The position numbers were made by a program, and so were the translations under genes. DNA of 56,388 nucleotides from Xylographa opegraphella (taxonomy: Eukaryota): contig JALDZX010000089.1 of the NCBI GenBank assembly GCA_022813865.1, forward strand, positions 1-56,388, in the 5' to 3' direction. The notes below the pieces were generated by a model. It did no database searches, was not told the origin of the DNA, and saw only the letters and a program-made list of their open reading frames with translations. Numbering within the stretch: position 1 is the stretch's first letter; the number at the start of each line of letters is the position of its first letter. Positions 1 to 56,388 of the stretch are shown in pieces.

Positions 1-963
1 AGCCGCTCATTTCGCGGTTTATTTGGCAGGCTACGACTGGAAACATTGGAGCCATATATGCCGCTCCATGAGATTGGCCAAAGACGCTATGTCCACGCAG
101 AAATTCAAATGATTGTCTACTACGAAACCTCTACAGCCACTGATTGGCCTCTTGTACTAGGCTCTTCTAAAGAAGCCTGCTATTTGTGCGACTCTTTCAT
201 CAAGGCCCATGGCTCGTTCTATGTTTCCAAAGCACATCGCCAGATATTTCGCCAGTGGACTGTTCCCGACCTCAGTGCTTACAACGATGCAACGCTACAG
301 CGATTTCGCACGGCGCTCAGCGCCGTGAACCGAGCTGTGCTAAAGGATCTACGAGATGCACGACATCACCGGTTGTTCCGACAGTACCCACTGCAAAGCT
401 CAATCAATCTACACAAAATAGTGCTTCCCACTCCTTCTCTTACTACCATACTCTCCAATACAGGGACTGAGCTTGGATCTGTGTCCACGATCTCTTGTAA
501 ACCACCTGAGATTCTTGGCCAACTTGATGGTGCCCGAAGTAGTAGTCCTACCTCGGAGACTGGATTAGAATCTGGACGAGCAGCAATTAAGAGCGAAGCT
601 ACTTTACCATATTCGGAGTCGTCCGGCTTGAGTACAATTTGTGTGATGCCTAGCTCTCCGCAACATGTTCGTTTGAATTCGCTGAATCTGCATTTCTGTC
701 TAGATGAGCAGGCTTCGACTATTACCACCATTTATAGCTCGAGAGCTATTGTTTCTTTGAAGACTTTCAAGACACAAAATGATGCAAAGGAGGATACAGA
801 ATGCCAGTGGTTCGACGTTGAAGACATACCACCTGGAGGAGAGATCATACTTACAGCCCCAGTGTCCAAAGAAGGTAACTTGGAGTTTATTCTCGCAGCT
901 AGAAGTGGAAATTCTATACGAGTGAGATGTGTGTGGCACAATGCATTAGATACCAATCAGTGA
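1..963 (+). CDS. OTT_1508-like nucleic acid/nucleotide deaminase, 3' part (5' end outside window)
   Basis: The ORF is open from the window edge to TGA at 961-963. It has the zinc-deaminase motifs VHAEIQ and GSSKEACYLC (HxE...SKxxCxxC), the signature of the OTT_1508 deaminase family, followed by a low-complexity Ser/Thr-rich tail. Confidence 0.75.
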   Translation, partial: SRSFRGLFGRLRLETLEPYMPLHEIGQRRYVHAEIQMIVYYETSTATDWPLVLGSSKEACYLCDSFIKAHGSFYVSKAHRQIFRQWTVPDLSAYNDATLQRFRTALSAVNRAVLKDLRDARHHRLFRQYPLQSSINLHKIVLPTPSLTTILSNTGTELGSVSTISCKPPEILGQLDGARSSSPTSETGLESGRAAIKSEATLPYSESSGLSTICVMPSSPQHVRLNSLNLHFCLDEQASTITTIYSSRAIVSLKTFKTQNDAKEDTECQWFDVEDIPPGGEIILTAPVSKEGNLEFILAARSGNSIRVRCVWHNALDTNQ

Positions 964-1000
964 TTACATCTGTTGATACCTAACATACGCTTGATGTCAT

Positions 1001-1875
1001 ATGAGCAAACTGGCGTCTGTCTCTTTCTTCAAGGAGGTTCAAGAAGCTGCGCAAACAGAAGATCAATCTCCATCTCAACCAGTTCGTTTTCGTTTTGTGG
1101 TTGTTGGAGGACAGACATGGTCGATTCAACCATTGACAAATCATGTAAGAATGACAGGTCTTCTCTTTGTTGTGACGTGGAAATGGCTGCTAATACTGAA
1201 GCCTTACAGCCCACTGATGAAACCCGAGTGTGGGATACTCTTAACGATACGTCTAAGGAGGCCATCTTCGATGAACTCGATCTTTTCCTTAAAATTTCTT
1301 ATGGTAAAAGACCAGCAATCGCAACCTACGCCGGGCTGGATGAAACGTATACCATTCTTAAAGCCTTTGGCATGGACATCCCGTCCACTGATGGCATCAT
1401 TTCTGCCTGCCTTACGAAAGCAAAACCTGGGCTCGGTAATGATATTGTGGAATACCCAGCCGCCTTCCTCGCGATCGCTCAAGCAATTGGCAATCGCCAA
1501 CTGTACTTGGACTCCTTCTCTCATGTTATCGGTAGTATGGTCTTCCATAATATGACCTGGGGTGCTATCACAAAGCACTATCCCGAGCTTGCGGCCATGG
1601 AGCCCATCGCTACAAAATATAGCTCTGCACCGAAAGGTCGTGTCGAGGCCCTCATAGCTCTGATGCGCAAATTCATTTGGCCGTCGATCGTGCAGACGTT
1701 TACTGCGGAATCAAAGCGCGGATTGTTCGCAGAGATGCGCGATCCAAGCTCGAATATGATTCGACCCGAGCTTACAATGGCGGAGCTAATCGGTGCAATG
1801 AAAGCGTACAAATCTTACATGTCTAACGAGCTGGGACGCAACGGCAGAGGCGGCGGCTATACAACACTTAGTTGA
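1001..1875 (+). CDS. Hypothetical protein, BTB-like helical fungal family; possibly frameshifted at 3' end
   Basis: Model: exon 1001-1144, intron 1145-1209 (GTAAGA..GCTAAT..CAG), exon 1210-1875, about 269 aa in frame. The pattern LFLKISYG...P..FLAIA..I....LY.DSFSHVIG resembles fungal BTB-like proteins (recognised by eye only). Confidence 0.5.
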
Positions 1876-2889
1876 CGCGATGCACAGGGTGGACACAAAA
1901 AGCTGGATTACTTTACCGAATTGCCGGTCAAGGAGCACGATGACAACGAACACGATGTTGGCGTGTCTTTCGCTGAGTTTACTCCGGACTTCGAGCACCT
2001 AACTTGAAGAAGATGGAAACGGAAAGACTGTGATCTCTGGGGCTTACTGGTTTGCTTTCTAGCCTCTCGGCTGTGACATTCTTTTATGTTACGTAAAAAG
2101 GAGGGAAATTCTACGGTTTCATGACAGTTCCTCTCCGGACAGGGAGGTTCCGCGATCTACCTGTCCGGAATGATTAAATTATCGCATAAATAGCCAGTTG
2201 AATACACTCATTTCTTGCCTTTAATGTCAATTGCTCGATTTCTCAATGTGATCACAACTTGATACTGCTCCTATCATAATTCCATCAAGCATCTCCCGTT
2301 ATTCTTGTGGTACAACAATTGCATGTGGTATCTGAGGTTCAGATGAGAAAATGTAGTATGATGCCATTTTATTATGGAATGAATAACGTAGTAGATTGCT
2401 GTGTTACTACGAGTATAGAGTGCCAAGTTGGAAGGCGCGATTGCAGGCCTGGCACAGGAATTTGGGCAAGCAGCAGTAGGTGGAGTCTAACCATATAAGG
2501 TTAGTTTGGCGTGCAATGGGCGCGCGCCAGGTCCTTAGGCGCAGGCGTTACAATATTCTTAATCCGAACGTCAGGGTAGAATAGGGCTGGAGACGCGACG
2601 AGTGACAATGATATGTTCGACGACACAGAGTACTCCTGCCGGTGAGCCTAAAGATCCTTCGGGTTCCACACTACAACTGGTAGGGTCAGAATTCGAATTT
2701 TGATTCTTGCCCCCTTCCAATCAGGACCGAAGGAACAGTCTCGAGTCATACTAATGTTGTACATTTCAGCCCGTTGAGTTACCCAAGTTCTTTGCTTCTG
2801 GAATCAATCTCCTTTCGGCAACCTGTTTTCCAATTATCAGCTATACATCGAGAGACTTGTCCACAATGATCCATGTTCATCGCTCTGTA

Positions 2890-3713
2890 ATGTTTCGTGT
2901 GAAATATTCTCGTACTGTAAATGTACGGAGACCACACATATGTACCATTGTTTCCAGAAGATCTGCATCGGCAGTTCACACTCCCAGAAAATCAGGTATG
3001 GCGCCCTGTGCGATACTGAGACAAGCCTGCTTATAGCTCCGCCAGGATACCCCGAGCATCTTCTGATCTATCATGCTGGTATCGGACGCACTGTATTCCT
3101 CGGATGTACCAAGATCACAACACTCTTTCTCTTCGCGTTCTCATCCCTCTTCATCGCCCCGACGTACTATTTTGCGCCTAGCGAGCCTGATTGGGCCGCA
3201 GCAGCAAGTGGGTCAACGATCTTTTAGTCAGCGTATCAAGCGTTTCTAGCTGACCAACCTTCAGTTGTTGTCGGAGGCGCCATCCCCCTCCTCTTTGTAG
3301 GATATACGACCAAGCCTTTTGTCAACTATGTTCATATTCGGTTGCCTGTCTTTGCGAGGCAGTCTCACGAGCATCTAATCAAGTGGTCCAAGAACATAGC
3401 ACCCCAGACTGAAATTGACATGACCACTATGCGTTTATATGGCTTACCTCGTGTCAGTCGAATGCAAATAGCAGAGCTCCACGAGACGAAGAGGAGTACT
3501 CTGAGTGTGGCTAACCTGGTACGTATTCCTGCCCACGAAGACTCCGCGGAGAAGAGACCTTGGTGGGTGGGGAAAGGAGTTACTCGCTTCTTTGTTGGGA
3601 CCTCGGAGCGTGGGGCCAGAGAGCTTGCTATTTGGCCCAGCGTTCTCGAAGCGATTCGATCTCGTAAGGGTGCTGGTTGGGAAAGATTAGACAGGCGAGT
3701 CACTTCCAGATAG
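2890..3713 (+). CDS. Conserved hypothetical membrane protein, probably mitochondrial (3 exons)
   Basis: Exons 2890-2995, 3037-3207 and 3265-3713 splice in frame (introns GTATGG..TAG and GTGGGT..CTGAC..CAG). The N-terminus is Arg/Ser-rich and free of acidic residues (MFRVKYSRTVNVRR), like a presequence. YPEHLLIYHAG is followed by two hydrophobic segments. An alternative in-frame ATG lies at 2866. Confidence 0.7.
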
Positions 3714-4140
3714 TCAATATTTACCTAGGTTTTCAGGTCTATTTTCCAAATGCAGTTCGTGTCTCATGTGAGCGTACACAAAGCAATGTTTGTTTATTGG
3801 TACTATCTTCCAACTGCCTTACTTTTATCGTGCTTGCCATCGACCGCTGTTAAGGTTTCCTGTAAAGCCTATTCAACCATTTAAGAAACTTGCCTGTTCA
3901 ACTATAATCTCTATTTTGCAGCACATGGATAGAACTATTCGCTGTCAACTGCCGATATTATTGCGTCAAAGCGCAATCCCTCGAACTTTGATCTGTCGTC
4001 CCACAAATCAACATGCCAAGCCGTTCCAGCCACCTCGCCAAAACCCGAAGCACAGCCATTAGGTTTATCTTAGCCCCACTGAGCGACAAAATAACACGAG
4101 TCGTGGGCTTTTGGCTTTCCTCTCGTGAGGTCTGAGAGCG

Positions 4141-4260
4141 ACATCTGTGATCCACATCTGTGATCCACATGTGGCTCAGGGTGCTCGTAGATTTGTATAA
4201 GAAAGCCTTCGTTCCCACTCCTCTCTCTCTTTCCCTTCCTCCACCACCCACACCTCCAAT
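4141..4260 (+). promoter_or_regulatory. Putative Pol II core promoter upstream of the repeat locus
   Basis: A perfect 13-bp direct repeat (ACATCTGTGATCC)x2 lies at 4141-4166, TATAA at 4196-4200, then a CT-rich tract (about 4206-4260) typical of fungal transcription start regions. Confidence 0.4.
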
Positions 4261-4271
4261 CTCAAAATTGA

Positions 4272-4500
4272 GTCTTCCCACACCAATCCGGCTATCCCCA
4301 CACAGCTAATCGGTTACTAGAACTACAACTACCCTCATCTACCATCTCAAAGCTGGTCTTCCTATACCTATCTGGCCATCCCCACTTAGCTAATGGGTTA
4401 CTAGCACTACAGCTACCCTCATCTACCATCTCAAAGCTGGGTCTTCCCACAACAATTCGGTCATTCCCACTCAGCTAATCGGACACTAGGACTACAGCTA
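4272..4500. repeat. Tandem array A: about 3 copies of an 84-85 bp unit
   Basis: GTCTTCC starts at 4272, 4356 and 4441. Each unit contains CAGCTAATCGGTTACTAG-like and ACTACARCTAC motifs; CCCTCATCTACCATCTCAAAGCTG is present in the first two units. Confidence 0.9.
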
Positions 4501-4579
4501 CATTTCCCTCTCTGGCCTGGACTTATACCTCCTTGGACCTGGACTCGAAACTCCCTCAACCTGAACTGGACCCTCCTGT

Positions 4580-5150
4580 GACCTGGACTGGGACCTCTCT
4601 GGATTGGAGCCCGACTTTGTTTCCTTGGACTGTACTGTCAGGCTCTGGACTGGAACCCCCATTGACCTGGATTGGGACCTCCCTGGATTGGAGCTTGACT
4701 TTGTTTCCTCGGACTATACCTGCAGGCTCTGGACCGGAACCTCCTTTGACCTGGATCGGGACCTCCCTGGATTAGAGCTCGACTTTGTTTCCTTGGACTG
4801 TACCGTCAGGCTCTCTCTGGACCGGAGATTTCATTGACTTGGATCGGGACCTCCTTGGATTGGAGCTTGACTTGGTTTCCTTAGACTGTACCTTCAGGCT
4901 TTGGGCTGGACCCCACCCCACTGACCTGGACTGGGACCTCCCTGGATTGGAGCTTGACTTTGTTTCCTTGGACTATCCCTGCAGGCTTTGGATTGTACCT
5001 CCAGACTCTGGACTGCACCTTCAGACTCGACTCTGGACTGGAACCGCCATTGACCTGAATCGGGACCTCCCTGGATTGGAGCTCGACTTTATTTCTTTGG
5101 ACTGTACCTTCAGGCTTTGGGCTGGATCCCCCTTCGACCTGGATGGGACC
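4580..5150. repeat. Tandem array B: about 7 copies of an 84 bp unit
   Basis: GACCTGGAYTGGGACCTCCCTGGATTGGAGCTYGACTTTGTTTCCTTGGACTRTAC-like units start at 4580, 4664, 4748, 4836, 4923, 5052 and 5136. Spacings are 84, 84, 88, 87, 129 and 84. Confidence 0.95.
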
Positions 5151-5204
5151 TCACTGCGCCTTACGGATAACGGACCACTCTCTTCTCCGCCTGGAACCGG
5201 ACCA

Positions 5205-5962
5205 AGATCAATCAAAGCAGTGGTGTCTTAAAGCTCAATTAATCAACTCAAGCAGGTAAGCTATAACGTGTCCTCGTTCTAAATCTTAATACTAATTCGT
5301 CTTTGCAGTTTGGTTAACTAGAAGGCCAATCAATGCGGGGGTGTCTTGAGGCTCAACTAACCAACTTAAACAAGTAAGCTATCCCAACCCCTTCCCCTAA
5401 ATTTCCGAATGCTGGCACTGACTCAATTTGAAAGTTTTGTGTTCCAGTTGGAAGTTAGGGATTGAAATCAATCAAAGCGGTGGTGTCTTGAGGCTTGAAG
5501 ATCCAACTTAAACAGGTAAGCTTTCCTCCCCCCCTTCCAGTTTCCAAATTATAGCACTAATTTCAACTTGAAAGATATGTTTTCCAGTTGGAACTTGCGG
5601 TCTCAAGTCAATCAAAGTGGTGGTGCCTTGAGGCTTGAAAACCCAACTTGAACAAGTAAGCCATAGCAATCTCTCCTATTCTTAAGTCCAGTACTAACAC
5701 AATTGAAGTATTGTTTTCCAGTTGGAGTTCAAAGTTAATCGAAGCGGTGGTGTCTTGAGGCTTGGAACCAACTTAAACAAGTAAGCTATTGTAATTTCTC
5801 CCATTCTAGATTCTAGCACTAACTTAACTTAGGTATTGTTTTTCAGTTGGAGTCTAAAATTAATCAAAGCGGTGGTGCCTTGAAGCTCGGAAAACCAACT
5901 TGAATAAGTAAGCTATAGCAAGCCCTCCCATTATAGATCCTGCCACTAACTCGCCTTTGCAG
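5205..5962 (+). repeat. Tandem array C: six duplicated exon-intron units (about 118-142 bp period)
   Basis: Donors GTAAGC occur at 5256, 5374, 5516, 5656, 5781 and 5908. Each is followed by a CTRAY branch site and an AG (5308, 5434, 5574, 5708, 5832, 5962). Each is preceded by the conserved block AATCAAAGCGGTGGTGTCTTGAGGCT..CCAACTTAAACAA. Confidence 0.9.
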
Positions 5963-7030
5963 CTTGGTTTACCATTCGAAGATTGGCTGGGGAGTTCCGG
6001 AATTGGTTTCCGGAGTTTACTAAGCGATGAAAAACTCTTTTGCTGACTTCCACGTACATGGACACGCCTATTTCTGTGGGTGTAGACATATATTTGTTGC
6101 TTTGGTTTAATGCTTGGCTATTTTTCTTTTCTTTACTCAGATCTAGGGAGTTCAGGGAGATTGGTTGCAGATATACAAGAAGGATAGGCTATTGAGAGAG
6201 CATACTTGAAGAATAGAATAAAAGGCGAGCAGATGGCTGAAGACCAAGATATTGTGAGAGGTATGGTGACACGGTACGTGATCGGGCGACCGCACGGAGC
6301 AATAATCAGAGTTCTATGCCAACGATTCGGTCTCTCACTGAGCGAACCAAAGGGGCAGGTGAGCGCACGACCTCCAGGAACCACATACATGGGGAATTAT
6401 ACTAACAATTGGCGATGGGACATCTGAGTAACAGCGAAAGAATGGACGGAAGGCGGGCGGGATATCGCACAGGTGATGGCTGAGACGTGCATCTACTTTT
6501 TGGGCTGTGCAGATGCGCGGTTTTGTTTTGCTTCCTGTCTGGCTGGGGCGCATTTTGGGGTCTGGGGAGTTTGGGGGACTGGGGAATGAGGATTTGGTGC
6601 TTAGTCGGTGGTTAGGAAAGCCAAGGGGAGATGCGAAAGGGGAACACGGGGACGGGAACTGAGGAAGGAACCAGGAGAGGGGATTAGAGTGGGAAACAGA
6701 GCCATGGGAGAAGTTCTTCAAGCACAGCAGCTCTGCGATTGTTTGTGAAATCCCAGGAGACCATCGTCGTATGAGCGTAAAGTTTTCTAGGCACTTGATC
6801 AAGAAATCATCCAAGCAATAAATAATCGAGTTCCCATATTTATGCACTCATCCATGCCGCACCCAGATAATCAACTAAGCCCTCGCAACGCTATACGTAG
6901 AGTCATGAGAAGAAGAAAATACAGAAAACCAAACTCCCCTCTTGTTCTCCCCGCGGCCCGATCTCCACTCATCAACAACCAGCAGTCCCTCCCACCCCTC
7001 TCAACACCTCCGCACGCCCACTCCCCACCC

Positions 7031-9662
7031 TCAAACATCCTTCACGAACCCCACCTCGACCAACTGGTCCGGATTAATCTTCATACTCGCCATCTTGCTC
7101 CGTGTATTATCCCGCAGCCACAAAAACGCATTCAGCACCACCCGCCGTCCAATCTCCGTCCGCCGCTTGATGCGCATCTGCTCCTTGCCCATGATATACA
7201 TGACCTGCGTCTCGTACGCGCGTTGCACGTCCGCTAAGCGGGCCGCGACGCCATCCTCGACGGTCGTGTCGCTCGACTTTGACGAGGACGCGCCGTCGGG
7301 CGCTTTCTCCGACGCCGTGGCCACGAGTGGGGTGCGGCTTTCGCGGATGATGAAGTCGCGGAGTTGCTCGAGCACCAGGAGGCCGAGGTCCTCGGTGACG
7401 ACCTCGTCGGTGTAGCCGTGGCGGATAATTAGGCGGAAGCAGTTGGGGATCGTGGTGCGTGTGACGGTATAGCGGTTCTCGGGCGAGACGGAGGGGGTGG
7501 AGAGTGGACGCAGGTGGAAGAAGACCATGAGGTCGGGGGTGGCGAGAAATTTGCATAGGAACTGGATGAAGACGGTGGGGGTCATGTCGCCGGCTTTATC
7601 GAAGAAGATGCCGAAGCCTATTGGAGAGGTCAGTATTCTTCGATGAAATCGAAAGTGGAATAAATACCCCTGATGTGGGTCACACGGTTGCCGCCAAAGG
7701 CGCTGGTCAGCTCCAGCTGTCCGTCAGCACCCGTGGTGACGAGGTGGGAGGGCTGGAACCGGTCGGATGCCTCGGCCGCCCATTGCTCCTCTTTGCCGAA
7801 GCGCCAGAGAATGAATATGCTGGAAAGGACGACTGCAAGAGCGAGAGTGAACCAGGCACCTTGAGGTACTTTCAAGAGTACGGAAGAGAGGTAGGCACCG
7901 TCAAGGGAGCCGAAAACGAGGAAACCGAAGAGGACGAGAAAGGGATTCAGGCGCCAGACAAGAAGCGCGACGAGGGCGACCATACATGTCGTGATGAACG
8001 TAACGAGTATGACACAAACTCCATACGCATTTCCCAACGAAGTGGTCTACGATCCGAGGTCAGTGACGAGGGTTCTTGAACATCGGATATAGGAAAGCCT
8101 ACATTATTGTAAACAGCGGTAACAATGACTGTTCCAACCATGAGAAGCCAGTTCGCAAACGGAATATACACTTGTCCATGGAAGATCTTTGATGTATGGA
8201 CCATTTTAATTTGAGGGAAATAAGATAGTTTCATAATTTGAGAAAGTAGCTTGTGAAGTTAGCTAAGACTGCTAACAAGTACCTTGTGAGACATCTTACC
8301 TGGAAAGTAGAGGTAATCATGGCCTGGGAGGCGACTATAGCAGCCAAAATAGCAACGACAAGACTTGGGTACAGCATTCCTGGAGGCACGGAGTTAAAGA
8401 AAGGATTCGAGTAGGCTGCAGGATGAACGCTTATGTAGGCCGCCTGTCCAATATAGGCCAACAGCAAACTTGGAAAGGTAAAGCAAATCCAACTGAGCTG
8501 TATTGCTCTCATACTGAAGGCTCCAAGGTCGGCGAACAAGGCTTCCACTCCCGTGAACGCAAGTAGGATTCCGCCAAGCGACTTCCAGCCGTCAGTTCGA
8601 TTCCGAACCAGATAAGCTCCTGCAAAGTAAGGCGAAAATGCCTTCAAAACTGAGTGGTCGTACCAAACTAGGTTGTAGATCCCGAAGCTAGCGTTGAAAG
8701 ACAGCCAGATAATGACAATAGGCGCAAAGAGACTTCCAATCTTAGTTATCCCAAATGGCTGTATCAGGAACAAGAAAACAAGGATACCGCACGATGATCC
8801 AATGATGGTCGAACTCGAGATGTTTGGATTGACTACCTCGAGACCTTGGATTGCACCGAGAACTGACTGTGCGGGAGTAAGGACTCCATCAGACATGACG
8901 AGTGACACACCTAAGACGCCGGCCACCTTTAGAGCAGCTTTCCCAAAGCGACTACGCTCCAGGCCGGTTCGCACAGTGCGCTCAGATGGTTTGAGGTCGG
9001 TAGAAAGATACCGTTCCATTTTCACCATCGATTCTTCCTTAGGATCGCGCTTGGTAATATTGGCCTAATGGGATCAGCATGAACGAGGTAGTGGCCATTC
9101 TGAAGCTGCACTGACATATCTGGAAAGCAAAGTGTACAATGCAAATGTTCCTCCCTCGCCTTCGTCGTCGGCCTGTAAGACAATGAATACATACTTGACG
9201 CTAACGATCAAGGTGAGAGTCCAGATAATCAGGGAAAGTGCCCCCAGGAGATCATCGTAAGAAGGGTTATCGGTAAATGTAGAAGAGTACACATAAAGCG
9301 GCGAGGTTCCGATATCGCCATAAATAACTCCAGTTGCTTGATATGCAAGCCTATCTGGTCAGAACACATTCCGTAGCACGGTGAGCATGATTGTGTACCA
9401 TAGCAAGAGCCATCCACGGAAGATCTGGGCACAGCGTCAGCTATGATGCGTTACTTATGAGTTCAATGTTTCTGCATACTTGCTTATGTTTGATATCCCC
9501 TTCCTGTTTCAAGTTTACTCCTTCAATGTCGCCATGCTTCGTGTGATACCTTTCCCCTATGCTCGAGCTATTCGAAGCACTGCGGGTCGAGTACACCCCA
9601 CCAGGCGCAGTGTTGGGCTTGATTGGACGGATTTGATCGGCAGTAAACTGAACGGTAGACAT
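7031..9662 (-). CDS. HAK1: KUP/HAK/KT family high-affinity potassium transporter (multi-exon)
   Basis: Hallmark motifs occur across the exons: [77 protein letters not shown] and the C-terminal LVEVG. ATG is at 9662 and the stop at 7031. Confidence 0.95.
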
Positions 9663-10415
9663 GCTGAACCTCCACAGATATCGACAAAGAAGCGGTCGCA
9701 ATGTGATTCTCCCAGAGGTAATCAAATCATGATTACCGCCATGGCAATTGCGAACAAAGACGAATAACAAAACAATGTAGGGGCAAAAATTAAACTGGCG
9801 ATTGGTGACGGAGATTTAAATTGGCTATCACATCATATGGAAACATCCCGCGAACTCGAGCCACAACAAAAGTCTCCGTCACTGCATGGGCCACCGCACG
9901 TGCAAGAGACATGCATGAGCTGTGGACTTCCAGCACCAAGACTGGTGGAGAAAGCGAGGGAAAATCGCGCATCTGTGATCTTTCTGTGTGGATACCATAA
10001 ATCCCTCACATTAGTGCGGAATGCTAATACCTCCTGCTGCATCTGGCCATCATGAATGCAACAAAAGGCGAACTTAACCTTAGAGAAAAGCCATTGACAG
10101 AATCACGCCTACCTTATCGTCTCAGAAAAAGACTGTGCAAATGGTGAACGCGATCGAGGCGCTCAAGGTGATATCCCTAACCACTTAACATTGCCATTCG
10201 ATTATTTGTCAATACCGGCCAAATCGTGGTAAAATAGAGAAATACACATCGTAGCACAGTGCTACCTTTTGGATATGAGGTATACAGTCGTCTTGATGAG
10301 ATAAACCCCTCCGACGCCACGCTATGCAGGTAGTAGTACAACCTTCGAACCCCAACGTAGATTTCTATACCGCGTCTATCTGCAAATGTATCCACCTCTT
10401 CTAAACGTATTGAAC

Positions 10416-10962
10416 TTATGCGCCTTGCCGCTGTTTGTGTTTGGGGTTCTTCGAGCAAATGATGTAGACGTAGCCCTTGCGTCGAACGCTCTGTAAACAC
10501 AGTATTAGCATTGGCTATAAGTAAAAAGAGCCAAAACTTTTAGAGAACAAATATTATACGTCTAGCAATAAGGGCTGGGACGGTATAGAGAGCCAAGCCT
10601 GTACTTGTTCTACGCAGTAGATCACAAGCTGGGGCCATCCATACCACTCATAAGACCAGTAGCAGAGGCGGGCAATCACGAACCTTGCATCCATCACAGA
10701 GCTTCTTCACACTACTCCGCACTTTCATTCCCCTCAACTGTTCTAGGCTTCGTGCTCCGACTCTACCAGCCGTCACTTTCTTTCTCCAGCTTGCGATCGA
10801 CATTCTCGACGCTTGCCATGGAAAGATTGTCTGCCGTGGCGTTGATAAGAAAGTGCGAGTAGAAGGTAATTTGACGAGCCTTCGCGTCAAGAGGGAGCAT
10901 AGAGCTGTAGATAATTTGGCCACGACGAGTTGAGGGACAAAAGCCATTCGTTGCTGCAGCAT
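10416..10962 (-). CDS. RTC6: Mitochondrial ribosomal protein bL36m (2 exons)
   Basis: Exon 1 (10962-10684) ends ...[17 protein letters not shown]. After the intron 10683-10491 (GTTCGT..GCTAAT..CAG), exon 2 (10490-10416) encodes [24 protein letters not shown], completing the L36 zinc ribbon. Confidence 0.95.
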
Positions 10963-11343
10963 ATTGATACGACAGATACACGGGCCAATGTGTGTGGGAG
11001 TGTAAGAGATAATAATGTAAGATTTGATTCAATAGGAGTATAGGGTATCTAAACGTCGTCGTCGTAAGGTTAAAGCAGAAATGTTCCGTCGACTTGGCTT
11101 ATTGGAACGCATGTCTTCTACGTGCTGAAGCTTTTCCAAGCTTGCTCGCTTATGATGGACCACAAACCCCGTTGACGTGATTTGATTGGTCACATTCACC
11201 ACTACAAGTTAGAACAATTGGAGATAATACTGTAGTTTATAAGAATGTTCTTGCTGGTCGTTCATTTGAAGAGTCCCTCATACAATCATCATTCGAAAGA
11301 CATACCACACGGGCTCTCTCCCACCAAGAGAGTATTGGTTTCC

Positions 11344-13271
11344 CTAACCCATGCTACCCCCACTCGTATGGTTCTCTGATGCTAGTAGACCTGCCATTGC
11401 CAACAGAGCCCGATCTGCCTCAATGTCCTTTCCTAAGTTTATGTTTTTCCTCGCTAATGCTTCTCTCTCTTCGAAGGCCCACGCCGCCCGCTGCTTCTCG
11501 GCTTCCTCGTCGCCTCCACAACCCCAAACCTCGAGACTATCAATCTCAAATCGGTCCTGCCAGCTCTGGTTACGGACCTTGCTAGGATGGAATGAGCCCC
11601 CTCCGGAGATATCATGCGTGAATACCCCGTACTCAAGTGATTCGTCTAGAAATAGAGATACAGGGCCAAGAGAAACATGGGAAGAAAGCCCAGAAACCGG
11701 CTTAGCCCGAGCGGGTGGGTTACCAAACGCGATGCCGGATTTTGTCAGGGTTGCATAATCCCGGTTGATAGTGCTTGCATGAAAGACTTCGTGGATCGGT
11801 TCAAGCTGAAACAAAAGTGAATCACTGTCGCCAATAGCTTCTTTGTATGTCTGCTTCCATGGTACGTTCAAGTACACGCCATATACAACCTTGGTTGATT
11901 TGCTATTCCCCGATGCCCCATCCGGGTGCCGTTTTGGTGGAAGTTTATCCGCCAACGTACGTTGTCGTGAGTCACGGGGCACCACTGGTAGTCGCGTGCC
12001 GGAAATCAAAAGAATACTCGGAGCCCTCCAATTCAACACTTTCTGCTCGAAAGAACCGATGCTGAATCCGGCCTCGCCACCGGAATATAGAAGGCGGAGC
12101 CGGCGAAATAGATTGGTTCCCTTCATAAAGAACGAAAGCTGACTGAGGACATTAAGGTCAAGTATCTCACCCTCATGTTGTAGAAGAGGCTCAAACGGAG
12201 TATCGGGAGCGGTATGTGCAGTCGGTAGTAAAGTGGATGGACTTCCGGTAGATCTCCTTTGCCTGGACAGATCAATATTCTTACTGAACAAGAAATGCTC
12301 GAACCAGGGATTTAGGCCATCGAAGAGGTACGGTAAAGAAGCGGGAACGATTGTATTGAAGACATGATACGAGATTCCAGCATTTTCCTCTGGCAGGAAA
12401 GACCATAATATACTGTCTGCAACTCTTTTCAGCCCCTGTATCCTAGTTTCGGTGAGTCCTTCGGCATATCGAGTAAGCGGTTCCTGAGATTGGAGAGGTG
12501 CAAGTACAAGTAGCAGCATCAGTAGGCCACGAAAGTTGTCTATGGGAATTCGTGCACGATGAACCTTAGTGTCCGCGTTTTGGTTATTCTTGAAGACTTC
12601 AATTGCATCCAAAGACTCGAGAGCAGCAAGAGATAATTCATCATCGTCCTCTTCCTCATCGCTGGCTGGTTCGTCGATACCAAATCTAGTAGCGTGGCCG
12701 TGAGCTATTTCGTGTCCTTCTTCGGCAAGTATCTCGACCGGCTCTTTTGAGAGTTGCAGAGTATTTAATGCTGGCTTCCCGTGTACAGAGCTGGTTCTTC
12801 TATCAAACACAGCAAGACTTCTGAAGAAGAGCTTGTTCTTGTCTGCCCGTCCATTTTTAAGCACTTTGCCGTATCGTTCCGTCATAACCACAACCACGTT
12901 CAACATCGCTTCCCTCGTCAAAATACAAGGTGCCAGACTCGGGAAAGGGAAAGCTCCTAAGTATGTGGCCATCTGGTAGATGACCGGCCCAGGGCCGAGA
13001 GCATCCGGGATAACGAGGAAGCGGCACAAAGTCTCTTCCTTCCAAAACTGTATTCCATCTTGATTGTCCGCAAGGGTACGAAATACATCCTTGAAATGTG
13101 TGAGCTCAAGCGGTGTGAAGCATTTGGTGGCAAAGCGCTGGGCAAGCTCGTGACTTAAGTGCTCTTTTATGCGGACAGATTAGCACAGCTAGGCACATTT
13201 GATGGACAACACCATAGCAGACCTGTTGTCACGTTACGGGCAACATGTTCAGTAGATTGCTCTTGACCCAT
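11344..13271 (-). CDS. RTC5: TLDc-domain protein RTC5 (MEAK7-like)
   Basis: The N-terminal exon starts MGQEQS (myristoylation-type Gly2/Ser6) at 13271. The C-terminal TLDc domain shows LLYSGGEAGFSIGSFEQKVLNWRAPSILLISG, LFQLEPIHEVF and FEIDSLEVWGCG...WAFEEREA. Confidence 0.9.
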
Positions 13272-14273
13272 ATCTAGCGGTCATGCCGAGATTGTGTCCC
13301 CAGTATGACTGCCGTTGGCTTGACAAGCGGCAAAGTCAAGGGTTGAAGGCATGCTGTGGGCATTTGTGCCACAAACTCAAGCTGGAGGATGCATTGCTGA
13401 CGGCTATTGGCATTCCAATCACGAGGAGCATCAGCTATTGGGTGATTCCTAGGACATGGAAATCTTTTACAACGATGTTTGTCACGTAAGTCCAGTGTAA
13501 ATCAATACAAAGTATTTTTACACTATTGAATAGCCTGGATATAGAACAAATTGTTCCGCTTTCACCATCCTAGACTAGAATACATTCACATAGTAGATCA
13601 CATCACATATCCTATACCATCGAACATCTTGGTCTTCATGTCTTCTGTTTTCACTCATTGTCGGTACCAGTGACATTCATTAGGGCTCATCACACATCTG
13701 CAACTGTGCTCAACAAATATTTTTCATCTTGTGGGCCATGTTTAACATGAGATAGACGAGTAACACCAACTGAATTCTCTTGAATCCAGTTCGATAGATT
13801 CGGCTTCTCCAAAGCTCAACCAGACGTGGAGGTAAATTTTTTTTCCCATCTGCTCGGAGGTGGAGATGGTCGAGCAGAAAATCTACATTCTCTATGGGAT
13901 AAAACCATGGCTGTCTCGTACTACCTGGAGCTTATTCTGACAGCTCGAAGCACACACTTCTCGTAGGTTTCATCGACATCCACAAATCGTGTTAAGTCAT
14001 TTTGCTTGTCACAGCTTAGCATCTTCGTTCCGAGAACTTGAGCCAATTAGGCACTTTATCTGACTGTTGTTAATGAAGAACGGCACGATAGCATATGCAA
14101 GTATGAACAACAGGGAATATCTCGTACGAGCAAGACGTGAAAATTCTCGATCCTCTTGAGCAATAGTAAGAGCGAGGAACAGCTCCTTCGATGTTCTCAA
14201 CAAGCGAATTGTTTTATCCATATTCTATTCCATGTCTCAACCAAAGCTTTCACAGCATGAAGCAGATAAAATC

Positions 14274-15268
14274 TTATTGCGTCCGATTTACTACGAACTG
14301 AATGATTCTCGCATCCTTCCCAAGGTACGCAGTCTCTTGCGGATTCCAACCTATTTCTTCCCACGTCTTCAGCTGAGCCTCGCTCACCCATACCATTCCT
14401 GTATCCTCACTCACCTGACTCCACATCCTCTGGAAAGTTCCCGGATTGTGCCAGTAACAGTCTGACTTCGCAAGGCCTGCCGCCTTGATAAGATTCTCTC
14501 CTACAGTACCGACTTGAAATCCTACAACCATGCCACCCGGACGCAACAGTGCACTCAACTGCTTCGCAGCTGCGACTTGGTCACCCCATCCCCATTGGTG
14601 GAAAACATGAGTAATAGAAATGATATCGATCGAAGAATGTAATCCTTGCAGCGCTTCGTTGGGATGAAGAATATCCCCTTCCATAAAGTGAGCAGCGAAT
14701 TGCCCACGGTCACGAAACATGTCATAGCCAACGTCCCAGTGGCTGACAATATCCAGGCCATATAGGCATTCCGAAGGGGCGCCGTCAAAGACAAGCCGCC
14801 GTAAATCCTGGCCGAGAAAGCATCCGACATCGAGTAAGGAGTCTCCGCTTTGGAGACGCTTGATGATGATTCCGTAAGCGGGACACTTGGGAATCATGGG
14901 ATCCAGGAAATTCCCCAGTCCAGTGCATGGATAGGAACGGATAGCCCAGGCTTTATCGCGCTACATCAGAGGGTGAGCTCCATTGCATGTCACAGGGATA
15001 GTTTACATTATGAACCCACTATATCTCTGACGTGCTGCAGAACATCACCGGCTGGAACCTTGCTGTATTTTTCAAGAAGATCACGTGTCTTTGTAAGGGT
15101 ATTAGCTCTTGGTCGCATCAAATGATTACAGAGAAAAAAAATGCATATTACCTGGGGAGTCACTTTGTGGTCGATGCTGGCGAGATACCAGGGCACGTTC
15201 TTGGTCTCCCTATACCTCTTCGACCAATCCGGATCTGACGCTTTCGATATACCGTTGTCGGCTGACAT
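14274..15268 (-). CDS. Class I SAM-dependent methyltransferase (fungal AusD-like type), 3 exons
   Basis: Contains the SAM-binding motif LLDVGCFLGQDLRRLVFDGAP, plus DIISITHVFHQW and LLRPGG. The N-terminal exons (RDLLEKYSKVP..VLQHV..I) are typical of this family. Confidence 0.85.
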
Positions 15269-17602
15269 TGTACACGAAGATGTATAGAATTAAGTGAGAT
15301 ACTGTGCACGAAGGCTCCATCCACTGGTAACCAGAATGAATAGGGAACTTGAAGACCGAAGGGACTAGAAGCGACTGTAAGTCATTAAGAACTCCTTCGT
15401 TTCGGTCGTCTCCTGGGAATGATATGACAATGCCCGCACAACCGATCCAACGATATCGTATTCGATGACCCGCTGCATGTTTCACCATCGGGTCGCTGCA
15501 ATATTATGGCGTTATATACGACTTCTAAGGCCCTTAATCAGCGCCGTCAGTAATCAGGCCTGTTCGGTTGATTAATGTGCCGTGCCGTTCTCATAGGGGC
15601 TACAGCCTGACAGCCCATTTACTACCTTCGCAGCCAGAAAACACCATGTAGAACAAGCAATGGATTTTCATGCGCGAAGATTATCTTCTCAATGCAACGA
15701 TCAATGATTGGCTGTCCTAACTTAGAACCTCTTGAGGCATCCACAGGCCATTCCACGTCGGTCCGATCAAGTATTGCTACTAAAATTCCATCTATCATGT
15801 GCCTTTTGTCAACCTTGGGTATTAAACCGTCACAACTGCATCAACTCATTGAGATAGGAGTCTTTTCTTTCCATTTTTGGAACTCTGTCTGATGATAGTC
15901 TCAGCTATAGATCAACTGCTTTAGCTGCAAATCACATCGCTTTAAAGCGCTTCGCCAGTTCCAGAATAATGCTGCTCAGTTTCTCCGGTGCCGCAAACCG
16001 CGGGCAATATCCGGTCCCGATACCATTTGTGCCCACTCCTGTCCCGCTACTTGAAGAATGAAGTTCTGGAGCTCATAAGGGATGGATGAGTCGTTGCGGG
16101 TACGGATGTAGGCGCAACGACCTTTGGAAGCCTCCGCATCTCAACTGGCTGCCGGACATGAACTCTTGAATGCAACCAAGCCGTGGCTAATGCACGAGAG
16201 GGCCGCAGCACTTGCCAGAACCGGCGATACGCGTTGAAACGAAACCGGGATCCGATCGGCGCATCTGATCAGATTCTCCGCTCCCTACACCCTGAATCAG
16301 CACTCTCAATTCCAGATTGAGAGCGACATCAAGCACACGACGGCTTCAGCGCGGCCAAAACCATATGGACAAGTGACGTACATCGACCTGAAGGTGGGGA
16401 GGCATTTGCCACTCAAACGTCGCGATAACATCCTTTCCATCTCCTCCTCGTGGCAACATCGAAGCCGTAAAGATTTGGCCGACAACAGATGTCTTCTTGC
16501 TTTCCGCTGCACAATCGGCTTTCTCCAAGCCTCGGGCGCCGTAGTAGGAGTGGGAGATCATGCTCACATCATGCTTCTCGAGAACCCAAACAGGAAGAAG
16601 ACAAGGTGCAGCTCGAGGCAATGGAAGTGGAGTTATCCGGGTCGGCAGGAAGGCGAAAAAACACTTAACCACACCAAGGAAGTGGCCAGCAGAGGCCTCC
16701 GTTTACACGGGTTTCGTGCAGAATCACTAAATTACCCCTGCTAATGATTATTTATTTGAAGAATAGTTCAAAAATGTAACGATTCAGTACTGTTCATACA
16801 CAACTTGCTGGATAGCGTGCACTCTAATCTCAGTCTCTTTCTTTCGGTGCTGCAAGGTTGGACTGCTATTGTGCCTCATCTTGTATCAAAGTTTTGTTCT
16901 CTCCCCTCTTCCAGAACTAACTTGGATATCTGCTTCAAGATGAAGCTTGAATTTCAACTGCCAATCGCCTTGACATCAGGATCGTCATATGTCCCTATAC
17001 GATCATATCGAGCTTGAGCGTGTTACAGATCACAGTCCAAAACAATTGCAAGGTAGCCCCGGAATTGAAGCGTCGGTCATAAATGCCAAAGATGTTGCGC
17101 TAATATGAGCTCACGCGGGTATTGAGACCAGATGCATTGCATTCGGTCCGTAAGGAAGGAAATGAACAGTTTTAATTCTGCAAATTCTTGGCATAGATAA
17201 TTCACCCCAGTGCACGATTGGATTCCAGTTTCCACTTCACTCAACTGCATTGCTCTCGAAAAACGAGAACTTGAAAATTCACTTCAAATAGTTTCAGCAG
17301 AATCTGACCCCAATGACTGAATCATACTGGGCCCGGGTCGTTCTTATAGTACAGTGTCCCTCTTCAAACCATCTAAGCCTGGAGCCCCATTCCTAGAATC
17401 CTGTCGGAGGTTCGTTGTGGTCTTACTAAGTTCGCCTTGTAAATCTCTCCACTTCCAACTTTCGATTCTTGGCAGATGTCTCTGAAGATACTGGCACATA
17501 TGCATCAGGCCAAATCTTCAAGTATCAATTTTCAAGAATCCGAGGATTGGATGCACCACACAGTTTTTGTGTTTTGTCTGATCGATCAAGTCGTTCTGAT
17601 CT

Positions 17603-18565
17603 TCAATCACTGGCCCGATACCTCTTCCTGTAGTCTTCTAACCTCTCTATATCTCCCTCATTTCCTTTGACCCTCAATACTGCAATAAGATCGTCTAAGG
17701 TCACAATACTCGTCGTCGGTAGGCCATATTCCCCTTGGATCTGCCCCATTGCGCTCATTCTCGGCTCTCCATCATCCACACCCCCCTCCTTTTCTCTTTG
17801 CCCAGGCATTTTCTCCCCTCGATCTAGCGCAACAACAAATCCGACAATCTTGCCGCCCTCCTTGGCCACTAGATTTATTGTATCCCTCATAGCAGTGCCT
17901 GCTGTGATCACATCATCTATCACCAATACGTTCTTTCCTTTTAACGAGGCACCGACGAGGCCTCCACCTTCGCCATAATCTTTGACTTCTTTACGATTAA
18001 AGCTGTAAGAGACTGACGACCAGGTCTGAGAATCCAGGCGGTGGAGTTCGAGCAGCGTTGAGCAAGCAAGGGGAATTCCTTTGTAAGCCGGGCTTGAAAT
18101 CTTCCAGTCAGCTATGCCTCTGGAATTTGAAGCGTTGGGGAATTTAGCAATATCTAAGGAGTAGCAGACTTTCTGCTCCAAGCAAAAATATTCCCAGATC
18201 ATGCAGTGCGCGAGGACTCTTACCCGAAGATAACATCTGGTTTTGGAATGGAGGGATGCGAAGCAAGGAAAGAGATGATTGTATGAGCGTAGGCGGTGGA
18301 GATGGCGGAGAGGAGCGGGGCGGTATGGAAGGAGCCAGCGTTGAAGAAGTAGGGGGATTCTGCCGGGTGAATGGTATCAGCAGTTGATCTTTAATTGCGA
18401 GAACCGGGAAGCAAGCTGGGAGCTGTGGAAACCGGAATACGTACTTCGGCCGGATTTGAGTGTGTAGGTACCAAAGGTGAGAACATTGGCGGAAAGGCAG
18501 GATTGTAGGAACACCGTTTTGTAGGCGGGAATAGCGGAGGGGGTGTGCTGCGTCAAAATGGCCAT
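17603..18565 (-). CDS. URA5: Orotate phosphoribosyltransferase (3 exons)
   Basis: Contains [40 protein letters not shown] and the PRPP-binding motif [13 protein letters not shown]. Confidence 0.97.
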
Positions 18566-19114
18566 GCTGGAGACTTCGGTGAGACTCCAAGTGCAATAAG
18601 TATGGTAATATTAAGCAAAATTCGTGTTTTGAATGCGAAGTGTCTTTGTTCACAATGGTAGAATTCAACTAGTGCGGGGCAGCAAGACGCGCGGCAAGCA
18701 GCGGAAGATTTGTTAAGCGAAGATAAATCGCCCATCCCTAACGTATCCACCTGCCCTTATTCTGACAGGTTCAAAAATCCACAGTTATAGTGATTTGTCA
18801 GGCGTAGTGTAGCATTGAAACCGTCTTCGAGGTGAACTTTCCCTCGTTATTATGTGAACATTCAGCTATTGTTCACACATACCCATTAAGTCTTTAGACC
18901 AGCGCAATGATCCTTTCCTGATCAAAATTGATAGGGGAGAGATATGCGTATTCTTGCTACAACCGCTTGAAACGAACCGGCAACGGAAACTGATGTAAAT
19001 AACGTATATTCATGCGTGATCGCTAAAGTCGCTAGAAGTGCTGGCAGATCTGCAAAAGCAAGATGTTGAGTCATACATTCGACGTATTGGAATAGTTGAG
19101 ACAGGAAGAAAACT

Positions 19115-21330
19115 TCACTGTATTCGTTTCTTGCCTTCCTCAAGCGCAGTGACCCTCGCCGTACTTGCGCCACGCTCGTGTCTTGTGACAAGTTGACCAA
19201 GCAATGCATCATTTCGAACGCTGCCCAAAGCTTCCTGATAACCATCCGTTGCCCAACGAGGTGTATTCAGCTTCGGCCAATTCACCTGCGTCAATTGTTA
19301 ACACAGTTGGCGCGAAAGCTCTATCACAATACTTACGTAGAGCATTCCATGCGAGTAGATGAAGTGCCAAGACCATACACCTACTACGCACCAAAAGACC
19401 ATGAAAACTCTGAGGGGCCAGAAAGTTGAGTTCGGAAGCTGACGCGTCAGACTAGCAATGAGAACCATGAAGCAACTTGTAGCAAGCAGGTAGGGAACCG
19501 CCTGGATGAAGGCTGGACGACGATCGGCAAATAGAGGCGAGCCACCTATATAATTCGAGGGTTGGTAAGCACCAAGGAAAACATCGAAACCATCCTGCCG
19601 AGGTCCATCCGCGAAATTGTTGCGTACGTAACGTGTGATAGAGTTGTTCAAATCTTGCAATGCACCGGCTCTTGTCCGCTGACCTGTTCTTGTGAAGTCA
19701 GTTTTGAGGGCACCGGTACCTGAATAAGACTTCGAAACAACATCTGCGTTGTCAGCCCAAACATTCCGGAAAAGATCTCTAAAAGCCTCGTCGTCATCCT
19801 GAGACTCTCCGGAACCTAGAATGCCGACATCGGTTAATTGTCGCGTCAAAGTGAAGCGACCGAGCATTGTCTGGACTACGTTGGTTCGATCCAGGCAATC
19901 CATACAGTTTGTTCTGACAACCGCAGTCTGCTGGTATCGGACTTCAAGCTGTCCTTGCGTATCCCCGGGCATGTCCACGGCGCGGAAATAGCCACCCTCA
20001 ATAAGCCCTTGCTTCAACTGGTCAAGAAGTATTTGAGCACGGTGCCACTTTAAGCCCTTTGTTTCGTTATGGAAATCAAAGTAGATATAGTGTAGCCGAT
20101 CAAACTCTTGCTTCCGATCTCCAGCCTGCATGACGCGTAACTTTTCAGAAGAATACTCATCGGACTTGCTGGATTCCGTGGCGGAAGAGACTAGTAGTCG
20201 CACCATTTGCTCATATGCCATTTTGACTTTATCTTCTCGGCCTTTTTGGTTCACCAAATTGACCAGATAATTTTCACCATATAGCCGTATCTGCTCATCG
20301 AAATGCTTTCGTGCTGCACTGAGAGCAGTCTCCACGGCACGGACCTGAAGATTCGGAACATACCGCAGAGTGTTTATTTCTGCCCAATATACTGGAACGC
20401 TCCCTCTTGTCTGAACATAAGCCATGATTTGTAACTCCTGCCCGTGAGCTCCGACTTTGCCATTCAGCATTCCTCCCCCACCAGCAAAGCCGCCCAGGCC
20501 GTCATTGTTGTCGTTAAGTATTACAATCTGTTCGGACTCATTGAAATTCGACACATGCCCGTCCTCGTCAATACCCCTGGAAAAGTAACGTGTTCCAGCC
20601 CTGTATCGTGACCTTCGTGTTATGAGTGTGAATGTTATAGGTGTCGACTTGATTTTCGTGTTCGTGATCCTCATCATGCCGAACATAACGGGAAGTATGA
20701 ATGCATCAGCACCAGCTTGTTCTCGACCTTGTTGCCGATAGCCTGCACTCGTCCCCGCACCTGTTCGGAAGTCTATCAGGTCAGATTGTATGAAGCGATT
20801 CCAGAAGAAGCGGTCGTCTGCTCTTTTCCATAGAGGTGCTGTCAAGTCAGATTTGGCCTGTCGTTGAAATGTATTGGTGATGTCGAATGAGTATGAAAAA
20901 TACAATGGACCCGTCTTTAGGAGGTTCTTGACAAGACCATAGTAGGTGTCTTCGTCTGGATCGTGAAGCGGACGTTCTCGCAGTGGAAGTAACTCAGTAG
21001 CAATAACTTTATATACCATGTGACCTTTAAGCCGCCCCATTGGCTGAGCCTTCGTTATCACAATGATGTACTTGTCTGTGGAATGTCAGGATTACAACGG
21101 AATCTATGGCTTGCCCACCACTCACCAAGCTTCAATTTGATAATGCCAAGAATGCCTGCAATACTTGATACACGCTTGCTACCGAGCAGAGGCCCATCAT
21201 TCAATCTCAAGTCGCCTGAGGGTCTTTCGACAACTAAAGTAGGTGCCGATGGGGTTGATGGAGAGGTGAAGGCATACTGAGAAGCTGAAGCATGGACATT
21301 GATGTCCCTGAATGGAAGTAGGCCTGTCAT
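19115..21330 (-). CDS. SAC1: SAC1 phosphoinositide phosphatase (3 exons)
   Basis: SAC domain motifs are YFSYSFDITN, RFFWN, ITRRSRYRAGTRYFSRGID and QTRGSVP, with the catalytic VRTNCMDCLDRTNVVQ (CX5R). Two C-terminal TM helices follow, and the last exon VNWPKL...KKRIQ* ends at 19115. Confidence 0.97.
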
Positions 21331-21575
21331 TCTGCCTTATGGTCGCCGCGCTGAAATTTCTAATCCATATTAAGCTGGATGCAGGAGGCCTGCTTCTGCA
21401 CAGATGGCGATTCGTGTTGTTGGTACGTATCCGTCAAGAAGCGTGTTCGAGAAGCGCGGAAAGAGCTGCGGCGCCTATGAGCCCAAGCGCTTGTTTGCTG
21501 CAGGAACCAATATTTAAGCGCTATCGTGTCGACCTGCAAGGGCCTGGTCCAATAGGTAGCTCAGATGCCACAATA

Positions 21576-23300
21576 ATGTCGCAAGCGTCTAAGATCACAG
21601 ACCCGGCGGTTGACGAAGAGATTGTCGGTGAAGTCGTCGCTGCAGTAGCAAATGGAAAGAATCCTGTTGTGGAGGATGAGTCCGATGAGGAAGGGCTCAA
21701 GGATCCTGCAGATGAGGATGCGCTCGCGGCAACTTCCAAATCGAAAAAGAAAAAGTCTAAGAAGTCTCGGATGAAGAAGGCCCTTGGGATCAAGGAATCA
21801 GAAGGAGGACCAAGTGGGTCCTCCAATCCAGCAAACAAGCTTACGGCCGAAATGGTGGAACAGCTGCTCGAGATGAACCCTTCCTTGAAAGGTGAGGTTG
21901 CTGGTATGGGCAAAGAAAAGGCAGCTGAGATGCTCAAAACACTCGACGTTGCTGATTTACTAACTGGTATGTCCGTAAGTGGCAAAAACCAGAAAGATAT
22001 GGCTTCATACAAATTCTGGCAGACTCAACCTGTCCCTCGCTTTGACGAGGTTAAAAAGGTTGAAGAAGGCCCTATCAAGATCATTGATCCAGAACAAGTG
22101 TCCAAAGAACCTAGAGCGCTACCTGAATTGTATGAGTGGGTGACAATGGACCTTAATGACGAGAAGGAACTGCATGAAGTCCATGAGCTTCTCTCAGGCC
22201 ATTACGTTGAAGATGACCACGCAACCTTTCGCCTAACATACTCTGTATCATTCTTGGACTGGGCTCTGAAATCTCCTGGCTGGCGAAAGGAATGGCATAT
22301 AGGTGTACGAGTCAGCAAGTCAAAAAAGCTTGTGGCTTTCATCTCCGGGGTTCCAATTGACCTTCGAGTGAGATCTAGAGTACTCAAAAGTACGGAGATC
22401 AACTTTCTTTGCGTCCACAAGAAGCTTAGATCGAAGAGATTGGCACCAGTACTCATTGAGGAGGTCACTCGACGTTGCTACTTATTGGGGGTTTATCAAG
22501 CTATCTACACCGGCGGCATAGTGCTTCCAAAACCCGTAAGCTCGTGTCGATATCTGCATCGATCTCTCGACTGGTTAAAACTCTACGAAGTTGGGTTCTC
22601 ACCACTTCCACCAAATTCCACAAAGTTCCGTCAGATCACTCGGAACCATCTTCCCAGTGCGACGTCGGTTGTAGGGCTACGTCCGATGCAGAAGAAAGAT
22701 GTTGGACAGGTGAAGCGGCTGCTAGAGAAATACTTGAAGAGGTTCGCAATGGCTCCGGAGTACTCGGAAGATGAAGTGGAGCACTGGCTGGTCCACGACG
22801 AAACCACTACAGCAGATCAGGTCATCTGGACATATGTTGTCGAGGACCATAACACTCACAAGATTACAGACTTCTTCTCTTTCTATGTCTTAGAGTCTGC
22901 TATTATTGGCAATCCTAAGTATAGTACTATAAGAGCTGCGTATCTGTTTTATTACGCCACAGAAGCAGCTTTTGATAAAGATGAAAAAGTTTTGAAAGAT
23001 CGGTTAAATGCTCTCATGCTAGATGCTTTGACACTCGCGAAAAGAGTACGTCTCCGCTGAAAGTCCCGTCAAATATCTTTCTGGCTGACATGTGCTTTCA
23101 AGTTCAATTTCGACGTGTTCAACGCACTCACCCTGCTGGACAACCCGCTGTTCCTTGAATCACAAAAATTCGGACTGGGAGACGGGCAACTCCATTTCTA
23201 TCTATATAATTACCGAACTATGCCAATTCCGGGCGGTCTTGACGCCAAAAACAACGTTGATGCTACGAAACGAGGTGGAATAGGTGTGGTTATGCTTTGA
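21576..23300 (+). CDS. NMT1: Glycylpeptide N-tetradecanoyltransferase (N-myristoyltransferase)
   Basis: Contains [60 protein letters not shown] and the terminal GVVML. There is one intron at about 23047-23102. The likely ATG is 21576 (MSQASK). Confidence 0.97.
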
Positions 23301-23828
23301 GGATATCTTGAACAGCATAAGCCATGAATGTATGAAATGCAGGTTCAGTGTAAGAAGATACGATTGTTTGTCTCGGGCTGAGCAATGTCATCCAAGCCAT
23401 TTGAGCGTCCAGAATGTATTTACCATCATATTAATCTTTGACCATCACGGACCCAATTCCAATCATGTAACTGCTCCTGATACTCTTGTCCTCCCGGCTC
23501 ATGTTTACTTTCCAAGATCCAAGCCATCCTCCACTCCAACCATGGAGCGGTTTCTGAAATCTTATAACTTACTATCCCAAGGCACAGCGATTCTCAACTT
23601 GCAAGTAGGTATACATTCAGCCTAGCTAGCCAAGATCAAATGAATTATGAACTGACGCCACGCTCGTGTTGCGATTGGGGTCGTAAGTCCGACTGAATCC
23701 CGAATCTAGGCTTAAATAGGAATATTCACGTCCGGTGCGGAATTAGCAGGGATCTCATAAGGCTGAAAAAGTCCATTTCCTCGTCGAATAGGTAATGTGA
23801 ACTTTCTGTTCCCCCTCCAAGATCGAGC

Positions 23829-26383
23829 ATGCTGTCTAGCGGAGGGCGTAAAGTCCAGAGACAGGTGGCACAGGCTTTGAGGCAGCAAGCATGTAGTCTT
23901 CCTCGCATATCTCCCATTCCGAACCGACATGCGTCTACCGCCATCCTCCGCCCTTCGCAGACGCACCACTGGCCACTGGATCGACGGTGGCAGGCTCGAC
24001 GGCCACAATCCAGTGCGGCTGCAGCCGTGTAAGCATGGTTTCACATAAATGTGATTGTGTGTCTAACACATTTCTAGGCTCGAGCAAGCCGCGGAACCGG
24101 AGAACCTGGCGCAAGAGACCATTATCGAGAACCTCGCCCCCCAAGAAGCTGCGCGCCTCGCACGGGTTCGCAACATTGGGATCGCTGTACGTTCCATACT
24201 GTGGGTTTTCTCTTGTCAGTGCTGACAACCACAGGCACATATCGACAGTGGCAAGACTACCGCCACCGAGCGCGTGTTGTATTACACTGGACGAATCCGG
24301 TCGATACACGAAGTTCGGGGCAAGGATGCGGTGGGTGCCAAGATGGACTCGATGGACCTGGAGAGGGAGAAGGGGATCACTATCCAGTCGGCTGCGACTT
24401 TTTGCGACTGGGTGAAAGTGGAGGATGGGAAGAAGGAGAAATACCACATCAATCTTATCGACACTCCCGGGCATATTGATTTTACGATCGAGGTCGAGCG
24501 GGCTTTACGAGTACTTGATGGAGCTGTTATGATCTTATGTGCTGTTTCTGGTGTACAGTCACAGACGATTACTGTGGACCGACAGATGAAGCGGTACAAT
24601 ATTCCTCGACTATCGTTTATCAACAAGATGGATCGTATGGGTGCCAACCCGTTCAAGGCTATCGACCAGATCAACCACAAGCTGAGGATACATGCAGCAG
24701 CTCTGCAAGTCCCAATAGGGTCAGAGGATAGCTTCCAAGGGGTGGTGGACCTGATCCGAATGAAGGCAATTTACAATGAGGGCGCAAAGGGAGAGGTTAT
24801 CAGAGAATCCGACGAGATCCCTGCCGGAGTGCGAAAGATTGCCGAAACGCGGAGAGCCATGTTAATCGAAACTCTTGCAGATGTTGATGACGAGATCGCA
24901 GAGATATTCCTTGACGAGCGGACGCCCACGGTTGAACAGCTCAAGGCCGCCATCCGGAGAGCTACGATCTCGTTGAAATTCACGCCAGTCTTGATGGGCT
25001 CAGCCCTTGCAGACAAGTCCATCCAGCCCATGTTGGATGCCGTATGCGACTATCTGCCCAATCCTTCGGAGGTGGAGAATCTCGCGCTCGACCGACGTCG
25101 GGAAGAAGCACCAGTCAAGCTCGTGTCGTACAACTCCCTACCGTTCGTCGGGCTTGCATTCAAATTGGAAGAGAGTAACTTTGGACAACTGACCTACATC
25201 CGAGTCTACCAAGGCTCGATCCGCAAAGGCTCGTATGTCTACAATGCCAAGACGAGCAAGAGAGTCAAGATCCCTCGAATCGTTCGCATGCATTCGAACG
25301 AGATGGAAGAAGTGTCGGAAATTGGCGCCGGAGAGATTTGCGCCGTGTTCGGGGTCGACTGTTCCTCTGGAGATACGTTCACCGATGGCACGCTGGGCTA
25401 CACGATGACGTCCATGTTCGTGCCGGAGCCAGTGATATCACTTTCCATCAAGCCGAAAAACAACAAAGACTCGAACAACTTCTCGAAAGCTATGAACCGC
25501 TTCCAGCGCGAGGATCCCACGTTCCGCGTGCACGTCGATTCGGAGAGCCTGGAAACCATCATCTCCGGCATGGGCGAACTTCACCTTGACATCTATGTCG
25601 AGCGGATGCGACGAGAGTACAACGTCGCCTGCGAGACCGGTCAGCCTCAAGTCGCGTACCGGGAAACGATGACGGAGAGGATCCCGTTCGACCACACGCT
25701 CAAGAAGCAGACGGGCGGTGCGGGCGATTACGCGCGCGTCATGGGCTGGATGGAGCCGACGGGCAACCTCGAGGCGAACGAGTTCCGGCAGGAGGTCAGC
25801 GGGGGCAGCATCTCGGAGAAGTTCCTGTACGCGTGCGAGAAAGGCTTCCTCGCGTCGGCGGAGAAAGGTCCGCTGGTGGGACACCGGGTGCTCGGGACGC
25901 GCATGGTGATCAACGACGGGGCGATCCACATCACGGACTCGTCGGAGATGGCGTTCAAGAACGCGACGAGCCAGGCCTTCCGCAAGACTTTCAAGCTGGG
26001 CCGGCCGCAGATCCTCGAGCCGTTGATGAAGACGACCATCACGAGCCCGAACGAGTTCCAGGGCAACATCGTCGGCCTGCTGAATAAGCGGAACGCGGTC
26101 ATCAACGAGACGGACATCGGGCCGGAGGACTTCACGCTGCTGGCGGACTGCAGCCTCAACAGCATGTTCGGCTTCAGCAGCCAGCTGCGGGCGGCGACGC
26201 AGGGCAAGGGCGAGTTTTCGATGGAGTTCAGCCACTACTCGCCGGCTCCGATGCAACTGCAGTGAGTGGTTTTTTTTTTTTCCGCCGTTGGTTCCCGCGC
26301 ACCGGTTGATTGCTAACGCGCACGACAGGAAAGAGCTCGTGGCGCAGCACGAAAAGGCGCTGGCGGAGAAGAGCAAGAAGTGA
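23829..26383 (+). CDS. MEF1: Mitochondrial elongation factor G1 (4 exons)
   Basis: A presequence-like first exon is followed by [15 protein letters not shown] across an intron, then [34 protein letters not shown] and [15 protein letters not shown]. The last exon ends at TGA 26381-26383. Confidence 0.97.
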
Positions 26384-27176
26384 TGGGGCTGGGGATCGAT
26401 CGGGTGTAATGCTATTAGCTATACAACATCCCGCTCTGGCGCTGGCGCATCATGTGAAAGGCAAACGGGGGTGCATTTCCATGGAAGGGCGGGTTCTATC
26501 AGATAGATAGCTTGGCCGACAGTTGATTGGGGCCATCGGCTGCTCACACCACGATGGAAGCAGCTTGCCCCTCGCGGTTCTCCTTCCCCTTGTATATCTT
26601 CGTCACGCTGGAACCCGAGTGCCAACAGCGCACGATCCAAGCCCAAGCCCCGATGGCGGAGACGTGCAACGGAGAACGCTTGGCGGGCGTGGCGTGATCG
26701 CCGAAACACCGACGCGATCGGCCCACGTGTCGATCCCGGCCGCCGTATCTGCGTAGTTACCGTGTATTTAAGGTTCACCAGCCCGCCCGCCGGCTCCAGA
26801 CTGCGGACCCTCTTTCCTCGGCCGGCCTTATCGGGCCAAGAGAGTGGTGGGCAGGGATGCCGAATGCGGGCGGCCCACTTACTTTTTGTTCAAAACGACA
26901 TTCACACCACTGAAAGGAAAAGGCGTCGTACGAAGGGGAAGGAGGGGGGGGAAAGGGAGCGCCAAGGGAAAATCGAACACAAGTCGCACGAAATGCGCCT
27001 TAAAGAAAATCGGGGTCATGCGGCCCTTTTCTTTCTTCCCTTCTTCCTCCTCCTCCGCAGTAATCCGTCTTCCTCTTCCTTATCACCCCACGAGTGATAC
27101 CCGCCAACACGACGTTTGTGCAAACTATCAGACTCACGCGTACTTGAGAAGCGCCATCCACTCGCTGTGATCCAGC

Positions 27177-27547
27177 ATGAATCAGAATCCGGCTGGAGGA
27201 GGAGGCGGTGGGGCGGGGAGTCAGGGCGGAGAGGATTATTTGGACAAAGGTATCGACGTGCATCTCCCATGCCTTCCTTCCCTATCCCCGCTCTCACCAT
27301 TCTTCCTTCCTCACCACCGCTGCTGCTGCTAACCCACACGCCCAATCCCAGCCCTCGACGCGGTGGAGAAGAAATTCGGCGGGCCCCGCAACCGGGCCAT
27401 GAACGAGAAGATCACGGACGCGATCCGGAATTTCTTCGAGAAGATCACGGGGTGAGTTTCGCTGGCCGGCTCTCTGATGGATGCGAGGAATGGAGGGGTG
27501 CTGATGCCGAGTCTAGGAAGAAAGTCCCGGCCAAGTTCTCGAATTAG
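27177..27547 (+). CDS. Small (67 aa) Gly-rich hydrophilic conserved fungal protein, 3 exons
   Basis: Exons 27177-27249, 27352-27451 and 27517-27547 are separated by introns GTATCG..GCTAAC..CAG and GTGAGT..GCTGAT..TAG. They splice to MNQNPAGGGGGGAGSQGGEDYLDKALDAVEKKFGGPRNRAMNEKITDAIRNFFEKITGKKVPAKFSN*. Confidence 0.85.
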
Positions 27548-28492
27548 CGTGGAGGTAGGGAGGAGATGACAGTTCGGGAGATAATACCCATGCCCATACC
27601 CCCTGTGAACATAATTGCGGGGAGGTCGGAGGTAATAGATGGGATGGGATTGGACGGATATGCTAAGGACCGGCTCGGAAGCGTGCAAAAAAATAACAAA
27701 AATAATGTGTTTTCGATGCGTGCGATTTCATCGAGGATGAGGAAACGCGATGTGGACTTTTGCCCCCCTCCTGCACCGCCGTCCACCAATGAGTGGACTA
27801 TCATCTCTCCGCACGAACTCCGCCCCACACCACCCATCCCATCCCTCCCTTCCTGCGTCAATTCCGCGCTCTTGGCATCATATCCTCCGTTGCCTCTGTA
27901 CCCTTCCCTACTACATTTTCGCATCCTCGGCTACCCACTCCCGAACGGCCTGCCTCTCCTACCACGCCCCCCCACCCCCTTTCCTCAACCCCCATTCTCC
28001 TCATCCCGAATCTCTACCCGTGTGATGGAGAAAACTCAACAGCGGGGACGGAAACGGGGCCGGTCGAGCGAGTGGGCGCTGCTGGCTGGGTAGGGTCAGA
28101 AAGTTATTTAAGGGGGGGGGTTACGGTGCGCGCGAGGGCGAGCGGAATGCAAGGGAATTAAACAATTGCACGAGCGAGGATCGGAATCCTGGTGCTGGAC
28201 GGCGTGGCGGGGAAGTTTATCGCTAAGGGGATACATGAGATAGATACACGGAAGATGGAAAATTACTCGGCTGTATACACCACCGCCGCCTTGCACCAAC
28301 ATGAAGGTTTCCAGCCGCCTTCTCGGAGCCATACCGCCGTGCGGGAAGCGGAGTCCGCCTGTCTCCATACCCGGTCGCGGATGACCCCCCGGCCAACGCT
28401 ATGTAGATACAGATGCAGAGAAACAAAGGTACGTGATCGCGTGAGGTCGTTGCTGCATGCAGCCGCCACCGCCACCAGGGCGAAGTCGAGCT

Positions 28493-31400
28493 CTAATTCT
28501 CCGTCATCGCCTGCTCCGCATCCGGCTCTGCCCGCTCTGCTTCCACGTCCGCAGCCGCGTCCGCGATTCGCTCGTGGAAGCAGATCGGTTGGGGTTCGTA
28601 ATGCTGGGCCTGGAACTGATGCCAGCAGCTGTGGATCGTTAGCTTCACACTGCATACCCGGGGGGGGAGCAGATCGAGAACGGCTGGGAGAGACTTACTT
28701 CGGAGCGTGCAGGACGTATCGGCCCATTGCCTCCCGGAAGCGACTCTTGTACTCCTTCGGGCTGGTCACCGTCGGTCTGTTCTTGCCTCGATCCTTCATC
28801 CAGCTCTCGAGCTTCTTGTCCCAGGTGTATGTTCGGATGCAGTCGATGATGCCCACCACCAACTCCTTCCGCTTCTCATCGATGGCGATCATCAGTGAGT
28901 AATCCATCACGTTCTGGCGAGACAGGAACAGCGTGTCGTTCCAGACACTGGCACGGAGCAACTTCTTCGAGTGCTCGCGCACAAAGAGCGGTGATTCGTA
29001 GATGAATTCTACCATATTCTCGTCGAGGAGAACCTCGTTCTGCTCGCCTGTCGACTGGATGCGGCGGTTGCGCATCGATCCTTTCAAGTCGAAAATCCGT
29101 GTCGGTGAGCGGTCGTAGAACAGGTTCTCCATGACCAACAAAAACCAATTGAACTCTACTCCAGTAACCGGATTCTTGATGATTATTTGATAAAAGCCAA
29201 GCATCTTCGCAATAACTGAAGGGAGTTCGTGGAAAAGAGCTTCGCTCATTAGTTGAAAATATGCTGGTGCGAAGCGTAGGAACGCTTGGGTCTCGATTTG
29301 CGACAGCGACTTGAGTACCAATCGGTCATCCAAAGTTTTCAGAAACACGGATTTCGTTTTTCCACCTTTCGAATCCCACTTCATACACCTCGAGAGAGAT
29401 TCTACAATACGATCCGTTACTCCGCATTTCCGCCGGACAGCGTCAAACTGCTCGGCATAGAATATCTTACACAACATCTTCGCAGAACCTTCTTGGAACT
29501 GATACTTCAGGTGTGTACCAGTACTCTGAAGCAAAGAAAATTCAATGCGCTTTTGCTCTTCGGTGGTCAGCAGCGGGTCATGTACGTAGCTCTTGTCATG
29601 CATAATCTTCGTATCTTTGCTCTTTTCCAATGTACTCTGCAATTTCGCTTTGTAATCCTCGGAGCCAAGAGCAAAGGCGATGAGTGAGCTCGGTTCGTCT
29701 TCGCGAATAATGATATCTGAATCTGCGAATATGTGATCCGATGCACCAAGAGGGTATTCTAGTGGCTGCCAACCACTCGCAGACCTTTCGGCCCAAAAGT
29801 TGGTCAAGATCTTCATGAGTGAGCTTTTCTCATGCTTAGGCAGATCGAGTTTAAGATGAAGTTGGGATTCACTAGGTGAGATCATCTCTTGAGGTTCGGG
29901 TACGTGTGGCATATTACCAAGTAGAGATTGCTCTTCATCGCTTTTCACCGTTTCACCTTCCGCGTCTGAATCAGCGTAGCTACCAACGTGCGTGTTATCA
30001 TCCGTCTCTGTGTATTCCGCTGCGGTGTCATCGGCAGTAGTGTCCTCGCCAGGATGATTTTTTGCATTATTTCCGTCCGGTAATTGTTCATCTATGTCCT
30101 GAGCCATCGCCTCCGCTGTCGTGGACATATTTGTTTGCTGGCTATTCGATTGTTCTGGAGAGTCGTCAAAATTTAGCGAGTCCGAGTCAGACGGCTCACG
30201 TTCTGCCACAGCGTCGTGCACATTACGGTATACCTCCACAATAGGCTTCGAAGCTGCCATAGGAAAAGCGCGGGCTTGTTTGTTCTTTGCAGCACGTTGT
30301 CGTCGTTCCCGTAGACGCTCTCGCTCGAATTCACGGCTAAGTTGTTCGAAGTGCTTCGCAAGGGTCGAAACTCTCGACTCTTTCCGTCGGTTTGCTATCG
30401 AACGTGGTATCATAGAGTGACCCGATGTTTTGAGAGCGCTCAGACCAAGGCGATCGGTAAGTTTTGTTTCGCTTTTTGTACTTGCATGGTCGGCGGCAGA
30501 TACAGCCAGGGACTCTGCAATAATGCTTGCTTCACGAGTGGAGTTATCGTCTCGGGTTGGAGCGGAGACTGGACCGCTGGAGTTGTTGCGGCTCATTTCA
30601 CGCTTATTCTGACTCGGCTGAGACTGAAATCTATGCAGACTTGGAGATACTGTGTTACCTATTTGTCGAAAACTGACATCAGCAGCCCGCGGAATACTCG
30701 AGACGTGAGCGAAGGCCGACGATGAAGTTGCTTTAAGTGGTGGTCTCTTTTCTGAAGTCTCAATCGGGATTTCTAAGTCCGTAGGGACACGTAGAGTCTT
30801 CTGGACAGCTACACTTTCACGTACGGTGGCTGGGCTGACAGGTCGCGTTTCCGGCAGCGCCGGATTAACCGCATCATGGAGCTTTTCTGGAAAGTTGATG
30901 GGGATTGCCAGATCTAGATGTTGAACATCCTCCAACGCGCTTGGCACACGCAACCTTTCGTCGTCCAAGGAATCGAGTGCTGGAATGGATGTTGGCGGAG
31001 CACTTTTGTAGCGATCTGAAGTCTCTTCGGCTTTCAGGTTACCATCTACTACAGAGCTTAGCACTTCGTGTGCCAGTTCAGGAGACATGTTCCGCCCTTG
31101 AGGAATGGAGGATATCGCGGAGTCAGTAGATTTCTTATCCGTCCATTCTTCTTCCGCAGCTGATGGGGTGTTTGCCCCTTCATCGGTGGAGGTCAGTGAA
31201 GTGACCGAATCATCTCGATCCAAGAATATTTTCTTAAGTTGTAGTGTAGCTAATCTTCTAATATCCTTCTCAGAAGGGAAAAAGCTGCGATCGAATTCCG
31301 CAAAAATCTCATCCCATTCAGCGACTTTCTCTTGTGTCAACCGAACGGCCCTGTTGAGCGGAACCACTTCGTAATATTTTGAACCCATATACTTGTCCTG

Positions 31401-34400
31401 CAGTTTACGAAGGAGAGCATGGTGGTCCTCTGCTGCACGTTTCCAGAGCCGGTCAACCTCTTCCTTAGATGCATCAGCTTTCTCAGGGATAACGCTATCC
31501 AGCCTGATACTCTTGATTCGATTTTTCACGGACAACATGAACTTGTTCAGTCGTTCTTCGGTTTTACTGAATACCTCGTTCTTAAATCTCAGGTCATTTG
31601 CAACTTTCCAAGTAATTCGGGTTCGTGGTACAACAATTTCGAGTATATTTATAGAGTCATACTGTACTCGCAAAGCCATATCCTTAAACCCAAAGTACCT
31701 TATATGGTCGCGATGAAGATCATGGGGACAAACCCCAGCCCTTGGGTGCAGTTCTGTGCTCCAGAATGAAAGCTCAAGATACTTCCCAAAGGAGTACTTC
31801 CATGTACTCTCCGACATAGGCATCACTTGGGTGTTCTTGTTGCATATTCTACAAGTACTCCACATCAGGATACTATCTTGCAGGCCTCGGAGCTCGCACG
31901 GATGGTGCTCCACAATCACGCTTAGCTGAGCACTTCCATGGACATACTGACGATGATGCTCAAACATCTTCCTCTCACACCCGTTCGCAGTACATACAGT
32001 ATTTGCTCCTAGACATAGGTCCTCGACGTACTGGCCTAGTGTACAATCTGCTTCAAAGTCCGCATCGGTTTCATGCTCGTTGTAAAATCCCAAGGCAAGC
32101 AGATCCGGTCCTGAGCATGGCACGGTGGTTACTGTGCAAACGACGCTGTAGAGGACTGCGATGTTCTGGTGGGCAAACGGATCAAACAGGTTTATGTTTC
32201 CAGAAAGGTATATTTCCCATTGCTTTTTTTGAGTGCGGTAAGTGTGCAGAGCTTTGTCGTATTCTGCATCATGTACTGCATACAATACCTCCCGGAATTT
32301 CTTTGAGATATTCGCAAAGTTCTCGTGAATCATCTCAGGCTTTATCAGCATAAATTTCTGTGGTTTTCCAATCTCGTCCTCTTTCTGTACTTCATGGAGA
32401 TCATGATCCCGCAGGCGCTTGATGTATAACAGTCGGCGCTCCTGTTCTCTTGCCTGTACAAGCAGATATGGCTGCATGAATTTGACAAAGGGAGAAGCGG
32501 ACAATATTTTCGTTTTGTGCTCCTCAACCATATCACCATAGAATGTAGGCATAGAAATATCGGCTGGAAGCTTAGTCTCATCTGTTTCCTCGATTCCATC
32601 CTTCAACAAGAAAGGAGAAGCAATTTTCAATAGCCTCATCGAGTCTGCCTCAGAAGTTTCTGCTGATAAAGGTAATACGTCTTTGCTTGTTTTGGTAGTC
32701 TCTGTAGCGGTTTCGGTGAGCACTTCGTCAGGCTGTGTATGTTCTGGCGTACAGCCCGTCGTTGTTCTCGCCATTTCCTTATCTGGTAAGATGGACCCTT
32801 CACCAGTATACGAGGGGATGAGCGCAAACTCATCTCTCATAAGACATGTCTCAAGCTTCAAATTGTACACAACATAGATCATGAATTCTGTAGTCCGCTT
32901 TATGTGGGCTAGTGTTGCCTCATCTCCACCACGGAGAACTATAGTGCAGCCGAGGTCTTTTGGACACCCTGACAGATACATATATGTCTTTCTCCTTCCA
33001 TCATGAACATACGTTTTAAGGTAGAAGCTTGCACACTTGCCTGGTTGACCCGACTTGATGGCAAGCTTGTCGACAGATGTAATAATCCTTGTTTGGCAAC
33101 ATCGTGAAATTGCTTCCAGAACGGAAGCTTTGACATTATACGCGGTAGCAATATGTGCTTGTTCTAGAAACCCAAGCGCAAGCCCGGAAACGTTGCGCTG
33201 AACGAGTAAGAGTTGGGGTCGAAGTGCAGCTATACGATGCACGAGATTCTGAAGGTATTCCTTCTCTTGTCGAATAACGGGTTCTAGGCTCATGAAGTGT
33301 TGTTGGTGTCGAGCATATTCGAGTGGAAAGGTAAGTATCAAGATACTGGGATTAGCAATGCTCCGCGGCATGCTTTTCAACGCCAGATTTTTGGTGAATA
33401 CAAGACCGGAAACGTAAGATGTGTCTCCTGGTCGGCCTCCGGGAATCTTTTTGAGTTTCACATAATGCCGGACGTCGATATCATCACCGTTCTGCACATT
33501 GGGATTCACATCATCCGTGGCTTGCAGCAAAATCGGCATCAGGGCCTTTTCCCAACGATCAATATTCGGAATTCCCGAATCCTGTAAAAGTTGACAAAGT
33601 AATTTACGCACGTGCTGGATGCTTGCGTTATTCAGTTCGACCGCTGGGGCATCTAGACCTTTCATAGAAGAGCTGCGGATCATCCGCAAGCCACCACCAG
33701 GGACATTGAGTAGGTCGAGAGCAGTATTGCTGGCACTTTCAGGCAGATAGGTGCTCATAGCAGGTGAAGCAGTACTGAAGCGATGAGCTCTAGGAGACGG
33801 TCGCAGATGAATATTGCTTGAGATGCTTAAATTACGAAGCTTTGGGATTCGAGGTGTACCAATCGGTCTTGTGCTCAATTCCTCGGCCTCGCGGTTCGCG
33901 ACGTTCAGACCCGCAGCGCCTTTGTCTCCCATCCGCGATCGACTCTTTTTTGTTGAAGCCAGAAACCCGGATAATGCATTTCGATCGTGCTCAACATTTC
34001 TACCTAAGCCATCACCATTCAATGCTGACATTATACTGACCTGTTCTTCTCCACTGGATTCATCGTCAGACAAGAAGGCTGCCAAGTCAGGATCAATGAT
34101 ATTATCGTCATGAAATGCGGGTAGTCTTGACGACTGCTTCGTCACGTCTTCAGGATTGTGCTGGAATGGCGCCATCTCCTCACTCACTGATTTGAAGCCC
34201 CGTTGCAGCAAATGCCGAGAATGGTAGCGTTTGTGGCTCGACTGAATGGGTCTTGCCCCTAAAGACGAAGACTTCAACGATCTCGAAGACCCCGGACGCG
34301 CAAGCCGTCTTTCCGACCCAATTTCTAATATGGCGGATCGTCGATTAGTGTCAGCCCCTATTCTACGAGTGGCAGGGATAGCAATCGTTGGAACAACATC

Positions 34401-36186
34401 TCCCTGGAGTTTCGGTTTTGTTTCCTTCTCACGACTTCGTTCATCAAGTGCTGTCTGAATTCGGGCTGGCGAAATATCGCTTGCACCTTTCGAGCCGTGC
34501 CTGGGCCTTAAGCCTCCATTGGCTATACTGCCGTCATCGGAAAATTCTGATGAATCATCGTTGCCATTGATCAGAAGTTCACACGGCTTGCACACTCTCA
34601 GTGTACCAGATTGGCCGAAAAGTTTCCCAGACACCAATGAAGTACATTTTGCATCGAAAATCTGGCCGCAAGTTCCTAACCAGGTTAGCCGGAGCCACGA
34701 TTGCTTCATATAGTAGACTCTTACTGCAATGATGCTTCCTTCTGAAGGTTGAAAACGGATCGCTACAATAAAAACAGTCTTTGGCATTCTCGTCTCTCAT
34801 CCAATACTCTTTACTGAGAACCTTACTTCTGATCTGAGAGAGAACAACTTCTCGTGGAGTCGCGCTGTTTATCTGAGTAGTAGCTGCTGCTTTAAATGGC
34901 AGTGCACTAGCAGTCGTCATCGCACTGCGATTAGCTTCCAATGGAGTTGTATGTATTGCACTATTAATCGAGCTGCCACCACCAGTATCAGTAGAAGAAG
35001 TCCGAGAGAGATTGAAGCCTTGAAGCGGGCGGGGATAGTGTGATTTAGAAGGGGCTAAGGTATCCCGTGATCTCATGTCAGGCATAGGAAAGCTGTTTTC
35101 AGCCGACTCCTGTATCGATATTGGCGGTATGATTAACTCGTGAGATTCTGAAGTGCTACCAGGACCATCAACATTGGGTACAGGATACTGCTTTTGAGGA
35201 TTCGATCCATCATTCTCAAGGTCTACGCCACTAATAGGTTGACGGCGGTCTCCTTTGAGCTCGCTCACACGGGTTGCTCTTCGGGATGGTACTTTGTTAC
35301 GCTCTACCAACGAAGGTTCCGTATTGTCTAATCCATGAGATTGGCGTATATTTCGTGGTTCTTCTTCCGTGACAGATGAACTTGTCGATGAATGAATTTT
35401 GGAGCGCAAAGCATGGTTGTCGATGTTCTTGAGGTGTCCTGGCGGTTGATCCACGTAAGACTCACTGCCTTCATATTGCCCAGTGACCTTTCGAAAATGC
35501 GCCGGTGCATCGTTTCGAGTTTGAGAAGTGCTGCGGCTGTGAGCATTGTTGCTGCTATTAGCATTGACATTAAGCTCGACAATAGCGGGTTCTAGGGTTC
35601 TAGAAGTATTGACTTGAATTAAAGGGCTCGGCTGAGGTCCAAAGCTACTCGCCGACGGAGATGATCCTGTATCTTGACGCGAGACAGTTGAAAGTCCGGT
35701 GCCAGGATCTTTCGAAGATACCTCAGGATCGGTGGAGCCCTTGCCTGCAGTTGTACGGTCTTCATCTAATCGTGGAGTTGCATTGGGTATAGTTTCCTTG
35801 GTACCTCTGCTGAGAGAAGCTTCATCGCCACCACTCTCCAACGGTGTTGACGTGGTGGACACAAGCTCTTTGCTACCACCGACGGAAGCCCGGAACCGGT
35901 TGTAGAGTCCGCTTATTCCTCCTTGAAGATCACTAGCTATGCCCTTCCCTTCTGCGCCCGAAGATGACGAGGGAGGTGTTGTGAACTGATTAAAGGTGGT
36001 CAATGTTGTCGACTGCGAAGCTACGGAATGGATTTGGTCGAGAGCATGGCTAAGGGCTTCCTTGTCAATCTGTGAGGTACTCGAGGTAGAAGCAACGGAG
36101 CCTCTGCGGGAACGACGATTGTTCAGAGGAAGGAAAACCGACGAGGTGGACGGGCTGTTTGTGGCCGTCTGAGAATTTGCAGCCAT
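28493..36186 (-). CDS. FAB1: 1-phosphatidylinositol-3-phosphate 5-kinase (PIKfyve)
   Basis: The FYVE domain (WMRDE..CFYC..FSTFRRKHHC/RTCGQIF) is split by an intron near 34.7 kb. It is followed by a CCT/TCP1-like domain (VKLKKIPGG), a Cys-rich region and the C-terminal PIPK domain (GGKTKSVF, FDLKGS, DTLFL..NVMDYSL, GIIDCIRTYTWDKKLE). The last intron is 28698-28629 and the stop is at 28493. Confidence 0.97.
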
Positions 36187-36779
36187 GATGAGACGGCCAG
36201 ATCATAACGCATTCTCCAGACATCATCGACTCCAGCTAAAGTGAGCATTCGCTTCCATTATATTGATGGTTGATTTGCAGGATCGGCAGACAATTGTACT
36301 GGCGACTGTCATGAACACAATTGAACCCTCATTATCCAATTGCAGCAGATTCGTCCCGAGAGTATGGTAGAACCCTGAAATGTAGAGCACCAAGCAACAC
36401 AGTGATCGACGTCAAGGTTCTGTCGGCGGTGCCGACGAGAGAACAGTCAACGTACGGAGTGTCTGGATGAAGAAGCAGTATTCCGTAATGACTGTCTCGG
36501 CTACAGCCGTTTGCCGAGGCTCTAGAACACTTTAAAGCTGCAGGGATAAGCTCGATAAGATCGTGCTCATTCGCGCCATTTTAGCTCCCGCTGCTACGCG
36601 CACGCGACTCCGCACGTCTCCCTCGGGAAGCGAGTCTGGCGGCTAGGACATGGGACTCAATGATAACGATTGTGAATGCGTGAAATTTTGTGTGACTGTG
36701 TTGAGTGTTAGCTCAATCTCCTACCGAGCAGTACTTCAGTATCTTCACCCATGGAGCCCCCTTCCTTCATCATGCAAAG

Positions 36780-39700
36780 ATGACCGCAATTCTTAAGCCA
36801 TGGCTGTGCCCTGGAATCGAAAAGGAAGTAAGGCAGATACTATCGTGGAAGGCCAGAGCTCTGTCTGCACCGCATCCGGTCGAGAATGCTCCTCCGTACG
36901 AGGATGATGACAGCAATCTGCGTATACAATCGTCACAAGTTCCCAAAGTCGTGCAAGTAGTAAAGGTATGGACAAAACAGCCTCTGCAGCGGTGTCATCT
37001 CACTGTTGCTAGTTTCTTACATTTGACGACCCCGTCCAAGCCGTCATATCGGACAAATCTACCTCAATCACCGCAACGATCGTGTCAGCTGCAGTGGAAC
37101 AGTTCAAGCAGAAATACCGCAGAAGAATCACAGAAAACACACAAGGATGCTTGATCCAGCTTCTGCAGTTTGAAATTGTCGCCACCCACCTCGGCCGGCA
37201 GAACGATCTTCTTACTCTTCGGATACAGGAATTTCGGCATATTGGATGCGACGGAGAAGGCACATATGGCAATCCACGCCAGATCATGAAGCAAGATGGC
37301 ATCACACAATTCTTGCACGAGCTGAAGGACTTCAGGTCTCGAATATCTGCAAAGCGGGCTGAGCTTCGCAATGGACATCGTGAAGGTTCCTTGAAATCTC
37401 AAGAAGGTATCAAGGAAGAGGAGGACCACGAATCTGAGGTTGTCAATAGTCAGCTAGCATTCGTAACACAACGCCAACATCGCAAATCAGCCAAAGCACC
37501 GTCTAGGTCGGCGCTAGGAGGACGAAAAGTGCAAAACCTAGAAGGGTTTGTCACTACTGAAGACACAAGTTCCCAGACTAGTCGTATATCATCGGAGGAG
37601 GTGGAGCAAAATATTCTAAGTATTCTCAAACAGGCGAAAGAAGATGAACTGAGCTGTTCCCGATCTTCTCCAACTTTGACCTTGGCTCCAAGTGTCAAGC
37701 CCCGAGATGGCTATGCAAACCCTCTAAATCACTCAGAGCTACTTGCGCTACTAGAAAGAGTCGATGAGGGCATTGTTCCACCTCGTGTATCCAACGAGAG
37801 TGGACAAAAGTATATGTCGAAAAGCTCTGCTATCTCTCTAAGTATCTCGGGAGACCATGATGTTCTCGGAGTCCAGGCCGGAAAAGATAGCAAGGTTGTG
37901 GGTATGATCAAATACGGTGGAAACGCCGCCAAATCAACCCTGAACAAGGGTCTTCTGCTTGACAATAACCAAGACAATGGTACGAATGAAGCCAATGAAC
38001 TCGACTACCCTGATACAGCTCCACGGATGGTGTCGAAAACAACTATTGGTTGTCAATCTCATGCTCATGTCTCACAAAAAGTTGACAGACCGCGTATGCC
38101 TTTACCTTTGGCAGGGGCTTTCTGTGAAGAAAATGAGGAAGATCCCTGGTATGGGATGCTTCACATCAAGAAGAGAGATGTCACAATTCCGAAAAACCAA
38201 CAAATCCTACTTGAACGGAGAGATTGCTGGCTGCCCCCGGAACCTGGTAGTAGAGGTCCAGTCGCAAACATACCAGTTTCCATTCTTCAGACTCTCACTG
38301 CCTTGGCCGAACGAGATATGGATATTTCGTCAACTGATGCAGTCGTTCAGCAAGACGACCCTGACTGTGGTTCGCTACAAGCACCGGCTGAGATACCTAT
38401 TCCCCAGTCCGGTCCTTTTAACCCACAGAACAGTACACGCGAGGACGAAGATTTACCAATCTCTACTGCAGAATGGCCGCCTTCCAGTCCACCTGCGATG
38501 CCGAAAGTTGACCAATTACCTTCAGATACTAGCCTGGAGGGGACTCCTCTACTTGAGGGAAAGGTTCGAAAACAAACACTTCGCACAGATAATCCTAGAT
38601 CGCCTTCATCGAATGGTAGAGCATCTGTTACTTCTGCAGGACGCATCTCGAATTTCGACATGGAAATACAGATTGATTCTCCAGTAAAGTCGTATTCGTC
38701 CATTTCGCCAAAACGCCTCAGACTACAACAAAGGCGTGAGCGGAAAGGTGGTTATGACAGGAATTTCAATACAGAGTCTGATCCCAATTTTAATGATTGT
38801 CATGAAATCGCAGTGCAGACAGAGCGAGAAGTGAGTGAGTATAATGCTCAATCTCGAATAGCTCGTGCAACGGAGACGGACGATGAAATTGAGCATGGCT
38901 ATGCTGAACTCAACAAGAGTTTGTACGTTACCGGTAATCATCAGAATATCACTGATTTGGAGCGAAGTCTTGGAAGATTGTTGCCACTAGACTCAGATGA
39001 GGAGACGTCCTCTCATCGACAGGCTTCTCGTTTTCAGCCCCTTCATAACGACCATGATGGTACTCATTTGAATACCACCAAACACCATTCAAAAGTACCA
39101 GAGGAAGTGACTGTCGTGAAGGATATTGAGGTTGCATATTCGAGCTCATCAGAGCTGGAGACCTCAGTACCGAATGCCCTATGTGAGAGGAACTTAATTA
39201 CCTATGAGACGATGCAACGCTCCACGCCTATGGAAAGCACAGATTCTCGACAGTCAACTCTTCAAGTCCACCGAACTCCTTACACAAATCAAGATCCTCG
39301 AGTAAAGACAAGAATATTACCGAAGAAGTTAGTGGCAGAGAATGCTACAAAGCAAGACCGAAAGACCGAGGAGGTGATAAGGCAAAACAATATTTCAGAT
39401 AACGAGTCTATCGCAGAAGACATTATTCCCGGAACTTACAGCCATTTGGACAATGACCAAAAGCTAGATATAGATCACTCCAACATAAACTTTACTGAAA
39501 ACGCAGAGAAGACTGCTTCTATATTCCACGAAGGTGGGGTGCCATATATCATCGAAGAAGCATCGGTGAAAATGGAGAAGAAGAATGCGGAGGAACTTGC
39601 GGTAGGTAAATTAGCAGGTCCAATACGTGTGACCAAGCGTGGGACGGAGGAGCTTCCAATCAACTCTCTGAATATTGGCAAGCGCCGCAAGCGAACCAAG

Positions 39701-41326
39701 CCTTCGAAAGCAACGATGACAGAGCCTCAGCAATGGGGAGAGACCCCAGAGACCGAAGCCGAACAGCTGTACCAAGACTTCCTAAATAATAGCAACGCCC
39801 AGTTGCGAAGTTCAGCACTATTTCCTGATCAAGTGCTGAAAGAAAGTGTCGAAAAGCTCCAAGACACTACTCCAGCAGAACCAATTTTGCCACGTTCTTC
39901 TCAATACAATCGAGGTCTCTCTGCAGCTCAAGGCATGTGCGAAACTAAAACCACTTGCACACAGACCCCAGAAGCCACTTCCTCTCGGAGCGGAACTCCA
40001 TGCAGAGATTTTCAGGTTACTAGGGCAGAAACGGTTTCACTGCCGAAGGATGAATCTGCTTCTCTAGTACAGAGCATGCCAAATAGGCGTTCGTCCGATC
40101 TTGTGGATAAGTCAATTTTCTCAACTTTCCGCGAGGCATATCCTGCATACCAGGGAAATCGGAAGCATTTTGTTGCTATGTGTCGGAAGATTCAGACTTT
40201 GGAAACGAATCATCGGATGGAACACAAATCACTATGGGACGACTTCATCATTCGACACCAGATGGAATATCGGGCGTACCTTCATGAATGCTCGGAGCAA
40301 GCGGATGATCCTATGTCTTACGAGACATTCTACCACTCCAAGATTGATGAACCGCAGTTCAGTAAGCGGATTATCACACCTGGCAACTTGTGCGAAGCCA
40401 TTTCTGGAAGTCTGCAAGATGGAGACTTGATTGTCAGCACAGAGACTTCAAGGCTGCAAGGGACCGAAGCCTCATACTTGGGATCTCCATTTGCACGCAA
40501 GTTGCCTTCACGGGACATCTCACCGTTCCTGCAAAACCCATCAGCCCGGCAGACGACTCCGTTACCGCGGGTTTCACCATTACAGCGCAAGTCGCCATTT
40601 CAACAGGATTCACTATCAGACTCTCGACTTACCCCAAAGCAATCAACTCCCAGAAAACCAGCAACCTGGCTGTCACCGATCCTAGGCACGCCGCGAACGA
40701 CTGAGAAGACTCCACGCTCACTACCATGGAAGCGAAAGGTTCCCGATGACCCGTTCTCCTCGGACCAAAATCCGAAGCGAAGGATCGTCTCAAACGTTGG
40801 AGTGAGCTCGTCCGAGAAGCCGCACCATATCCAAGCATCAACAAAGTCACCTGCCCAGCATGTGACCACTTCACGTCGTGTCTATCCAGCCACTGCTCAT
40901 CCACGGATTTCGGCAGCCATGCCCACGAAGGCCACGAGCATCTCGAGCAACGGCACACAGAAGGCCGCAAGGAGTAGCGCAGATAGTACCACACCACAGG
41001 CAGCCCGACTCCCCTCCATACACGCTACAACTGCTTCGTCCAGACCTACTACCACCTACACCACATCATCCAGCCTCCCAGCCCGCAAAGCAGCCATGCC
41101 CTCTCACCAAATACCTCAAGAGCCACCGGCCCAGCCTTGGTACCTCGACCCCGTGAACCCGTTCCGCTCTTTTGCGCGCGCGGACGCCTCGATCCGAAAC
41201 GGCAATGGCAACGGCTTCGTGGACGAGAAGCACCAGCAGTGGGGGAGGGGCACGAAGGCAGAGATCGAGAACGGGGTGGTTTTGACGCAGATGAGGAGGC
41301 TTGATGTCTTGGATTGGGAGCTGTAG
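36780..41326 (+). CDS. TPP1/Est3-type OB-fold telomere protein with long disordered region (about 1500 aa, 2 exons)
   Basis: The N-terminal LKPWL...VVQVVK/FL...AVISDKSTSITA...FKQKYRRRITENTQGCLIQLLQFEI matches the TPP1/ACD OB-fold pattern in filamentous fungi. There is an intron at about 36966-37011. The remainder is mostly low-complexity. Confidence 0.7.
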
Positions 41327-42465
41327 CGAGGTGTTGCTGTAGGACTCGGATGGGAGAATGGGGTTGTGCGGTATTCGTGGGGCGTGCATTATGTAAAAGG
41401 GATATTTGGGGTCTTTTTTCTTCATGTTTGTTAGGTTGAGGCAATATCCTACATAGTTAACGGCTGAGATTATTTGCTGGAGAGGTTTAGAACGACACAT
41501 TTGCAGGGTTTTCATGTGTTGGATGGCTGTGCATCCTGTCTGGATGTGATTCTCCCTTGCTATGTAAGACTCGGGACACTATCTGCCAAAGACCATTTCC
41601 ACGACACAATGGACGGTCCATCGTAGGACAGCAAGTTTTATTACGCTTTCCCCCACATGCCTCCATCCCTCTATTTTCGTGACACCTCCCCTCATACATA
41701 TCCTACTACGCACAGTGCTTCTGTTCAAACGTCCATTTCAGATCCATCGATAGCGCAAAGCCAGCGCAAGGCTTTCCCTCTAGAAGCTCCATTCAGGTGT
41801 CGGTCCAACTCGATGTCCTCCAACGACCCCACTGAGAGGGGCTCGACCACGAAAGCCGTGAGATTTCTTTTTGGATTGCTTCTTGGTGAAAAGGTAGGGT
41901 GCCGGTGGGGACAGAAACGATGGGAGAGGTATGGACTTCGAGGAGAGCCTGGTGGAGGAGGACTTTTCTTCCGATAATAGAGACAGGTAGCCGCCCTTGG
42001 TGACCGGTCTGATTATCGCAGAGTAGATTGGAGCGCGCTCTTCTTGATGTATCCGGTTGTTGGAGATCTATCGTTGTGTCCTTGCGAGACCAGCGCTAGG
42101 ATTCTGCATCCTTTTGTGCTTTCACGCTGTAGTCGCCCAGGTTGCTTTTCCCAGAATGTGCAGGCCGAGTTCAGAGCGATTGGCCGTTTCCTGTGATAAA
42201 GGCTGAAGATGACCGGAGACATTGGCTCGGCCACAGTAGAGATGCCGAATTCGGTAGAATGGATGTGTACCTTGCCTCTGAGGATGTTCGTATTCATCGG
42301 AGTGCGACACCATCTTTGACCGTCTATAAATAAGTCTTACGCCCCAGGCAACGTGTATGGCATCCACATCAGCCAAGGGGATCTTTCCTTCGAAATCGGT
42401 ATTTGCTTGACCAGCGTCTCCTCGAACTTCACTGACAGGGCACAATTCAACCCGCCGACCTCATG

Positions 42466-43094
42466 TCATCCCAGCTCTCCTCGCTCCTCACTACTCGCAG
42501 ACTTCTCCACTCTCACCTCCTCGTGCCCTTCTCCTCTCGCCTTCCTCCCAGGCACAAGCGCCGCTTCCTTCCGCCGCACCAGCGCCGCCGTGCCCGCACT
42601 CTCACGCGAGGTATCCGAGGGAAGCGGCCCCTCAACCTCTATCTTCGTGATATGCGGACCCGGCACAACGATCAGGCCAATATAGCGCGGAGGAGAAAGA
42701 TCGAGCGTGACGGTTTGCAAATCTCCATGCGCATCAGTGGCAGAGGTATCCCCGGCGGAAGTGGGGTTTGAGGAGATGATGGTCGAGGCGGCGGAGGGGA
42801 GGGCGGGGATGCGGTATTCGTGGGCGGAGGAGAGGATGATGTTGCGGTCCTGCTCGAGGAGTTATTTGGTTAGCATTTGTGGTGGATGTAGGAGATTGAG
42901 CGAAGGATTGCGAGGGTCGAGTTTCTTTATAGAAGAGGAATCACGGGGTGGGGACATTCGGGTGGAGCGGCGGGTAGTCCTACGTTATCTGTGCATTTGA
43001 ACTCTCCGACGAACATACGGTTGTCGGTGGTGTAGATATGGAAGACGCGGTTAAGGAGGGAGCCGAGGTAGGCTTTGGCTTGCTCAATATCCAT
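42466..43094 (-). CDS. MAK31: Sm-like (LSM) domain protein, NatC auxiliary subunit MAK31/NAA38
   Basis: Exon 1 (43094-42984) encodes MDIEQAKAYLGSLLNRVFHIYTTDNRMFVGEFKCTDN. After the intron 42983-42850, exon 2 (42849-42466) encodes DRNIILS..HEYR...RYIGLIVVPGPHITKIEVE, giving the Sm1/Sm2 motifs of MAK31. Confidence 0.85.
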
Positions 43095-43728
43095 GCTATC
43101 GTCCGAGTCTTCGAGTATGTGTGGAGTGATTCACGAAGTGTGGTTCCATAAGGCTGCGCAAAGAGCTACCCGGTAGTGAGTTAGCCTAATTCTAATATAC
43201 CGCAGTACTATAAGCCAAGCGGAGCAGTGTGAGTTCTGGAAAAAGGCGTCAAGCTTATGTCAATGGTCGCTGTCATCATATCCCAAGATATACACTTGGA
43301 TTGGACCGGGCTTGAACCAGCTTCTTTGTCGTGATCATAATCTATATACTGATCGCAGAAATACCTAATCCACCAGTCAAAATGCATCAAGTCCAGCCCC
43401 CGGCCGTATCTCCTGCAGGAGCACTCACGCGTTGTAACATTTGACACCGTGGTATGTTACTACCGCGTAATTAGCTACTGATGTAGGTTGCAAATGGCGG
43501 AACAATAAATCACCATATATGTCGCAATTACGCAAAATGCCTTACCCACTCGACATCCAGCCGATGGGTACGGAGATGAAAACCGAAAATCTGCCTCTTT
43601 ACATTAGACCAACGCCATCACTGACCCAATCATTGTGAATGCCGGAACCAGATCTGATTTCTAGATGAAACCAAATGCCTCATCGAAAAAGTCGTCATCA
43701 GCTTCCGAGCTACTTTCCATTTCATCCC

Positions 43729-45250
43729 CTACGCTGAAGATGTCTGTGTCGGAACCGTGGAGTCATCGTCCGAGTTTTCATATACCTCCTCCACGACATG
43801 AATTGGGTCTCCCGCGCTGTCGATGAGGGGGTTGTCGCCGCCATGAACGACATAGGTCATAAGCTGATACCGTACCAACTGGCCGGTTCTAGACCATTTA
43901 CTCCATACTTCCACGTTTCGCGGCTGGAACAGTGGCCAGTCCAGGACAAAGTCTTCCAGTTCCGAATGCCGTCTGAGGCCACTGAATGTTGATGCCCAGT
44001 CACCCTCCGTTAGTTCTATGCCTTGGAGCCATAAACGGCGCAGTAAAGGGTGCGACGAGATGAAAGTGATCAGTTCCCGTTGCGCGCACACAACAATTTG
44101 AGTTTCAGAATCTTCAAACACTCGAAGATGGGTGCAGGAGTCCCAAATCACTCAGATACGTGGCCGGCGTTCGTGTATAAACCGAGTTAGTTGCATGTTC
44201 GACGTCGAGTTCGAGAATCCTCAACTTAGGCATTGAGTTTAGCATTCTAGGGAGACCAGTCTGTATGTGTTGGAGGGCTTTCAATCCACTACTATCGTCT
44301 CTCTTTCCAAGTTCAAAGACACCCACATTTCGAAATACGTCCGACAAATGCTGCCACGCAACTGGGTTCGTTGCAACACAATCGAGAAAAATGTTGGGCA
44401 CCTTGAGCTGTCGCAATTATATGTGACAATCCGATAACAGCGCCAGCGCAGTCGTGATCGAAGATAGTTCGACACCCAAATTTGTCGAGTATTGAAACGG
44501 TGGCATGTAGAATTGATGCCAACTGCGTACAAATGGTGTTTGATGTACACCGTAGTTCGGATAATAAATCAACCACACTGGCGGGGTGATATAGGAAAGC
44601 CATTCGTGTTCAAATCTAATTGCCCGAAGTCTATGTAATGACTTCAACGACAGACAAAAGCGGATCGTTGCTTCGCCATTCTTTCGGTTCCGAGCTTGCT
44701 CTTCACCCACCTTCTTGTAGGCTTCATGCCCTCTCAGTACGACAGCAAGGACTTTTGCCTTCTGCGGTTTCGTCTTGGCATTATGCCGTTGCATATTCAA
44801 TATGAAGTCGCTCATCTTGCGGTCCTCACTACTCACAATCGTATCGGGATCGGTCATTGCGTGGACTGCGAATGGATGAGCCAAAAGCTGGTGCACATAT
44901 GAGTCCAAGGAGATATCTTTATTGAAGTGCGAGGTGCAGAATACAAGCTCAGTAATCGATGAGCTCATCTCCGGATGACTGGTGATCCGAGAAAAGACCT
45001 CTAGATCCTTTGTGTAGTGAGAAAGGTAGACACGCGTGAACAGAAGCCCAATCGGTAGACGAGACCATCGGCGACACACCAGTCGAACTTGTTTGAGAGA
45101 ATTCTTCTTCAAAGACTGGAAGATCATGAATAACACTTCGTCCGGGAGATGTGGTATGGAGTGACTCGGAGCTCTGATGTTGCATTGTAATTCGGCCTCG
45201 AGAAGCTCCTCGCTCGTCAGGCAGTCGAAGTCGTCCGAGAATACCGACAT
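43729..45250 (-). pseudogene. F-box / LRR-like protein, disrupted
   Basis: F-box motif LPDEVLFMIFQSLKKNSLKQVRLVCRRWS. An in-frame TAA at 44419-44417 is followed directly by the continuation LRQLKVP. A frame change near 44150-44080 precedes LRRLWLQGIELTEGDW. No clear splice signals were seen that would rescue the stop. Confidence 0.7.
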
Positions 45251-46805
45251 TGCCGCAAGAACGGAGGTAGGAGTCTTCCGATATGGAGATGCTTCCACAA
45301 TATAAAACACTGGGCTAACGCCCACAATAACAGATAGGATGGACGCGGAATAGCAAGGCCGGGACTCGACGCTCTCTGAGTACACGAAGAGATATACAGC
45401 ACTGACTTCCAAGTACCACGTGAGATAGCCAAAGTAACTGGAGAATTTTAACCATAAAATAGTTACGCTTCAGCTACCCACCAACGAAGAACAAATATGT
45501 ACGGAGTGAAGTCGCGCACCTGGGAAACTCGAGCAACTTAGGGCACTACTGAGTCACAGATTATTCATAAGGTACCTAACCTATGGGTGAAAAGTGCATG
45601 AAAGATTGGATAAGGCAGGGGGGCATCCTACGCACAAGCGGCAGTCGCGTCAAGCTTTATTCTTAGCTCCGGCAGGATCTAGCGCAGTTCTCTTTCCATG
45701 GGGCTATCCTCGCGCTAGTCCCAAAGAGGCACTAATCGAATAGAGTAGAGATACTTCCGAGGCAAATCCAAAGCCCTATCATTGACGACACCTCTCTATC
45801 CCACGGCTACCAGGAGAAAACATGAGCAAGAAAGTTGTGTGTACTGCAACTCAATCACACAATCTGACATGTTGTAAGTATGTCACGATATTCACTTCCA
45901 CAGCATCTGTGCAATGCTTGTGGGAGGTTACTCGCACAAGGTTTACGAGAAAGGATTGCAAATTTAGTCAAGGTGCGAACTTGAAAAGTTTCGTATTAAA
46001 CCATATCTTTTTTTCTGTTTAACGTGAGGCATTTAAAGCACTACATCCCAAAAGGTCCCACTCTCAGCATGCAGTAGGGTACCGCTTCACCGCCTCACTA
46101 TATTCTCGCCTGCATAGAGGACGAAACTTCTAATCGCTAGTCCTACCCTGGCCTTACTGTCACAGCTGCGGCCGCTAGGTTGCCAAATATCGCCATCCGC
46201 TTCTTCCTTACGCACTCCACCAAATTCTATGAATCGGTGCTTTGATGAATGACGTATACGATCAAAAGTCAACAGTCCAGTTCTTTGCAGTAACCTCAAT
46301 GTCATGCAGATTGTAAGATTTGAAAATCGCATGTAGGACTTTGTGTCTGCTCAAAGGGGCCAGATGTAGCAAGAGACTTGATCATGCTACCTTAATACAT
46401 CGGAGCTTCACGCGTCAAGCTCTTTTCCCGAATAGCGTAAGTTAGCGTAAAACGCGTTTCTTTCGGTAACTACCTAGTGCCTTCCAAAATTCTTAAGGCA
46501 ACTAACTCCCAAAGGGAAGAACGCCAGCATCTAGGAGCGAATGCAGCCTGCATCCGAAGCTACTGCACAACCCTCACATCCTTGAGAATCACCGCTGTGC
46601 AGGCCCATAGGAATCCCGGAAACTGTTCCAACCACCCGCATCACAAGCCAGCATTCTATTCCGTCCAGAGGGTCGAAAAACGAATGAATGACAAGCCAGC
46701 CCTGTTAGACCAAAGACGAGCAACCCAGGCTCGTACAACTCCATCGGGATAGCCACTACCGGTTATCCCCCTCCCATTTCTTCCACCCTGCCCTCCCCCC
46801 CCCCC

Positions 46806-47867
46806 TCACCTCCTCCCTCCACCCAACCCCACCTCCTCCACCCCAGCCACCAAATACGCCAACAGCACACTCCGATACGTCACCAACAGCGTGTGCTCGT
46901 CGCCGTCCTGGAACCACTGCGCGCCCTTCCTGGCGCCCAGCTCATCGAACCAGCAAAACCCCACCACCGGGCTCCCGGCAATGAACGTCAGCGACATCAT
47001 GCTGCGGTAATCGAAGACCAGCGCGCGAGGAGCGCCCGTCTTGATCATGTAGGACGGCACCTGCCGCGCGATGGCGATGGCGTTGGCCTTGAGCGGCGCG
47101 TTCCACACCGCCGACTTGCCGCGGCGGAGCGTCCATTTGTAGAGGGGTTCGTCTTCGCGGCGCGCTCTAATGCAAGTACGGTCATTGGATCAGCCGTGCG
47201 AGCGAAGGGGATGGTGGGGGCAAGAAGAGCGCAAGTGGAGCGCTTACGTGGAAGTCGTGAGCGCGTCCTCCCAGTCCTCGTAGCGCAGCGAGCCGAGCGC
47301 CTTGACCTCGACGATGAGCACGCACCGGCCGCGGCCGCTGGCGGTGTCGGACTTCCGCTTCGCCAGCCAGGCGATGTTGAGCCTGTTGCGGGGCCCGGGC
47401 TGCGCGAAGAAAGTGCCCGGCTCGTGGGCCGCTTGCTCGAAGTAGGGGTGCACGTCGAGGTCCGGGTACATGACGCGCATGAGGGCGTGCGTGAAGCTGA
47501 TGAGCTGGGTGGTGGTGGCGAAGGCGACGTCGGCTTCGTTGACGGGCACGAACCCGTGGATCCACGACGGCCGAGGCGGGAGCTCATACCGCGTCCCGTT
47601 CGGGCAACGGGTGTTGATTCGCGGGAGGGCGGCTTCGAGCCGTTTGTGGATCGAGTGACGGTGCCAGAGGTAGCGGATGGCGCGCCACGGCTGCTCGGCC
47701 ACGAGCAGGTGAGGCGAGTTGCCCGGCTCGTTGTGAACGGGCCCTCCGTGGTACGGTGCGTTCTGCACATATGCAGGACATTCTAGCGTCTGGCATAATA
47801 TACTCAGTATGTATTCACGATTCGTTTCCAGGCTCCATTGGTCGCGGAGTCTTGCGTATTCTTGCAT
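46806..47867 (-). CDS. Hypothetical protein with PD-(D/E)xK nuclease-like fold (2+ exons; start uncertain)
   Basis: The intron 47247-47167 (GTAAGC..GCTGAT..TAG) joins the two ORFs in frame. Motifs are NEADV, RLNIAW, VLIVEVK, RQVPSY and ALVFDY. Confidence 0.6.
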
Positions 47868-48791
47868 TAGATGGAGCCGCCGAGTCGCTGAACGGAGGCC
47901 TGAGAGCTGCGTATGCTGATGGTTCGATCCATATAGTAGATGAACACCAAAGCCTGCAAAATGGCTGTGTTGCTCCGGATTGCCATATCTGCATTGTGTA
48001 ACATCCAAGCCAGCGACTCGTCTCATGCGGTACAAGGCCACCCAGGCTGCGGACACCCTCCGAAATCCACACACGCCTCATTTCGTTTCTTACGAACAAT
48101 AGGTACCCAATCGCGAGCCTTTACCTCCCATCACAGACTCGTGGTCCATGTGTTACGGTGGGAGTGGCCTTCAATGCAAGAGATCTGCATCTCGGCGAGA
48201 GACGCAAAATGCGTTTCATCTGGCGTGGCTCGGATCATCCTTCCAGACTCTACTCCAGACGAATGCACCGCAGGCCCAAGGCAGATGCCAATTGAAGATA
48301 TGCGGTCTTCTGCTTTCGTCCACGCATTGATACGACTGCTTGCAAATATTATATCATAGTTGAAAGTCGTGGATATATCAGAGTGCAAAGCAATGTATAC
48401 GGACAAAACTCGTCGCTAAATCAGGTGTGGAGTGGGCGGACAGTGTAACCCAATCCATATGTCGGAAGGGTTACAACAGGCGAAGCCGTCCAGAACCCGC
48501 CGCAAACCTGCATGATTTATACAGTTAGGCCGTCGGCGTCGAACCTTTTTCTCCCCCGACATCGCAAATACTGCAGACTACGAGCAATGAGATACAGTGA
48601 TCAAAATCCAATAAGAGCAGACTTGAAAGTATGTGGTAAGATAAATTTAGAGATCATTGATAGGCATTATTCGTAGACAACTCCCTCATAGATTAGCCCA
48701 TAACGCCGCAGCAATGCACGCTCAAAATGCAACCAAATTAGTGTTCATCAATTGATCCATCCAAGCCGCACTGCGGCGATAGCATCTCCGC

Positions 48792-49748
48792 CTAGTTCCC
48801 GTGCCTGAAAGGCTCATAAGCCGTCGGCCTTCCACCAACATTGTTCATCGGGGTTGGATGGTATTGCGCTGCGGGCCCATCAATACTCTCGTATGTGTAT
48901 GGTGTTCTCTGTGCAATAGTGCCCTTGTTGTATGCGGATTCCCGACTTCGACCTGAACAGCAACACGAGCTGAATGCCCAGAAGATGCCTGATACAAACG
49001 AGCAGGCCACTGCAAGCCACATATATATGAACATTGTGCGTCCGAGATAGAAAGTGATACCGTAGTTCTTCAGTGCGACGTTGAAAGCACTTCCAAGACC
49101 AACGTATGTTACGGTTGCGAGGATGGTAAAGGACCAGAGGAATATACCGGTGACGAGGCTGGCCAAGGTGGTGAAGATACTGCCAAGACGGCTGAAAAGA
49201 CCACCGATACCGACGAGGATCTCGACGGCTGTTGAGACGACTGCGAGAATGAAAAGGGTGGAAATCCATTTGGACGCCGTCTGCTCATAGTAACCGAGAG
49301 CGTTATTCAGATCGTTGGTGAACATGTTATTGGCAAAGGAGCCGGTGAAGCCCCAGACGGTGCGGGGATCGAACCAGAAGTGGAGTTGTTTTGCAGTACA
49401 GAAATCGACAGACTGCGCAGTTGTTTGACCCAAAGCCAGGAGGGAGCCAGTTGTATTGGCACCACTACCCGCACAATACCCCCACAGACCAATAGCGTAG
49501 AAATTCTCCAGAATTATCTTGCCGTCGGCGGTCTTGTCTGCGGGATCGGTCATGTTATTGGCAGGAAAGTTGATGAGAGACGAGTTATGGGCGGCAGCGG
49601 TAGCATTGGCTTGCAGGAAGTAGATATTGGAGAGATAACTGTTGTTGGCGTTTGTGCCGCCGAGTCCGACTATGATCTGAAAGACCAGCGATGCGATCGT
49701 CAAGACCATCGGAATGAACACACACACGAAGCGACCTGCTTTACCCAT
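48792..49748 (-). CDS. SUR7/PalI (claudin-like) family membrane protein
   Basis: Starts MGKAGRFVCVFIP (ATG 49748), followed by a TM helix, a Cys-containing loop FYAIGLWGYC...FC, three more TM helices and the tail SSCCC...YEPFRHG. Confidence 0.9.
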   Translation of the reverse strand: MGKAGRFVCVFIPMVLTIASLVFQIIVGLGGTNANNSYLSNIYFLQANATAAAHNSSLINFPANNMTDPADKTADGKIILENFYAIGLWGYCAGSGANTTGSLLALGQTTAQSVDFCTAKQLHFWFDPRTVWGFTGSFANNMFTNDLNNALGYYEQTASKWISTLFILAVVSTAVEILVGIGGLFSRLGSIFTTLASLVTGIFLWSFTILATVTYVGLGSAFNVALKNYGITFYLGRTMFIYMWLAVACSFVSGIFWAFSSCCCSGRSRESAYNKGTIAQRTPYTYESIDGPAAQYHPTPMNNVGGRPTAYEPFRHGN

Positions 49749-51050
49749 CTTTGCAATGCTTTTGGACGAATGTAGAACGTTTTCAACAGTGTCAATAGCG
49801 CGGGTACGAAGGAAGTACACAGAGATGCAGTTAGCACAAAATTCAAGGCCAATATGCTTGAATGAGAGATGGGTTGAGATGCTTAGGAAGGGAAACGACA
49901 AGGGCGCAAAGCAGGCATATTATAGTACCAGGCTGTTGGCTGGAAGTAAGCCTCAGGAGTGGAAGATCCGTTGCGAGGCGTTGGTTCACTCCAGAGGCGG
50001 CGAAGCGGCAGTGTGCCGAATACACAAAGTAACAAGGCTGCGTGGAAGTTTGAGGCAGTGCTGACACAATCTTATATCCGGAAACACAGGCCCATCTCCA
50101 AGGCATGACTTTGCGTGCGACAACAAGCCTCAGGATCATGACATCAACCATGTGGGTATTTTAACTCGTTGGAAAACGCTCATTATTCATCGCTTTCGAG
50201 AGGTAGTCTGTTGATGTGAAACCAGCTTCACATCGTTGTGTTGAGTGTTGCCTTCTTCCCTCGAGAAGTTGTATGTTGGCGTTCGGCATCGGCGAATCGT
50301 TGATCCAGATACGCAGTACTGCCGCTAGTGGTCCTCGGTCGTTAGCCCCTCCGCTAAGCCTCCTGAAACCTCTTAAGATAGATATTCACCTTCAGGTAAG
50401 AATCTGCCACGCCTCCCCAGGCCTTTTGGGGTAGGTAAATCCAGTCAAGTAGTGGCCGCAGTCAAGCACAATCTCATACCGCATGCTGCATTGAGGCAGC
50501 CTTTGGTCCTTATCAGTGCCATTGTAGCCAGATAGCCGCGACGTATGCCGCTAAAACCCAAGCTTGATTGAAAATCAACCGCAAGTCCCAGCGTGTCTGA
50601 ATAGAAATGCACTACAAAGTACCACCGATACATCAAACACTATTGACATTTCCTAACGTCCCTTGCAACCATGCCGATAGAGGTCTTCCCCTGCCGGCCA
50701 CTAGAGCATCATTACCGGGTCGTGGTCCAAGGTCCACCGGCTCGTCAACCCCGTTCTTCCTTGGCGGATTCGACCGGCTTACGAGGTGGCTGAGACAGCT
50801 GAGGTCTCACGTAGATTAGGATGGTGGAGTTTGGATTCATATCTTCAATAAGCAGTAATCGGCCTGCAAGTTACACAATGTAGGAGTAAATATCATGACA
50901 GGCATAGCTAAGGACCGTAGAGACTGTTGTATCGAGCTCTTCGCTGTCAACATTCGGGACTAGATGGGACTTAGTACTTTGTTTTTTGAATCATTTATAT
51001 ACAACAATAAGAACTGCATTTCGAGATAAGCTTGAGAAAGCATTCTAATT

Positions 51051-51135
51051 AGTGGCATAGTCTAGTGGTTATGATTTCTCCTTTACACCCGTAAAACCTC
51101 GGAGAAGGTCCTGGGTTCGACCCCCAGTGCTACTA
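51051..51135 (+). tRNA. tRNA-Val (anticodon TAC) with 12-nt intron
   Basis: Acceptor stem AGTGGCA/TGCTACT; D-arm with AGTGG (A box); anticodon stem TCTCC/GGAGA with TAC at 51084-51086; intron 51088-51099 after position 37; T-arm CTGGG-TTCGACC-CCCAG (B box). A TTTTT Pol III terminator follows directly. Confidence 0.93.
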
Positions 51136-51559
51136 TTTTTGCCTTCATCCCGTCTCACATTCCTCACTATTCCAGGCATGGAGGGCTCGTGATTATTATT
51201 TTTTGATGTTCTCGAAATTACGTGGTGGAAAACCTTTTTGTGGGCGGATGGAGGCCGCCGCCAGCCATTATGATTTCAGCATGTGCTAAGTTACGGCTGC
51301 GCTCATTAGGGTGGAATTGAGAGAGAGCCGAAGAGGGATTGTATATGACGGTTTCAAGGTAGCTATGAGTTGCGCGGGAAACTATATTCATCGTTCTCGT
51401 TCGACCTTCCTGAATCTTCACGTATGTAGATGAGGCTACGACTGCGGATGTTGAGCCAATTGGGGGCATACTGAGTTCACATACTCATCTACTAAATGGA
51501 TTGGATAGATGATAGAGTACTCGATCACATGATATTTCTATCAAAAAGCTACCTTGGTC

Positions 51560-54500
51560 TCACACATTGGCAATGTTCCACGTCTCCACCCCGATCCCCG
51601 CAACCATGATCTTCTTGCCTCCACGAACCCCCGGTGATATCTCCATACAGGACGCATCTGCAATAGAGCTATGTAGGTTTGCTCCCTTTCGTACTGACAG
51701 CCATTCTGCCCTAGGCTTCCTCGAATCGATCGTCAGGATCCAAGACTTGAGCCTCTGGTCATTGCTGACCGTGGCAAAAGTCCACGAGATTTTTTCATCC
51801 GACTGATCAGAATCCAATTCAGGGCCGAGACATTGAATACCGGTGATGGTCGAAGCATGAGCTCGAGTGAGCAGCAAGGTAGAACATACCGGCAGGTCTG
51901 GTAACTCGACGTTCATGCTGATGTGTGTGAATGCTAAAGCATTATCGTCGCCACCAGTCGCGACGATTACTTCGCTGTCAGAAAGCCGGTGGATGGTCAG
52001 GCATTTGATGCTGCTTTGGTGGATGTGGTGCTGGCAATTCCACTTGAGATCACTATCGAAGTCCTCTGCATCTTGGCCAAGACTGCGTTTGGGTAAGCTG
52101 TTACGGCTTTCCCATCGTGCTCGTAGGTCCGCGATCGGCCAGAAAGTAATGTAGCCGTCCGTAGCAGCGGTCAGCAGGTACGACTTCTCGCCGAGCCTTA
52201 AGAAATGCACTTGTGTAAGGCAGCAGCTTTTGTAAGTACCCAAAGAAAGAAGGCCGAAGGCTTGCCCTGACGTGGTTGCGTCGAAAGACCATATCTAACA
52301 GGAGTAAGCTGCAAGTCTTTGCATAACATGTCTGGTTACTTACCCTTATGGTTGAATTCGAGTATGCCATGACAACAGTGAATCTGTCGTGTTCCTTATC
52401 GGTGTCCGCAGTGATGGATTCAACATCGAAGCCCATGATGCGCAGGTCTGAGGAATCTGTCACTTTAGGACACTGTGAAATGCACAAGGATCCAACTCCA
52501 ATGCAAGGGACTCTTTGTATCCGCCAGACATAGAACTCTTCCAGTCCGGCAGCGCTAAACAGGAATCGCCCATCTGACGACCATTGAAGCTGTTGTATCC
52601 CGGTGTTATGCTTGGAGATCACTCCGAGACATCTCATGGAGTGAGCTGAGCTCGCGTTGACTCCGGTAGTGAAAGAAATTCTGATGTTTGTGTCTTCAGC
52701 TCCAGTGGCCACAAGGTATCCATGGCCATCATCGAACTCGATCGTCACTGGGCAGATTGCCATGGCTTTGATTTCTCTGCCATGTCCACCAGCCTGCAAT
52801 ACCCGATGTGAGGCTTGAGCTTGTGCCTGAATATTGCAAGTTGATGCCTTCGTCCAGATGAACAGCCCTCCATTCTGTCCATCGTTGCTTGGTGAATAGG
52901 CCCAGCTCCTATGCGCACCGCCGCAGGCAACTTTCATAACCTCAAATCTCTTTGTCTCGTTCCACACCACAAAATCAGTACTGCGAAACCCCCATAGAAG
53001 GAGGTCTCGATTCACCCGATCAAAGCATGCGCCTTCAATATTTGGTCCAAATGAAGGTAATGCAGTATGTAAGCACTCGAGGCTAACTGTTGTCTCGCTG
53101 TCTTCTCTACAAACATGAAATCTATGCAAAGCAAACTTTCCATCCCGCCCGGCAGTCAATAGGAAATTCCCTGCCGTTTCAAAATTATTCTTTGGCACAG
53201 TTTGTATTGTCGTGATAGCATCATCTATGTGAACCTGCCGAATGAAGCAGCACGCTGAAATGGGGCCATCTAAATGAAACGAATGTCGATCGTAGAAGCA
53301 TACCGCTCCATTACGAGAGCCTAAGACGAGTAGATGCTCAAGAGGACTGAAGCATGCGCTGGTCACAATGAACTCTGGTGGTAATGTGAGCTTCACGAAT
53401 GGGGAAACATCCTTCAGTGTCGCGTCAACGGTAACGAAGGAAAAATAATACGCATTAATATCGTTAACGCAACATGCAATGGCCGCAGAGTTTTGATGCG
53501 ACTCCTCAGACTTTTGAAGCTCTCCAGCAAAGAGCCCGGCTATTTTTCCAGACAGCTTCGGAAGAGTTATAATTTCTCGAGAAGATCTCTTATAGTAATA
53601 GAGACTACCATTTGCTGCTCCCAGTATGACTGCATGGCTTGAAGAGCTTACACCTATGGAGTAGGAGTACAGTTCGGGGATCTGATCGACCAAACTCCAG
53701 CTAAAAGCCCAGGACTGTGTCGCTGCAGTCGTATCTGACAACAAATTCCCCGTGTGATTATTTCCGTCAAGAGTACCGAGGTAGATACAGCCGTGTGCTG
53801 TAGTTGCGATTACTTCAGAACGACCAATCCAATGATAGCTCTTGAAAATATCTGTGCTTACAGCACCTGCCTTACCGTAGGACGGTCCTGTTTTTTCTAC
53901 AGCATCCGTGCCCTTCGCCAATGAACTTCGCACTTCGGCGATTCTTGTGTAATTTGTGCTGGCTGTGTAGTCCTTTCCCGGCCCTTTGACGGTATACTTT
54001 AAATTCCATTGAGTCAAGTACATATCCCGATATTGAAACTTATACTCAGCATCATAATTGTCATTGACACAAAGATGGTGACCCTTTGCACTACTAATAT
54101 CATCGGTCGGTAGAAATTCGTTTTCGGGTATCTGATTGGAGCTATCACAGAAACTAACTTTGTGGAAGAGGTAATCGACACTTGCAATAGTATCGGTCTT
54201 GACAAACCATGCAGTTATAGATCCTGTGGCTCTTTGATATCGATAAACATATCGCCTGCTTCCTTGCATTGTCAGGCCCTGCCGTGTGGTCATCTCGCCT
54301 TCTTCCTCGTACAAGTACTCTGCATCGTAGTCTTTATCGGTAGGTTCCCGCTGAGTCAATGTAGCGATTCCACTGAAAGAACCAGATGGATAAGCAGGGA
54401 TGGCACTCTCTAAAACTCGGTGAAGGGACCAACGACCCCGGATTTCCCAGAATGCTCGCTCAGCCGGTGATACTGATCGACTAGGATTGTTTATCGACAC

Positions 54501-55815
54501 TTCAAATAGAGTGGATTGTCTTTCTATAGCGGAATTCCGGAGAATGGGAACATCTGCGGTCCATCTATGTACGTCGGCGTTTGGTATACTATAAGATACA
54601 ACGCGGCCATCTGCTCCCACCGTTAAAATTGGAAACACATTTTCGTTCTGGAGGTCGACAGCTACTGCCCATATATCTTTTCCGACGTGATATGCGTAGG
54701 TTTCATCGTGCTGGATTTTATAGGGGTGTTGTTTGTCTGAGCTGATGGATGTTGCACTTGGCAGATTCTTCACAAGTTGCCACGTCTGACATGTAGAGTC
54801 TTCGCCAAATGATAACCATCTTGGGGCTGTCGCAGGTTTAGAGAGAAACTTCAGACCCCAAATTCGCGATGAATGACCTATGATTGATGCAATGCATTTT
54901 TCAGAATTGATATCTGGCTCCATGATTTGTGAACTGAAGCCCGTTTGAATATGCGCTTTTGCACTGGCACTGGAGAGTGGAGAAGAATCCCATATCCTTA
55001 TTGTTCTATCGTCGCTACAGCTTGCTACCAGGCAGGTACTTGGACTGTAGTCGACCACACTGGAGGTCTCGGCAATGGTCACACCGAATACAGAACCTTC
55101 ATGACCACGGAAAGTGTGAAGCACGCTTGCAGAAGCTGAAACACCAGAGTCATTATGGGTAGAGTCTAGGGCAGAAGCCCAGATAAGGACTTCCCCGAAA
55201 ACTGTTCCAGCAGCAATGAATGCCTGACCACTTGCATCAACAACGACATGGGCCGAATACAAGACTGAAGTTGGTCCAGCTGCAATCATTTTACAGGATA
55301 ATCTGCCTGGAACATGAAACTGCGGAGAGGAATCCGATACCAAAAAGTAAAGAACGTTATGCGTGGTCAAGAAGATGGCTTGAGTAATAGAGGATTGGTG
55401 ATTATTTCCTTTCTTTAGGAAGCATGTGTTAGCGATCCAATCATTGGCGAGAAGCTCTTCGCTCAAAGAGACAGTACAGAAATCAGATGCGTTCAATCTC
55501 AGATGCAGGATAGCTGCAGCTCTCCCACCCCAGACCAGGCAGACAACCTCCTCTTGGTCGGCTTCCCAGCGGCACTGGATCCCATGAACAGATTGTGAGT
55601 GAAATACCCGCACTGAGTGGAGGACTCGACAATTGTCATTGTCGAATATTTTCAATTGGCATCCTTCACCAACTAAGAGCAAGACCTTCGACCCTAGATA
55701 TGCAAAAGCAGCAGCTGTTACGGGAGCCTGGACATGGTTGAGCTGGATCGACACGGACCGTCAGCTCTATGAACGATCAGGAACGCCGTTTGCGTACCTG
55801 CAGAGTGCTAGGCAT
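51560..55815 (-). CDS. TRM734: WD40-repeat protein WDR6/TRM734 (RTT10), tRNA 2'-O-methyltransferase cofactor, with internal DUF6314-like insert
   Basis: A micro-exon MPSTLQ (55815-55798) and intron 55797-55743 precede the WDR6 motifs AAGTVFGEVLIW, GHEGSVFGV, SCSDDRTIRIW, GHSSRIW, SFGEDST, CGGAHRSW, GGHGREIK, TGAEDT, HQSSIK, TGGDDNAL and SNDQRLKSW. The last intron is near 52.3 kb. Confidence 0.92.
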
Positions 55816-56286
55816 TAGGTATTGTAAAGAGTAAATTGTCAAAAATTGCAGCGTGGAGAAAGTCAGGAAGAATGCATTTATATCCAGGGCCAAAGGTTCC
55901 ACTTAACCGGTAGCGATGCACAGGCTGCCAGATCGCCCTATCACGAGCCGGGAAGTGGCATATAGTGGGAACTCTTAGGGGCTCTCGAGGGAGTTCCTGT
56001 CTCAATGCAGGGCAATACAGTGTGTAAGGAACGTGATATATTGTAAATACTATATAAGGGTTTACGGCTATATAGAATACCTATTCGAGCGGGCGGAAGC
56101 CCCTTTTTAATACCCGAACCTCCGTAATGTTCCGTATCATATTGGGCAGATCGCTTACTAATATAATTAGGCGAGCCGTTAGCGGCTTCGCCTACGATAC
56201 ACATTTTTAGGTTCTATAACATAAAATTTATATATTAAAAAGCTAAAAATAGTTTTATATATTAAAATAAATATAAATAATGTAAA

Positions 56287-56388
56287 TGTTGGAAATAGCG
56301 TTGCCTGGCAGAATGCCCTCTATGTTGCCTGCAGGCGATATAGACGCTAACCTGCTTCTAGACTAGCGTAGCCGTATATAAGGGAGCT
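56287..56388 (+). mobile_element. Probable start of an LTR (Ty1/copia-like), truncated by window end
   Basis: The sequence switches abruptly from an AT-rich tract to TGTTGGAAATAG..., resembling the TGTTGGAA terminus of Ty1/copia LTRs. The other LTR end and a target-site duplication are not visible. Confidence 0.4.

Follow-up and report, generated by a model that had tools for sequence, protein, structure and literature searches.

In protein-coding genes, tandem exon duplication copies an exon together with its flanking intron, so that every new copy comes with ready-made splice sites. Exons derived from a local repeat are also documented in the mammalian locus Firre, where the repeat (RRD) supplies 7 of the 13 human and 11 of the 23 mouse exons and serves as a protein-binding RNA localisation domain (PMC4820808, excerpted text). 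According to the same excerpt, the Firre repeat is 156 nt long, its introns measure kilobases, and both the transcript and a protein partner are experimentally known. A third kind of system is provided by the proliferating introns with terminal inverted repeats of the Hypoxylaceae and by introner-like elements, which are short, associated with inverted repeats and represented by mutually related copies. As far as the excerpt of PMC8469720 describes them, these introns are dispersed in many protein-coding genes, carry internal terminal repeats of 45–55 nt and insert seamlessly.

The locus addressed here is an array of six exon-intron units on the + strand of a 56,388-nt stretch of DNA from Xylographa opegraphella (contig JALDZX010000089.1), the whole of which is called the window below. 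Its pattern suggests the multi-intron part of a lineage-specific, spliced, non-coding + strand transcript built by tandem duplication, an explanation to which we give about an even chance. The array resembles Firre in that a single-locus repeat supplies many exons, in that exon copies are kept while introns differ, and in that a reiterated RNA domain, known in Firre, is proposed for it (PMC4820808, excerpted text). Indeed, within the window, the core repeat of the array is confined to one locus and to exons, as in a local exonic repeat. Unlike Firre, however, the array has exons of 59–81 nt and introns of 52–74 nt, is known from DNA alone, and duplicates intron and exon together as one unit of 113–141 bp. 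Its introns look like the short introns of filamentous fungi (GTAAGC, CTRAY located 9–13 nt before AG, length of 52–61 nt) but, unlike ordinary fungal introns, six of them stand head to tail in 707 bp between mutually copied non-coding mini-exons. Finally, as in tandem exon duplication, each exon was copied with its flanking intron, whereas no reading frame was kept and the variation among copies lacks a codon rhythm.

A + strand gene whose last ORF ends at 3713 and a K+ transporter gene on the - strand, ending at 7031, leave between them a gap of 3.3 kb, which contains the array. The proteins recognized by Pfam in the window comprise this transporter and TLDc, SacI-homology, N-myristoyltransferase, EF-G-type and PIP5K/FYVE proteins; in addition, an ORF at 1-960, which extends beyond the first base of the window, encodes a deaminase domain of OTT_1508-like type (Pfam E = 4e-17). 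Gene content and the style of the introns suggest a fungal chromosome with short introns, probably that of a filamentous ascomycete. The gap harbours three consecutive tandem arrays, at 4259-4501, about 4516-5160 and 5196-5962, the last of which is the six-unit array. The features of the gap, all on the + strand, are as follows.

4206..4257, + strand: pyrimidine-rich (88%) tract of 52 nt, just 3' of TATAAG at 4196-4201
4259..4501, + strand: 84-bp tandem repeat, family a, 2.9 copies (TRF)
4516..5160, + strand: 84-bp tandem repeat, family b, about 7 copies (TRF and copy alignment)
5196..5255, + strand: exon part of unit 1, first copy of the conserved core
5256..5308, + strand: candidate intron 1, 53 nt, with GTAAGC, CTAAT and CAG
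5309..5373, + strand: candidate exon 2, 65 nt, stops in every frame
5374..5434, + strand: candidate intron 2, 61 nt, or 74 nt with the alternative CAG acceptor at 5447
5435..5515, + strand: candidate exon 3, 81 nt, shortened to 68 nt by the alternative acceptor, stops in every frame
5516..5574, + strand: candidate intron 3, 59 nt, or 72 nt with the alternative acceptor at 5587
5575..5655, + strand: candidate exon 4, 81 nt, stops in every frame, the sole exon that folds by itself into a notable hairpin (z = -2.5)
5656..5708, + strand: candidate intron 4, 53 nt, or 66 nt with the alternative acceptor at 5721
5709..5780, + strand: candidate exon 5, 72 nt, one frame open
5781..5832, + strand: candidate intron 5, 52 nt, or 66 nt with the alternative acceptor at 5846
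5833..5907, + strand: candidate exon 6, 75 nt, stops in every frame
5908..5962, + strand: candidate intron 6, 55 nt, similar to intron 1 in its 3' part and in the 10 nt that follow
5963..6358, + strand: possible last or next exon of the same transcript, putatively linked to the array, with a small ORF from the ATG at 6234
6359..6428, + strand: seventh intron-like segment, 70 nt, with GTGAGC, CTAAC and AG (pattern scan)

The six units share the same succession of signals. The GTAAGC donors, at 5256, 5374, 5516, 5656, 5781 and 5908, are followed in introns 1–6 by the branch motifs CTAAT, CTGAC, CTAAT, CTAAC, CTAAC and CTAAC, whose ends lie 12, 12, 13, 10, 9 and 12 nt from the first AG, respectively. 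All six donors match the U2-type 5' splice site GTRNGY, and all six units carry CTRAY within 9–13 nt of the first AG, as in U2-type branch sites. Up to this AG, the introns measure 53, 61, 59, 53, 52 and 55 nt, and they delimit internal exons of 65, 81, 81, 72 and 75 nt. The original prediction had called these donors with their CTRAY and AG, as well as introns of 52–61 nt and the five internal exon lengths; every position was reproduced and the lengths were found again by recount. It had also reported that both 81-nt exons contain stops in all three frames, which is correct and holds for four of the five internal exons.

The 3' ends are less sharply defined than the donors. In three of the six introns the first AG is AAG, a weaker acceptor, and the exon boundaries are therefore not exactly fixed. 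Furthermore, units 2–5 contain, 13–14 nt 3' of the first AG (at 5447, 5587, 5721 and 5846), another acceptor that looks stronger and closer to consensus, TTYCAG accompanied by a pyrimidine run, which the original prediction had not mentioned. These second acceptors are possible alternative 3' splice sites, the use of which would remove most of one of the inverted-repeat arms described below. With either acceptor, the sizes (52–61 nt, or 66–74 nt with the second one) agree with the size class of the window, where the median is 60 nt for the 38 sites that match a loose intron pattern on both strands of the window. Such sites are far denser in the array, with six in a 707-bp stretch versus at most two per 2 kb elsewhere in the window. 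On these patterns, the units look like genuine short + strand spliceosomal introns, as candidates. Reading the signals on the minus strand was rejected because, judged by eye, their reverse complements are poor fits to the donor and branch consensus.

A 21-nt exon core motif, allowing up to three mismatches, has six matches in the 56,388 bases, all six located in exon parts of the array, and none in any of 100 shuffles. TRF calls the array as repeats with periods of 140 and 125, and the units, exon and intron together, measure 113–141 bp. Aligned together, the six units display a mean column identity of 72%, and the longest invariant run is GTAAGC itself. Pairwise identity is 58–78% over whole units, 52–76% in the intron part and 63–85% in the exon part.

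This divergence is unevenly distributed. Of the 12 columns that make up the donor and branch signals, 10 are invariant, compared with 5 of the 41 other ungapped intron columns (Fisher p = 8e-6), and both variable signal columns change solely within the R and the Y of CTRAY. Mean pairwise identity reaches 0.93 for the signals and 0.79 for the exon core, against 0.55 for the rest of the intron and 0.51 for the 5' part of the exon; the claim that splice signals and exon cores were kept while intron interiors diverged is thus borne out. Invariant donor and branch columns amid copies that are only 58–78% identical suggest that splicing on the + strand has been selected, and selection through most of the history of the array would be the simplest reading. 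The test counts few independent events, because the six copies are paralogues in one genome, and the MAFFT alignment tends to anchor on conserved words, which lowers the apparent identity elsewhere. The same numbers bear on a neutral explanation, in which the array would be a relic, a minisatellite-like duplication of a fragment of a dead gene or transcript that formerly contained an intron, neither spliced nor used any more, its signals remaining by survivorship or chance. In such a relic, signals should decay like their neighbours, yet they are invariant in 10 of 12 columns versus 5 of 41. On balance, we consider the relic unlikely, although part of the observations reported below would fit it.

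The array does not encode a protein, nor does it show signs of having done so; at most, a very old and decayed gene could lie behind it. When the exons were spliced in silico in 16 combinations of acceptors, the longest ORF across the array was 41 aa. The variable exon columns fall almost evenly on the three codon positions (10, 11 and 10 of 19, 19 and 20; p = 0.88). A protein-coding repeat gene, intact or recently decayed, is not supported, for lack of a continuous frame over the spliced exons and of an excess of variation at third positions. The view that the array is not a protein repeat, already expressed in the original prediction, is thus strengthened by ORFs of at most 41 aa, stops and the absence of a three-base rhythm among copies. 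In several units a stop occupies an equivalent position close to the end of the exon, and any coding phase would therefore predate the duplications. For the neutral relic, the stops in every frame are a favourable point; the lack of any three-base rhythm left from a coding past and the shared stop, which places such a past before the duplications, are unfavourable ones.

Repeat-induced mutation offers no clearer route to these stops. One index, TpA/ApT, is 1.19 in the array versus 0.69 in the whole window, with a GC content of 0.41, and the relic explanation could draw on this as a sign of some repeat-induced mutation. The second index, however, is 1.14, which is not a value typical of mutated sequence, and transitions exceed transversions only 1.55-fold; both results run against that use of the first index. 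Given the disagreement between the two indices and this ratio of transitions to transversions, repeat-induced point mutation was rejected as the source of the stops.

Searches for known families were negative over the gap. None of 10 ORFs compared with Pfam has a match below E = 0.19, and neither the 151-aa + strand ORF that runs into unit 1 nor the 79-aa downstream ORF has a homologue among proteins of near length. Rfam gave no match over 3700-7100 at E <= 1, and ARAGORN found no gene. A snoRNA host gene was considered and rejected, the introns being too short and the box motifs not being seen by eye.

Two other tandem arrays immediately precede the six units. The family a 84-bp repeat is probably part of the same repeat-rich non-coding region as the array. 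Family b includes length variants of +3, +4 and +45 nt, and its variable columns are spread over the codon positions in the proportions 10, 11 and 13 of 28 each (p = 0.71). Both 84-bp families are open for 44–151 aa in several frames on both strands, with variation among copies that lacks a codon rhythm. At 4773-4775, one 84-bp repeat copy reads TAG instead of the TGG of the other copies, and the +4 insertion occurs in a single copy. The idea that the 84-bp repeats and the array units derive from one ancestor was rejected, the local alignment score being reached by 31% to 82% of shuffles. The proximity of two other tandem arrays marks the region as prone to duplication, as the neutral relic would expect.

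Upstream of these repeats, the pyrimidine-rich tract at 4206-4257 is one of only five tracts in the window of at least 50 nt with at least 88% pyrimidine or purine. Together with TATAAG, this segment (4196-4257) might serve as a core promoter for + strand transcription beginning at the repeats. A perfect 13-bp direct repeat, in 2.3 copies, occupies 4141-4170, upstream of the CT-rich tract. The + strand is also poor in ATG, with six in the bins covering 4100-5899.

This scarcity of ATG is compatible with another function, that of a 5' leader whose repeats and introns would tune a small protein gene located downstream and starting at the ATG at 6234. The product would be 42–55 aa long, and an additional short intron would extend it to about 93 aa. 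The ORF (6234-6434), which covers 42 aa up to the donor, begins with an ATG that has A at -3 and G at +4, and is followed by a same-strand intron-like site (6359-6428). However, the small ORF has neither a Pfam match (best E = 0.19) nor a homologue, upstream ATGs remain at 5141, 6017, 6049 and 6111, and the scarcity of ATG may merely have been copied along with the repeats. We regard a 5' leader as quite improbable.

The exon ends of the array are partly complementary. In units 2–5, the 3' end of the exon, CCAACTT..AACAA, is complementary to TTGTTTTCCAGTTGG, which spans the intron end and the start of the next exon. The duplexes of these arms reach -13.5 to -14.9 kcal/mol in units 2–5, whereas those of units 1 and 6 are weak (-6.4 and -11.4); the complementarity originally described thus stands for the four inner units and is weak in the two outer ones. 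Only 1.5–3% of shuffled arms attain the energies of units 2–5, but 7–12% of arm pairs with identical geometry taken at random from genomic sequence do so. Globally, the complementarity of the exon ends is only marginally beyond controls.

Covariation did not reinforce this signal. Among the six units, RNAalifold scored the consensus at -3.5 kcal/mol for the intron-enclosing stem, in which 0 of 16 pairs are compensatory, and at -9.3 kcal/mol for the exon-enclosing stem, in which 1 of 25 is, the covariation term being a penalty in both; the RNAalifold check proposed in the original prediction was thus negative. When arms were swapped between units, pairing was not significantly weaker (permutation p = 0.075 for the intron-enclosing stem and 0.73 for the exon-enclosing stem). 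Because swapped arms pair about as well, the unit-specific matched variants reported earlier are not demonstrated, with the same p values of 0.075 and 0.73 against them.

The folds differ between the precursor and the spliced form. The unspliced array is no more structured than shuffles (z = +0.86), intron-centred segments range from z = +0.5 to -1.2, and single exons from z = 0.0 to -2.5. The earlier suggestion of a hairpin precursor of the milRNA or siRNA type finds no backing here, as the unspliced folds do not exceed controls and the stems show almost no compensatory changes (0 of 16 and 1 of 25 pairs). After splicing, the fold reaches z = -3.0 with the first AG and z = -2.0 with the second acceptor, and hairpins are predicted at junctions 2–5, with energies between -9.1 and -11.3 kcal/mol and z scores between -2.5 and -3.8, whereas units 1 and 6 have none. 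As these four hairpins share one ancestral unit, their signal amounts to roughly one event with p ~0.01. The perfect palindrome announced across spliced junction 4 is real and spans 12 nt. The related proposal of hairpins that form after splicing accordingly keeps part of its ground (z = -3.0 for the spliced array, hairpins at junctions 2–5) and lacks the rest, no covariation being seen. It is the sole structural idea with some support.

Two explanations would give these structures a role. In the first, the array would be a hairpin device, in which the junction hairpins feed a Dicer-type pathway or pairing drives exon skipping or back-splicing into circles. The contrast between spliced and unspliced folds (z = -3.0 vs +0.86), the energies and z scores of junctions 2–5, and the rarity of shuffles (1.5–3%) that match the arm duplexes of units 2–5 would all agree with it. 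However, compensatory pairs number 0 of 16 and 1 of 25 with both covariation terms positive, matched arms do no better than swapped ones (p = 0.075 and 0.73), 7–12% of random genomic arm pairs equal the duplex energy, and units 1 and 6 form no hairpin. Moreover, the stems consist of segments of 4–6 bp with internal loops, unlike typical small-RNA precursors, and use of the second acceptor removes most of one arm. Such a device is, in our view, very unlikely.

The second explanation, which we rate as a long shot, is that the functional elements are absent from both DNA and precursor and would be built by splicing itself, which would join complementary exon ends into the junction hairpins when introns 2–5 are excised with the first AG as acceptor. 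The resulting row of stem-loops could be readable by a Dicer-type factor or another double-strand-binding factor. The second acceptor, 13–14 nt downstream, would cancel the hairpin, which would amount to a splice switch between structured and unstructured forms.

The history of the array was approached through related loci, six of which were fetched via the C-terminus of the K+ transporter. Comparison of 3714-7031 with these six loci by blastn returned chance matches only, of at most 22 nt. On the closest syntenic one, the metagenome contig L001 (1521-8645), the pair formed by TLDc and the K+ transporter is kept, with 71% and 61–77% protein identity. Downstream of its transporter, L001 has neither the array nor a tandem repeat, and the content there differs. 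The repeat-bearing gap is therefore not conserved at the distance of L001, and any function of the array would be young or dispensable, since L001 lacks it. The absence from this syntenic contig is also what the neutral relic would lead one to expect.

Within the window, the array unit has no other copy, and a degenerate pattern spanning two units has no match in the metagenome contigs. The 3' part of intron 1 with the next 10 nt is similar to that of intron 6, which fits internal amplification of a single unit. The exon cores between introns are homologous too, which indicates that the whole unit was duplicated and not the intron alone. In our reading of these comparisons, the array is lineage-specific and arose by local tandem duplication. 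Among the matches listed in the literature search, no title corresponded to a fungal tandem repeat with splice sites in each repeat.

A mobile origin of the intron was also envisaged, in the form of an introner- or MITE-like module with short terminal inverted repeats that inserted once and was then amplified in tandem with its flank. The arms do flank each intron, with CCAACTT..AACAA on the donor side and TTGTTTTCCAGTTGG on the acceptor side, and terminal inverted repeats have been described for introns that proliferate in fungi (PMC8469720, excerpted text). The array thus shares with the Hypoxylaceae introns its short, mutually related, inverted-repeat-associated copies. In contrast with them, it is strictly tandem, its exons are duplicated too, and its arms, partly exonic, measure 13–15 nt versus 45–55 nt in the excerpt of PMC8469720. 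Furthermore, a mobile module agrees poorly with the lack of another copy in the 56-kb window and of any metagenome match to the two-unit pattern, with homologous exon cores that imply duplication of the whole unit, and with the fact that a target-site duplication was not seen by eye. We judge this origin, which the original prediction had also raised and which finds no support within the window, highly improbable.

The array holds more than chance would give, and a spliced non-coding transcript is a reasonable reading of it. Under this preferred explanation, one unit composed of an exon and a short intron would have been tandemly duplicated five times, long ago, and selection would keep in each copy the GTAAGC donor, the CTRAY branch motif, a nearby AG and an exon core of about 50 nt. 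Transcription would start near 4260, by the CT-rich tract, and run through the ATG-poor repeats, after which the spliceosome would remove six spacers of 52–74 nt; both steps are deduced from DNA alone. The mature RNA would consist of five or six closely spaced, conserved exon modules, which might act as a multivalent platform for an RNA-binding factor. Neither a motif of known meaning nor a binding partner was identified for the exon core. Wherever the first AG is used, each junction would in addition close a short hairpin.

The significance of the locus depends on the existence of this transcript. If there is none, the array is merely part of a repeat-prone intergenic stretch and of little interest. 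If the transcript exists, it would be a compact natural example of a non-coding RNA that grew through repeated copying, in tandem, of an entire exon-intron unit, and its six copies in 770 bp would have diverged enough to reveal the bases that selection keeps. To date, most work on reiterated exon modules in non-coding RNAs has concerned large mammalian loci. The array of X. opegraphella, if correctly interpreted, would offer a small and tractable fungal model for such modules, and also a model for the upkeep of splice signals where there is no reading frame to protect.
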